From positions 4,000,001 through 4,064,000 of the forward strand of contig OZ240241.1 of NCBI GenBank assembly GCA_965198115.1: a DNA stretch of 64,000 nucleotides, written 5' to 3'. The notes beneath the pieces are model-generated. The model was not told the origin of the DNA. It ran no database searches and saw only the letters and a list, made by a program, of their open reading frames with translations. Shown piece after piece: positions 1 to 64,000 of the stretch. Numbering within the stretch: the stretch's first letter is position 1; the number at the start of each line of letters is the position of its first letter. This DNA comes from Candidatus Latescibacterota bacterium (GTDB taxonomy: Bacteria > Latescibacterota > UBA2968). The position numbers were made by a program, and so were the translations under genes.

Positions 1-116
1 AAGACCGACACTTCCCCTCACATTCGTTCGGGGCAGGCTCGTGCTCAGTGTGACGGTGCTTTCCGAAACGTAAACCAACGCCACGCCTGCTCTCCTGCTC
101 GACAAGAGCGTACAGT

Positions 117-149
117 AAAAAGCCGCCGTAAACTGCTACGGCGGCTTTT
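117..149 (-). terminator. Intrinsic terminator (possibly bidirectional)
   Basis: AAAAGCCGCCGTA-aactgc-TACGGCGGCTTTT hairpin just downstream of the 170..781 minus-strand gene. Confidence 0.8.
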
Positions 150-169
150 CGCGACACCCTGAGTCTTCC

Positions 170-781
170 CTACATCTCGTTAGGAAAGTTTGGCCACGGC
201 GGGAACTTCTCCGCTATGGGCACGTTGACTGGCGAGCCCTGGGAGTCGTGGACGGTCGCTGGGTTCATATGTACGTGTTCTACCCGCCACTGTTCCGGGT
301 CATAGAGAATGCTTCGAGGACTTGGGCCCGAGGCCATCGTGGACGTGTCCGGTTGGAGTTGTGGAGCGGCCCCGGGCGCCATTCGCTGCCTGAGCAGCTC
401 CACCCTGTACTTCAGCCCGGTTGGCGACGACGGATCGGGCACGAGAGCCCCCGGGGGACAGACAAGCATCGTCGTCGTTGTGGGTCCTCCTGTCGTCATC
501 TGAGCGACTGAATACTGTAACGGGGTCGATAGACGGTGTGTCTGCCCCGATGCGGACCGAAAGGTGATGTCCAACGTTCCCAGGGTGGCAATGCCCGACC
601 CCGTAGTTGGTAACGTGACGGGCTGACCGGTTGACCCCGATAGCAAAGAAACGAACCCATAGATGGCTGGTGGCGCGGGCAGTTGCTCGAAGGGTGTTCC
701 CGGATTCGGGTTCGCACTTTGAACCCCTGCGGACAGCGACTGCGACAGGAAAAGTGTCAAGATCATAAAAAACGTTTTCAT
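170..781 (-). CDS. Secreted hypothetical protein (Pro/Thr-rich)
   Basis: 203-aa ORF, signal peptide MKTFFMILTLFLSQSLSA, GAGGAG RBS upstream, terminator downstream. Confidence 0.7.
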   Translation of the reverse strand: MKTFFMILTLFLSQSLSAGVQSANPNPGTPFEQLPAPPAIYGFVSLLSGSTGQPVTLPTTGSGIATLGTLDITFRSASGQTHRLSTPLQYSVAQMTTGGPTTTTMLVCPPGALVPDPSSPTGLKYRVELLRQRMAPGAAPQLQPDTSTMASGPSPRSILYDPEQWRVEHVHMNPATVHDSQGSPVNVPIAEKFPPWPNFPNEM

Positions 782-794
782 CGCGGAATCCTCC

Positions 795-1386
795 TCACCT
801 GCAGATCATAATTGGCCTGGCGTATTGATAGACCATCTGTCTGTCCTTGTAGAAACCCACCGTGGTCCAGGTACCCGGGCCGAGGTTTGGATGTGAAGGC
901 ACAGTCGCATCGATGAGCGCGTTCGTCCAAACCCTGTGCTGCATCGTCATCTTGAAGTCAGTACGCCGGTTGACCATCACGAGCTTGCCGTGCACCCCGG
1001 CCGTTTCCGAGGTTCGAACCTCTAATGACCAGCGAACTGCCACGCTGGGCACAAGGACCCGTTCGAGGTCTTACGCTGGTCATGACAGGGGATCGTTGTG
1101 GGGGCGCCGGTGCCGCCGGTGTCGTGGGACTTCCACCAGGCTGTTGCGTCTGAGGTGGGGGCGGTGGTGGAGGTGGTGCATACCGGCGGGAGCTGCTTTG
1201 CGAACGCTGGCGAGGTGGAGAACCTGGATCCCCCCCCTGCGCTGTCGGTCCTCCCCCGGGCGTCTGAGCAATCTCAGGATAGGTCCCAACGAAGTCGACT
1301 CGCATCGGAGACGGATTCCCCTGAGCATACAGAACGGCCGCCAAAACTCCGGCCAACAAGAAAATGAACAGTGTAACTCGGTGCAT
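795..1386 (-). pseudogene. Secreted Pro-rich protein with IPT/TIG-like domain, frameshifted near 995
   Basis: Signal peptide MHRVTLFIFLLAG, poly-Pro linker, SVRPRTG..GSSLVIRGSNLG; continues in another frame as ..WTNALIDATVP..; shift falls at a G run. Confidence 0.55.
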
Positions 1387-1519
1387 GAAACGATCCCTCC
1401 CAGCAAAGATTTCACTGCTGCGCGATCCTCTATGATATGGACGTTGGGACAATGACGCATTAAATGCTGTAAGGCCTGTCACAGCGATGACGTGGCCCTG
1501 GTCACAAATTTCGCTTTTT

Positions 1520-1693
1520 CTATCGCAAAAGTTCGATCAGGTCTATCGTCGTTTCCGTCACCACATCGCCTGCGGTCTTGCCCAGACTCATCGTCTCTTC
1601 GTACTCATCCTCCCGCCAATCTTCGGACGGAATCAGGTAGCCCAGCTCATCGTTCGCCAGACCCAATACCATACGGTAGTCAGACGACCGCAA
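1520..1693 (-). pseudogene. C-terminal gene remnant (ceramidase-like hypothetical family C-terminus)
   Basis: Manual translation LRSSDYRMVLGLANDELGYLIPSEDWREDEYEETMSLGKTAG..; no N-terminal part; below the ORF-track cutoff. Confidence 0.45.
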
Positions 1694-1818
1694 TCATCCA
1701 TCGTGGCATACACCGACCCTTTCCTTACCCACAGAATCGACTATCATGAACACCCATTGCGGCGGCGATCGTCGTCGCCCGCTCCCCCGCTCGCAGGAGG
1801 GCTCACCCGCTCGGCCTC

Positions 1819-2214
1819 ATGCTCGACGTCACCTGCGCCATCATCCAACGCCGCGACGGGAAGATACTCGCCGCCCAACGCTCGAGGAACTCACATCTCC
1901 CTCTCAAATGGGAATTCCCCGGGGGCAAAATCGACGAAGGCGAGGATCCTGAGGCGTGTATCGTTCGCGAGCTCGAGGAAGAACTCGGAATCACCGTTCG
2001 CGTCGTCGACCGTCTTGCGCCCAACATCCACCACTACGACGAGAAAAGCGTGCGCTTGATCCCTTTCTGGTGTGACATCCTACGAGGGCGCCCGACCTCA
2101 CTCGAGCACGAACAGATCGCGTGGGTCACCGTCGACGGCCTCGACGCCCTCGATTGGTGCGAGGCGGATCTGCCCATCGTAACGAGCGTCGTCCGTAGAG
2201 CCAGCGGATGCTGA
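1819..2214 (+). CDS. NUDIX hydrolase, MutT/NudG-like
   Basis: WEFPGGKIDEGEDPEACIVRELEEELG Nudix box. Confidence 0.92.
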   Translation: MLDVTCAIIQRRDGKILAAQRSRNSHLPLKWEFPGGKIDEGEDPEACIVRELEEELGITVRVVDRLAPNIHHYDEKSVRLIPFWCDILRGRPTSLEHEQIAWVTVDGLDALDWCEADLPIVTSVVRRASGC

Positions 2215-3380
2215 CCGTCACGAAAGACCGCGTGCTACCCACCACCATCGTCGGATCGTATCCGCGACCGTTGTGGTACCGCGAAAGCCTGCGCGGACGT
2301 CCGTTCAAGGTCGCCCTCGCCGACGCCGTCTTCCGCGAGCAATACCTCGACGCGGTCGCCTGCATCCTCAACGATCAGGAACGCGCCGGGCTCGACATCC
2401 TGACCGACGGCGACGCTCGCTTCGACCAGGACGTCGGCGGACGTTCCTGGTTCTTCTATCCTCTCGAACGGATAAACGGTGTCAACGGCCATCGGGATCG
2501 GGCCCCCGGTTGGTCCAGCCGAATGGATCTTCGCCCTGGACAGATCCTCTGGGAGGTCCAGGAAGCCTACCAGGCACCCGTCGCGACAGAAAGATTGACG
2601 GCAGGCCCCATCGAATACGCCAGCGTCTGGCAGACCGCCCAGCGGATGTCGTCCCGCCCGGTCAAATTCGGGTCGATCAGCGCGCAGACCCTCCCCAGTA
2701 TGCTCTGGAACGAAGCCTACGGGGACGACCGCGAAATGATCCTCGACCTCGCCGACATTATGAACGCGGAACTGCGAGCCGTCGCCGAAGCCGGCTGCAA
2801 GGTCATTCAGATCGAAGAACCCCTGCACCACTTCCTGTCGCTCAACCCTGCGACGACCGACGAACAGCTGCAATTCATGAGCGACGCATTCAACCGCGAA
2901 ATCGACGGTGTCGAAGCCGAAATCTGGGTCCACACGTGCTGGGGAAACCCGAATCAGCAGGCCCTCTTTTGGGACCGACCGTCCTACGAACGCGCCATCC
3001 CCTACCTTCTTCAGTTGAACGCCGACGTCATCACCTTCGAATGCGCCAGCACCTTCGGAAAGGACCTTCACCTCTTCCCTCAACACGAGACGACCAAGAA
3101 GATCGCCATCGGCGTCGTCAACCACACCAACACCACCGTTGAACCCACGGATCGCGTTAGCAACCTGATTCGCAAGGCCCTCGACCACATTCCCCCCGAA
3201 CGACTCGTCATCACCACCGATTGCGGATTCGGACGCGAAGGCCTGTCACGCCGCATCGCGTTCTACAAATGCGTCGCCCTCGTCGAGGGGACCAACGTCA
3301 TCCGCCGCGAGCTCGGCCTCCCCGAGGCCGAAGTCAGGGCTTCCGACCCATCGCTCTCTTTCACTCGGCCATCGAAATGA
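2208..3380 (+). CDS. Cobalamin-independent methionine synthase II family protein
   Basis: PTTIVGSYPRP N-terminus, HTCWGN and TDCG zinc ligands. Confidence 0.88.
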   Translation: MLTVTKDRVLPTTIVGSYPRPLWYRESLRGRPFKVALADAVFREQYLDAVACILNDQERAGLDILTDGDARFDQDVGGRSWFFYPLERINGVNGHRDRAPGWSSRMDLRPGQILWEVQEAYQAPVATERLTAGPIEYASVWQTAQRMSSRPVKFGSISAQTLPSMLWNEAYGDDREMILDLADIMNAELRAVAEAGCKVIQIEEPLHHFLSLNPATTDEQLQFMSDAFNREIDGVEAEIWVHTCWGNPNQQALFWDRPSYERAIPYLLQLNADVITFECASTFGKDLHLFPQHETTKKIAIGVVNHTNTTVEPTDRVSNLIRKALDHIPPERLVITTDCGFGREGLSRRIAFYKCVALVEGTNVIRRELGLPEAEVRASDPSLSFTRPSK

Positions 3381-4225
3381 TCCTCGGACTCTCATCACCC
3401 ACCTACAGCGGCGTATCGCCCGCCGACAAACCCCTGATGTGGCTTCTCGATCGGTGCGTCGACTATGGCTTCAAAGCACTCGAAGCCTCGCTCCCACTGT
3501 CAGGAACCGATGATCCAACCGAGGTTAAAGAGAAAGCGGCCGACCTGGCCATCACCTTCGTCGGCTACTGGAGCGAAGACTTCGTCACCCCGGAGGGGGG
3601 CGGCGCCGGTCTCCTCGATCTGGCACGCCGTACCCTCGACGTCGCCGCACAGTGTGGCGTCGGCACCGTCGTCGCGTTCGGCAGCGGCAGCAAGCACAAC
3701 CGCTTCACCAACGATCCCCCGCTCGATCAACAGCTGACGATCGTCGCCGACCATCTTGGCCCCGTTGCCGAAGAGGCGGCCAGCCGCAATCTCCGGATTG
3801 CCCTCCTGCCGCATCTCGATTACCGCGGCCACGAGATGCTCACCGTCGCCCAGCGCATCGATCACGCCACGTTCAAAATGGCGTTCGACACGACCAATCC
3901 GTTTCCCGTGTGCGAGGAGCCCGTCGATGCCGCCCGCGCCGTGCTGCCCCACGCGATCGCCGTCGCCATCAAAGACGTGCAGATCTTCCCTCATCGCTCG
4001 AACGACGTCACCATCTGGGGCACGCCCATCGGACAGGGCTCCGTCGACTTCGACACGATCTTCGACCTGATGCGCACCGAGTTGCCTGAATCGGACACGA
4101 CAACCGTCTGCGTCAAGCTCCGGCTCCCTCCGGATAGCTCTGACCACGACAGCTGGATGAAGAGCAGCCTGGATTACCTCTCGTCACATACAGGGTTCCA
4201 GGCATTGATGAATAAGATCGGATAA
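3377..4225 (+). CDS. Sugar phosphate isomerase/epimerase (TIM barrel) family protein
   Basis: ATGA overlap with the upstream stop; FDTTN, IKD and PIGQGSVDF motifs. Confidence 0.8.
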   Translation: MILGLSSPTYSGVSPADKPLMWLLDRCVDYGFKALEASLPLSGTDDPTEVKEKAADLAITFVGYWSEDFVTPEGGGAGLLDLARRTLDVAAQCGVGTVVAFGSGSKHNRFTNDPPLDQQLTIVADHLGPVAEEAASRNLRIALLPHLDYRGHEMLTVAQRIDHATFKMAFDTTNPFPVCEEPVDAARAVLPHAIAVAIKDVQIFPHRSNDVTIWGTPIGQGSVDFDTIFDLMRTELPESDTTTVCVKLRLPPDSSDHDSWMKSSLDYLSSHTGFQALMNKIG

Positions 4226-4374
4226 TGCGCTACGCATTTCCTAGTTTATGTAGAATGAAGCGAGGGACTCTAAGGTCCATCGCTAACTGTGAATAGAGAA
4301 TCTCGTAGGCTTCGCCGTCATCTCCTGGGCCGCCGCCTTCGGTCTCTCGCTCCCCCACATCGAGTAGCCACGCT

Positions 4375-5145
4375 ATGTTCAATCTTCAATCTTCATTGTT
4401 CAATACCTACGAATGGACCCCCGCCCATCGCGAGAAGATGGACCGAGACGGTCACCTCGTCTTCCCCGGTCTGCTGACGAAAGAAGCGCAGGGTCAACTG
4501 ACGGAATCGTTGAATCGTATTCTGGCGATGTCCCGGTCGGAGGGTCAGGGACCCAAACCGACGAGTATGTATGCCGCCGAATACGACCCCTATCTGGAGA
4601 GCCTCATCGCGCATCCCCAGATGGTCGAGCTGGCCAAGCACGTTCTCGGTGACGACCTGCGCTACGATCACTGCGTCTCTCTCATCAGGCCGGGCGGCAA
4701 CGGGGGATCGGGCTGGCACACCCACGGTTATGGAGACGAGCGACCCGAGCTCGGATTCGTCCGCATCTTTTTTTACGTGAATGGATTCGAACCGGGCGAC
4801 GGAGGGCTAAAGGCGGTTCCCGGCAGCCACCTCTATCGGCGAGTCGGTATCCGCTCGAGCTTCGACGATAACGAGATGTGGGCCGCGTGGGGACAGGACC
4901 GAACTCACCCTGCGACTGGAGAGCCAATGGAAGTGGAAAATCTGACGGCGCCACCCGGCACCGTCGCGTTGATGTGGACCCACGCCCTCCACGCCGTCAC
5001 CCCGCGCAAAGCCAACAGCGACACGCGATGGTGCGTCGTCTACGCGTATCGCAATCCAGGCGAAGGATCTGCCGCCCGCCGGATCAGCTTTCCATTCGAG
5101 GAGAAGTGCCGGAAGACGATGGGCACCTTCGCCAATCTCTATTGA
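4375..5145 (+). CDS. Phytanoyl-CoA dioxygenase (PhyH) family protein
   Basis: GWHTH, GGLKAVPGSHL and LHAV motifs. Confidence 0.85.
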   Translation: MFNLQSSLFNTYEWTPAHREKMDRDGHLVFPGLLTKEAQGQLTESLNRILAMSRSEGQGPKPTSMYAAEYDPYLESLIAHPQMVELAKHVLGDDLRYDHCVSLIRPGGNGGSGWHTHGYGDERPELGFVRIFFYVNGFEPGDGGLKAVPGSHLYRRVGIRSSFDDNEMWAAWGQDRTHPATGEPMEVENLTAPPGTVALMWTHALHAVTPRKANSDTRWCVVYAYRNPGEGSAARRISFPFEEKCRKTMGTFANLY

Positions 5146-5173
5146 AACGGCGATTTCTGTGCAAGACCTTAAC

Positions 5174-5196
5174 AGTGGCCTCGGGGCCACTTTTTT
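5174..5196 (+). terminator. Intrinsic terminator
   Basis: AGTGGCC-tcgg-GGCCACT followed by a T run. Confidence 0.75.
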
Positions 5197-5316
5197 AAGT
5201 TATTGATTCTAAATGTTTTATAGATTAGACCCGTCACAAACAGTTATCGACCCAGCTGGTCAGTGGTCATCTGTCATTGGTCACTGGTCAATGCCAGGGC
5301 TTTTCTGGAGTCTTCA

Positions 5317-5661
5317 ATGCCCTTTCTCTACCACATTACCTCCTCCGGCGCCTGGCTCGATCAGAAGGCTACCGGCCACTTCACCGACCCTTCTCTCGAA
5401 CGTGAGGGTTTCATTCACAGCTCACACAAGAACCAGATCGTTGGCGTCGCCGACAGAATCTTCGAGGGGCGGGTGGATCTCGTCATCCTCTGCATCGATC
5501 TGGACCGGCTTGAGTCACAGGTGAAGGAGGAAGACAGCCACGGTCACGGTATCTACCCACACATCTTCGGTCCGATCAACACCGACGCCGTCACCGATGC
5601 CGTGGCTTTCCCGCCCGATGACGCCCGGCGCTTTTCACTACCTGACGGACTCCCTGAATGA
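5317..5661 (+). CDS. DUF952 family protein
   Basis: LYHIT..SLEREGFIHSS..YPHIFGPIN; GGAG RBS before ATG 5317. Confidence 0.88.
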   Translation: MPFLYHITSSGAWLDQKATGHFTDPSLEREGFIHSSHKNQIVGVADRIFEGRVDLVILCIDLDRLESQVKEEDSHGHGIYPHIFGPINTDAVTDAVAFPPDDARRFSLPDGLPE

Positions 5662-6351
5662 AGCCCGTCCTCATCGTCATATCCGCCGACCAGGAGTGGT
5701 CGGTGGTCCGCGAGCGATTCAAAGCCGCATCGGTTGACACATCGCCTTACGGAGAGTGGTTCGAGCTTCGCCTGCCAGATGTTGAAACACCCCTCACCTT
5801 CTTCCACGGCGGGTGGGGCAAGATCGCGGCGGCTGCGAGCGCACAGTGGGCGATCGACACGTTCCGACCCGATGTACTCCTCAATCTGGGCACGTGCGGA
5901 GGGTTTGAAGGCGACGTCGAGCGGGGCCAGCTCATTCCTCGTGGAACGGACGATCGTCTACGATATCGTCGAACAGATGCTCGACGAGGAGGATGCTGAC
6001 GATTACTACGGGTCCGAAATAGACGTCGACTGGCTGAAGACGCCTTTTCCGCAGGAGGTCACAAGAGCCGTAATGGTCTCTGGCAATCGTGATATCGTGC
6101 CGTCGGACATTCCCGGATTGAAGCGCGACTTCGGCGCCGTCTGCGGCGACTGGGAATCCGCATCGATCGCGTGGGTCGCGAGGCACAACGACGTGAGGTG
6201 TCTGATTCTGCGGGGCGTGTCGGACGTGGTCGGAGAGGAGGGAAGCGAGGCCTACGGGAACGTGGCGCACTTCGAGGAAGGTGCGGCGATCGTCCTCAAC
6301 GGGTTGCTCGATCACCTTGCAGAATGGCTCAAGTGCGCGGGGGTTGAGTAA
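5658..6351 (+). pseudogene. MTA/SAH nucleosidase family (PNP_UDP_1), frameshift near 5935
   Basis: GWGKIAAA..LLNLGTCGG in one frame; DWESASIAWV..ILRGVSD in the other. Confidence 0.8.
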
Positions 6352-6420
6352 AAACGTCTGTTGCGTCCCTGTACTAAGCACAAACGCATTGTTTTTCAAA
6401 ATATATAATGCGTCACGCTC

Positions 6421-6449
6421 GCCCTCGTGCTCCGCACGAGGGCGCTTTT
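6421..6449. terminator. Hairpin between convergent genes
   Basis: GCCCTCGTGC-tcc-GCACGAGGGC followed by gctttt. Confidence 0.6.
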
Positions 6450-6492
6450 CCGCTTACGAAGGTTGTCGTGTTCTGCACGGCGACTCATTGCA

Positions 6493-7440
6493 TCAGACCA
6501 ACTCCCCCAGAAGATCGCGCCAGCTCGTTCGCTCCAACTCCGGGTCGACAATCCAGGCCTGGTTCTCGCACGCGGCAACGAGCGAGTCGTAGTAGCCTCG
6601 ATCCTCCTCGACCCGTCGCAGGAGATTCGTCAACGCGCTTGTGTCTCCAACAGGGAAGAACCCGGGGTAGGAGGGTCCTATCATCCCGATCGACCCGGAG
6701 ATACGCGAAGACAGGACGGGCACACCACACGCAAGGGCCTCCGACACGACGTTCGCACCGCCCTCCATCTTCGACGTCAGGACCAATAGCCGGCTTCGGG
6801 ACAGTACCTGCAACGCCCTCCACCTTGGATATTCCCCCCGCCAATCGTAGCGGTCATTCCGTCGCGTCAGCGTTTGCGCCCGATGCTTCATCCCCTCGGT
6901 GAGCGCGCTGCCGATGTGGGTCACCACGATTTTCGATGTCTTCGGGAGTTGCCGAACGGCTGCTTCCGTTCGAAACGGATCCTTCACGGGACGAAGGTGC
7001 CCCATCACACAGACTTCGAAGACCCTCCGCCTGGGGGTCGCGGGTTTGGGTCAGGTGCAGGATTGATAAATGACACGAGCCCGGGATCGCAAACGTCTGG
7101 GCAACTCCTTGATCCCGTCGGGCTGCAGCAGGACGAAACGATCCGCCAGGTCGAGGGACGCCTTCGCCCGGTCGCTCTTGTGGATATCTCCGTAAAGATC
7201 CGTGCCCGTCAGTGCGAGAATCAACGGGCGATCCGGATGACGCTCTCGAAAAGCGCGTATCGAGCGGTGGCTACGCCGAGCGTGAAGGGCCAAACAGACA
7301 TCGTAGTCCCCGGTATCATACCGAGTCGCGACGTTCACGCGATGTCCCAGGTTCCACAGGATGCGGGCCCAGCGGCTCGCCGTAATGCGGTTCCCTTTTC
7401 GCGATCCACGGGGAGCCGGTGTAATCAGGTTGATCTTCAC
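6493..7440 (-). CDS. senB: Selenosugar synthase SenB (TIGR04348-type glycosyltransferase) with in-frame TGA at codon 130
   Basis: GTG start overlaps the senA stop; GNRITASRW, ALHARRS, LTGTDLY, GHLRPVKDP and MEGGANV motifs; the two ORF-track halves are in frame across TGA 7051-7053. Confidence 0.88.
7021..7039 (-). promoter_or_regulatory. Candidate SECIS-like hairpin in senB
   Basis: TGA + 11 nt + GACCCCC-AGGC-GG(A)GGGTC. Confidence 0.3.
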
Positions 7441-8744
7441 GTTTCCTGCGCGCAGGTGCGAAAGCCGACCCAGATATCCTGCCGGTCGGGGGTCTGGAAG
7501 TTTCGATAGTTCGTCCGGATCAGCCGCGAACGCGTCGCCCAGCACCCGCCGCGCATCGACTTCTGCGTCTCGAACCACGGTTCGGAGTATTCCTTGTAGG
7601 GGTCGGGCACGAACGCCGGAAACGGCAGGAACGCGTCACTCGTCCACTCCCACAGGTTCCCGATCATCTGACGACAACCCACCCCGCTGTCGCCCGACGA
7701 AAGTGCACCCACGGCGACGCACCCCATCGCGCCCCAATCCAGGTTGGCCTTGTCGGCGGACGGCCCCTCGTCACCCCAGGGAAAGCGCGGCTTCGATTCG
7801 GAATGCGTCTGGCCAGCGGTCGACGAAGCAGCAGCCTCCCATTCAGCCTCCGTCGGCAATCGACGACCCGCCCACCGACAATACGCGTTTGCCTCGAACC
7901 AATTCACGTGAATCACGGGCAGGTGGGGCTCCAGATCGACCCAGCGATCGAAATCCTTCCGAAGCCAGCCACCCTCCTTCTTCCAATACACAGGATGTTC
8001 TGAAGCGGCTGATTCACGCCACGCCCAACCTTCGTCGCACCACCATTCCCTTCGCTCATAGCCACCCTCTTCCACGAACGCGAGATAGGCCGACTGTGTG
8101 ACCGGCGTTTTCGAGATCGTGAAAGACTCGAGCTCAACGGGGTGCGCCCACTTCTCATTGTCGAACACGAACGGCTCGTCCCGCGTGGAGCCGAGCCAGA
8201 ATGTTCCGCCCTCCACGTCTACGTCACCGGGAACATCACCGCCATCGCTTTCTCCGACCTCACCGATGGCATCCGTAAACGTCGGTGCCGGATAGCCGTG
8301 TGTCTGGCGCGTGTAGGTGTGCGCCTCCGTGTGCATATCTTCGTGAAGTGTCGTATACAGCGCGTGATAGATAACCTCATCGGGCACGTTGGGCACACTC
8401 AGCGCTTCGATGGTGCGGTCACGCACCTCACGCATATAGGCCAACGTCTCGGCACGAGATGGCAGGAGAAGATCCCATCGCGTGTCGTGGGCAATCGCGA
8501 TCGAATCGTAGAGCGCATCCTCGTCCTCGCGCAGTGGCTCCTGACCACACGCCTCTCGCAGAACCCAACGCGACTGGAACCAGGCGTGATGGCCGATCTC
8601 CCAGAGTGGCGGATTGACGATCGACAGCTCGGGTCCCATCATCTGCTCGTCGGTCAGGTCCACGACCAGATCGAGCGTTCTCTGACGGGCGTCGACCACC
8701 CACTCGGCGAGCAGCTCTGGAGGGAAGTGTTCTGATAAAGACAT
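7437..8744 (-). CDS. senA: Selenoneine synthase SenA (EgtB-like: DinB + FGE-sulfatase domains)
   Basis: VNPPLWEIGHHAWFQ, HEDMHTE, RRLPTEAEWE and GFRTC motifs; adjacent to senB and selD. Confidence 0.9.
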   Translation of the reverse strand: MSLSEHFPPELLAEWVVDARQRTLDLVVDLTDEQMMGPELSIVNPPLWEIGHHAWFQSRWVLREACGQEPLREDEDALYDSIAIAHDTRWDLLLPSRAETLAYMREVRDRTIEALSVPNVPDEVIYHALYTTLHEDMHTEAHTYTRQTHGYPAPTFTDAIGEVGESDGGDVPGDVDVEGGTFWLGSTRDEPFVFDNEKWAHPVELESFTISKTPVTQSAYLAFVEEGGYERREWWCDEGWAWRESAASEHPVYWKKEGGWLRKDFDRWVDLEPHLPVIHVNWFEANAYCRWAGRRLPTEAEWEAAASSTAGQTHSESKPRFPWGDEGPSADKANLDWGAMGCVAVGALSSGDSGVGCRQMIGNLWEWTSDAFLPFPAFVPDPYKEYSEPWFETQKSMRGGCWATRSRLIRTNYRNFQTPDRQDIWVGFRTCAQET

Positions 8745-8878
8745 TGGCAAACTCCCAGGATGCCCCAATATCCAGCCCACTCAGACCTCCCGCAAGGTGG
8801 TATCTTCGGTTGCCACACCGGGTGTTTGCCCGTAGTCTTAGGCCGTCACGTCGAACCTGCCAGCCGTTTGGAGACACA

Positions 8879-9931
8879 GTGGCACTGCTATCTCGAAAGA
8901 AGACCCTCACGAGCCTCGCCAAAACCTGCGGCTGAGCGGCCAAAGTCAGTCCGGTCGGACTGGGGAAACTGCTCGAAGCCTTGCCGAAGGTCCACGATCC
9001 CAACCTGCTCGTCGGGTTCGAAACCTCCGATGACGCCGGGATCTACAAGCTCAACGACGAACAGGCCGTCGTCGTCACCGCGGATTTCATCACGCCTCCA
9101 GTAGACGACCCGTTCGTGTTCGGCCAGATCGGCGCGGCTAATTCCCTGAGCGATGTCTACGCGATGGGGGGGCGACCCGTCACCTGCCTGAACCTGGTCG
9201 GATTCCCGTCCAAGGCGCTGGACGAGGAGATCCTTCACGGCATCGTCGAGGGAGCGCTCAGAAAAATCACGGAATCTGGGGCCGTCCTCGCCGGCGGTCA
9301 TACGACGGACGACGAGGAGCCGAAATTTGGTCTCTCTGTGACGGGTATCGTTCATCCCGAGCGCTACTGGAAAAACGCCGGCGCCCAACCAGGCGACGCG
9401 CTGGTCCTGACCAAACCGATCGGCAGCGGCGTCCTGTTCAACGCCAACCTCAAGGGCTGGGTCTCCGATGGCGCGCTCGCGGCGTGCCTCGACACCATCA
9501 TCACGCTGAACAAAACAGCCTGCGAGATCGCGCAGGAATTCGACATCCACGCCGCCACGGACATCACCGGATTCGGCCTCGCCGGTCACGGCCTCGAAAT
9601 GGCTGAAGGATCGGGCGTCACACTCAACATAAGGGTGTCAGACGTCCCCTTGATGGCCGAAGCCCTCGCGATGTATGAAAAAGGGATGACCACCGGCGTC
9701 AACGGCGAGAACCGGCGCCTCGTCCAGGATCACATCGCCTTCGAGTCCGGAATCCCGGCCTGGCACGAGGAAATCTTCATCGATCCCCAAACCAGCGGCG
9801 GCCTCCTCCTCTCCGTCGACGGCAACCAGGTCGACGCCCTCCTCGCACGGCTTCAGGGCGCCGGTGTCGAATCCGCAACCCTCATCGGCAAGGTGACTGC
9901 AAAGGAGGACGTCTACCTCCGGTTCGTTTGA
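8879..9931 (+). CDS. selD: Selenide, water dikinase (SelD/SenC), selenocysteine-containing (U19)
   Basis: GGAG RBS, GTG start, LTSLAKTCG-TGA-AAK, DDAG, DFITP, ANSLSDVYAMGG and DPQTSGGLL motifs. Confidence 0.95.
8947..8962 (+). promoter_or_regulatory. SECIS element of selD
   Basis: TGA (8933-8935) + 11 nt + CAGTCC-GGTC-GGACTG perfect stem with a G-starting loop. Confidence 0.85.
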
Positions 9932-10005
9932 TCGGATGCGGTCAGTGCGTTATCGATCTACCACGCCGCACTGGGCGAACAGCCGTCGGCCCCTACGGGT
10001 AATCG

Positions 10006-10650
10006 CTACGCGTTATCGATTGTCTCACCCGCTCTCCCCGTCTCCCGCTCTGCCTCACAGGCTTCTCTCACGTAACACCCTTCCAAATGGTCATTCACGA
10101 GCCCCATCGCCTGCATAAAGGCGTAGGCCGTCGTCGCGCCCACGAACGTCCATCCGCGTTTCTTCAGGTCCTTGCTCAACGCTCTTTAATCGGCGGATTC
10201 CGTCATTTTCGTCAACGCACGATGGGTCATTCGGCGTGGACGTGACAATTTCTTCGGCTCGTATTGCCAGAAGTAGTCCGAAATCGACCCGAATTCCTCC
10301 GCGAGGTCGAGCGCCCGCTTGGCGTTGTTGATCGTCGACCGGATCTTGCCCCGATGCCGCACGATGCCCGCGTCTTTCATTAAACGGTGGAAATCGCGCT
10401 CCTCGAATCGAGCGACTTTCACAAAATCGAATCCACGGAACGCCTTTCGGAAGTTCTCGCGCTTTCGCAGAATCGTCAGCCAGCTCAGACCGGCCTGAAA
10501 CCCCTCCAGACAGATCTTCTCGAACAGCCGGATATCATCCGTGACCGGCCGCCCCCACTCCTCATCGTGATAGGCCGAGTACAGCGCGTCGTCCGCCCCC
10601 CACCAGCAGCGAACACGTCCATCCTCGCTCTCTGTCAAACCTTTTGTCAA
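10006..10650 (-). pseudogene. tag: DNA-3-methyladenine glycosylase I with in-frame TAA at 10186-10188
   Basis: YHDEEWG, LEGFQAGLSW; after the TAA the frame continues RALSKDLKKRGWTFVG..MQAMGLVNDH. Confidence 0.9.
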
Positions 10651-10756
10651 AGATGCCTCCGTTTATTTCCCCAACCTGTACGGGTGGCCAAGTACACACT
10701 CCTGATTATATTTCCCAAAGTCATTCTAAACCCTACACCCATCTGCGGATCACTCG

Positions 10757-11410
10757 ATGCGAACCATTTTTGTGGGCGACATTCACGGTTGTGCAGAGGA
10801 GTTTCAGGAGATTCTGAAGTCCAGTGGATTCAGAAAGGGCACCGACCGGTTGCTGCTGACCGGAGATGCGTTCTCGAAGGGCCCCGACCCATTCGGTGTC
10901 TGGAAACTGATGCTCGAAAACGGCGCGGAAATGGTCATCGGCAACCACGACTCGGAGCTGGTAGACCTGATCGAGGGAGGCGCCGAGCCCGATGAAGACC
11001 AGGCCGTCACACTGTCCCAACTCGATGCCGTCAAAGACGAACTCGCTCTCTGGATCGGGGTCCAGTCTCACTACATTCGTGAAATGGATTTCATTCTCGT
11101 CCACGCCGGCATCAACCCGGAGAAGGGACTGGACCGCACGACACGGAACGAATTTCTCGCCATTCGGACCTGGCCGCCGACCGATGGGGTCGAGGGCCCT
11201 CGGTGGCACGACCACTTCGAACCCATTGAAGGCAAGGTCGTGATTTTCGGCCACGATGCAGTCGGTGGGTTGGTCCACAAAAAGCGCCCCGAGAACGACA
11301 CCACCTACCTCGTCGGTCTCGACACGGGCTGCGTCTACGGGGGCTCCTTGAGCGCATACGTACTCGAACAGGACGACTTCGTCCAGGTCGAAAGTCAGCA
11401 GCCACAGTAG
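10757..11410 (+). CDS. Metallophosphoesterase (ApaH/PrpE-like)
   Basis: GDIHG, GD, GNHD, VHAG, FGH and LDTGCVYG motifs. Confidence 0.9.
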   Translation: MRTIFVGDIHGCAEEFQEILKSSGFRKGTDRLLLTGDAFSKGPDPFGVWKLMLENGAEMVIGNHDSELVDLIEGGAEPDEDQAVTLSQLDAVKDELALWIGVQSHYIREMDFILVHAGINPEKGLDRTTRNEFLAIRTWPPTDGVEGPRWHDHFEPIEGKVVIFGHDAVGGLVHKKRPENDTTYLVGLDTGCVYGGSLSAYVLEQDDFVQVESQQPQ

Positions 11411-11573
11411 GACGTATTGTTCGAGCGGGCATTGGGGCGTGCAGGCGTGGCAACAAATGCGCCGCATCCTCTGACACAGTAGTACAGCAACAAGGGCGAG
11501 ATCCTCGACGAAGGTTCTCGCCCCCATAATTTCCATTCAGAATTTTGCCTTCTGCCTTCTGCTCTACTTGCGC

Positions 11574-13226
11574 TCAGCTTTGGCGCAGGCTGAGATCCCC
11601 CCGCTCTACATTCAGCCGAACCTTGGCGGACCCTTCCCCCATCCGTCCGGAAATGCGATGGCTTTTCTTGTTCGGCTTCGTCACTTCGATGCCCGCCACG
11701 TCGCACCTAACCGTCCCGTGTTTGACATTGCCCTCGACCTCAACGTCCGACCCTTGCGGCAGCGCCAGATCGACCGGCCCGCCGTTATTGTTAATCGTAT
11801 AGTCATCGGTCACTGGCCCGTCGGGGTGGACGGTGACAGGGCCTTGCTTCGAGCTGATCGTCACCCCACCAGAAACGGCCTTCAGCTCGATCGGATCGAA
11901 CGACCCATTGACGATCACATCGCCCTTCGCCTCTGTGATGCACACCGGGCTGTGCTTCCCCTCGATCGCGGCGACACCTCCGACGAAGTCCAGCTCCACA
12001 CGTGCGTGACCGGATTTAATAGATGCGTCCTTTCCCACGCGCCCAATCTCGACGGGGGTGTGACTGCTATCGATAGCCACGGCACCTTCGACTTGATCGG
12101 CCTTCACTGAACCGTGGCGAACCGTGACCGTCAGATCGCCCCCAATCCGACGACCGCGGAATGCACCGTGGCTGGCATCCAGAACGAGGTTGTCCTGGAT
12201 GTCCTTTTCGAAATGTAGCTCAGTGTGTCGAATCCGGCTTCCGATGCTACCTCCGACCGACGCGATCGTCGTATTCGCGTGAGCGGAAAAGAGATCTAAA
12301 TCCTTCCCGATGGGGCCAATTGTTGCGTTGCCGTGTTGGTTCCTCAGCGACAGTCTGCCACTCGTCTCCTTTAGCGTCAGATTACCGTGCCGAACCTCTA
12401 CGGTGGCTTCAGAATCAACCGAAGCCACCGTCACGTTCCCGTGGCTCTGCCGGAGTCTGAGCGCGCCTTTTACGTCCCCCACACTCGTATGACCGTGCGA
12501 GTTACGGACGGCGACCTCTCCATCTATTTCTGGGGTCCGTGTATCACCGTGCCGTGACTCGATATCCAGATCGGCTTTTTTCGGTACCTGGATTTCGAAG
12601 TTCGCTACCCAGGATCCACGAAGCTCGCCTTCTTCGTTCGGTAAACTGGACTCGATACGAATTCCGTCTTCGGCATTCAACACGTCGATCTCGACCGAAT
12701 CGGCGAGAAGCGCAGCCTCTTCTTCCGTGCGAGCTCGCGCCACGATTTCAACGTCGAAGGAAATCTCGTCGCGTTCCCACGTCTCGATCTTAACATCTCC
12801 TTTTCCGTTCCGGACGGATAGTGTCGCTCCAGACTCGAACGGTCGGTTGTCACTGAATCGCCGAATGGCCTCCTCCCGCGCACCTCGACCTCTTGATCGC
12901 CGTCGCCGATTACGCGTCGTTGTCCGTATGACAGACCGAACGATTCGCTCGGCGCCCTTCACGGCCCCCACTGCTTCCGGTACGATCTGACGGACGGCGG
13001 CTTCCGCTTCAGCCATCCCGGCGCGAATCTCGTCACCCAACCCATCCAGCGGATCGAATGGATCTTCTTCCTCCTCTTCTTCCTCCCGTTTCCCCGCATC
13101 TTCGGGTTCTCTCGGTGCTTCCGGCTCCCCATCGTCCTCGAGCGCTGCGAGCAGACGCTCTGCTTCATCGACGTTCAGCTTGCCTTCCGCCAGCATCTCC
13201 AGCACGCGTTTCCGTTCCTCACTCAT
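11574..13226 (-). CDS. DUF4097 beta-strand repeat protein with SHOCT-like N-terminus
   Basis: MSEERKRVLEMLAEGKLNVDEAERLL then repeated S/R-HG beta-solenoid units; start overlaps the DUF2089 stop. Confidence 0.8.
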   Translation of the reverse strand: MSEERKRVLEMLAEGKLNVDEAERLLAALEDDGEPEAPREPEDAGKREEEEEEEDPFDPLDGLGDEIRAGMAEAEAAVRQIVPEAVGAVKGAERIVRSVIRTTTRNRRRRSRGRGAREEAIRRFSDNRPFESGATLSVRNGKGDVKIETWERDEISFDVEIVARARTEEEAALLADSVEIDVLNAEDGIRIESSLPNEEGELRGSWVANFEIQVPKKADLDIESRHGDTRTPEIDGEVAVRNSHGHTSVGDVKGALRLRQSHGNVTVASVDSEATVEVRHGNLTLKETSGRLSLRNQHGNATIGPIGKDLDLFSAHANTTIASVGGSIGSRIRHTELHFEKDIQDNLVLDASHGAFRGRRIGGDLTVTVRHGSVKADQVEGAVAIDSSHTPVEIGRVGKDASIKSGHARVELDFVGGVAAIEGKHSPVCITEAKGDVIVNGSFDPIELKAVSGGVTISSKQGPVTVHPDGPVTDDYTINNNGGPVDLALPQGSDVEVEGNVKHGTVRCDVAGIEVTKPNKKSHRISGRMGEGSAKVRLNVERGDLSLRQS

Positions 13227-13650
13227 CTTCTGCCTCCTCATCGATTGGGGACCCACCTCGAAGCAACTCCGCCGCCTGGTCGGCCGTGATGTCTCCTCGG
13301 TCCAGTTGATCCAGCACAGTGGTTCGGTCGGGCGTCGAAGACGAACTCGAGCGGCGACGCGACCGGGTCTCACGATCCGAACCGTCCGATTCGAATCCCA
13401 ATCGCCCGATCACCTCGTCCAGCCGATTCCGAACGGCGTTGTAGGCCACCCCGAGTTCACGCTCCATCTCCCGGACGTTACCCCGAAGCCGGATAAACAT
13501 CTCGGCGAACGCCAAATCCTCGGGTGACAGCTTGCAAAACACGGACGTTTGAAAGGCCCCGTGCACTTCGGTCTCGCAACGCCCGCAACGCAGCCGTGTC
13601 ACCGTCAGGTCGTCACCACAGGCAGGGCATCTTTCGATCACTTTTCGCAT
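13219..13650 (-). CDS. DUF2089 family protein (zinc ribbon + HTH)
   Basis: CPAC..CGRC, RGNVREMERELGVAYNAVRNRLD. Confidence 0.88.
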   Translation of the reverse strand: MRKVIERCPACGDDLTVTRLRCGRCETEVHGAFQTSVFCKLSPEDLAFAEMFIRLRGNVREMERELGVAYNAVRNRLDEVIGRLGFESDGSDRETRSRRRSSSSSTPDRTTVLDQLDRGDITADQAAELLRGGSPIDEEAEDE

Positions 13651-13740
13651 AGTTTAACCTCTACACGACATTTTACACGATTCAGATCTCAATTTAAGTA
13701 TTTATTTTCATAAATAGACAATAAATTTTCATGTATGGGC

Positions 13741-13778
13741 AAAAAAGTGGCTCCGAACCGCGAATTCGGAGCCACTTT
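13741..13778 (-). terminator. Intrinsic terminator
   Basis: AAAGTGGCTCCGAA / TTCGGAGCCACTTT stem with a T run on the minus strand. Confidence 0.8.
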
Positions 13779-13917
13779 CCATTGTAAAGTTGGAGCGTCA
13801 CGTCTGTTCGGCAGTTATTGACGGTCTATACGCCCTCCACGCGCTATCGGGTGGAATCGCAGGGTGCTTTCGGTTTTCCTGAACACCGAACACTGTCTGC
13901 AGCCGCAGGCTGCGGCC

Positions 13918-14982
13918 TTAGCCCTCCGCCATCACCGTCTTCAGCAGGGCCCGCATATAGCCCAGCTCCCAGGCGAACCCGAGACTTCCGCCCGCGAATC
14001 CATCATCCCCTTCGATCCCCAAAGCGTGATCGGGGTCGAACGCCCCCTCGTAACCGTGCTTCTTGAAGAGCCCCATCACCTCCAGCATATCGAGGTCGCC
14101 CTCGTCCAGAAAGTCCTCCTGGTAGTCCCCGGCCGGTACCGTCCCTTTCGGGTTTCGGAAATGCGCGTAAAAGATCTTCCCGCGACTCAAGAGGGTGTCC
14201 ATCGCCGCCATCGTATCCTCGCCCATCTCGTGCAACGTCCCGATGCAGAGCAGGAGACCGCTTCGCGGACTGTCGACTAGGTCCACGAGTCGGGTCAGCC
14301 CCTCGACCGTGTTGTTCACTTGTTCAACACCACGATACACACGCTCCGGTGGATCGTTCGGGTGCGCCCCGACGTTCACCCCCGCTTCCTCCGCGGCCGG
14401 AATCACCGCCTCGTACATTCGGCCGATCCGATCCCACATCTGATCCGCCGAAATCATCCCATACGGCGCCACCGAGTCATCCGGGGTATTCGCCTGGTCC
14501 CTTTCGGCCAGATGTCCCCGATGGGTCAACAGGATGGCCCCACCACGGCCGTTCGGACGATAGTATCGACCCGGACCGGATCCCACGCGCACCGAATCCG
14601 GCTCGGGCGGTGGTGCCCCGGGCATATCGCCCCACGCCGTGGGCAGGCTTCGCCACGGTGTCAGGTTGTAGTAGAGAAATGGAACATCCGCCTCCCCTGC
14701 GGCGCGCACACAGGCCACGACATCATCGATCTCCTGTTGAGCGTTCGGTCCATCGGTCAGGATATCGTGAGTCGCCTGCGGTCGAAGTCTGAGCGTGAAC
14801 ACGTCCAATCCGTGGGCAGCGATCGCAGCCTTCGCCCTCTTCAGATCCTCCACATCGATGCGGCCCGTCTGGTTGTAGCTGTCCAACCCATAGGCTCCCA
14901 AACCCACGCCGTGCGCCCCCATCTGCTTCGCATAGCGCATCCGCCCTTCCGACAACTCGCCGAGACTGACTGAGATTTTCAT
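13918..14982 (-). CDS. Mannonate dehydratase (UxuA-like) family protein
   Basis: HPNDPP, HFRN, EDFLDEGDLDM and PDH motifs. Confidence 0.85.
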   Translation of the reverse strand: MKISVSLGELSEGRMRYAKQMGAHGVGLGAYGLDSYNQTGRIDVEDLKRAKAAIAAHGLDVFTLRLRPQATHDILTDGPNAQQEIDDVVACVRAAGEADVPFLYYNLTPWRSLPTAWGDMPGAPPPEPDSVRVGSGPGRYYRPNGRGGAILLTHRGHLAERDQANTPDDSVAPYGMISADQMWDRIGRMYEAVIPAAEEAGVNVGAHPNDPPERVYRGVEQVNNTVEGLTRLVDLVDSPRSGLLLCIGTLHEMGEDTMAAMDTLLSRGKIFYAHFRNPKGTVPAGDYQEDFLDEGDLDMLEVMGLFKKHGYEGAFDPDHALGIEGDDGFAGGSLGFAWELGYMRALLKTVMAEG

Positions 14983-15206
14983 TGCACCTCCTCGCCTGTC
15001 CTTGAACAGATCAATTGCTCATCCGGCCGGCCGGCAATATACTCACGGCGTTGGTCACCGGCATCCGCCGGATTTCCGTGATTCAGCGGGCACATACAGT
15101 GGGCGAAGAGCAAGTGATGTTTCTGTCCTCTGTCTACTGTCATCTGCCAATGGGGCGAAGCCGTCTTCCGCCCACAGCCTACTGCCGACCGCCACGGTCT
15201 TACAAG

Positions 15207-15458
15207 ATGCCAAAACAACCTCTATCGCGATTCCTATTCGCCCTCTTCCTCCTGGCTATGATCATGGGCCCCGGCCCGGGCCTCCGCCTCGTCAACCCCG
15301 ACCCAGCCGACCCGAACGCAGTCTATACGATGCTGGGACTGCCCGTCATCTACGTCTGGGGCCTCTTCTGGTACGCCGTCCAACTCGTCGCCATCATCAT
15401 CGCCTACAGGAAATTATGGACCACCGAAAACAGCGACGCGCCGCAGCATCAGGACTAA
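15207..15458 (+). CDS. Small two-TM membrane protein, probable symporter accessory subunit
   Basis: Two hydrophobic segments, LGLPVIYVWGLFW, directly upstream of an SSS gene. Confidence 0.75.
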   Translation: MPKQPLSRFLFALFLLAMIMGPGPGLRLVNPDPADPNAVYTMLGLPVIYVWGLFWYAVQLVAIIIAYRKLWTTENSDAPQHQD

Positions 15459-15502
15459 CGCGACCTCCCAGTTTCCCCATTTCCTAATTCCCTGATTTCC
15501 CA

Positions 15503-17104
15503 ATGAGCCTCATCCCCACAACCGTCCTCCTCCTCTACCTCCTGATGCTGCTCGTCTTCGGCATCGTTGGATACCTCCGCAGCAAGAACGATGAAACAGA
15601 CTATTATCTCGCCGGTCGGTCCCAGGGCTGGGTCGTCTCCTCCCTCACAATTATGGCCACCTTCTTCAGCTCGTTCGCGTTGCTCGGCGCCCCGGGGATG
15701 GTCTACCGCGACGGCGCTGTCTTCGCGCTCTTCAGCCTCAACGTGCCCGTCGCGGGCGCCGCCGTCTACCTCGTCGGGTCCCGCATACGCCGGATCGGTC
15801 GAGCTCGCGGTTACGTCACACCCGCCGACATGATCGCCGATCATTACCAGAGCCCCGTCGGCATTCGGCTTCTCGTCGCCCTCATCGGCGTCCTCTACGC
15901 GGTGCCCTACGTCGTCATCCAGATCCAGGCGGGCGGCATCCTTTCGCAACAACTCTTCGGTGTCGAAACCGCGTTCGAGACAGGCGCCATCCTGCTCGCC
16001 GTCATCACGATGCTCTACATTATGGGTGGTGGGATGCGCAGCGTCGCCTGGACCGACGTCGTGCAGGGCGTCCTGCTCGTCGCAGGTATGCTCACCGCCG
16101 GCATCGCCGTCGTTGCCGTCCTGGGCGGGCCGAGTGCCTTCTTTGCTCGCGTCGCCGAGCTCCCACCGAAATCCCTGTCTGTCCCTGGCACGGCCGGCCA
16201 CTGGAAACCCGAAATCCTGCTCACGGCATCCCTCTTCGCCTCCCTCGGCTCGATGATCCAGCCGGCCCAATGGATGCGGTTCTACGCCGCGCGCGACGAC
16301 GAAGTCCTCCGACGGAGCGCCCTCATCTTCGCGGCCGTGCTCACATCCTGCTTCTTCTTCGGTGTGATGCTCGTCGGACTCGGCGGCCAGGTGCTCTACC
16401 CCATCGTCGACGAGGCGGGAAACTATCTCACGAATGCCGCAGGCCGCCTCGTGCCAAATCCCGCCGTCGGCTCCGCCCCCAACGAATTCGACCGGATCCT
16501 CGTCGTCGTCCTCGACAACCACCTGCCGGAGCTCCTCGGAACAGTCGGCGCCGTCATCGCCTCCGTCATCGTCGTCGCCATTATGGCCGCCGCAATGAGC
16601 ACGGCCGACAGCAACCTCCACGCGATGAGCGCCCTCCTCACTCACGACATCTACGATCAGTTCATCCGCCCCCAAGCCAGTCAACGGGAACGGACCTGGG
16701 TCGGCCGTCTGCTCATCGCCGTCGCCACGATCGTGGCTCTGACGCTCGTCATCATCGGCCGCCGCAGCGAGAGCAACCCCCTCGGAATGATCGTCATCCT
16801 CGGCCTCCTCGCGATTGCCTTCTCCACCCAGCTCCTGCCCGTCGCGGTCGATATGTTGTTCATCAAGAGGGGATCCCGCGAGGGTGCCATCGCCGGCATC
16901 GTCGCCGGCCTGCTCACCGTCTTCGCCCTCAGCCCCTTCTGGCCGATGCTTGCCGGGCAGGCACTCGGGGGTCTCATCGCCACAATGAAAGCCACCTTCG
17001 ACGTCGGTGCCTGGGGACTCATCGTCAACGTCCTCATCTTCGCCGTAGTCACCCGGTATGGGTCGCCGCAATCGGATCGTGTGGTTGCTTCATCCGGCGA
17101 TTGA
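15503..17104 (+). CDS. Sodium:solute symporter family protein
   Basis: YYLAGRS, GGMRSVAWTD, AAAMSTADS; about 13 TM segments. Confidence 0.93.
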   Translation: MSLIPTTVLLLYLLMLLVFGIVGYLRSKNDETDYYLAGRSQGWVVSSLTIMATFFSSFALLGAPGMVYRDGAVFALFSLNVPVAGAAVYLVGSRIRRIGRARGYVTPADMIADHYQSPVGIRLLVALIGVLYAVPYVVIQIQAGGILSQQLFGVETAFETGAILLAVITMLYIMGGGMRSVAWTDVVQGVLLVAGMLTAGIAVVAVLGGPSAFFARVAELPPKSLSVPGTAGHWKPEILLTASLFASLGSMIQPAQWMRFYAARDDEVLRRSALIFAAVLTSCFFFGVMLVGLGGQVLYPIVDEAGNYLTNAAGRLVPNPAVGSAPNEFDRILVVVLDNHLPELLGTVGAVIASVIVVAIMAAAMSTADSNLHAMSALLTHDIYDQFIRPQASQRERTWVGRLLIAVATIVALTLVIIGRRSESNPLGMIVILGLLAIAFSTQLLPVAVDMLFIKRGSREGAIAGIVAGLLTVFALSPFWPMLAGQALGGLIATMKATFDVGAWGLIVNVLIFAVVTRYGSPQSDRVVASSGD

Positions 17105-17213
17105 TTATTTCTTTGTCCTACGGCTTCGCGCCGGCAGCAGCCTCCGCGTAAAGAGCCGTTCCTCCGCACCTGGGTGGCCGAGATCCCACGCCCATCGCTT
17201 AAGCGAGGGAAGC

Positions 17214-18397
17214 GTGACCCACAACCCGCTTCGGGCCATTGCCGAGTCAGCAAGAGAGCTCATTTTCTCCTGCACGCTCGATGGACGCGTCCTCTACGCC
17301 AACAGCGCGATGCAAACAGCCAGTGGCCTGACCGCCGACGACAATATCCTCGAACGAATCCATCCAGATTACCTCGACGACTTCCGAAGGGCCCTCACCA
17401 CATCCGAATCATTGGGACCAGCCGAAACGGCCCTCAAGGTAGCAGGGGCCGATTTCTGTTTCTGAACGGATCCATCGGTCGCCTTCCCGGCGAAGAACCG
17501 TCCGTCTACGGGATTTTCGTCGATGTCACGGACCGGAAACGGGCGGAGGATGTGCTCGCCAGGCAGGCCACCGAGCTTGTCCGCGCAACCGAGGGGCTGG
17601 AACAACGCGACAAGGAGTTCGGCGAAGCGCTTGAGCAGGCGGAAAAGTATCGGGAGACGCTCAAGCGAGCCGAGGAGCTCGGCAGAATCAACGAGGAACT
17701 CAAAGCAGAAGTCGAGCGACGGACGAAGGCGGAGGAGGAAATCCGCGCGTCATTGCAGGAAAAGGAGGTGCTCCTCAAGGAGGTCCACCACCGGGTCAAG
17801 AACAACCTGCAGATCATATCAAGCCTGCTCAACCTGCAGGCGAGTCGGCAAAACGACGAGAACCTGAACTCTATGTTCGACGAAAGCCAGGCCCGGATTC
17901 GATCGATGGCTCTGATCCACGAACAACTCTACCAGTCCGACGACCTGGCAACCGTTGACTTCAAGGACTACCTCACCACCCTCGTCGCGTCCCTGTTCCG
18001 GACGTTCGGCCGCCACGCGGGTCGTGTCCGATCCGAACTCGCGATCGAACCCATCTCCCTCGGTCTGGACACCGCCATCCCACTCGGTCTGATCGTGAAC
18101 GAGTTGATCAGCAATGCCCTAAAATACGCCTTCCCAGAAGGTGCGGCTGGCACCATCTCCCTCAAGGTCAAACACGACTCATCAGGACAGATCCGGCTAT
18201 CCATCAGCGACGATGGTGTGGGCCTCCCGGACAGCGTCGATGAATCCTCCTCCCTGGGTCTCAGGTTGGTTGGAACCCTATGCCAACAACTCGGCACACA
18301 ACTCGAGATCTCGCGCCATCACACGACCTGCTTCACCGTTGTTGCCGGGAGGAGTGAAAATAGGATAGCATCCTATGAGATTGTGGAAGGGGGCTGA
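17214..18397 (+). pseudogene. PAS-domain sensor histidine kinase (HisKA_2 type), frameshift near 17455
   Basis: PAS (YAN..IHPD), [28 protein letters not shown]; the stop TGA overlaps the IS256 end. Confidence 0.82.
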
Positions 18398-18820
18398 GCT
18401 ATAATCAAAAGGTGTGGAAAAAGAGAAAGGGCGACCCTACCCTTCCCGTGAGATAGTTGATTCACACAAAACCGGGTGAGAGGCCCGGTTGGGAAGGAGG
18501 ATCGCCGTGAAGGAACATACGCATAGAGCCCCATTGAAGTCCATGCCGACGTGGGAGACGGTTGACGATTGGATCCGTGAAGAGATCCAGGGCCGGTTCC
18601 AGTCCATTCTGGAGGAGGAGGCGACCGCGTTCTTGGGCCGGTCGTGGTATGAGCGCCGAGCCGAGGTCGATAGCTCCAGGGGCTACAGGAACGGCTACGG
18701 CAAGCCCCGGCGTCTCTCGACGAGCTGCGGAACGATCAAGGTCCGGCGTCCCCGGGTTCGTGGTCTGGAAGAGCGGTTTGAAAGCCGCATCCTCCCCCTG
18801 TTCGCCCAGAGAACCAGGGC
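18396..18820 (+). mobile_element. Truncated IS256-family copy (5' part only)
   Basis: Near-identical to the first ~425 bp of 24092..25465, starting at the terminal GAGCTATAATC. Confidence 0.92.
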
Positions 18821-18877
18821 GTAAAGCCTTAGCCGAAAAACGGTCGATCCCGGCAGCCTGTCCGTAGGTCGCCGAAT

Positions 18878-19345
18878 CCGACGCGGATTGTATGCCGCAG
18901 CGTAAACCTTCCGTCAGATGCAGTACGTCCGCCACGCGTAAACCTTCCGTCAGATCGTAACCCCGCACACAAGGCCTGCCTGTCCAGGCTCCAACGCACC
19001 GGTCGCTGTGTCTGACGCGGATTCTATGCGTTGCGACATCCAGTTCTGTCCGTTTCCGTCATGCATAAACCTTCCGTCAGATCACGATGGCTGCGCGACT
19101 GCCTACACCCGGTCGCCTGTCCGCCAGGCGGCACTGCCTGACGCGGATTCTATGCGTCGCGGATGGGACGGTCTGACGCGGATTCTATTGCGTAGCGGCG
19201 GCAGTCTGACGCGGATTATACGCGTGCGCATAGATCACGCGTCTCTCTGAATGCGATTGGGGGGATGACATGGGAGTACAAAAAATATCCGTCAGATTTT
19301 CTCAATTTGGCAGTGCCTGCAAAAAATATCCGTCAGATTTTTCTC
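18878..19345. repeat. Array of about 10 TCTGACG-core motifs in both orientations
   Basis: GCRTAAACCTTCCGTCAGAT x3, TCTGACGCGGATT.TA..CG x5 (some degenerate), CAAAAAATATCCGTCAGATTTT x2. Confidence 0.9.
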
Positions 19346-19386
19346 TCCCGCATAGACGAGGTTGGAGGAAAGCTGTATATTAAAGG

Positions 19387-21025
19387 ATGACGACGCGAAT
19401 TCCCACCTCTCACAGAACAACAACAATGCGAGTTCAGGTCAATAGGTGTGTAAAAGAAATCAGGCGGCCATCTTCCCGGCTTCGACCTGCGGTCCGGTTG
19501 AGTGTTTCTGATCGTAGACTTGTTGTAGCAAGTGTGGCGCGGTGAGTTTCCTGAATCGGCTCTCTGCGACCTTGAGCGTACGCCAGATGAGAGTCGTGGC
19601 GTTCCTGACTTTCTTGAATCGCCTGGCGGCGTTTGTGCGAAGCCGAACGGAAGCAAAGGGGCTCTCGACGACGTTCGTGGTTCTCAGGTGTTTCCAGTGT
19701 TCCTTCGGGAAGTCGTAGAACGTGACCATCCGATCCCAGTCTCTTTCGAGCGTCTCCACGGCGGCAGGGAACTGTGAGCGATACCGTGCGGCAAAGCGTT
19801 TCCGGAGCTTCTCGGCCTCCTTTTTCGTGCCGGCATAGGGGATCTGGACGAGCAGTGCGCGGGCTTCAGCCTGTGCACGCTTGGCGACCTTGTCGAGCAC
19901 GTTGAGGATCTTGTGGTTCCAGCACCGTTGTTGCCGGCTCTCTGGCCAGACCTGATCAACGGCCGCCCAGATGCCCATATTCCCGTCCGCGGCGATCAGG
20001 ACAGGATGTTCGAGCCCGCGATCCCGGAGATCCCGGAGCACCGTGAGCCAGGATTCTGTAGACTCTCGATAACCGGGTTCTATCGCCAGGATCTCCTTGC
20101 TGCCGTCGCTCATCGCGCCGATCACGACCAGCAGACACGCCTTCTCGCGCTCGAGCCCGGCTTTGACGTAGATGCCATCAGCCCAGGCGTAGACCAGTTC
20201 GCGATTATCCAGACGCCTTTCTTTCCAGTCCTGGAAGTCGACCTCCCACTTCCCTCGAAGACGAGCGATCGAGGTCGGCGAAAGCGGCGCGCCATCACCG
20301 AGCAGCGCACGCAAAGACAACTCGAAGTCGCCTGGGAGAGACCGTGGAGATAAAGGTCGGGAAGCAGATCTCCAATGGCCCTGGTTCTCCGGGCGAACAG
20401 GGGGAGGATGCGGCTTTCAAACCGCTCTTCCAGACCACGAACCCGGGGACGCCGGACCTTGATCGTTCCGCAGCTCGTCGAGAGACGCCGGGGCTTGCCG
20501 TAGCCGTTCCTGTAGCCCCTGGAGCTATCGACCTCGGCTCGGCGCTCATACCACGACCGGCCCAAGAACGCGGTCGCCTCCTCCTCCAGAATGGACTGGA
20601 ACCGGCCCTGGATCTCTTCACGGATCCAATCGTCAACCGTCTCCCACGTCGGCATGGACTTCAATGGGGCTCTATGCGTATGTTCCTTCACGGCGATCCT
20701 CCTTCCCAACCGGGCCTCTCACCCGGTTTTGTGTGAATCAACTATCTCACGGGAAGGGTAGGGTCGCCCTTTCTCTTTTTCCACACCTTTTGATTATAGC
20801 TCAACAATGCCCGGAACCTACACTATCAGGATGGGGAATGCTCAGATCAATGTGAGATTTCCCGATGGGGTTTTACTGTCAGATGCGGATTCCGAAATCC
20901 TCAAGTCCAGGTTCGGAAAACTGATAGACAGTCTTCGGGTTATTTGGACTTTGGCCGCTGGAGAACCAAAAGACACCCACGATGATGCAGAAAGCCCCGG
21001 TAGCGACCCTGAAACAGACAGTTGA
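19387..21025 (+). pseudogene. Small hypothetical gene (85 aa) interrupted by IS256; paralog of the C-terminus of 42221..43024
   Basis: Removing the IS and one target duplication gives MTTRIPTSHRTTTMPGTYTIRMG.. Confidence 0.75.
19430..20802 (-). mobile_element. IS256-family element; transposase frameshifted near 20330
   Basis: Terminal IRs, 8-bp duplication AACAATGC (19422-19429, 20803-20810), 1 bp shorter than the intact copy. Confidence 0.95.
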
Positions 21026-21375
21026 GAGCCTTTACATCCCTTCCGTTGCCACAAGACGCCGTAAGCACATCAATCCACATAAAAAATTCACATCTGAAAG
21101 CTGATCCAGGCCGAATAAAGCGTTCTGGTGCCTTCGATTCACGAAAACTTAATTTCCCTTGTTTGTACCGGATCGTGGCTTAAAAAGCCTGTATGGAGGT
21201 TTGGCGGGGGTGAACGGGTGTCGGGAAGGCAGGTAGGACAGTTTCTTTTGAGGAATTATGAATAGAAGCAATTGCGAGAGAACATGAAGACGAATTCATA
21301 GGGAATTATATACCTGAGTGCCCAGGGAGGGGGTCTAGCATTGCTTGACTTCGTGTACCATCAGGATGAAGTCCC

Positions 21376-22205
21376 TCATCCAACGACCAAGGCTTCCGTC
21401 ATTCCGTTCCGTAGGCTCTCGGTCGCGCCCAAGTGGTAGAAATGCGAGAAGGTCCTGATCTTGTATTCCGCAAAGGCTTCGTGCAGTCGCTCATTCTTCC
21501 GGTACTTGTTCTCCGACCACATGGAATACAGGAATGGACAGGGCAGTGCCTTCAATCCATCTTCCAGGCGCAAAGCATCTTCGTCGGTCCATGTGTTGAA
21601 ATAGTCAGTGAACCGGCCAGCATAGGGGGGGTCTGCGTAGACGAAATCATCCTGCCGGACTTCGTTCAGAATATCCGTCCAGTCGGCATGGACGAATTTC
21701 CAATCCTTGCCCCTCATCACTGTCCGCGACCTTCTCAACCTGATTGCATATCTTCGTGATGTAGGCGGGACGAAACCGCTCCGGTTTTCGGCAGAATGGG
21801 GTGTTGAAGCGTCCCTTTTTGTTGAACCGCATGAGACCGTTGAAGCATGAACGGTTGAGAAAAAGAAAATCGTGCGGATCGTGGTTGGCATTGAAGCGTT
21901 CCCACCCGATAGTAATGCTCTTGGCCGTCTCGCAAGAGTTCTGCCCCTTCCCGCTCCAAGAACTCGCGCACCGAGCTGGCGGTAAGCGTACTCCGCTGAA
22001 CGGCTTGGTAGAAGTGGATCAGGTGACAGTTCGTATCGCCCAGCAACGCACGATCTGGGTTGATGTTCATAGGCACGACGGTGGAGCCGACAAAAGGCTC
22101 TACCCATTTGCCCTCTCCGTCCCAAACGGCGCTCTCTCGGATAAGTGGGACGATCTTCGTCTTGATGCCCTGCATCTTGAGCGGCGGGACGAGAACGCCG
22201 GTCAC
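21376..22205 (-). pseudogene. Dam-family (D12) N6-adenine methyltransferase, M.EcoRV-like; two frameshifts
   Basis: [50 protein letters not shown]; shifts near 21900 and 21720. Confidence 0.88.
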
Positions 22206-22519
22206 GCGACCAGTTCCCGATACCGGAGCTGCATCCCTTCAAGGCCCCGGACAATCGCCCGCATCTGTTGGATGGTATCGAGCGGACGGATGTTGTGACG
22301 GTCGCTGAACTCGTTGACGTAAACGCTGAAGGTGTTTTGGGGATATTCGATGGTAGATGCCTCAACGCAATGGTAAGAAAATTCTGGGCATTCAGGTATG
22401 TAATTCCCCAAAGAAAGGCAAACAGGGCAACAGACAGTTTTTTCAGCGCACAGGCGGCATTGGAAGCGGTCTGCGGACCTTCGGTTTGCGCTTGGGTGTA
22501 CTCTCCGGTGTACTCGCAT
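22202..22519 (-). CDS. Hypothetical Cys-rich protein
   Basis: 105-aa ORF, CRLC..CCPVC, GTGA overlap with the methylase start; its own start is uncertain. Confidence 0.4.
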   Translation of the reverse strand: MRVHRRVHPSANRRSADRFQCRLCAEKTVCCPVCLSLGNYIPECPEFSYHCVEASTIEYPQNTFSVYVNEFSDRHNIRPLDTIQQMRAIVRGLEGMQLRYRELVA

Positions 22520-24071
22520 TCGTGAGCGGTAGGCCTACAGGGTCCTGCGACTGTTCTCCGTCGGGAGACAAGTTCATAAGTGAGGGTACTCTGTCCTGAA
22601 TCGTCACATTATCCACTGCCATGTAGGGACGGGCCCCCGTCGCATTGTTCGGGTCCGTGATGACCGTCACGTCGAATGTCTTTCGGCTCGCACAGACCTT
22701 TAATCGCGACATCGAATGCCGCATCAGGGTGCTACTGTCGTTGTCGAAGAAATCCACGATCCGCGCCGACTTGTGCTTACCCGTGCCGGATGCGCGGAGT
22801 ACGCGACCGATCCGTTGAACCATTAGCTTATCCGACTTCATCCCGCCTGCAACAATCAGGGTGTCCAGTGATGGAATGTCTACGCCCTCGCCGAGGATAG
22901 TACCCACGATACACAGGAGTTTTTTCTTCTCGAACGCAGCAATCGCAGCCGCCCGCTCCTGTGCCGTAGACTTCCCATGAAGGAACACACAACCGGGAAT
23001 CATATTGCTGAGCACGGACCCATGCTGCTCGATCCGCTCGACGGAGATCAGCACCGACCTGCCCGCCTTCATGTCCTCTGCCGCTATTTTGGCGATCATG
23101 GCGTTGCGCCGTGCGTTTCCGAGCAGGTCCTGTTCGTACTTCTCGTGCCACGGTCGTCGTTTCTTGGCTGAAGTGGTGTGTGTAAACACCTCGTGGAACT
23201 CTACTGCCGGACGCGACAGAATACCCCGCTCGACGAGCTCATCCGTACCGACACTGGAGATCACACGGCCCGTCGCCGCTTCGAGGAGCCTGCGCCCTGC
23301 CTCGTCGTCTTTCCCCGGTGTAGCGGTGAACCCTATCCGATACCAGGCGTCGGACATCTGTACCAGCCGGTACCACGTATTGCCGGTCGCGTTCGGGGAC
23401 TTCGCTACGTGATGGCACTCGTCTACGATGATGCAGCCCGCGTTGGAAAGCAGGTCACGCACGTCCTGCGAGTCCTTTCTCTTCCAGAGTATCTGGGCCG
23501 TGCATACGACGAGCGGCTTGTACGGCTCCCATTGTCCGTCTCCGCATCGACCGATGTGCTCGGCTGGTATGATCTCCGCCAGGTCCCCTGGCCGTCTGTG
23601 CAAGCAGCGTCCGGTTCGGCACGAAGTAGATCGTGCGCCTGCATATCTTCTGGATGGTTACGGCGGCGGTAACCGTCTTGCCTGAGCCTGTGGCATGATG
23701 GACGATACCCCTTCCCTTCGCCAATGCTGCGTCCGAGGCTTCGATCTGGTAGTCGCGTAAGTGCATGGTCGTCTTGCCGAACTGGAAAGACGGGTGTACG
23801 TCCTTACGCATGTCTATGCTCTGCGAACTGAACCCCGCCTTGTCCAGGGCGGCTACGATACCGGGCGTCCATCCGGACGGAAAGGCTCCGGTGCGCTGCG
23901 ACAGGGTAGCAGGCATGCTTGGGATTGGCGACGAACTTCCTTCTTCGCCGGTCGTAGTAGAAGTCCGTCCACTTGATCGTGCATACGCGCCTGATGACCC
24001 TCAGGGCCATCGCACTGTCCGTGGCAGCGATCGAATACGATGTTGTGAAGCGCGATCCTTACGTCATCCAT
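22443..24071 (-). pseudogene. SF2 DEAD/DEAH helicase (XPB/UvsW-like), several frameshifts
   Basis: LRDYQ, ATGSGKT, DECHH, GFTATP, EGVDIP and QRIGRVLR motifs spread across frames; AGGAGA RBS before 24071. Confidence 0.88.
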
Positions 24072-24091
24072 GTCAGAAATTCTCCTGTGTA

Positions 24092-25465
24092 GAGCTATAA
24101 TCAAAAGGTGTGGAAAAAGAGAAAGGGCGACCCTACCCTTCCCGTGAGATAGTTGATTCACACAAAACCGGGTGAGAGGCCCGGTTGGGAAGGAGGATCG
24201 CCGTGAAGGAACATACGCATAGAGCCCCATTGAAGTCCATGCCGACGTGGGAGACGGTTGACGATTGGATCCGTGAAGAGATCCAGGGCCGGTTCCAGTT
24301 CATTCTGGAGGAGGAGGCGACCGCGTTCTTGGGCCGGTCGTGGTATGAGCGCCGAGCCGAGGTCGATAGCTCCAGGGGCTACAGGAACGGCTACGGCAAG
24401 CCCCGGCGTCTCTCGACGAGCTGCGGAACGATCAAGGTCCGGCGTCCCCGGGTTCGTGGTCTGGAAGAGCGGTTTGAAAGCCGCATCCTCCCCCTGTTCG
24501 CCCGGAGAACCAGGGCCATTGGAGATCTGCTTCCCGACCTTTATCTCCACGGTCTCTCCCAGGGCGACTTCGAGTTGTCTTTGCGTGCGCTGCTCGGTGA
24601 TGGCGCGCCGCTTTCGCCGACCTCGATCGCTCGTCTTCGAGGGAAGTGGGAGGTCGACTTCCAGGACTGGAAAGAAAGGCGTCTGGATAATCGCGAACTG
24701 GTCTACGCCTGGGCTGATGGCATCTACGTCAAAGCCGGGCTCGAGCGCGAGAAGGCGTGTCTGCTGGTCGTGATCGGCGCGATGAGCGACGGCAGCAAGG
24801 AGATCCTGGCGATAGAACCCGGTTATCGAGAGTCTACAGAATCCTGGCTCACGGTGCTACGGGATCTCCGGGATCGCGGGCTCGAACATCCTGTCCTGAT
24901 CGCCGCGGACGGGAATATGGGCATCTGGGCGGCCGTTGATCAGGTCTGGCCAGAGAGCCGGCAACAACGGTGCTGGAACCACAAGATCCTCAACGTGCTC
25001 GACAAGGTCGCCAAGCGTGCACAGGCTGAAGCCCGCGCACTGCTCGTCCAGATCCCCTATGCCGGCACGAAAAAGGAGGCCGAGAAGCTCCGGAAACGCT
25101 TTGCCGCACGGTATCGCTCACAGTTCCCTGCCGCCGTGGAGACGCTCGAAAGAGACTGGGATCGGATGGTCACGTTCTACGACTTCCCGAAGGAACACTG
25201 GAAACACCTGAGAACCACGAACGTCGTCGAGAGCCCCTTTGCTTCCGTTCGGCTTCGCACAAACGCCGCCAGGCGATTCAAGAAAGTCAGGAACGCCACG
25301 ACTCTCATCTGGCGTACGCTCAAGGTCGCAGAGAGCCGATTCAGGAAACTCACCGCGCCACACTTGCTACAACAAGTCTACGATCAGAAACACTCAACCG
25401 GACCGCAGGTCGAAGCCGGGAAGATGGCCGCCTGATTTCTTTTACACACCTATTGACCTGAGCTC
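24092..25465 (+). mobile_element. IS256-family element, intact copy
   Basis: IRs GAGCTATAATCAAAAGGTGTG / CACACCTATTGACCTGAGCTC; no matching flanking duplication. Confidence 0.95.
24185..25435 (+). CDS. IS256-family transposase
   Basis: YRNGY, WADG, ADG, QRCWNH and RTTNVVES motifs; exact start uncertain. Confidence 0.95.
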   Translation: MGRRIAVKEHTHRAPLKSMPTWETVDDWIREEIQGRFQFILEEEATAFLGRSWYERRAEVDSSRGYRNGYGKPRRLSTSCGTIKVRRPRVRGLEERFESRILPLFARRTRAIGDLLPDLYLHGLSQGDFELSLRALLGDGAPLSPTSIARLRGKWEVDFQDWKERRLDNRELVYAWADGIYVKAGLEREKACLLVVIGAMSDGSKEILAIEPGYRESTESWLTVLRDLRDRGLEHPVLIAADGNMGIWAAVDQVWPESRQQRCWNHKILNVLDKVAKRAQAEARALLVQIPYAGTKKEAEKLRKRFAARYRSQFPAAVETLERDWDRMVTFYDFPKEHWKHLRTTNVVESPFASVRLRTNAARRFKKVRNATTLIWRTLKVAESRFRKLTAPHLLQQVYDQKHSTGPQVEAGKMAA

Positions 25466-25669
25466 CCCATACCTCCTTCCCCATCAACACACCTCATGTT
25501 TAATCACAATCAAGAGAGTTTCATATCCACTACAGATTGCCCACCAATTGTAGCCTCGATGAAGCCTTAGAAGGGTGGATGCGGCTGGTTCTGATGGACA
25601 CTGGATGGACACTGGATGAAAGGCTACGGGCGACTCATCATCGAGCCGCCCGTAAGTCGTTATTTATAT

Positions 25670-25756
25670 TGGTGCCGAAGGCGGGGGTCGAACCCGCACG
25701 GGCTTGCGCCCACTGGATTTTGAGTCCAGCGCGTCTACCAGTTCCACCACTTCGGC
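25670..25756 (-). tRNA. tRNA-Leu (CAA)
   Basis: GCCGAAG acceptor, CTCAAAA anticodon loop, long variable arm, GGTTCGAC, encoded CCA. Confidence 0.97.
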
Positions 25757-25970
25757 ACGCTATATCCGGTTGCCAGGGAGCAGCGATTCGCTCCTCCCGG
25801 CTACCCTATTCTATACCATACCGTCCGTACGATCAACGATCGAAGTCTGTATCCATCGCCGTCGGAGGTCAACTTCACCGACAACCCACGTAGGCGAAGC
25901 CGCCTGTCCGCCGAGACCGTGTAGTGGCGAAGGCGGGTAGCCGCCGTCTACCTTCATCGACACCGGCCTC

Positions 25971-26426
25971 TCAGTCCCAATCCTCTCCCGCGGGTCTGAT
26001 GGCACGAGGCGGGCCCAGGATCTCCGCGTAGAGAATGCCTCGCAAAACCGCACGGCGATCGAACCTCAAAGTGTGACGCCGTGATCGCCGTGATCGCTCA
26101 TACACCGACGCTCCGCGCACATCGACCAACTCCGCAATACGCTCCTCGGCCTCGTGCTGAACCAGAACGCGTTCGATACCAGGCACTTCAGCGGGCAGAT
26201 GTTCGGCAGGCTGAGGCGTGACACGTTTGGGCGGCTCCGGTTCTGGTTCCTCCAGACGGCCCCAGTCGAACGTGTCGAACACATCCTCTTCGTCCTCTTC
26301 CACCGGTCCAGGTGATCGTCGATCTACTCGCTTTTCTTCCGCGCGCCTCGATTGATAGCGATTCACGAGCGACGAAACGATGCTGAACAGAATGAAGAGG
26401 ATAACCAGAACATCAAAACTCATCAC
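25971..26426 (-). CDS. YqfB-like hypothetical protein with N-terminal TM
   Basis: C-terminal RGILYAEILGPPRA; downstream of floA. Confidence 0.75.
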   Translation of the reverse strand: MMSFDVLVILFILFSIVSSLVNRYQSRRAEEKRVDRRSPGPVEEDEEDVFDTFDWGRLEEPEPEPPKRVTPQPAEHLPAEVPGIERVLVQHEAEERIAELVDVRGASVYERSRRSRRHTLRFDRRAVLRGILYAEILGPPRAIRPAGEDWD

Positions 26427-26542
26427 AATCTCCGATCATCCCAAAAGCAAGCAGGGCGAAGCCGTCTCTACTTTTGTAACTGGTCAGTGGTCACTGATCA
26501 CTCCCGTCCACCGCCCACGGCCGACTGCCCACCGCCCACAGT

Positions 26543-27532
26543 TTAGTTCTCCTCCGTATCCGACGACTCACCCGAATCTCCAGCAATACCTTCCCGCATA
26601 TCCGTATCCGCCTGGATATTCCGCATGCGGTAGTAGTCCATCACACCCAGATTACCTTCCCGGAAGGCCTCTGCCATCGCACGAGGTACTTCCGCCTCCG
26701 CCTCCACTACACGTGAACGCATTTCCTGCACACGCGCCGTCATCTCCTGTTCCTGGGCAACCGCCATGGCCCGACGCTCCTCCGCCCTCGCCTGCGCGAT
26801 CTTGCGATCGGCTTCTGCCTGGTCCGTTTGCAACGCGGCACCGATGTTTTCACCCACGTCTACATCGGCAACGTCGATGGACAGGATCTCAAACGCCGTT
26901 CCCGAATCCAATCCCTTGTCCAGAACCGTTCTCGAGATCATGTCCGGATTCTCAAGCACGTCCTTGTGCGAATCGGCCGAGCCGATCGTCGTGACGATGC
27001 CCTCACCTACTCTCGCGATGATCGTCTCCTCGCCGGCGCCTCCGACCAAACGCTCGATGTTCGCCCGGACGGTCACCCGCGACGTCGCCTTCACCTGAAT
27101 GCCGTCCTTGGCCACCGCCGTCACCATCGGGGTTGAAATTACCTTCGGGTTGACGCTCACCTGGACGGCTTCGAACACATCACGACCAGCAAGATCGATC
27201 GCGGCAGCGCGTTCTGGCGTCAAAGTGATTCCCGCCTTATCCGCAGCGATCAATGCGCCTACGACCTTGCTCACATCGCCACCGGCCAGGTAATGCGCCT
27301 CCAGGAAGGTGGTCGAGATTTCCACACCTGCCTTCGAGGCATTGATCTGCGAGTTCACAATCACGCTCGGCGGGACTCGGCGAAGACGCATGCCGATCAT
27401 CTCGCCAATGCCGATTCGCACGTGGGCGGCCAGAGCCGCGACCCAGAGCGCAACCGGAATAAAATAGAAGAACAGCAGCAGAAAGACTACGACTGCCACG
27501 ACCATCAGAAGAAACAGGATGGACTCCATCAA
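26543..27532 (-). CDS. floA: Flotillin-like protein FloA (YqfA)
   Basis: [32 protein letters not shown]. Confidence 0.95.
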
Positions 27533-27550
27533 AACATCTCCTATCGGCCC

Positions 27551-28885
27551 TTACACGTCCGCCGACTGCCTCACTACGATCCGATTGCCTTCGACCTCGA
27601 CCACGGTGATCGAGGTCTCCTTGACCAGGTAGTCACCCTCGGTCGTGACGCTCACGCGCTTGCCATCGAAAAGCCCCGTGCCTCCCGGACGAAGATCCGT
27701 GTAGGCTGTTCCCGTAGTACCAACTAGGTCATCATACTCGGACGCAGCAGAGTAGCCCGCTTCCCCGGCCTCCAGGACCACCCGACTCCAGGTTCGAGAG
27801 TGTGGAAGCCTTCGAAGCAACAGATAGCCAAGGACCGTCGTCAGCATCATCGCGAACATCAAGGGACGTACGGCGATACCGACCGAATCCCAGGTCCAGA
27901 GTTCGGTCCTACCCATCAGACTCAGGAACATGCTCGCCAGAATGAACACCACACCCGGCACCGCCAGAAGTCCGAATCCCATCACGAAGAAGACATCAGC
28001 CAGTACAAGGGCGACACCTAACACGAACAGGAGAACCTCTGTCCAGTTGGCGAGCTGAGCGATCAGATGACTGCCAAAGAAAAGTCCCAGACAGATCAGC
28101 GCCAGGCTGCCACCGATTCCCCACCCGGGACTCTGGATCTCGAAGATCAGCCCCAGGAACCCGAGCGTCATCAACATCGAAGCCACCATCGGATGAGTCA
28201 GCCACCGAACCGCCTGTTCTGCCCAGTTGACGGTCTGCCTCACGACAGTTGCATCTTCGAGCTCGAAATGGTCAAGCAATTCCTTCATCTTCTCGGCTGC
28301 CGCCTCGGCGGTGATCTTGTACTCGGCGATTCCTTCCTTGAGCGCTTCCTCGGTCGTCAGCGTCAGCAGCTTGCCCTTCGGGGCCAAACCCTCGATCTCA
28401 ACATCCTCGTCGACCATGGCCTCGGCGAGCTCCGGACGACGACCGGTCTTCTCTGCAGTGGCCTTCATCTCGTTGCGAAAGTACGAGATGACCTTCTCGC
28501 TCGCCTTGTTCCCCTGCATGTCGACGGCCGTTGCCGCACCGATCGTGCCGCCTTCTGCCATCACGATATGGTCCGTTGAGAGGGAAATCAGCGCACCGGC
28601 AGAAATGGCACGCGGATTGATAAATGCGATCGTCCGGACCTCGCTGTAGAGCAAGGCATCCCGAATGGTTAGCGCCGCATCGAGGGCTCCCCCGGGAGTG
28701 TCGATTTCGAGCACCACGGCGGCGGCACCGCTCGCATCGGCTTCATCCATCACCCTTGCCACGAACGCCGCCAGCCCCTTCTCGATCGTCCCATTGATGG
28801 GAATCACAAGGACCTCTTCCGCACGGCCGGCCCCTGGCCAGAGAAGCAGCATCAGACAGCAGATATGGAAAAAAAGCTTCACCAT
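27551..28885 (-). CDS. NfeD family membrane-bound serine protease (YqeZ-like)
   Basis: IDTPGG, AISAGALI, GKLLTLT, C-terminal TDLRPGG OB fold. Confidence 0.92.
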   Translation of the reverse strand: MVKLFFHICCLMLLLWPGAGRAEEVLVIPINGTIEKGLAAFVARVMDEADASGAAAVVLEIDTPGGALDAALTIRDALLYSEVRTIAFINPRAISAGALISLSTDHIVMAEGGTIGAATAVDMQGNKASEKVISYFRNEMKATAEKTGRRPELAEAMVDEDVEIEGLAPKGKLLTLTTEEALKEGIAEYKITAEAAAEKMKELLDHFELEDATVVRQTVNWAEQAVRWLTHPMVASMLMTLGFLGLIFEIQSPGWGIGGSLALICLGLFFGSHLIAQLANWTEVLLFVLGVALVLADVFFVMGFGLLAVPGVVFILASMFLSLMGRTELWTWDSVGIAVRPLMFAMMLTTVLGYLLLRRLPHSRTWSRVVLEAGEAGYSAASEYDDLVGTTGTAYTDLRPGGTGLFDGKRVSVTTEGDYLVKETSITVVEVEGNRIVVRQSADV

Positions 28886-28913
28886 CGGACCTCTCCTTTA
28901 CGAACCTCGACGT

Positions 28914-28942
28914 TATGTACCATATTGCAATAGGGTTGTCAA
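28914..28942 (-). promoter_or_regulatory. Sigma70-like promoter of the nfeD operon
   Basis: TTGACA-N17-TACATA; palindrome TATTGCAATA in the spacer. Confidence 0.55.
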
Positions 28943-29079
28943 TGCGGCGCAGCCCATTCAGCCCAGGCATTGAAGTTGGGACAACCAATGGTGCCGGACG
29001 TCCCGCCGTTTCACGAGAATAAGTCATCAGGTGTCTGCTCGGTGGGGCGATGTGTTCAGTGGTCTCAGTGGCCGGTTTC

Positions 29080-29108
29080 TTGACACGATTCTGGCCAGCG
29101 GGTATCTT
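29080..29108 (+). promoter_or_regulatory. Sigma70-like promoter of tRNA-Met
   Basis: TTGACA-N17-TATCTT. Confidence 0.7.
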
Positions 29109-29129
29109 TTTCCCTCCTGGAAACGACGT

Positions 29130-29206
29130 GGCGGTGTAGCTCAGCTGGTTAGAGCAGTGGAATCATAATCCACGTGTCGGGGGTTCGAATCCCTCCACCG
29201 CTACCA
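29130..29206 (+). tRNA. tRNA-Met (CAT), elongator type
   Basis: GGCGGTG acceptor, GTGGA-ATCATAA-TCCAC anticodon arm, GGTTCGAATCC, CCA; Ile2 identity not excluded. Confidence 0.93.
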
Positions 29207-29218
29207 CAAAAACAGAAA

Positions 29219-29250
29219 GCGCCCGCGTGATTGAACATCCTCGCGGGCGC
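29219..29250 (+). terminator. GC-rich hairpin after tRNA-Met
   Basis: GCGCCCGCG..CGCGGGCGC. Confidence 0.55.
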
Positions 29251-29267
29251 ATCTCGTTTCCCCACTA

Positions 29268-30823
29268 GGAGCCTGTCGGGTTACACCCGGAAGCTCGTTG
29301 AGATTAAGTCCAGCTGAGTCTGTCAGCGACCGGTTACCTTCGTTTTTTCCTTGAGCCGAGTTCCTCTTCGGGATCAGGTAGCCAATGAGAGTCGATAGAG
29401 TTTCAGAAGGTTGTGTGTGAGACAGATCAGGTTCCATTCTCTGATGACTTTGTGGATTCGGCGGAATGAGAATCGGGTGAAGTTCCGAACGGATTTGATC
29501 TGTCCAAACACGGGTTCGATGATCTGTTTTCTTTTTCAGTAGGTGCAGCGACCTTTCTGTGTGAGAAGCTTTCTCGCCATTTTGTCTTTCGTCGTTGCGC
29601 CCTTGGGGATCCGTCCCCTGGGGCAGGTCGCGATGGGCGTTCCATGTTTCTGTTTTGTCGTCGCCACATAGAGGTCGACGCCATCTGATTGAACCTGATC
29701 GACCTGACTTTGGTTGAAGTATCCGGTGTCGGCAGTGAGGTGCTTGGGTGTCGTGCCGCCCATATTCGCTCTGATCTGGTTGACCATAGGTGTCATCTGG
29801 TTCTTGTCATCAGCTTCTTGGGTGACGTCGGCAGCAACGACAATCTGGGCCTTGTCATCCACAGCAGCTTGGCAGTTGTAGGCTTGAAGGAATTGGCCCC
29901 CTGAGACCATGATCCGTGAGTCGGGATCGGTGAAGTTCAGTTGTTCCTTTCAGTCGGGCTCTTTCGATGGAGGCTTGGGCTTACGTCCACGACCGCCGCG
30001 GCGCTCCCGGGCCTTTACCTTCTCTTCATACGCTGCCTGCTTCTCAGGAAACTCAGCCTCCGCTTCGGCTTCGATCTCGGCTATTGCGTCGCGGATTACT
30101 TTGAGTCGAGTCTCCCGGTGCTGCAACTCCTCGGGCAACTCGTCGCCGCGGTTGTCCTTTCCGTAGAGTTCGTCTTCGGCCGCGTCAGTGGCTTCGGCCT
30201 CGGTCAAGAGTCTGCGCACTTCGGCCTCGATCTCGGCTTCTTTCTTCTTCATCCGGCCGTAGCTCATCGCTTTGTGTTTTGAGGCATTTGCTTTGACTTT
30301 CGTGCCATCCAACGCCACGTGTCCCAGCTTCACCAGACCTGCCTTCACGCAGAGACACAGCACTTGCCTGAACAGACCTGAGAGGGCATCCAGATGCCGT
30401 TGACGAAAGGTCGATATCGTGTCGTGATCAGGATGCTGATCCAGGCTGAGCACACGGAAAGCAACCGAGTCATAGGTCGCACGCTCGATCTTGCGGGAAC
30501 TCCTGATGCCTTCACAGTAACCATACAGCAGTAGGCTCACCATCATCCGGGGATCATACGGTGGCTGGCCACCTTGAGACCCATCGTAGGTCTCGTAGAT
30601 CGCGGACAAATCAAGTTGTCCGACGATATCCAGAATGAAGTAGGTCGGATGACCCTTGGGAAGCCAACTCCGGAGATCCGGAGGCAGCAACATCAACTGA
30701 GCCGGATTGTAGACACGAAACCGAGTAGAAGTGCTCAACGGAAACCTCCAATTCAGAGTCGGAACCTTGATCGCACTTCTACAATACGAAATCTTCCTCC
30801 GGCTGGGTACTCCGACAGGCTCC
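29268..30823 (-). mobile_element. IS1182-family element
   Basis: IRs GGAGCCTGTCGG / CCGACAGGCTCC flank the transposase. Confidence 0.88.
29374..30738 (-). pseudogene. IS1182 transposase with two in-frame TGA (29950, 29536)
   Basis: PPYDPRMM, PDHDTISTFR, LDGTKVKANAS, NFTDPDSRIM, YNCQ, ADTGY and IEPVFGQIK all in one frame. Confidence 0.9.
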
Positions 30824-30873
30824 GCCCGATTCAATGGGTCACTCCGCTTACCAGAAGGAACCCCTGTTCCCCG

Positions 30874-31785
30874 TTACCCCTCCGGGGTATCCGTCAGAAT
30901 GTCCTCGATGCGTGCCAGGGTCTCCTCTGACAGATCGAGCTCTCCCGCTACGAGATGATCATTCACCTGATCCGGTTTTTTCGCGCCAACCAGCACGCAA
31001 CTGACTGCCTTTTCGCGTAGACACCAGGCGATCGCGAGTTGAACCATCGTGATCCCCAGGTCAGCGGCAACCACCTTCAGGCGAGCCACAAGCGCGCAGT
31101 AGCGCTCGAACAGTTCGCCCTGAAAGCGAGGAGAATTCGATCGCTCGTCGTCGTCCGGAAAAACGTGACCGGGCGCGTACTTCCCTGTCAACAGCCCTTT
31201 ACCCAGAGGGCTGTGGGCAAGGTTTCCAATCCCCTTTTCTTCACAATAGGGCAGATCTTCCACCTCGATTTTGCGATCGACCAGGTTGTAGCGGGGCTGA
31301 CTCGAATGGAACGCCGCGATGCCGTACGCCTCTTCCATCTGAGAGGCGTTGAAATTGGAAACCCCGAGATATCGAGTCTTACCTTCTTCCTGCAGCCGTG
31401 CCATGGCCTCCATCGTCGCCTCGATCGGGTAACGATCGGCCCCCCAGCTGTGTACCTGATACAGATCCACGTGATCGACGTTCAACGCCTGCAGACTGTT
31501 GTCCATCGCCGTCTTCACATCTTTCGGTGAATAGTCACGGCTTACTTTCGTCGCGAGGAAGCAGCGATCGCGATATCCGTCCCGGAGCGCCTTTCCCAAC
31601 GTCGACTCACTCGTTCTGTAAGCTTGCGCCGTGTCCAGCAGAGTGATCCCGCCGTCGATCGCCGCACGTACGGTCGCAATCGATGCGGATTCGGCCATCG
31701 CTCCCATCCCGCCCCCAATCGGCCAGGCACCCAGCCCGATGACCGATACGTCTGAACCTCCTCGACCCAACTCACGCGTTCTCAT
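30874..31785 (-). CDS. Aldo/keto reductase
   Basis: GLGAW, DTAQAY, ATK, DLYQVH, GVSNF, SPLGKGLLTGK. Confidence 0.95.
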   Translation of the reverse strand: MRTRELGRGGSDVSVIGLGAWPIGGGMGAMAESASIATVRAAIDGGITLLDTAQAYRTSESTLGKALRDGYRDRCFLATKVSRDYSPKDVKTAMDNSLQALNVDHVDLYQVHSWGADRYPIEATMEAMARLQEEGKTRYLGVSNFNASQMEEAYGIAAFHSSQPRYNLVDRKIEVEDLPYCEEKGIGNLAHSPLGKGLLTGKYAPGHVFPDDDERSNSPRFQGELFERYCALVARLKVVAADLGITMVQLAIAWCLREKAVSCVLVGAKKPDQVNDHLVAGELDLSEETLARIEDILTDTPEG

Positions 31786-31800
31786 AGTTCCTCCGTTCAG

Positions 31801-32715
31801 TCATGCGCCTGCGAGCGCGACCAGGACGACGCCCAGAACAAGCACTGCAGTCCCCAGAATCTTGGCACCCGCAGCCGGCTCACGCAACAAGACGATTCCC
31901 ATGAAGACACCGATCGGGATACTGATCTGCCGAAACGCGACGATATAGCTGACGTTCTCGGCGTAAGCCATTGCCAGAAGCACGAATGCGTATGTCAACG
32001 TGATCCACCCGCCCGTCAAGGCCGGTATCAGAAGACCCCCACGCACAGTCGCGACGAGTACCTGACGATTGTCTCGCCGTAGTACTGCGCCCAGGAAGAG
32101 CCAGCACGCAGTCGTCGCCGCTTGAAGGCACGCATAAACCAGAGTGACATAGGCAGGTGCGAGGTGTGAGTTCGCCGACCTGAGACGCGCGAGTGCTGTA
32201 TCGTCGACAATCGCGTAGCCTGTCGTCCCCAGCGCTGCGAGGAGGGCGAACGCGAAACCCGGGTGCAGGTACACCGACAGTCTGAACGCCGTGACGCTTC
32301 GAAGCGGAACCAGGAGACTCCCCACCACGATCAGCACAGCACCTGGCCAATAGCCTGGAGTGATCGCATCCGGATTGTGGCCGATCAGGACGCTCACGAT
32401 GGCGACGAACAAGGCTGGCGCGGCACGGGCTACCGGATACGCGATCGAAAGCTCACCCGTGCGGTAGGCCGCCGCAAGGGAGCCGAGGTAAACCGCTTCG
32501 AGGAATCCGGCTCCCGTAACGAGCACCACATCGTACGCGACCATCGATCCTGGCACAGCCGGAAACAGAATCAGGATCGGGGACAGGAGAAGGGCGCCTC
32601 CTGTGATGGCCACGAGGAAGAACACCAGCGTGGGCACCCGATGTTTGCCGAACGCGTTCCACCCCGCGTGCATCACGGCCGAAACGAGCAGAAGGACAAT
32701 CGCGAATGATTGCAT
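31801..32715 (-). CDS. EamA/DMT family transporter
   Basis: SAVMHAGWN, ELSIAYPVAR; about 10 TM segments. Confidence 0.88.
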   Translation of the reverse strand: MQSFAIVLLLVSAVMHAGWNAFGKHRVPTLVFFLVAITGGALLLSPILILFPAVPGSMVAYDVVLVTGAGFLEAVYLGSLAAAYRTGELSIAYPVARAAPALFVAIVSVLIGHNPDAITPGYWPGAVLIVVGSLLVPLRSVTAFRLSVYLHPGFAFALLAALGTTGYAIVDDTALARLRSANSHLAPAYVTLVYACLQAATTACWLFLGAVLRRDNRQVLVATVRGGLLIPALTGGWITLTYAFVLLAMAYAENVSYIVAFRQISIPIGVFMGIVLLREPAAGAKILGTAVLVLGVVLVALAGA

Positions 32716-32856
32716 CAGTCAGGTGCGTCCCCCCGCCAACCCCACATCTCTTCAGCAGTGAGCCACAAGGGCGAAGCCGTCTCTGCTGTCATCTGTCTTC
32801 TGTACTCTGTCATCTGACAACAGGGCGAAGCCATCCTATCTGCCCACGGCCCACCG

Positions 32857-33669
32857 TCACTCGTACTTCCTCTTCCACTTCCAACTGTCGCTGCCCGAAA
32901 TCAGAGGCTGAATCTCCTCGGGTAACGTACTTACGAAAGCGGGATCCACTTCATTGCCCGGCCATTCACGTAGCATCGGAGGCGTGTAGCCCGAAACGAG
33001 AATCACTCGCTCGCGGTCGCTTTTGATCTTCGTCGTGCTGTGGATGAGCGATTCGGGAAACAGCAACACGGACCCGGCCTTGGCCTCCACCTGATATATG
33101 AGCCCGGCGTCTGCCATCGCAGCCTCGATCATCTCATCCTTGTCCCACGTCATCCGATGACTGCCTGGAATTACCGACGTACCACCGTCGTCGGGCCCCA
33201 CGTCGGTCAGATAGGCCAGCGTCTTCACGAACAGACAGTGAAACCGATCTCCTTCCTGATAGCATCCCCAGGTGGGGGTGGTGCCACGATGAAAGCCTGT
33301 CGGGTGGGTCCGACGTGTAGAGAGCTCTTCATCCGTGTCCTCGGGATTCCGTCGATTGATAATCGCTTCCGACTCCTCCAGCCGGACCCTTCCCCCAACC
33401 ACCTCTTCTACCAAAGGCACGAGCTCTGGATGCGTCGCATAGCTCAGAAGCGCGGGATCGTAGGCGACGAGATTACCCATCAACATTCGGTCGCCCTCGC
33501 CTTGTCTATAGATCCCTTTTGATTCCGCATCGGGATCGTCCCTCATCCGTAAAAGGGCCTCTCTACTCGCTCCAACTTCCTCCTCGTTCAGCACCTCCTC
33601 CAGGAGCACGTATCCATAGGCGTCGAACTGGAATCGTTGAGCCTTTGTCAGGCGTACGTCTGTTCCCAT
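32857..33669 (-). CDS. Phytanoyl-CoA dioxygenase (PhyH) family protein
   Basis: QFDAYGY, GFHRG, GGTSVIPGSH, ESLIH. Confidence 0.85.
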   Translation of the reverse strand: MGTDVRLTKAQRFQFDAYGYVLLEEVLNEEEVGASREALLRMRDDPDAESKGIYRQGEGDRMLMGNLVAYDPALLSYATHPELVPLVEEVVGGRVRLEESEAIINRRNPEDTDEELSTRRTHPTGFHRGTTPTWGCYQEGDRFHCLFVKTLAYLTDVGPDDGGTSVIPGSHRMTWDKDEMIEAAMADAGLIYQVEAKAGSVLLFPESLIHSTTKIKSDRERVILVSGYTPPMLREWPGNEVDPAFVSTLPEEIQPLISGSDSWKWKRKYE

Positions 33670-33744
33670 CTGCTCAATCCCATTGGGTAAGTGAGTGTCG
33701 ACCAGTATCCGCCCGACAAACAGGGCGCGCAACCAAAGAAAAAC

Positions 33745-35164
33745 GGCTATATCCGGATCTCTCAACGAGATGAAGTGGGTGAAGGTGCCGTGGTTCCTGG
33801 CATGGGGGCGCGGTTAGAGTGTGCGGAACCTCTTCGGAATCTGCTCAGGGATGTTTATGTCTCCGACGGTAAGGAAGATCATATCGTTGAATGCGTCGAG
33901 TGTGCGGAATCCGCTGGCTCGGTTCTTGACGATTTGGACGATTCGGTTGAGGCCTTCGGCGATGGCGTTGGTAAGACGCGTGTTCACGAATGCGAGGACG
34001 CCGAAGAAGTGCTGTCGCAGGGTCCTGACGAACTTTCGCAGGGGTTCACGTCGACTTCTGAGTGCGGACGTCGTCCAGCATTTCAGGAAGCGTTCGGCAG
34101 CCCAGGGCGCTTTGTATTCCCAGAACTGCTCGAACTCGTCCTTGAGTCTCCAGGCTCTATAGATTCGGTAGTTCGCCTTCTCCAGTGCTTTGAGTGTCCG
34201 AGTATCCCCTCTGGAGCGTGTCGCTGAGTGCCGGTAGAGGAGCCATCGGAGGCCCTTCATGGCTTTGCGCTCATCCGGGGCAGCTTTACGCCACTGGTCC
34301 TTACGGACCTCGTCAACGGCGGCATTGAGAGCCTTGACGATGTGAAAGCGATCGAGGACCAGCTTGGCATTCGGACAGTGTTCCTGGATGGCTCCGATGT
34401 AAGCTTCGCTCATGTCGCAGCAGGCCCACTCGATCTTGGATCTCCGGTAGGGACTGAGAGCCTCTGTGAAGAACCGATCGATCGTTTTACGCGCCCTGCC
34501 GCGGCCAACCCACACCACGCAGGAGCGGTCCAGATCGTAAACGAGCGTGGCGTACCTGTGACGCTTGGCGTAGGAGATCTCGTCGATCCCGATGGTTTTG
34601 AGCCCTCGGATACGATGACCTTCACGAAGCCGCGTGATGGATCGGTGAAGGAGATCCGACAGCGTCGAGGCAGAGATGCGCAGCAACTCGGACGCCGCCT
34701 TCTGCGTCATGGTCTGGCAGTAGCGCAGCATGGCATACTCGAAGCGATACGTCACCCGAGAGAACCGCTCCGCCCACGGAATCTCCTCGACCACACGACC
34801 GTGGGTAGGACACCGAATCTCCCGAGGATGGTAGAGAAGCCAGACCCTCCACCCGCACACCGGAATGTCACGCCACCGACGCGGATGGGGCATTGTGCGG
34901 ACGATTTTACCTCGACGGCCGCACTCCGGACAACAACAACCATTCTTATGTGGCTTTACGGCGATGACGAAGCAGCTTCTCCCCTCAAACCACCAGCTGA
35001 CAACACGGAACCCCTTGAATCTCAGCAGTTTCGATAGTAATCTGCTCCCGGTCATAGGTCGCACCCCCTTCGCTTTGATTGTCCTACACACACAACCAAG
35101 CGTAGGGAACGATCTATGACCTTGTCATTCTATAGTTTCACCGTTGAGAAACCCGGATAGAGCC
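33745..35164 (-). mobile_element. ISL3-family element
   Basis: 23-bp IRs GGCTATATCCGGATCTCTCAACG / GGCTCTATCCGGGTTTCTCAACG; 8-bp duplication AGAAAAAC. Confidence 0.95.
33814..35091 (-). CDS. ISL3 transposase
   Basis: CPECG zinc finger, GIDE, CDM, DRFH, TNAIAEGLN; start may be at 35055. Confidence 0.95.
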   Translation of the reverse strand: MCRTIKAKGVRPMTGSRLLSKLLRFKGFRVVSWWFEGRSCFVIAVKPHKNGCCCPECGRRGKIVRTMPHPRRWRDIPVCGWRVWLLYHPREIRCPTHGRVVEEIPWAERFSRVTYRFEYAMLRYCQTMTQKAASELLRISASTLSDLLHRSITRLREGHRIRGLKTIGIDEISYAKRHRYATLVYDLDRSCVVWVGRGRARKTIDRFFTEALSPYRRSKIEWACCDMSEAYIGAIQEHCPNAKLVLDRFHIVKALNAAVDEVRKDQWRKAAPDERKAMKGLRWLLYRHSATRSRGDTRTLKALEKANYRIYRAWRLKDEFEQFWEYKAPWAAERFLKCWTTSALRSRREPLRKFVRTLRQHFFGVLAFVNTRLTNAIAEGLNRIVQIVKNRASGFRTLDAFNDMIFLTVGDINIPEQIPKRFRTL

Positions 35165-35245
35165 AGAAAAACGCCCCTCTCTGCCATCCTCAGAAAGGAG
35201 CGTGATACTGTCCTGTCTTTGGCGATCTGTTCGCAGCCGGAGGTA

Positions 35246-35292
35246 CATCCTGAGCCCCTCGACTTCGCTCGGGATAAACTCCGTCGAAGGGC
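35246..35292. repeat. REP-like palindromic element
   Basis: CCCCTCGAC..GTCGAAGGG nested inverted repeat; a loosely similar element lies at 11-55. Confidence 0.45.
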
Positions 35293-35418
35293 TGCTCCCA
35301 CCGCAAGATCTTGGGAAGAGCATTACCACGCCCGCTCTCCCGTTCGCCCCGTCTCCCGCTCGTCCGTCTCTGTCTTCCGGCGTCTATCCTCCGAAGTAAC
35401 GGGGTCACGAAGGAGGAT

Positions 35419-36909
35419 CTAAGGTAAGTCGGTACTCCCCATCAGGTATCGGTCAACTTCATGGGCGGCCTCGCGGCCCTCCTTGAAAGCCCACACGACC
35501 AGACTCATCCCTCGACGCACATCGCCGGCAACGAATAGACCTTCGACCTCCGTCGTGTATTGACCGACTTCGGCTTTGGCGTTCGATCGAGCGTCTCTCT
35601 CCAAATCGAACTCGTCGAGCAGTGTGTCCTCAGGGCCAAGCCATCCCATCGACAGCAGGACAATATCGGCCGGCCATGCTTTCTCCGTTCCTTCCACTTC
35701 ACGGAACGGTCTGCCATCTTCCTGGGGCTCCCACTCGACCTCGCGTGTATGTAGTTCTTTGACGTTTCCATTCCCGTCGTCAGAAAACTTGAATGTACTG
35801 AGCTTGTAAGTACGAGGATCGCCCCCGAACCGTGCCGCCACTTCTTCGTGGCCGTAGTCGATCTTCAGAATCCTCGGCATCTCGGGCCACGGATTCCCAT
35901 CCGTCCGTGCCTCCGGCGGCGCGGGGATGATATCGAATTGGTTCAGAGATTTGCATCCGTGCCGCATGGACGTACCGAGACAGTCGGTGCCGGTATCTCC
36001 CTGGCCGAGTACGACCACGTCCTTGTCTTTAGCGGAGATATAGTTCCCGTCCCCGTGCTTCGAATCCAGAAGACTCCGGGTGTTCGCCTCCAGGAACTCG
36101 ATCGCCTGGTAAACGCCCTTGAGATCGCGTCCCTCGACGGGAAGATCCCTTGGTTTAAGCGCGCCGATGCATAGCACGATCGCGTCGAAATCTTCCATCA
36201 GTTTCTTTCCCGGGATGTCCGTACCAATTTCGGTATTGAAGACGAAATCGATCCCCTCCGCCGCCATGAGATCGATCCGACGCTGCACGGTCATCTTATC
36301 CAGCTTCATGTTCGGGATACCGTACATCAGCAGCCCACCCGCCCGGTCGCTTCTCTCGTAAACGGTCACGCTGTGTCCCGCCGTATTCAACTGGGCGGCG
36401 CAGCACAGCCCCGCGGGCCCCGACCCCACGACAGCGACGCGCTTGCCCGTACGTCTGTCGGGTGGACTGGCCACGATCCAGCCTTCTTCCCACGCCCGAT
36501 CGACGATACTGACTTCCATCTGCTTGATCGTCACCGGAGGCTCGTTGATCCCGAGCACACAGGATCCTTCGCACGGGGCAGGACACACGCGACCGGTGAA
36601 CTCCGGGAAGTTATTCGTCTTATGGAGTCGCTCGATCGCCTCTTTCCACAGACCCCGATAGACGAGGTCATTCCATTCGGGGATCAGGTTGTTGATGGGG
36701 CATCCGGACGGAAATGGCGTGTTCTCGGGAAGACTCTCTCCAGTGTGGCAGAACGGAACTCCGCAATCCATGCAGCGTCCACCCTGCTGTCTCAGCTTCT
36801 CCTCGGTCAGGTGGAGGTGGAATTCGTCCCAGTCCGCGATCCGCTCCCCCGGGGAACGGTCGGCCGGCAGTTCACGATCGAACTCGAGAAATCCGGTCGG
36901 TTTACCCAT
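35419..36909 (-). CDS. gltD: Glutamate synthase small subunit
   Basis: [35 protein letters not shown]. Confidence 0.97.
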
Positions 36910-37148
36910 CAGTTCTCCACGATCCTGGTATTACTGAAGTCAAATTCATCGCACTTCCTGTCCTACGAACCACCCCAGTCAATCTTGTTCCCCGAATAGG
37001 GCCTCGATCCCGAGGACTCTACGTTCCCTGTGTATTCTGTTTGGAGTTCATCCCGAACGGAGTGGAGAGGAGGGCCCAAGATTTCCGTTCGTGTTTTTCG
37101 TGTATTTCGTGGTTCTGTCTTTGTCTTTCTTCCGTGTGTTCCGTGGTC

Positions 37149-40100
37149 TTAGCCCGCAACGGCTTCCCGGAAGGCGGTCAACGTCGCATCATCTCCCTGC
37201 AGCCCCCTCGCCTGTGCCCGTTCGATGGCATCGAGTATCTTGCGATAATCACGCGGCATCACTTTGACGAATCGCTCGACCATCCGATCCCACGAAGAGA
37301 GCATCTCACGTGCAAGCGCACTGTCCGTGTAGTCGGCGTGACGCTCGATCATCACTCGTACCTCTTCGATTTCCTCAGCGTCAGAAAGCGACTCGAGATC
37401 CGAAATCTCCTGATTGCAGCGCGTGTCGAATGTGCCGTCCTCATCGAACACGTAAGCGATGCCACCGGACATCCCAGCGGCAAAGTTTCGACCCGTAGGA
37501 CCCAAAACCACGACGCGACCGCCCGTCATGTATTCACACCCGTGGTCTCCGACCGCTTCCACGACGGCACGAACACCGCTGTTTCGGACACAGAACCGTT
37601 CTCCGGCCATTCCGCGGATGAACGCTTCGCCATTCGTCGCACCGTAGAACGCGACGTTTCCCACGATGATGTTGTCGCGAGGCACGAACGTCGACCCCTC
37701 TGGCGGATACAGAATCATCCGTCCGCCGGAAAGACCTTTTCCGTAGTAGTCGTTTGCGTCACCCTCCAGCTCGAGCGTCACGCCGGGGGGGACGAAGGCC
37801 CCGAAGCTCTGACCTGCCGAACCCTGGAAGTGCAGATGAATCGTGTCTGCCGGGAGTCCATCGGCACCGAATCGCCGCGTCACCTCGCTACCGAGAATTG
37901 TCCCCACGACACGGTTCGTGTTCTTGATTGGCAGTTTCGCCTTGACGTGTGAACCGTCCTCCAACGCCTTATCGCACAAGTCCAGAAGGGTCTGGTTGTC
38001 GAGGGCATTCTCCAACCCGTGGTCTTGGGCGACACAGCAGTAGGTCGGCTCGTCACGTCCCGGTTCGGGTTTATGGAGGATCCGGCTCAGATCCAGGTGC
38101 TTCGCCTTCCAGTGTGTGACATCGTCCCGCTGTCGCAACACGTCCACCCGACCGACCATCTCATCGACCGTCCGGAACCCCAACCTGGCCATAATCTCCC
38201 GCATGTCCTCAGCGATGAACCGGAGGAAGTTCACGACCTGATCAGGCGATCCCATGAACTTCTCCCGTAGGTCAGGATTCTGCGTCGCAACACCCACCGG
38301 ACACGTGTCCAGATGGCAGACCCGCATCATAATGCAGCCCATCGCCACCAACCCCGTCGTCGCAAAGCCGAATTCCTCAGCACCCAGTAACGCCGCGATG
38401 ACAACATCGCGTCCGGTTTTCAGCTGACCGTCTGTCTCGACGACGATTCGACTTCGCAGATTGTTGATCACGAGCGTCTGGTGTGTGTCCGAAAGACCCA
38501 GCTCCCAGGGCAGTCCGGCGTGTTTGATACTGGTTTGCGGGGAAGCGCCGGTACCGCCATCGTGGCCGCTGATCAGCACGACATCGGCGTGACCCTTTGC
38601 AACGCCGGCAGCCACCGTACCCACGCCCACCTCCGAAACCAGCTTGACGTTGATGCGCGCGTCCGTATTCGAATTCTTCAGATCGTGGATGAGCTGCGCC
38701 AGATCCTCGATCGAGTAAATGTCGTGGTGGGGGGGCGGTGAGATCAGCTCAACACCCGGTGTCGAGTGCCGAACTCTTGCGATCCACGGATAGACCTTCT
38801 TCCCGGGTAGCTCGCCGCCTTCGCCTGGCTTCGCGCCCTGGGCCATTTTGATCTGCAGCTCGCGCGCGTTCACGAGATACAGACTCGTCACACCGAACCG
38901 GCCCGAAGCCACCTGCTTGATCGCACTGTTCTTCGAATCTCCGTTCGGCTCCAGCGTGTATCGTTCTGAATCTTCGCCGCCTTCCCCGGTGTTACTGCGC
39001 CCACCGATCCGGTTCATCGCGATCGCCAGCGCTTCGTGCGCTTCTTTGCTGATCGACCCGTAGGACATGGCCCCGCTCTTGAACCGTTTGGTAATCGACT
39101 CGGCCGACTCCACCTCCTCGATGGGGATCCCTTCCTCGGGAAGGTCGAACTCCATCAAGCCCCTGAGAGTGGCAATACGTTCGGACTGATCGTTGATCAG
39201 TTCGGCGTACTCTTTGTAGACCTCGTAGTCGTTCATTCTCGCCGCCAACTGAAGCTTGTGGATCGTCAGCGGGTTGAACAGGTGATACTCGCCGTCCTTT
39301 CGCCATTGGAACTGTCCACCGACGTCGAGGGTACGACCGTTCACCGGAATATCGGGGAAGGCCTGGCGGTGACGCATCAGCGCCTCTTCGGCCACCACTT
39401 CGAGCCCGATGCCATCCACGCGTGAATCCGTCCACGTGAAGTATTTGTCGACGAGAGCCTGACTCAGACCCACTGCCTCGAAGATCTGAGCACCCCGGTA
39501 GGACTTGATCGTCGAGATGCCCATCTTGGCGATGACCTTCACCACACCTTTGACAGCAGAATAGATGTATCCCGAAACGGCCGACGCGTGGTCGTAGCCT
39601 TCGACCATGCCCTCGCGAATCATGTCTCCGAGGCTCTCGAAAGCCATGTAGGGATTGATCGCCTGGGCGCCGTAGCCGAGTAGCAGGCAGAAATGATGAA
39701 CCTCCCTCGGCTCTCCCGACTCGATCGCGATGCCGACACGTGTGCGCGTTTTGTTCCGGATCAGATGATGGTGCAGACCTGACGTCGCAAGCAGGGCCGG
39801 AATCGGGCAATGCTCTCCGTCCATCCCTCGATCCGACAGGATCAACAGATTGACCCCCGTTTCGATCGCACGATCCGCACCTTCGAAGAGCGTATCCATC
39901 GCCAGCTCGAGCCCTGTCGGACCCTTTGACGTGTCGAACACAATAGGGAGAGTATGCGTCCTGAAGCCCGGATGGTCGATCGACCGGATTCGCTCCAGCT
40001 CCTCGTTCGTGAGGACCGGCCGCTCCAGTTCGATCTGGTGACAGCTTTCTGGCGCCGGGTCGAGCAGATTCCCCTCGAGGCCGATCGTCGTCGATGCCGA

Positions 40101-41738
40101 AGTGATCAGTTCCTCACGTAGCGGGTCGATCGGCGGATTCGTCACCTGAGCGAACAGTTGCTTGAAGTAGCTGTAGAGGAGGTGGGGCTTGTCCGACAGA
40201 ACGGCCAGCGGCGCGTCGTTCCCCATCGACCCCACGGGATCCTTCCCCGAGGAAATCATCGGACCCAGGAAAACTCGCAGGTCTTCGTAGGTATATCCGA
40301 ACACCTGCTGGCGTTGCAACACCTCTTCGTGGTCGGGTAGCTTATCGTCGATACTCGCCTTCGGCAGGTATTCCAAGGCGACAAGGTATTCGTCGAGCCA
40401 GGTTTGATAAGGGTTCGCTGTAGCCACCTGATCTTTCAGCTCTTCGTCGCTGATGATCCGGCCCTGCTCGGTGTCGACCAGCAGCATCCGACCCGGCTGG
40501 AGACGGTCCTTGTGAAGGACACGATCGGGCGGGACCTCCATCACCCCGACTTCAGAAGCCAGCACGACGAGATCGTCTTTTGTCACGTAGTAGCGCGAGG
40601 GTCTCAACCCGTTGCGGTCGAGCACGGCTCCGATCTTCACGCCATCCGTAAAAGCAATCGACGCGGGGCCGTCCCACGGCTCCATCAGACAGCTGTGGTA
40701 CTGATAGAAAGCGCGTTTCTCCGGACTCATGCTTTCGTGGTTTTCCCACGGCTCCGGAATCATCATCATCATCACGTGCGGGATCGATCGGCCGGCCAAC
40801 GTCAGGAATTCGAGCGCGTTGTCGAACACAGCAGAATCGCTTCCTTCCGGGTCCTCGATCACCGGCATGACCTTCTCCAGGTCTTCGCCGAACAATTCCG
40901 AAGCGAAATTGCCCTGACGCGTGAACATCCAGTTCACGTTGCCTCGCTTCGTGTTGATCTCGCCGTTGTGGATCATCATCCGATACGGATGCGAGAGCTC
41001 CCAACTCGGGAACGTATTCGTGCTGAAACGGGAGTGAACCAGTGCCAGAGCGGTCATGATCGACCTGTCTTTGAGGTCGATGTAAAAGTCCTCCACCTGC
41101 GCGGGCGTCAGCATCCCCTTGAAGACGATCAATCGCGAAGAGAGGCTCGACACATAGAAGTGCTCGCTGCCAGGCAAATCTCCTTCGTAACGAATCTCCC
41201 GGGCCACGCGCTTTCGGATCACATACAACTTCCGCTCGAACGCGTCCTGATCTTGAATGGCGTCGCTTCGACCGATGAAGATCTGCCGAATCGATGGCTC
41301 CAGACGCTTGGCGGTTTCGCCCAGATGCAGGTTGTCCGTCGGCACACCGCGCCAACCGAGCACGACTTGCCCCTCCTCAACCACGATGCGTTCAAGCACC
41401 TTCTCTTGCGCGTGGCGTTGATCACGATCGGGGCTCAGGAAGATCATGCCGACACCATACTTGCCCGGCCAGGGAAGGTCGATCCCGATCCCATCGCACG
41501 CAGACTGGAAGAAGCGGTGAGGAATCTGCATCAGAACCCCTGCGCCATCACCCGTATCCGGTTCGCTCCCCCTGGCTCCTCGATGGTCGAGGTTCACGAG
41601 CACTTCCATCGCCTGACGTACGATTCGGTTGGACTTCTGACCTTTCACGTGGGCCACAAAACCGATTCCGCAGGCATCGTGCTCGTTCTTCGGGTCGTAC
41701 AGACCTTGTTTCGGGGGCAATCCGATGGGGTTTGACAT
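37149..41738 (-). CDS. gltB: Glutamate synthase large subunit
   Basis: [36 protein letters not shown]. Confidence 0.98.
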
Positions 41739-41966
41739 GGGTTTAACCTTTTTGACAACGCCCATCACTGCGCGTGACCGCTACACCTCGGGGATTCGTC
41801 GTTCGAAACGGACGGCTCGGACTGTGACTTCGGCCGATGGGCTCAGCCAACCCGAGAACGTTTAATATAATGGGTTTTCGGGAAACCGCAAAGGCGGGGT
41901 AATACTTGGTAGTGTCCTAATTTGACGGCAGTCCGAGGTCGGCGGGACTGTCGGGTATGGGTGGAG

Positions 41967-42261
41967 CTACCTGTTTTGTGAAGCGATGGACGCACGGACG
42001 GCGTCTTGGGCAGAGGCTACCGGGGGGACGTGGAGAACAGCAAAAAACTGTCGTCTATCGGACCCTTGGACGGGAGACGACCAAGCGTATGCGATAGACG
42101 CCGATGGGTGGCCTTCGAGGGCGAAAGATGTGAACGTCTCCGTCCCAGACCGTCTCGCCCTCGAAGGTTTCTGTTACGTGTTCTGTGCCCGTATGGCGGG
42201 CGTTACATTCGTGTAGGCCCTCAACCGCCTGCTTCAGGGCCGCTATCGGGACTTCCTGCAT
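41967..42261 (-). pseudogene. Passenger hypothetical protein, frameshift near 42125
   Basis: ..ETFEGETVWDGDVHIF then ALEGHPSASIAYAWS..AVLHVPPVASAQDAVRASI in a shifted frame. Confidence 0.7.
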
Positions 42262-43024
42262 CGTCAGCGTCCTCTGCTTCAGCGGCCAAAGACCAAATGG
42301 TCTGGAGGCTGTCTATCAACTTTCCGAACTTCGATTTTAGGACTTCAGAATCCATATCTGACAGGGAAAGCCCATTGACGGGGAATCCCACATCAATCTG
42401 GGCATCCCCCATCTTGATGGTGTAGGTTCCGGGCATTTTGTTTGTCCGATGAGAGACAGGGCCGGGCTGCGGTGGTGGCGGTGCTATGGCCGCGTCCCCG
42501 TCGTTGTCGGCGGATTTATCACCACCTTCACCCTCCAATATACGGGCTTCTGAGAGTCCTGCAAACTGAATTGTCGTCGGGTAATTCTGTAAAAAGGTTT
42601 CCGTTCCTGTTTCGGTAAACCCGTTTCTGCGCTTACAATAGTCCCTCATGTCGTAGATGTCCGGTATTGGTTTTTCCGGTGTGTAGAGGGTGCTGTAGAC
42701 AGGTGGACTAAGGGCCGCCAGCCGGAGATTCTTCATTCTCTCGTTCGAGTCGGGGCGCTCGTCCCTCACTATGTCACGGGCAATATCCGTCAACCGATAT
42801 TCCTTCGTACCCGCGTTCTTCTTGCCCCTTTCCTCCATCAATCCGAACTGCCCCAGTGTGGAAAGGGCCGCGTCGGCCGCATCGTTACTGGACACTAACT
42901 CACGTATCTGTGGGAGGATAGCGTCAAGATGCACCCACCGTGTTCCGTTTCTTTGCTCAAGGGCTGTCGTAAGATGAATCGATTCCTTGAGGTCTATTAA
43001 CGGATGAGATTTGCTCCTTGCCAT
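42221..43024 (-). CDS. Passenger hypothetical protein (possible winged-helix N-terminus)
   Basis: 267 aa, AGGAGG RBS, LSTLGQFGLMEE..YRLTD; C-terminus paralogous to 20807..21025. Confidence 0.8.
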   Translation of the reverse strand: MARSKSHPLIDLKESIHLTTALEQRNGTRWVHLDAILPQIRELVSSNDAADAALSTLGQFGLMEERGKKNAGTKEYRLTDIARDIVRDERPDSNERMKNLRLAALSPPVYSTLYTPEKPIPDIYDMRDYCKRRNGFTETGTETFLQNYPTTIQFAGLSEARILEGEGGDKSADNDGDAAIAPPPPQPGPVSHRTNKMPGTYTIKMGDAQIDVGFPVNGLSLSDMDSEVLKSKFGKLIDSLQTIWSLAAEAEDADDAGSPDSGPEAGG

Positions 43025-43057
43025 AGCGCAACCTCCTGAGATTTCGTATACTTTGTA

Positions 43058-43145
43058 TGGCGGAAGGCGCAGGAATCGAACCTTAGCCGTTCGGCTTCTC
43101 CAAGGTGTATGGCCCGGATTGCGTCACCAGACGCGAGCGCCTTCC
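43058..43145 (-). ncRNA. tRNA-like RNA with a 9/3 acceptor/T-stem fold (allo-tRNA-like)
   Basis: GGAAGGCGC/GCGCCTTCC + GCCA end, D arm GCGTC-TGGT-GACGC, variable arm AGCC-GAAC-GGCT, T arm AGG-TTCGATT-CCT. Confidence 0.8.
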
Positions 43146-43163
43146 GCCCGTATCTACAAAGCT

Positions 43164-43191
43164 AATATAGCGCCTACCCCGGCAATGTCAA
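43164..43191 (-). promoter_or_regulatory. Sigma70-like promoter for the tRNA-like RNA and cargo
   Basis: TTGACA-N16-TATATT. Confidence 0.7.
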
Positions 43192-43246
43192 CCCCCAATT
43201 CTTGAAATTGGGGGGTTTTTCGTGCCCCCAAACACCAAAATTGGCG

Positions 43247-43275
43247 TTGACACAGTGAGCGCCAATCTTTATGTT
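43247..43275 (+). promoter_or_regulatory. Sigma70-like promoter for the transposase
   Basis: TTGACA-N17-TATGTT; inverted repeat TTGGCG..CGCCAA brackets the -35. Confidence 0.65.
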
Positions 43276-43306
43276 AGGGTTACACGTTAAGGTAAAGGGC
43301 ACCGCA

Positions 43307-44128
43307 ATGGCTAACAATCTGAAGCGCGAAAAGCAGGAAATGGCGATTAACTGCCTGGTGGAGGGAATGAGCGTCCGTTCCGTCGAGCGGCTGACGGGCG
43401 TCCACCGCGATACGATCCTGCGGTTGATGGTGCGGGTCGGGAACGGCTGTAAGACGATGATGGATGAAACCCTACGGGGTCTGTCCTGCAAGCGGATTCA
43501 AGTGGACGAAGTGTGGGGTTTCATCGCGAAGAAGGAACGGCACATCAAATACGGCGATCCCGAGGAATACGGCGATGTTTGAACGTGGGTCGCGCTTGAC
43601 GCAGACACCAAGCTGGTTCCGGCCTATAGAGTGGGCAGGAGGAACGGGCAGGTTGCGCGGGAGTTTCTTGGCGACCTGGCCTCCCGCTTGGACTCACGTA
43701 TTCAGCTTTCGTCCGACGCCTTTAGTGCTTACAAGGATGCCGTAGATGAACAGTGGGGCCCGGCCGTCGATTACGCGCAAATCGTAAAATCCTTTGAAGC
43801 GGAGCCCATCGGGCCGGGTAGGTATTCGCCCCCGAAGGTGTCGGCCGTCCACAAAGACGTGATTATGGGTGAACCCGACATGGGCCACGTATCCACGTCC
43901 TACGTCGAGCGCCAGAACCTAACGATGCGCATGTCGATGCGTCGGCTGACGCGGCTCACCAATGCCTTCAGCAAAAAGGGAGATAACCTGAAAGCGGCTG
44001 TCTCCCTACACTTTGCTCATTACAATTTCGCCCGCATCCATAAGACGCTGAGGGTGGCCCCGGCGATGGAAGCGGGCGTGACGAATCGGCTTTGGACCGT
44101 GGGTGATCTACTCGACTGCGCGGCGTGA
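43307..44128 (+). pseudogene. IS1-family transposase with in-frame TGA at codon 92 (expected Trp)
   Basis: LVEGMSVRS..HRDTILRL, QVDEVW, DV*TWVALD, STSYVERQNLTMRM..TNAFSKK. Confidence 0.88.
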
Positions 44129-44182
44129 AATTAGGACACTACCTAATACTTACTCCACTGCAGACTAAGCGAATCTAAAGGC

Positions 44183-44800
44183 TCAAGAATCGCGAACCAC
44201 GGTAGCTTTTCCGTTCGTCAGGTTCCGAATCGCATTCGACAGCCCTTCGACCCGTTCCGTCGGCAACCACAAACGAAACGTCGCATCTGTAGCATACTCC
44301 TCATCGACCATCTCGGCCTCGTAGTCAGGCAGAAGTCGTTTCATTTGGTCGACAAACGCATAGTCGAACCGAACGTGGATGGACAACCGATCGACCTTTT
44401 CTACCAGCTCCGCGGTGGACAGTGCGTGCTGGACACCCGATGAATACGCACGAACCAACCCGCCCTTGCCGAGCTTCGTCCCGCCGAAATAACGCGTTAC
44501 GACCACAGCCACGTCACCCGCGCCTCCGTGAACGAGGACGTTCAGCATCGGTCGACCGGCCGTACCGTGCGGTTCGCCGTCGTCGCTCATCCCCACCGTG
44601 CCCGTCGAGCCTGGCGGGCCGATCAAGAAGGCCCAGCAGTTGTGGCTCGCGTCGGCGTAGGTCTTCCGCACCTCCTCGACGAGACCCTTGGCGGCGTCGA
44701 CGCCGACCGCCGTGTCGAGGGTCGTGATGAACCGCGACCGTTTCACTTCGTCCTCCACGCGAACGCGGCCGGCCGGGATCGGATAGCGCGAACGAGACAC
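44183..44800 (-). CDS. yigZ: YigZ/IMPACT family protein
   Basis: KRSRFI, ASHNCWA, DDGEPHGTAGRPML, RYFGGTKLGKGGLVRAY. Confidence 0.92.
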   Translation of the reverse strand: MSRSRYPIPAGRVRVEDEVKRSRFITTLDTAVGVDAAKGLVEEVRKTYADASHNCWAFLIGPPGSTGTVGMSDDGEPHGTAGRPMLNVLVHGGAGDVAVVVTRYFGGTKLGKGGLVRAYSSGVQHALSTAELVEKVDRLSIHVRFDYAFVDQMKRLLPDYEAEMVDEEYATDATFRLWLPTERVEGLSNAIRNLTNGKATVVRDS

Positions 44801-44804
44801 GACG

Positions 44805-45821
44805 TCACATCTCCAGCATCGCTTTGACCACACCTGCTTCAGGCTTCAGCCACCCCGGAAACGCCTCCACGAACGTCGCATACGTTGCCCGGTGTGTGAT
44901 CCACGGTGACGTATCGACCCGGCCCGACTCCATCAGCTCGATGATGCGGCGGAAGTCCTCCGCGCGTGAATTCCGCGTGGCCAACAAGGTCGTTTCACGT
45001 CGATGGAATTCTGGATCGTTGAATGTGATGTCGTCCTGTACCAATCCCACGAACACCAGGCGCCCACCGTTCGCGACGAAGCGGAAAGCACCGGCCATCG
45101 ACCGTGGATTGCCCGTCGCGTCGAAAACCACCGTCGGAAGATCTCCGTCGGTCCAGTCCATCACCTCCTCCAGCGCCGTATCGAGATCTGAAAACCCCCG
45201 CTCCACCTCGAATTGAGCGTGAGCGAACGTCATACGGCTGGGTGCCAGTTCCAGAAGCCCCACACGCGCTCCCGCAACGGTCGCGAATTGGACGACCGAC
45301 AGACCGATGGGCCCCGCACCGATGACGAGCACTTTTTCGTCAGGCTCAATCGTCGCACGATCGACCGCGTGAGCGCCGATGCCAAGCGTCTCCACCAAAG
45401 CGAGCTGGCTCGTTTCGAGCTCATCCGACCGGTGCAGTTTGGCCGCAGGCAGAAGAATCTCTTCCCGCATCCCTCCATCCGTGTGAACCCCCAGACACTG
45501 GAGCTGCGTGCAGCAGTTGGTCTTGCCCCGGCGACAGGCAATACAACTGCCACAGGTCAAATACGGCTCCACCGCACACCGATCACCCACGTTCACATCC
45601 GTCACTCCAGGGCCGACCTCCACAACGGTCACGCCCAGCTCGTGGCCCAGAATGCGTGGATAATCGAAAAAAGGCTGGCGTCCCCGAAAGGCGTGCAGGT
45701 CCGTGCCGCAGACACCGACACGCTCCACACGAACCCTCGCCTGCCCGCCACCCGGACTGGCGGGGGTTGCCGTGTCGTGGCGCTCGAACGCCTCAGGCTC
45801 CCTCAAAACGATCGTTTGCAC
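44805..45821 (-). CDS. Zinc-binding alcohol dehydrogenase family protein
   Basis: CGTD, GHE, CGSCIAC..C, GAGPIG. Confidence 0.92.
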   Translation of the reverse strand: MQTIVLREPEAFERHDTATPASPGGGQARVRVERVGVCGTDLHAFRGRQPFFDYPRILGHELGVTVVEVGPGVTDVNVGDRCAVEPYLTCGSCIACRRGKTNCCTQLQCLGVHTDGGMREEILLPAAKLHRSDELETSQLALVETLGIGAHAVDRATIEPDEKVLVIGAGPIGLSVVQFATVAGARVGLLELAPSRMTFAHAQFEVERGFSDLDTALEEVMDWTDGDLPTVVFDATGNPRSMAGAFRFVANGGRLVFVGLVQDDITFNDPEFHRRETTLLATRNSRAEDFRRIIELMESGRVDTSPWITHRATYATFVEAFPGWLKPEAGVVKAMLEM

Positions 45822-46208
45822 GATGACCTCACACCTCAGATGTCCAGGACCTTGGATTAGACGCGGCGGCTTGCGTCCGTAGCCACCGCCAAACTGTAGG
45901 ATCGATTCTGTCAAAAAGAAAAGCCCCGAAGGCATTGAGCCTCCGGAGCGTCCGATTCCTCGTCCGGGTGGTCAGATGGTGATGTCGATACTCACCCCAA
46001 CCCCGTTGGGTGAAGCCCGATTGACGACCCGGGAAACGAGATCTGCTCCGGCCGCCGAGGACGTGTTCGAATTGGAGTTGCCATCGACCTTGATCGGCCG
46101 GCCAGATGTGAGGGGCGGCATCGTCGTACGGGGAATGAGCCCGTTCGAGTTAACGTTGGATGAGGATACCTGTCCCGGCACCGTGCACCTCCTGCACTGA
46201 ACCAACCA

Positions 46209-46898
46209 TCAGATACTCAGCTTCCCGACGACCCATAAAATTAACGGCGCAAACGCCAGCGAGGGAAGGAAATTCGCCACCCTGACACGAGCCACGTCGA
46301 GCAAGGAAAGCCCTACGCCTACGATAATCAGGCCGCCGGCAGCCTCCATCTCCAAAACTGAGGCCTCCGACAACAGCGTTTGCAAACCCGTCGCCCCGAG
46401 CGTGAGCGTTCCCTGTAGCAACAGCACGGTCACCGCAGAAAACATCACGCCCACCCCGAACGTCGCCGCGAAAGCGAAAGAGGCGAATCCGTCGAGGACG
46501 GACTTGGTGGCCAGAAGCTCGAAGTTGCCCGAGAGGCCGTCCTGGATCGATCCGACCACCGTCAGAGGGCCGACGCAAAAGACGAGGCTCGAAGTAACGA
46601 ATCCTTCGCTGAACCGGCCGCCCCTCATCGAAAACCGCCGCTCGAGCCAGTCCCCAATCGCATCCAGACGGCCCTGTATGCGGATGCCCTCTCCGACCAA
46701 TGCGCCGAGAAGCGTGCTCCCCAGAAGAATGAGCACGTGATCCGTCTTGAGGGCCATTCGTGTGCCGATCAGGAGCGTGAACAGACCGATGCCGGCGAAA
46801 GTCGTCTGGCGCACACGTTCGGGCAATCGACCACCCACCACGAGTCCGACGGAACTTCCCGCCAGTACGGTCGCCACATTGATCAGGGTTCCCGTCAC
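46209..46898 (-). CDS. DUF554 family membrane protein
   Basis: GTLIN, FCVGPL, KSVLDGF, RVANFLP. Confidence 0.92.
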   Translation of the reverse strand: MTGTLINVATVLAGSSVGLVVGGRLPERVRQTTFAGIGLFTLLIGTRMALKTDHVLILLGSTLLGALVGEGIRIQGRLDAIGDWLERRFSMRGGRFSEGFVTSSLVFCVGPLTVVGSIQDGLSGNFELLATKSVLDGFASFAFAATFGVGVMFSAVTVLLLQGTLTLGATGLQTLLSEASVLEMEAAGGLIIVGVGLSLLDVARVRVANFLPSLAFAPLILWVVGKLSI

Positions 46899-47326
46899 GT
46901 TTCGTTCCGCAGGGATGCCCAATCGGAAAACGGCAAGGACGCGTGCGTCTGCGCGATACGCCAGCGACCGTCCTCCCAAACGACGACGATCGACCAGCGC
47001 TCACCCGTCACGCGATAGGTCTTATCATTCTGCACGCCAGCGCCATCCCACAAGAACGTCGCCCAGGCGACATCGCCGTGAATCCTCACGAGCGTGTCTC
47101 TCCGTTCGAGCTCTACATCCTCCCACGCCGCCAGGTGTCGCAACCACACGTCGCGCACCGGCTCCAATCCAGCGACCCGACCCACGGACCCTGTGAAGAT
47201 CGCAACAGGGTCGAACGAAAGAAGCCCCGTCAAGGCATCGCCGTCACCGTTCTGAACGGCGTTCGTCAGCGTCGTCAGCAGAGACTCGATCTCGACGACA
47301 TCCGGATGCGTTGACCGATCGTGCAC
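46895..47326 (-). CDS. NTF2/SnoaL-like domain protein
   Basis: GDVAWA..RWSIV..WRIAQTHAS. Confidence 0.85.
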   Translation of the reverse strand: MHDRSTHPDVVEIESLLTTLTNAVQNGDGDALTGLLSFDPVAIFTGSVGRVAGLEPVRDVWLRHLAAWEDVELERRDTLVRIHGDVAWATFLWDGAGVQNDKTYRVTGERWSIVVVWEDGRWRIAQTHASLPFSDWASLRNET

Positions 47327-47328
47327 GC

Positions 47329-47673
47329 TCAGTGAGAGAGGTGCTCGCCCGTGATCTTGCAGCAGTCGGGGAGCGAGGCGTAGGCAGTGGAATCGGCCGA
47401 AACGCCGTTTGCATCGTAACCGGAAGCAGCGATGGCGTTCGCAAGTGCCTGTGGACCGGTCGATCCATCGTTGTAAGAAACACGTACCTGTTTCGCCTTC
47501 AAATCGACGGCCACGCGTCGAACCCCATCGACCTTCTCTACGGCTCGCTTTACCGTCGTTTCACAGTGTGCACACTGGAGGGTCGGGGTGTCGATCGTTG
47601 TCTGACGCGCCTCCGTCGTGTCACACGCCCAGAGGGCGGCCATCATCATAAGTCCTGCGATGATCCTGTGCAC
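47329..47673 (-). CDS. Exported heavy-metal-associated (HMA) protein, possible lipoprotein
   Basis: LWAC lipobox, LQCAHC, C-terminal AYASLPDCCK. Confidence 0.85.
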   Translation of the reverse strand: MHRIIAGLMMMAALWACDTTEARQTTIDTPTLQCAHCETTVKRAVEKVDGVRRVAVDLKAKQVRVSYNDGSTGPQALANAIAASGYDANGVSADSTAYASLPDCCKITGEHLSH

Positions 47674-47797
47674 GCCTTCTCCTTTCTCAATGCCCGAAAC
47701 CATACGGGATCCCCCATGACCTGTCAAGAGAGGCCACCAACGCAAAAGGGGGACGAGACAACAACGTCTCATCCCCCTCTCCTAAACTCAAAAACGG

Positions 47798-49582
47798 CTA
47801 TTCGGCGAGCGTTCCCCGGTTGTCGGCCTCGTCCTCGACGTCCGCCCGCTCCACGATGCTCTCCTGTTCCAAAGCAACCTTCTGCGTGATTTCCACAAGC
47901 TCGTAGAGCTCCTCCACCTGGCGCTGGATGTGACCGCGAATCTCGGCCTGCCCATCCGCCAACTCGATCAGGAGCCGTCCCTGCGAGGTTGTCTCTTCGA
48001 CATCCCTTGCAAGCCGGTCGAGGGCCGTCCCGCCTCGCTTCGAAAGACGCCCTGTCTGGCGCGCCGACCACCCCGACCCTTCGATGTGTGACGCCATCTC
48101 ATCCAGATCCTGGCGAACCTGAACGACACGTTCTTCGATCTCCCGCTGTAGACGCGCCACTTCGGGCCCCAGGTCGGAAATCGCTTCAACGACCGCCGCG
48201 AGTCCGCCGCTCTCCGTCTCCGCGCGACCCAACTCCACTCGCGCGGACAGAACGAGATGATCGATCGAGCTCTGCAGACGTGCAATCGATCGCGTCATCG
48301 TTTCGGACTCGTTCAGACGCCCACGTAGGCGAGTCGCGGCTTCGTGTACCATCTCGCCGTAGGCGGTCGCCTCTCTCGCCCCGTCGACGAGGTCCCAGAG
48401 GGATTCGGCTCGCTCGTTCGTCCGATCACCCGTTCGCTCGATCTGCTGACGGATCTCGTCGATCGATCGACGGAGGCTGTCGCCCTCGCTGCTCAGCGCT
48501 TGAATCGAGGATCTCACTCCCGCAAGACGTTCACCCAGGACGCGAACACTGCGCGTGACCAGGGAGGCCCCCCGCTTGAGTTCCTCCACGTCCCCCCGAT
48601 CCATCGATCGAGCCGGAGCCCCGTTTTGAGGGAGGGTGGTTTCTTCATCGAGGGGCTCATCGATCAACTCGAACCCTCCCTCCAGCAGGTCATCCTCCAT
48701 CGTCTCGAGTTCCTCGACCTCTGCGAGGATGTTCTCGTCGATCCCTAAGTTCGGGTCCATCAGCGGTTCGAAATCGCCCTCTTCTTCCACATCGGAAATC
48801 GCGAAGACGTCCGCCTCGTCAACCGTGCCCTCGTGAGGCTCGACCACTTCCCAAAAGACCGACGGACCTGCGAACTCCGATTCCTCGTCTAACACAGCGC
48901 TGGCCACGAACCGGACGTGGTGCGGGCCAATCTTGAACGTCGTTTCATACGGAAGATGGTCGGGGTCGGATAGCGCCTCAGCGGCGGCGGCGGGGTCGGG
49001 GTAAAGCGTCGAAATCCGTTCCCCAGACAGCGCAGTTGTGTCGATGGACAAGTGGTCGTTCAGCTGGAACAGCATCGACTTCGACGTGTCATTCTGGTAG
49101 ACGATGCGCAGATCCGCATCCGCCAACACGACGCCCATTGGAGCCGATTCCGCCAATGATCGGAACTTGGTCAGGGCGTTCAGCTGTTCCTGCAGGTATT
49201 CCTTTGAGCGTTCGGCAGCCTGCTTTTCGACCTCGATATCCCGAACCTGAGTCTCGAGATCCTCGACCATGTCGTTGAAGCCGCGCGCCATACGACGCAT
49301 CTCATCGGGCCCCTCGACTGGTAGCCGAGGATGCATGTCACCCGCCCGCATGCGCGTGAATGCGTCGACGATCGAGAGCACAGGGTTCAGTGCCCGCTCC
49401 ATCATGGAATAGAAGGCAACACCACACAGCCCAACGAATACGAAAGCGGCGAGGAACAGATGGGGGGCGTCGACTTGCTCCGGCACCAGAGAAATGATCA
49501 CGGGAGCGAACCAGCCAAGCGCGAGCGCGGCGAGAATCAGACCGACTGCGATGACCGTGAGTGTGAACCTCAGATTCGCCAT
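47798..49582 (-). CDS. Degenerate chemoreceptor-like protein (2TM-HAMP-PAS-acidic linker-MCP-like coil)
   Basis: HAMP (GPDEMRRMARGFNDM), PAS, divergent hairpin LVLSARVELGRAETESGGLAAVV. Confidence 0.75.
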   Translation of the reverse strand: MANLRFTLTVIAVGLILAALALGWFAPVIISLVPEQVDAPHLFLAAFVFVGLCGVAFYSMMERALNPVLSIVDAFTRMRAGDMHPRLPVEGPDEMRRMARGFNDMVEDLETQVRDIEVEKQAAERSKEYLQEQLNALTKFRSLAESAPMGVVLADADLRIVYQNDTSKSMLFQLNDHLSIDTTALSGERISTLYPDPAAAAEALSDPDHLPYETTFKIGPHHVRFVASAVLDEESEFAGPSVFWEVVEPHEGTVDEADVFAISDVEEEGDFEPLMDPNLGIDENILAEVEELETMEDDLLEGGFELIDEPLDEETTLPQNGAPARSMDRGDVEELKRGASLVTRSVRVLGERLAGVRSSIQALSSEGDSLRRSIDEIRQQIERTGDRTNERAESLWDLVDGAREATAYGEMVHEAATRLRGRLNESETMTRSIARLQSSIDHLVLSARVELGRAETESGGLAAVVEAISDLGPEVARLQREIEERVVQVRQDLDEMASHIEGSGWSARQTGRLSKRGGTALDRLARDVEETTSQGRLLIELADGQAEIRGHIQRQVEELYELVEITQKVALEQESIVERADVEDEADNRGTLAE

Positions 49583-49700
49583 GTGCGAGGGTCCTGAATG
49601 TTAGAAACGTTGGGAAAAACCGCCACTCTACCTTATCGACAAATCGAATAGATACTTGAACATGCCACGACTGCTCTAACCTGTCAACGTGCCCCATAGC

Positions 49701-49736
49701 AGAAGACCCCCACACCGAGCGGTGTAGGGGTCTTCT
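49701..49736 (-). terminator. Intrinsic terminator
   Basis: AGAAGACCCC-CACACC-gagc-GGTGTA-GGGGTCTTCT. Confidence 0.7.
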
Positions 49737-49755
49737 GTGACAACTCGAAGCGAAC

Positions 49756-49962
49756 TTAGCGGCGGCGACGGGCGCTCTTCTTCGCTTTCTTGGCTTTTTT
49801 AGCCTTCTTGGCTTTTTTGGCCTTTTTGGCTTTCTTCGCCTTTTTGGCCGGCTTCTTAGCCCTTCTCGCTGAACGCTTGGCTGGCTTTTTCACCGTCCTT
49901 GCCGACTTTTTGGCGACGCGCTTTTTGGCCTTCTTCGTTTTCTTGGCCCTTTTTACCGGCAT
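49756..49962 (-). CDS. Histone H1-like Lys/Ala/Arg-rich protein (68 aa)
   Basis: AAGGAGGTG RBS, KKA repeats with varied codons, terminator downstream. Confidence 0.8.
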   Translation of the reverse strand: MPVKRAKKTKKAKKRVAKKSARTVKKPAKRSARRAKKPAKKAKKAKKAKKAKKAKKAKKAKKSARRRR

Positions 49963-50159
49963 CGCTTTCACCTCCTTCTCGTGGATTCGTAACAGCCGTT
50001 GGCGGTGTCCGCAGACGATCACACTTTAGGTCGACTTGACCAACTGTGAAACGCCCTTTATCTGCCGGTGAATATACGGCCGGTTCATTTCACGAATCAA
50101 GAAGATTCTGATTATTCAGCCACTATTTGACAGAGTTTTTAAGATCGAAACGACGCTGG

Positions 50160-51701
<1,542 letters not shown>

Positions 51702-51949
51702 CACACACCGCTCCCGGCGGTCGCACAGATCCGCCCGGGCATCGCGGGTAGAGATCCCGCGGCCCAGTTTGGACCCGCACTTGGCCAGAAAATGACTCGC
51801 AAATTCCGTATCCGATAAGAAAAGATGATTGATCGAAGAATATATCCGTCCTCAGGGCTCGTGTCAACAGACCCTCCGGGGTTGACCTCTCCTTCGTTCG
51901 GCGACTATAATAATAAGGAAGCGAATCGATCCAGGTCACGGAGGCGCAA

Positions 51950-52606
51950 GTGACGTTCATCGCCCTGATAGGCTTCATCCTGCTCGTCGTCGGACCGATC
52001 GTCATCGCCCTCTTATTCGGAGGGCGGCTTTTCGATCGGATGGACCGAAACCGGGCGGCTCAGCAACGACGACGACGAAACCTGACCACACGCGCTCTTC
52101 CCATCCAGTCCCGATCGATCGATGCCCTTCTGCAGACCGAAATCTCCAGGGATGAACTCGACGATCGGGTTGCACGGGCTCTCGAATCTTTTCGCACGCT
52201 CTCGCGTAGCGAGCCTGTACCGGTCGAGGTTTCTGAGGGGGCTCTGCGGGACGTAGAACAAACCATTCTGCGGCGTGAGTCTCGGTTCGTGACCTACTTC
52301 GACCTCGCACAGGTTCAGAGCGAAATGATCGAACTGCTTGACCGCGAGGTCTCGCTCCTCAGGGACTGGGCTGAAATACGAATCGATCTCGGGGCTCCCA
52401 GACCTTCCGTCGGCGATCCTTCCTACCGCGCCCCTGCCAAGGATTCGACCCCCACCGATCGTCTGCGGGACAGCATTGAACGAGCCGTCAGAAGGAGAGA
52501 CGATGCCGATCGGCAGATGCGCGGCTTGGGATCAGTGGGAGGTGCTGTTGATTTGAAGATTGGCGATGAGGATTCGGGACCCCATTCCGGGCGGAACCGA
52601 AGATGA
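51950..52606 (+). CDS. Hypothetical protein with N-terminal TM helix
   Basis: GGAGG RBS, 218 aa. Confidence 0.7.
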   Translation: MTFIALIGFILLVVGPIVIALLFGGRLFDRMDRNRAAQQRRRRNLTTRALPIQSRSIDALLQTEISRDELDDRVARALESFRTLSRSEPVPVEVSEGALRDVEQTILRRESRFVTYFDLAQVQSEMIELLDREVSLLRDWAEIRIDLGAPRPSVGDPSYRAPAKDSTPTDRLRDSIERAVRRRDDADRQMRGLGSVGGAVDLKIGDEDSGPHSGRNRR

Positions 52607-52653
52607 GTCAGAACCGTTCAATATTACAAGCACTTAAGACACCCTGTTTTAGC

Positions 52654-52682
52654 TTGACAGGAAAAAATCGATTCATTAGATT
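52654..52682 (+). promoter_or_regulatory. Sigma70-like promoter separated from the TPR/tonB genes by an IS
   Basis: TTGACA-N17-TAGATT. Confidence 0.55.
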
Positions 52683-52829
52683 TTGTAGCCTAGTAGCATA
52701 TTGCCCTTATTCTGCTCGCCGAAAACCTTGTTTAATAAGGATTTCGGCACTGTTTTTAGCACCCCGGGCTGCGGGAGTTATGTAGGATCTGTAAAGCCCG
52801 CGGTTGTCTGGACACTCGGGTGAGTGTAT

Positions 52830-53723
52830 TCAGGCGGCCTTTCGAGTTGCCGTGAGTGCGTTTCTAGCCTGTTCGGGCGTCTTGTAGCCGTGACGTTCGA
52901 TGATCCACCTGTGGTTGTATCTGTCCCGAAACTCAAGGAGTGCGAGGCGCAGGTCTTCGATGGTACTGAAGTGTCTAACCCACAGGAGGTTTTCTTTGAG
53001 GGTACGGATGAACCGCTCGGCGCATCCGTTGCCTTCTGGCTCACGCACGAAACTCGGCGATGTTTGGACGCCGAGGAATGCGATCTCGTTCTGGAAGTCG
53101 TCAGAGACGTATTGTGACCCGTGATCGTGTCGGAGCTCCAGTCCTTCGGCGATGTTTTCTTCGAAGCCCCCGAAGTGTTCACGGATGCCCTGTCGGATCG
53201 GCTCGAGAGCCTCAAAGCGGTTGGCCGTCTTGGAGGCGTGAATGCCCACACACTCGCACGTGCAGTGGTCGATCGCGATAAACACGGAGGCTCTGCCCTC
53301 GTCGACCGTGGGCGTCACAGTCAGGTCGGTGCCCCACATCTGATCGGGCTTCTCGGTCGTAATCGTGCCATCGTGGGCTCGTCGTTCGCGACGCCGTCCT
53401 GGACGCGCCTGGAGCCCGTTTTCACGCATCAACCGGCGGACCCGATCCTTTGACGTCCGCATACCGTGAAAGCGAAGCCTGGCCCAGATCTTGCGGTATC
53501 CTTCGCCGTGGAAGGGTGACGCGTCGATCTCCTGCTGAATGAGGGAGACCAATTCCTCATCGGTACCCGCTCCGACCGGGCCTCGCTTCCGGGGTTGCCG
53601 AAGATCGGTTACGGATGAACGACGAAGCTGGCTGTGCACCGTGGAACGGGGTATCTGCAACACTTTGCACACGCGTTTAATGCTGTAGCGTCTCCCCGTG
53701 GAGGGCGAAAGGACCTCACTCAT
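52830..53723 (-). CDS. Transposase OrfB (rve integrase core)
   Basis: GYRKIWARL, WGTD, HDHGSQY, NGCAERFIRTLKE. Confidence 0.93.
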   Translation of the reverse strand: MSEVLSPSTGRRYSIKRVCKVLQIPRSTVHSQLRRSSVTDLRQPRKRGPVGAGTDEELVSLIQQEIDASPFHGEGYRKIWARLRFHGMRTSKDRVRRLMRENGLQARPGRRRERRAHDGTITTEKPDQMWGTDLTVTPTVDEGRASVFIAIDHCTCECVGIHASKTANRFEALEPIRQGIREHFGGFEENIAEGLELRHDHGSQYVSDDFQNEIAFLGVQTSPSFVREPEGNGCAERFIRTLKENLLWVRHFSTIEDLRLALLEFRDRYNHRWIIERHGYKTPEQARNALTATRKAA

Positions 53724-54049
53724 TTCCGCGACCTCCGATGCGCCAAAGGGCGGCGGGCTTCCAGACGATCGATTCTTTGTTGCAGCAGCTCGTTGTCCAT
53801 CGTGAGCTCGCCAATCTTCGCCTGGAGGTCCTTGACCCTCTCGTCACGCTCGTCGCTCGGACGAGAGCGTAGTGCGGCCTGGGCGCCAGAGTGGAACTGA
53901 TCGCGCCACTCGCTCAATTTAGCTGCCGTTACTCCCAGATCGCGAGAGACGCTGTCGAGGCTCTCGCCACGCATCACACGTAATACGGCTTCGGCCTTCT
54001 TCTTCACGGAGAAACGACCCTGCGAAGTCGCGCTTGTAGCCTTGTTCAT
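53720..54049 (-). CDS. Transposase OrfA (HTH + leucine zipper)
   Basis: AVLRVMRGESLDSVSRDLGV..W, LQAKIGELTMDNELL; ATGA overlap with orfB. Confidence 0.9.
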   Translation of the reverse strand: MNKATSATSQGRFSVKKKAEAVLRVMRGESLDSVSRDLGVTAAKLSEWRDQFHSGAQAALRSRPSDERDERVKDLQAKIGELTMDNELLQQRIDRLEARRPLAHRRSRK

Positions 54050-54137
54050 GGTGGACCCTCCTTTTCGACCTACTGTAGGTCAACGGAGTGTCCAAGAAAA
54101 CCCCGGGGCGCTGGAGAGTTATGTAGGAGCCAATCCA

Positions 54138-55319
54138 ATGAAATGCGCAACCCTCTACATCGGAATCGTCCTGCTCGTGACCGTCACGACAGCCGTTGTT
54201 CCCGATCGACTACTCGCGCAGAAAGAGGCCGTCGTCGATTCATCGAGGCAGGCACGGAAGCACCTGTCATTCGGCGCCCGGTATTACAAGAACAAGTCGT
54301 TCGAAGACGCCGAAACCCAACTCCTCAAGTCGGTTGCCTACAACCCTTCAGAAGGTCGGGCAGCCTACTATCTCGGGCGCGTCTACAACGACACCGACCG
54401 ATACGATGAGGCACTGGAGTGGTTCGACAAGGCCATTGAGCTTCTCAAGCCGACAAGCCCCAGTTTTCAGAACAGCTATTTCTTCAAGGGTCAGATCTAC
54501 CAGCTCCAGGAAGACCGGCCCAACGCAATCGATACTTACCAAAAACTCCTCGACATCGACCCCAAACCCGAACAGAAGATTCAGTATCTCCACTATCTGA
54601 TCAGCATGCTCGTCGAGGAGGAAGAATTCGAACCAGCCCTCGAATATGCTCGAGTGTGGGGCGAACTCGATCCCGACAACCCCGAAGTGCGCGATACGAT
54701 CGCCAAACTCGCCATGCATACCGGTGGCGCCGAGGAAGCGCTGGCGGAAAAGGAGAGAATTCTCGAGATGAACCCCAACGATTGGGAGACGCTCGAGTGG
54801 CTGGGCGACCAATATCGAGGACTGCAGGAACACGATAAGGCATTCGATGCTTTCGCTCGACTCCACGACCACGACCCCACCAACTTCATCTACCTTGACA
54901 ATCTCCTCGAACTCAGCAACCATACGGGCAAGAGAAACAGTTACCGCGTTGGCATTTTAAAGAAAATGCACGATTTGCAGCCCAAGAATCTCAAGGTCCT
55001 GGAGTCGTTGGCCGATCAGACGGGTTCTCTCAGGTGGATCAACACCGGGCTCAAGGTGGATGCACAGAGTGGACGACTGAACTACCTTAAGGGCGACCAC
55101 TATCTTAAAAGATGGAACAACGCTTCGGCCAAGCAGGATTCGGTTCGAGCCCTTACCTGGTACAAGAAAGCGCTGAAGGATCCCCAGTGGAGGGACAACG
55201 CTCAGCGAATGATCTGGGAGCTCGATCCGCCGCTCACCGAGGAGGAGAAGCGAAAGCGCGAATTCTTCGACAAGTCAAAGAACAAGAAAGAGGAAGTCAA
55301 GGTTAAGGGTAAGAAGTAG
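54138..55319 (+). CDS. Exported TPR protein
   Basis: AGGAG RBS, signal peptide, TPR helices. Confidence 0.85.
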   Translation: MKCATLYIGIVLLVTVTTAVVPDRLLAQKEAVVDSSRQARKHLSFGARYYKNKSFEDAETQLLKSVAYNPSEGRAAYYLGRVYNDTDRYDEALEWFDKAIELLKPTSPSFQNSYFFKGQIYQLQEDRPNAIDTYQKLLDIDPKPEQKIQYLHYLISMLVEEEEFEPALEYARVWGELDPDNPEVRDTIAKLAMHTGGAEEALAEKERILEMNPNDWETLEWLGDQYRGLQEHDKAFDAFARLHDHDPTNFIYLDNLLELSNHTGKRNSYRVGILKKMHDLQPKNLKVLESLADQTGSLRWINTGLKVDAQSGRLNYLKGDHYLKRWNNASAKQDSVRALTWYKKALKDPQWRDNAQRMIWELDPPLTEEEKRKREFFDKSKNKKEEVKVKGKK

Positions 55320-55522
55320 AAGAAGAGGAGAACCTCTTCGGTAATCTGCTCCTCGTTCTTCATCGCCTCACTACTTTCACCCGTTCGTGTGGGTCCACCG
55401 CTTGCATAGGCTACCCTGGCCATTCCCGGATTGCGGGACCACCGGTGACCACATCAAGCTCCGGGTTGGACCCTCCCCGATTTTCGTGACACAATACAAA
55501 CCAATCTCTTGGGGGATGTGGC

Positions 55523-56140
55523 ATGGTTGAACTGTTCGTCAAAGGTGGGCCCTTCATGTGGCCCCTTCTTCTTATGTTGTTCTTCGGTCTCGTCGTGTCC
55601 TTCGAACGCCTCTACACGCTCAGCAAGGCGCACATCAATTCAAAAGAGTTCTTTACGCAGGTCCAGGAGGCCTTGAAGCAGGGGGGACCTGAAGCGGCTG
55701 CCGAAATTTGCTCGAACACACCGGGCCCCGTTGCCTCCGTATTGCACGCAGGTCTGCTACGGTTGGACCGGGGTCTCGACCACGTCGAGAAAGCCATCAC
55801 CGAATCGGGGGCGGTCGAAATGGCCTTTCTCGAGCGGGGCATGGTCTGGTTGTCGACGGTCGCCAACATTGCTCCGCTGCTGGGCTTCCTTGGGACCGTG
55901 TCCGGTATGATCGGCGCGTTCGAGGCAATCGCCGCTGCAGGCGATGTCGAGCCTAGCATCGTGGCCAGCGGCATCTCCGAGGCACTGATCACTACCGCCT
56001 CCGGTCTGGTGATCGCCATCCCCATTCAGGCTTTTCACAACTTCTTCGTTTCGAAAATCGACAAAATTATCATCGACATGCAGGAAGCCTCCACCCAGTT
56101 TGTCGAAGAACTGATTCAGCTGGGGTACGGCAAGGAGTAA
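55523..56140 (+). CDS. exbB: MotA/TolQ/ExbB proton channel
   Basis: GGPFMWPL, APLLGFLGTVSGMI, GISEALITTA. Confidence 0.9.
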   Translation: MVELFVKGGPFMWPLLLMLFFGLVVSFERLYTLSKAHINSKEFFTQVQEALKQGGPEAAAEICSNTPGPVASVLHAGLLRLDRGLDHVEKAITESGAVEMAFLERGMVWLSTVANIAPLLGFLGTVSGMIGAFEAIAAAGDVEPSIVASGISEALITTASGLVIAIPIQAFHNFFVSKIDKIIIDMQEASTQFVEELIQLGYGKE

Positions 56141-56143
56141 TCC

Positions 56144-56545
56144 ATGCATCTCAATCGACGGGAAAAGTCAAACCCGGAGATTCCGACGAGTTCGATGGCC
56201 GACATCGCCTTCCTGCTCATCGTCTTCTTCCTCGTGACAACGACGATGAACCAGGACAAAGGCATCGGCATGCAACTCCCCCCGGCGGGTGAGTCGAAGA
56301 AGATTCAGAAAAAGAACATTTGCAACATCTGGGTCAACGCGGCTGGTGCGATCCTCATCAATCTCGAAGAGGAAGTCCCCCTCACCCAACTGCGTGCGAA
56401 CATCGAAGCACGCATCGCCACGAACGAGAAGCTCATCGTCTCACTCAAGGCCGATGAAGAGACATCTTACGAAAGCTTCATCTCCGTACTGGACGAAGTC
56501 AAGCTCGCCGGAGCCGACAAAATTTCTCTAGCCTCGCCCGAATAG
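56144..56545 (+). CDS. exbD: ExbD/TolR family protein
   Basis: SMADIAFLLIVFFLVTT. Confidence 0.9.
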   Translation: MHLNRREKSNPEIPTSSMADIAFLLIVFFLVTTTMNQDKGIGMQLPPAGESKKIQKKNICNIWVNAAGAILINLEEEVPLTQLRANIEARIATNEKLIVSLKADEETSYESFISVLDEVKLAGADKISLASPE

Positions 56546-56554
56546 GGGGTTCCA

Positions 56555-56965
56555 TTGCCTGATTTCAAGAAAAAATCGAGCGTTGGTGAATCGATCCCCA
56601 CGGGCTCCATGGCCGATATCGCTTTTCTCCTCCTGATTTTCTTCATGGTCACCACCGTCTTCGTGCGGTATCGCGTGACTGGAATCATTCTGCCCCGGGC
56701 GGAAAAGATCGAGGAGTTGAAGAAACGGCGATTGATCTCCTATCTCTGGGTTTCGGCCGATCGCAAGATCTACATTGACGACAAGGTCGCGCAGCTCGAC
56801 CAGGTCGCCAACGTCTTCTACGAACGACGGGTCAAGGAACCCCAAACCATCGTTTCGCTTAAATGCGACTTCCGGGCACCGTATGGGCTCGTGTCGCGAG
56901 TGATCGAGGAACTCCGAAAAGCGGACACACTGCGAATCAACTTTGCCGCTGACAAGGAGGGGTGA
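56555..56965 (+). CDS. exbD: ExbD/TolR family protein (second copy)
   Basis: SMADIAFLLLIFFMVTT. Confidence 0.9.
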   Translation: MPDFKKKSSVGESIPTGSMADIAFLLLIFFMVTTVFVRYRVTGIILPRAEKIEELKKRRLISYLWVSADRKIYIDDKVAQLDQVANVFYERRVKEPQTIVSLKCDFRAPYGLVSRVIEELRKADTLRINFAADKEG

Positions 56966-57612
56966 CCATGGTTAGAGGAAAAAACCCCGAAGCCGATCTG
57001 AGGCTGCGATACAAGAAAGTCTTCTGGATCTGTACGGGTATCAACTTTGTGCTCCACGTGCTCTTCGCCGTCCTCTTTCCCGATATGAATGTCCAGGCGG
57101 CGACCCGAAAGCGAGATCAGATCATCATCAACATGGAAGACATTCCAGAAACGCGTCAGATCCAGCGCCCCCCACCCCCACCGCGTCCTGCCGTGCCGAT
57201 CGAGACGGAAAGCGACGACGTGCCCGATGACGTCACGATCGAAAGCACGGACCTCGATTTCGACGATGCGACGGTCGACCTGCCACCTCCACCGCCACCA
57301 GGCTCCCACGACGCCATGGAGGAGGAGATCCTCGAATTCTTCATGGTCGAGGACAAGCCCAAACTCAAAAAGGGCGCGAAGCCGAAATATCCGGAGATCG
57401 CCAGAAAGGCGGGGCTTCAGGGTAAGGTGTTTGTCCGCTTCCACGTGGGCAGGGATGGCCGTGTCAAACAGGTTCAGATCCTCAAGGGTGAGGAAATCTT
57501 TCGCCAGGCCGCTATAGATGCGGTCATGCAGTTCGTTTTTTCTCCCGCCATGCAGAACGACAAGCCCGTCGCCGTCTGGATGAGCCAGGTCATACGATTC
57601 GACCTGAACTGA
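56962..57612 (+). CDS. tonB: Energy transducer TonB
   Basis: TM helix, Pro-rich linker, YPEIARKAGLQGKV..FSPA. Confidence 0.92.
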   Translation: MTMVRGKNPEADLRLRYKKVFWICTGINFVLHVLFAVLFPDMNVQAATRKRDQIIINMEDIPETRQIQRPPPPPRPAVPIETESDDVPDDVTIESTDLDFDDATVDLPPPPPPGSHDAMEEEILEFFMVEDKPKLKKGAKPKYPEIARKAGLQGKVFVRFHVGRDGRVKQVQILKGEEIFRQAAIDAVMQFVFSPAMQNDKPVAVWMSQVIRFDLN

Positions 57613-57636
57613 CGCCCAGAAAGAGAGTCAGTCGGG

Positions 57637-57668
57637 GGCCGCTACGACCGCGTCGTGGCGGCCCTTTT
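57637..57668 (+). terminator. Intrinsic terminator
   Basis: GGGCCGCTACGAC-cgc-GTCGTGGCGGCCC followed by TTTT. Confidence 0.8.
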
Positions 57669-57770
57669 GTGTTGCTTCTTGACACTCACGGGCGGGATTG
57701 ACTACTTTATTGGCTGTCCTGATTCGATCCGCACCAAACCACCTGTACCAGCAGCCAGATTGGGAGAACG

Positions 57771-58976
57771 ATGCTGATGACACGACGATTACTTGCCGCC
57801 GTCGTGGTGGCCCTACTGCTCGTTTCGTCGCCCAGCTTTACTCAAGTTTCGCCCGAGTCCGCTGAAAAATACAACGCTGGACAAGACCTGTTCCAAAAGC
57901 GACGCTACGCCGATGCCATCAAGACCTTCGAAGAAGCCGTAACCCTTGACGGGAAGAACGCCCAGGCCTACCAGGCAATGGGGTTGACGTATCAGAAAAT
58001 GCGGAACTACGAGAAGGCCGCGGAAGCTTACAAGATGGCGACATCTGTCAAACGTGACTACACGGGGGCCTATTTCGCGCTGGGTCAACTGCAGCTCGTT
58101 TCGCTCAAACAATATCGCGATGCTCAGGCCAGCTTCAGGAAAGTCCTGGAAATGGAGCCGGGCTTCAAAGACGGAAAAGCTCGAGAATTCCTGGCTGGTG
58201 CACATCTTCGGCAAGGCCTGACCTATATCCGACAGAAGGACTACAAGGGTGCGGTTGAAGAATACACCGAGGCCAGTCAGATAGACCCGTCGAGCGCCAA
58301 GACGTTCTACAACTTGGGTCTGGCGCACAAGGGTGCACGTAATTACAAGGAGGCAATCGCATCAATCTCGACGGCAACGGATCTCGACCCCAATTACGAC
58401 AAGGCCTACAAGTCGCTCGGAGATCTCTACAAGCTTACGAGAAAAAACAGCCGGGCAGCGGCCGCCTACGAAAAGGCCATCAAAGCCAATGTCAAGAACG
58501 GTAGGGCCTACATCGAACTAGCCGATGTTTACAGCGACACGAAACAGTTCAAGAAGGCAGTGACCACCCTCAAGAGAGGCGTCGCGGCCGTTCCCAACGA
58601 TGCCAAGATGTTGACCTCCCTTGGGTTCGCGAAGCATCAGGCCAAAGACTTCTCAGGAGCCATCGCTTCCTACAAGCGGGCACTCGCCAAAGACGCTCGA
58701 TCGAAGGAGACGAACTACCGGATCGCGGTTACCTATTTTGAAACGAAGCAATACAAGTCGGCGGCAGCTGCTGCCCGGAAGGCGCTTTCCGGCAGGTACA
58801 GCGTACCTGCCAACGTGATCCTCGGTGACATTTACGAAGCCATGAAGAGCGACGGGTGGAAGGACAAGGCCATCGCGCACTATGAGAAGGGGTTGCGTGA
58901 CCGTCGTTACAAGAAGTATTGCGAAGATAAGATCGAACGGATCAAGAATCCGATGGGTGAGGAAGAGACTGGGTGA
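57771..58976 (+). CDS. Exported TPR protein
   Basis: Signal peptide, multiple canonical TPRs. Confidence 0.88.
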   Translation: MLMTRRLLAAVVVALLLVSSPSFTQVSPESAEKYNAGQDLFQKRRYADAIKTFEEAVTLDGKNAQAYQAMGLTYQKMRNYEKAAEAYKMATSVKRDYTGAYFALGQLQLVSLKQYRDAQASFRKVLEMEPGFKDGKAREFLAGAHLRQGLTYIRQKDYKGAVEEYTEASQIDPSSAKTFYNLGLAHKGARNYKEAIASISTATDLDPNYDKAYKSLGDLYKLTRKNSRAAAAYEKAIKANVKNGRAYIELADVYSDTKQFKKAVTTLKRGVAAVPNDAKMLTSLGFAKHQAKDFSGAIASYKRALAKDARSKETNYRIAVTYFETKQYKSAAAAARKALSGRYSVPANVILGDIYEAMKSDGWKDKAIAHYEKGLRDRRYKKYCEDKIERIKNPMGEEETG

Positions 58977-61900
58977 ACCGTGGCGACCTGATCTCGATAG
59001 GAACCGAAAATGGGGGCTCGATGAGTTCCCATTTTTCTTTGGTGCAAGGAAATAAGCTTTTGGTAAATTTAGTACTTAAGGGCGTTCCGTGCCCAGTCGA
59101 TAGTAATAGTGCCTCCCTTGCGGGAGAACTATGTCCGTATCCGGGACTGCCGTCCTCCGACGGAGGAGGAAAAACGTCAGGTCATCGCCGAATTCCCCAC
59201 AGGTGATATTATGGCAGAAGAACCCCTAGATCCCCAGAGCGAAGAGTCCGAAGAGGCCGAACCAGAGGCCCTCGACCAAAACGCCATCAACGAAATGCTC
59301 GAACAGGCCCAGGATTCCGAGGCCGACAATCTGGAAAACCTGCTCGACGACCTCGAAGAGACTCCCGAAGACGCGGAGGAGGGTGCAGAAACCTCTGACG
59401 CCGACCAGATGGAATCCATGCTCGACGACATGGAGGAGGAGACATCCGAGGAAAACCTGGATGACGTCCTCTACCAGGCGACACTCGCCGATACAGAAGC
59501 CACCACACAGGATGGAGAGCCCGTCGCCGAACCCGCTGAAGCTGAAGCCGCTGCCTCCGTGGATGAAGGAACGACGGAGGAGGAGGCCGAGGCTCTAGAC
59601 GATCTGGCCGCGCTTTTCGATGACGAAGATACTAAGGCTGAGGATGAAGCCGAGGAGGTAGTGGCTGTCGAGGAGCCGTCGGTCGATGAAGAAACGCCGA
59701 CCGATCAAGCTGTCGAGGAAGAGCCTCGCGATGAAGTAGAGGACCTCGGCGCCCTCCTCCAGGGGCTCGATGGCGACACGACTGAAGATCCCGTCGAAAC
59801 GGCTGTCGAAGAACCAGAGGAGGAAACGACCAGCGAACCGTCTGTTGACGAGGAGGCGGTCGGCGCAGAAGCGGATGCCGATACGGCAGAGATTGAAGAT
59901 CTGGACGATGCTGCCACCGAAGAAATAGTGGATCTCGTCGAGTCCCCCGAAGAGGGCGAGGATATCGCAGCAGCTGAACCGGTCGAAGATGAGGTAGATG
60001 TCGACATGGCCGACCTCGTCGACTCGCTCGACGAAGATGCCGGGGTCGCAGTGAGTGCGGAAGCCGCCGATCTGGAGACCGCCGAAGAAGCCACAGAAGA
60101 GGAAGGGCTGGAGGATCTTGTCGAAACTCTCGATGATGAAGAGAGCGCTGAAGGCGAGACGTCTGACGAAGACGCCGTCGAGGAAATCGATCTCGAGGCA
60201 CTCACCGAAGCGGAGGAGGATGACGACGTCGCCGATCTCGTCGATTCACTCGTCGATGAAGAGGCCCCCGACGACGAAGTCATCGCGGAGGATACGGCCG
60301 AGGGCGAGAGCGACGAAGATGCCGCCGAGGCCGTCGAATCGCTCGAGGATGACGAGCTTGTTGAGGACGCCGCAGACCCGGCCGTCGAGGGTGACGATGA
60401 TGTCGCCGACCTCGTCGAGGCGCTCGAAGACGATGCGTCCACCGATGTCACCGATACGGAAGACGTAGACCTGGCGGATCTGACCGAGGAAGATGATGTC
60501 GCCGAACTCGTCGAGGCGCTTGAAGACGACGAGTCTCCTGCGGAAAGCGAAGCCGAAGAGGCTATCGACCTCGGGCAGGTCGCTGAGGAGAGCGACGAGG
60601 AAAGTCTGTTCGATGCTCTGGTCGACGAGACGGACGAAGAGACCGAAGCGGTCGTAGATGACGCGGTTGAAGGCGAGGCCGTCGATGACGAAATAGAGGT
60701 CGATGCGATCGAAGACCTTGAAGAAGATGTCACCGACCCCTCGGCCGAGGAAATTACTGAATTGGCCGAAGAGGAAGACCCTGGCGAACTAGCCGAACTC
60801 CTGGACGACCTCGAGGAGGCAGACGATGCCGCGCCCGAAGTCGAAACCGAATCCGAGGACGACCTCGCCGACCTGATCGACAACCTGGAAGATGACGAGG
60901 CCGGGGCTGAAGTCCTGGACGAGGAAGATGATCTCTCGGATCTGCTCGAGGAGGAGGAAGGAGACGTTGCAGACGTCCTCACCCTGGACGACGACGAACC
61001 CGAAGAGGATGTGAACCTCGAGACGCTGATCGCCGAAGATCCTGTCGAGGAGGACCTGGACCTCACGGCGGACCCGGAAGAGAGCGACGAATCGGTCCTC
61101 GCCCTGTCAGACGAAGAAGACCTGGAGGATCTGGACAGTCTTCTCGAGGATCTGGACGCAGACCCCACCCCAATCGAGACCGTCCCCGACGAGGCCGAGG
61201 ATGACCTCGACGCGCTTCTCGCAGAAGACGACACGGACTTGACAATTGGCGTCGAGGACGAAGTCGCACACATCCTCGCAACAGGTGCGCCTCCTCCAGA
61301 CGCCGAAGATTCGATCCTCGATGACTTCAAGAGTGTTCAGGCGGACCTCGCTACAGAGGGAGGCGATGAAGGGGGAACCATCCTCTTCGTCGACTCTGAC
61401 GGGGAGAACATCAACCTTTTCCGTGATGCGCTCTCAGACGGTGACTACGCTTTAGTGACCGCTCCCTCTAGCGGAGAGGCTCTGAGTGCCATTCAGATAC
61501 ACGACGTCGATCTGATTCTCGTCAATCTCGACGAGGGGGACGGGGCGGATCTCGTGTCGGAACTCGGCGGACCGGATATGCCCGACATCCCGGTCATCGT
61601 CACGAGCGAAGAGAGTGAGAGGATCGAAACCGCCCTTCAGGAGGGAGCTGTCGACCACTTCTCCCGCCCCATTGGTGTGCTCGACCTCGAACTCCAGGTT
61701 CCGCTGACCGTCTCTAACCTCATTCGTCTCCGCCGTGCGGAGCGCACCCTGGCCGGAATGCCGTCCACTGCAATGGCAGAACCAACCGAGGACGACTCGG
61801 ACGTGGCCCTGGGCGCCGCCGAAGACGATTTGGACGCACTCCTGGGCGATGATCCGATTGTCGACGACGATGACCTGTTCGACGAAGACACGAACGATCT

Positions 61901-62376
61901 CGTCGACGATGACCTCTCCTCCTCCCTCGATCTCGACGATCTGCTCGATGACGACCTGAGCGAGGATGACCTCGATACCTCCCCCGAGGCGCTCCTGACG
62001 GGGACGGGGGGCAGCTTGACCGACGACGAGGGCGAGCGGTTGACACCCCTGTCCGATCAGGGCAAGATGGCAAAACGAATGGACCTCTACACGCCCACGA
62101 AATCATCCAGCCTGCCCACGTTCATCGGCATCGTGGGACTCGTTCTCGCCCTCGCCGGTATCAGCGGCCTGGCGACAAAATACGTGATGGACATGCGAGA
62201 CGCCGAGATGGTCGAGCCCCAATCCACGCGTCCGATCGCCCTCCCGGTGATCAAGCCTCCGACCATCCAACAGGCGGGTTACGAACGGTCTCGCGATCAG
62301 GTGCGGCGCCCAACCGACTTCGAGCGCCAAGCGGACAACGTCAAGCTCCGAATCCGGAATTCGGTCAGGGAGCTAA

Positions 62377-63670
62377 GGGTTCGCGAATAAATAAACGGTC
62401 GATCTCAATGTTGAGCCATTGGCCGGATCGTGTAGTTCCAGTCGCCGTGGAAATCGTGCGGAGTGAGATCGATTTGGGTCATCTGTTCATCGGTCACCTT
62501 GACCCCGTTAGGGTAGGGTCGCTTGTCGATCTCGGAGCGTACTCGGAGACCGGCTTGAGTGGTCGTTCCGGCAATGAGATTCACGGTTGCAGCCAGGCTG
62601 ACCAGGGGCTTGCCTCGCCAGTTCATAGCGATGAAGGAGAACAGGCGATGTTCGATCTTGTTCCACTTACTAGTGCCAGGAGGGTAGTGGCATACGGTGA
62701 TCGTCAGGCCAGTGCGATTCGCAAAGCGCTGCAGCTCCCACTTCCACAGCCGCGTCTTGGCGCCGTTGCTGCCGCCTGCGTCCGCCGTGATTAGCAGATG
62801 CGTCGAAGTGCCGTAGGCGGGCCGTCCCATGTTCTTCCACCAACTTCGGATCGCATTCACGGCGAAGCTGGCCGTGTCGTGATCGATACCGACACTTACC
62901 CAGCCTTCATCACGGCTCAGATCATACACTCCATAAGGGATCGCCTTGCCCTGAGCAGGCACTATGAAATCGTGTACCTTCACACGCTCCGGGTCTCCCT
63001 TGGGTCGCCATTCTCGGCCAGGATTCTTGAAGTCGCCGATCAACTCTTTCTTCTTGGTGTCCACCGAGATAACGGGAAGGCCCTGCTGCTGCTGCTGGCT
63101 AATCCGATCATCGAGGTAAACGAACTGAGCGTCCCGATCCGGGTGTGCAGATCCCTCCCTTGTCTTCCGATTCGCCTGCAGCGTGTAATCGTGTTCGTGC
63201 AGGAGATTGGCAACGATCCTGGGGCTCACCGAATGCCCCATCGCTTGCAACTCGGCGGCCAGTTTGCGAGTGCTCTTCGATGTCCATCTCAGAGGATTGT
63301 CGTCAGGCGACCCCGCAGTCGTTGGCTCGACCAGATCATTCAGGTCCTGCCACAGCGTCGGGTCCGTGTCGGCCTTCCGCTTACGACCGCCGCCTGGACG
63401 CCGGATGCGAGCCGGGTCCAAAGGTTCGTCCGACCTCAACTCCTGAATGCCACGAAAGATCCGCTCTCTGGACATTCCTGTCGCCAGAGCCACAATCGCG
63501 ATCCCACCGTGACCCAACGCTTCGGCTTCCGTGGCGGCCCACAGACGACGCGTGCGTTCCGTCAGCACCGGAGCCAAGGCTTCATACTTCGTTCGGAGAG
63601 TTTCGACGTCCACACTCCGAGCGTAAGATCATTACCTTGAAAAGTGCAGCACTTATTTCGTGGCAAACCC
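62377..63670 (-). mobile_element. ISAzo13-family element
   Basis: IRs GGGTTCGC..AAATAA / GGGTTTGC..AAATAA; TAA duplicated on both sides. Confidence 0.9.
62405..63613 (-). CDS. ISAzo13-family transposase
   Basis: LRWTSKS, ISVDTKKKELIG, ADAGGSNG, PPGTSKWNKIEHRLFS. Confidence 0.95.
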   Translation of the reverse strand: MDVETLRTKYEALAPVLTERTRRLWAATEAEALGHGGIAIVALATGMSRERIFRGIQELRSDEPLDPARIRRPGGGRKRKADTDPTLWQDLNDLVEPTTAGSPDDNPLRWTSKSTRKLAAELQAMGHSVSPRIVANLLHEHDYTLQANRKTREGSAHPDRDAQFVYLDDRISQQQQQGLPVISVDTKKKELIGDFKNPGREWRPKGDPERVKVHDFIVPAQGKAIPYGVYDLSRDEGWVSVGIDHDTASFAVNAIRSWWKNMGRPAYGTSTHLLITADAGGSNGAKTRLWKWELQRFANRTGLTITVCHYPPGTSKWNKIEHRLFSFIAMNWRGKPLVSLAATVNLIAGTTTQAGLRVRSEIDKRPYPNGVKVTDEQMTQIDLTPHDFHGDWNYTIRPMAQH

Positions 63671-64000
63671 TAAACGACCAAAACGGCGCTTGGTGGTCGC
63701 CTTGGCGCGTGATGCGCACCGTAGGAGGATCCGTCGACGTGCTCGTCCAGGGTCGAGATCGTCAGGATATCGTCGACGCATTCGGAGCCAGTCGATCGGA
63801 CGTGACAGCCGCGCTCAACAGCAACCGCACTGTAAGCTACCTCGAAGGTGTGGGCTACAACGTCCGCGGCAAGACAGAGTCTGATCTATCCGCCCGTGAG
63901 ACGTTCGAGCTCCTCTCCGCTCGAGAGATCAATTCGGCGGACGAAATCGTCGACGTCCTATCGAGATTGACCGATCGACTCGCACGCGATCGTGCTGAAC

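Follow-up and report, generated by a model that had tools for sequence, protein, structure and literature searches.

A covarying 9/3 allo-tRNA-like RNA in a broken IS1-family element, possibly a disarmed copy of a mobile RNA-only toxin-antitoxin module

The IS1-family element, its cargo gene and the RNA

The stretch of DNA analysed here (the window, 64,000 nucleotides from a Candidatus Latescibacterota bacterium, contig OZ240241.1) contains an IS1-family element of 2236 bp (41908-44143), whose 18-bp inverted ends match at 17 of 18 positions and which is flanked by an 8-bp target duplication, TAATACTT (Table 1). The original prediction, that an RNA is carried as cargo inside an IS1-family element with inverted repeats and a target duplication, is borne out in this respect. 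The transposase is of the IS1 DDE type, matching Pfam PF03400 with 27 bits (cut-off 24.1) and having its best match in NF033558, where 69.6 bits stay under the cut-off of 100. The intact transposase expected of an autonomous IS1 element is missing, as the frame is interrupted by a TGA at a site that is tryptophan in 77 of 80 relatives. A tblastn search with the intact homologue from locus L001 recovers the small accessory gene as two pieces in different frames (51-53% identity). Because of these two lesions, both additional to the features described before, the element, which is single-copy, is probably dead; the accessory-gene frameshift may be a sequencing error. The element presumably belongs to the IS1 subgroup ISMhu11. 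It shares with IS1 elements that carry passenger genes the single-ORF DDE transposase, the GGTA- ends, the 8-bp duplication and the variable cargo, but unlike in the usual passengers the cargo is a structured RNA module.

Table 1. Features of the IS1-family element and its cargo, in window coordinates.
Feature	Position	Strand	Remarks
Left target-site duplication copy (TAATACTT, 8 bp)	41900..41907	+	identical to 44144-44151
Left terminal inverted repeat	41908..41925	+	17/18 against right end; same end type in 60/80 related elements
Small accessory gene, frameshifted	41970..42261	-	typical of such IS1 elements
267-aa cargo gene	42221..43024	-	predicted winged-helix plus helical domain at the N-terminus and a helix at the C-terminus, joined by a disordered linker; family without a name
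Predicted weak antisense promoter TAGCGC-17-TATACT	43024..43052	+	overlaps cargo RBS and start codon
9/3 allo-tRNA-like RNA	43058..43145	-	88 nt, G73, encoded CCA, 2-bp junction helix
Anticodon loop CC-AUA-CA (C33, C37)	43106..43112	-	family consensus is stop-reading UUA/CUA
Near-consensus sense promoter TTGACA-16-TATATT	43164..43191	-	-10 box ends 18 nt before RNA
Hairpin and U-run, predicted terminator of antisense RNA (about 160 nt)	43192..43222	+	weak alone
Predicted transposase promoter TTGACA-17-TATGTT	43247..43275	+	–
IS1-family DDE transposase	43307..44128	+	in-frame TGA at 43580-43582
Right terminal inverted repeat	44126..44143	-	17/18 against left end
Right target-site duplication copy	44144..44151	+	identical to 41900-41907

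Related traces occur elsewhere. A second IS1-family element with an 8-bp duplication lies outside the window (G000:C1, about 5954090-5956550) and carries a 7/5 tRNA with a UAU anticodon directly before its transposase, with an A-run and hairpin ahead as in the 9/3 family described below; a gene in it presumably resembles DUF5343. Bare ends of the same IS type are found at G000:C1 6187758 and 7132317, and 20 tRNA genes, one of them for isoleucine with a UAU anticodon, form an array at 2870558-2872531 of the same sequence. Within the window, the 3′ end of the cargo gene recurs at positions 20798-21031 as a remnant with 78% identity, interrupted by another insertion sequence.

The cargo frame is intact, in contrast to the two other genes of the element, and its earlier description as uncharacterised stands: Pfam, NCBIfam and PADLOC offer no family for the protein and no recognised toxin domain, a word-index search returned only the protein itself, and Foldseek with the structure model gave nothing at E<=0.001. 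The model (pLDDT 73.8) has weak matches to winged-helix structures (best Z 8.7, a common fold), a PDB profile search likewise gave weak winged-helix matches only, and we predict a winged-helix protein on this basis. DUF5343 (0.89, 42% of members) is a lead only, and a search for literature on it found none. The protein family has 1051 representatives at E<=0.001, among relatives of the RNA the protein matches the neighbour gene in locus L110 (E 2e-11), and a family profile finds 7 of 26 9/3 loci against 0 of 28 controls (six of those seven helped to build the profile) and 3 of 80 transposase loci. The RNA-plus-protein pairing proposed earlier is supported in that the cargo family again lies beside the RNA at other loci. 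Among 30 mapped loci the gene is downstream of the RNA only in the window, being elsewhere upstream, co-oriented or divergent, and the divergent genes have promoters of their own near -250. Since side and direction vary, the cargo appears to be a frequent companion and possible regulator of the RNA rather than a fixed operon partner. This layout and the lack of a recognised toxin domain speak against the earlier suggestion that the RNA is an antitoxin to the 267-aa protein, as do the flanks discussed below, where it is the tRNA-bearing transcript that looks both toxic and controlled, with a cis-antisense RNA as its antidote.

The RNA gene was checked against the window, and the minus-strand sequence, coordinates and segmentation into stems are as originally written, except that only 43058-43145 of the range then given (43058-43191) is the RNA proper, while the remainder includes the promoter. 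This TTGACA-N16-TATATT promoter was found where it had been placed (43191-43164), as was the 33-nt spacing between CCA and cargo gene; with a score of 13.6 it is the sole site of at least 8 within 70 nt upstream among the 46 family members (two flanks are too short). The minimum-energy fold (-39.7 kcal/mol, z -2.55, with 2 of 200 shuffles equally good) reproduces the 9-bp acceptor, the 5-bp D stem with its 4-nt loop, the 3-bp T stem and the long variable arm, here a 4-bp stem and tetraloop at the short end of the family range, and the 3′ side provides G73 and an encoded CCA. The anticodon arm is less clear-cut, since the bulged stem with a 7-nt loop that had been read there is obtained at -38.6 kcal/mol, 1.1 above the fold with 6 bp and an 8-nt loop that gives the minimum; the homologues settle the 7-nt register CC-AUA-CA.

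As had been cautioned for standard tRNA callers, ARAGORN makes no call on the RNA, and its best Rfam match, tRNA-Sec (RF01852), reaches 35.8 bits (E 1.3e-4), under the gathering score of 47. The resemblance to tRNA-Sec (selC) lies in the shape of the D arm and the long variable arm, but the branch is 12 bp rather than 13 bp and the anticodon is AUA, not UCA. As the host genome also has its own, separate tRNA-Sec gene, a degenerate selC can be dismissed. So can an ordinary host tRNA fragment, which would have undone the prediction: the RNA is single-copy in the host genome and its best matches there are short T-arm or chance pieces. Suppression of the TGA in its own element is likewise out, given the AUA anticodon and the tryptophan found there in relatives. 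Positions 43054-43060, comprising the 3′ end of the RNA and its trailer (CCA then TACA), repeat the 7-nt anticodon loop exactly, a repeat that is absent in relatives and possibly a chance match.

The 9/3 RNA family

Relatives were collected in two ways. The transposase search kept 80 of 150 related loci, 60 of them bounded by matching ends, and an RNA-only pattern search gave 5 viral and 119 metagenomic loci which, with L010, contain 127 matches, 109 of them distinct. Of these, 44 passed a 9/3 filter; L084 and L142 were dropped as 8/4 or ordinary, and L121 and the window RNA were added, giving a plain alignment of 44 rows. Both sides change in 19 of its 29 pairs, which none of 500 shuffles reached and none of six slid controls approached. 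A model built from this alignment and run on the 80 transposase loci re-found L010 and added two 9/3 members with different acceptor stems, L015 and L025, and in the resulting fitted alignment of 46 rows 23 of 29 pairs covary, a number biased by the fitting and by most acceptor positions being fixed in the pattern. Compensatory changes occur in every helix of the fitted alignment, including all five D-stem pairs as well as T-stem and outer acceptor pairs. An extra junction helix joins nucleotides 10-12 to the base of the variable arm (C-G 26, U-A 10 and A-U 3 in the plain alignment) and is cut to 2 bp in the window RNA. The family has 67 G-U against 17 A-C, so it is the fold of the tRNA strand that is selected. 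The covariation asked for originally is therefore present, and judged by its relatives the window RNA is real and a member of a set of 46 covarying 9/3 allo-tRNAs.

IS1 marks accompany 17 of the 26 9/3 loci with fetched flanks, against 1 of 28 8/4-type loci and 0 of 19 chance matches. A general enrichment of ordinary tRNAs in IS1 elements was not seen, since 5 lie inside and 5 outside, with 4 unplaced. Members of the 9/3 family are rare: five hold-out surveys of 151 genomes each (755), with loci retrieved only for the best matches, returned mostly tRNA-Sec and tRNA-Ser and 8/4 types and added a single degenerate member, L230, and three further viral scans and one plasmid search brought no additional 9/3 member.

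In the family the anticodon stem keeps 3-4 bp. The loop ends in UACA in 31 members, where the anticodon is UUA in 21, CUA in 9 and AUA only in the window copy, a singleton among all 46; position 34 is thus U or C in 30 of 31, with U35-A36 kept. Eight other members read UAU. C37, the short anticodon stem and a non-U position 33 in 7 of the 31 would argue against efficient decoding. CCA is encoded in 2 of 43 relatives besides the window RNA.

The (9/3) allo-tRNAs were defined by Mukai et al. (2017; PMC5389517), whose text lists UAA-reading 9/3 species and describes the same 9-bp acceptor and 3-bp T stem, tRNA-Sec-like D arm, long variable arm and G73, so the identity assigned to the window RNA from its sequence is supported by both fold and relatives. 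Our family differs from the types described there in having C37, a shortened anticodon stem and a junction helix that covaries, five-stem junctions being mentioned there as possible only for UAU types. Term searches of the table in PMC5389517 did not return this subfamily, and the IS1-bounded context, the antisense promoter and the mini-ORF were not found in its main text or supplement, as far as these were covered; its Figure 4A may show related loci. A literature search, without most subscription papers and bioRxiv supplements, brought up nothing on allo-tRNAs that are carried by IS1 elements and paired with an antisense promoter or a leader resembling CreT. The window RNA belongs to a structural class already known, as a variant that is new in being borne by IS1 and whose proposed control logic is testable and probably new.

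Signals on either side of the RNA

Besides its fold, IS1 context and stop-reading anticodons, the family displays an antisense promoter with a hairpin and a rare-codon mini-ORF, all of which can be read directly from the sequences. The promoter is of the sigma70 type and stands just past the 3′ end of the RNA, facing back through it. It scores at least 8 in 22 of 46 members; facing the opposite way 0 of 46 reach this score, and among 8/4 types and host tRNAs 1 of 38 and 2 of 74 do, respectively. Scores are in bits from an E. coli matrix, while the hosts are distant, and promoter and mini-ORF alike were first noticed and then counted in the same set of loci. The sites are confined to the first 20 nt (22, with 0, 0 and 0 in the bins that follow), against a background of 450 of 18652 windows (2.4%) in IS1 elements, and they are present in 8 of 25 flank clusters, one of which comprises 16 of the 46 members, a dependence through kinship that affects these counts. 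In most cases 5-14 nt separate the end of the -10 box from the discriminator, which would place the start of an antisense transcript near the complement of the acceptor end. On the other side, the hairpin 5′ of the RNA is preceded by an A-run in 14 of 44 members and followed by a U-run in 3 of 44, the polarity of a terminator for antisense transcription. Sense promoters lie at -150 to -190 in several members.

The site in the window copy has the same register as in the closest relative, L121, and is not significant alone (best score 6.0, p=0.32); for the antisense terminator one was found against 2.4 expected in shuffles. In five loci (L093, L129, L148, L155 and L164) a small gene 100-350 nt 3′ of the RNA is aimed at the antisense promoter and resembles, by eye, a ribbon-helix-helix repressor (translation seen for L129, L155 and L164).

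The sense leader contains a Shine-Dalgarno sequence, an AUG, tandem AGA/AGG and then a hairpin in 12 of 43 members with enough flank, a strict rule that gives 0 of 30 at 8/4 types and 4 of 1396 in the background; a broader rule, chosen afterwards, gives 19 of 42 against 0 of 30 (background 16 of 3674) in 9 of 25 flank clusters. A strong antisense promoter is found in 15 of the 19 with a mini-ORF and in 6 of the 23 without (Fisher p 0.0016, a value that the kinship among members makes too favourable). More than half of the members, L121 included, are without a recognisable mini-ORF, and the window copy has no rare-codon mini-ORF on either strand of the element. The leader codons vary (AGA, AGG, ACA, GTA, ATA, TCA). 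A shift of the anticodon register to UAC, which would read valine for GTA-GTA leaders, is out, as the closing pairs covary in the 7-nt register and the leader codons do not follow loop type.

The arrangement is that of CreT from CreTA, for which the account in PMC8501985 gives as critical features a Shine-Dalgarno sequence, an AUG, a pair of adjacent rare codons (AGA/AGG/AUA) and a stem-loop further downstream, the set found in the 12 relatives and absent from the window copy. Unlike CreT as described there, the mini-ORF of our family is fused to an allo-tRNA and carried by an insertion sequence, and the predicted antidote is a cis-antisense RNA rather than the CRISPR-guided CreA. Another comparison is the type VIII pair SdsR-RyeA, in the account of PMC10767807 two RNAs from opposite strands of the same DNA, as predicted here, but with the difference that our predicted toxin would act on tRNA supply or decoding and is mobile. 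The promoter and terminator signals for RNAs on opposite strands are present in the family and weak in the window copy.

A proposed mobile RNA module and its alternatives

What could such a locus do? Our preferred reading, to which we give a probability of about one half, is that the covarying 9/3 allo-tRNA in the broken IS1 element of the window represents a disarmed copy of a mobile toxin-antitoxin module made only of RNA. From the genomic signals we infer transcription, processing, charging, toxicity and neutralisation alike. The predicted sense transcript would consist of a rare-codon mini-ORF and a stop-reading allo-tRNA and would be silenced by the predicted antisense RNA. It would harm translation in that the mini-ORF, like CreT, captures rare tRNAs, and/or through serine read-through of UAA and UAG; in the text of PMC5389517 some allo-tRNAs insert serine and kill E. 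coli when induced. The antisense RNA, starting at about the complement of the acceptor end and stopping at the hairpin, would pair with the entire tRNA domain and cause its destruction, and either loss of the element or an end to fresh transcription would unmask the toxin. The window copy is likely disarmed because it has no mini-ORF, the one part of the module that it lacks, an AUA anticodon, a weak antisense promoter and a strong promoter directly before the RNA. Its RNA would then do little harm and serve the winged-helix gene as a leader in the shape of a tRNA, and a disarmed derivative that now leads the cargo gene is the simplest reading of this copy.

The same leader could instead act in control. 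An unlikely explanation is that the mini-ORF is an attenuator-like sensor of rare tRNAs and not a device of addiction: a shortage of rare tRNA (through phage, anticodon nucleases or starvation) would stall the ribosome, the leader would refold, and RNase P would free the stop-reading allo-tRNA and abort growth, with the antisense RNA setting the threshold. Such a sensor is suggested by leader codons that are among the host's rarest and that change while the anticodon stays stop-reading, and by the loop of the first leader hairpin, which can pair with the nucleotides immediately 5′ of the tRNA over a mean of 6.6 bp against 5.7 bp in shuffles (maximum 6.4 in 200 shuffles), with motifs that differ between two subgroups yet match within each. 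The pairing is modest, however, with a non-cognate mean of 5.9 bp and 7 bp reached in 9 of 19; a sense-oriented U-run follows the hairpins in just the three members counted above; and the elements concerned match CreT, which is itself a toxin. We consider it rather improbable that the tRNA-like domain never decodes and is a structural handle (an RNase P/Z processing site, a 3′ stabiliser of the mini-ORF RNA or a decoy for a synthetase or nuclease, and in the window a processing leader of the cargo mRNA), since a pure handle has no need of the pyrimidine 34 and U35-A36 kept in 30 of 31 loops and the co-oriented position 33 nt before the cargo gene, which would suit it, is peculiar to the window. 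The extra junction helix, the short anticodon stem, C37 and the freedom of positions 32-33 would nevertheless fit a handle, and so would the six odd-junction allo-tRNAs reported as inactive in E. coli translation in the same text, PMC5389517, where UAU types are placed near transposon and toxin-antitoxin genes.

The intact stems and gained CCA of the window RNA fit decay poorly and may leave room for a retargeted RNA that is still selected. In its explicit form, a well-expressed, serine-charged tRNA that misreads UAU (Tyr) or mimics tRNA-Tyr under control of the winged-helix protein, this seems to us improbable: the near-consensus promoter, the G73 and the one intact frame among broken genes agree with it, but AUA is unique in the family and sits in a loop with C33 and C37 on a bulged stem, within a single-copy element with a broken transposase. 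Least of all do we expect a neutral allo-tRNA that hitch-hikes in IS1 elements while the back-facing promoter serves other genes, a very remote prospect that for the family is already largely refuted. The IS1 group does carry varied cargo, with the RNA in only 3 of 80 transposase-derived loci, and the back-facing promoter reaches at least 8 more often beside a divergent neighbour (5 of 6 against 4 of 18 in a tally). Yet compensatory changes run through all helices, the divergent genes have promoters of their own, which also disfavours the site as a cargo-gene promoter, and its distance is fixed in at least four gene layouts, even without a gene in its path (L129, L155, L085).

Allo-tRNAs, first described in 2017, serve as tools of genetic-code engineering, and the proposed module bears on their role in nature and on how their carriers survive. 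If the toxin-antitoxin reading is true, it would add a third kind of RNA-only toxin-antitoxin system, with a tRNA as part of the toxin, and would have insertion sequences moving stop-codon suppression between phyla; the window copy is mainly an entry point and a natural disarmed control. In a bolder form, which we put forward only tentatively, IS1 elements across many soil and sediment phyla would carry a mobile all-RNA weapon against translation, combining a CreT-like trap or sensor and a stop-reading tRNA in one transcript locked by full-length antisense RNA, and firing once the host ceases to transcribe or runs out of rare tRNAs, for instance on phage infection.

The 8/4 types appear to be locked differently, so that allo-tRNAs would come with two different antisense locks. 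In 16 of 42 8/4-type RNAs a 10-19-nt complement of their own anticodon arm lies downstream, each behind what looks by eye like a -10 box, while no separate anti-anticodon RNA of more than 11 nt lies within 300 nt of the 9/3 members, the window included. If the modules work as proposed, allo-tRNAs as a class would be the toxins of RNA-RNA modules, which would explain their existence. The 16 loci (L086, L087, L095, L099, L100, L102, L114, L137, L140, L146, L176, L177, L182, L191, L206 and L224) have GAU, GAC or GAG anticodons, and the complement is exact, lies 50-200 nt 3′, changes with the arm and is usually followed by a terminator-like hairpin.

Other unusual tRNAs were seen on the way. Short-arm ACU tRNAs lie by IS1 transposases at L018:557-630, L053:1898-1970 and L064:3313-3386, with antisense promoter scores of 8.8, 7.5 and 15.4, respectively, and further odd tRNAs lie within the elements of L028, L032, L046 and L060. 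In L083, L105, L229, L246 and L248, 8/4-type allo-tRNAs, mostly UAU, adjoin transposases of the IS1595 type, not IS1, and L096, L104, L115, L119, L132, L138 and L143 hold tandem arrays of long-arm allo-like tRNAs with GCU anticodon loops.
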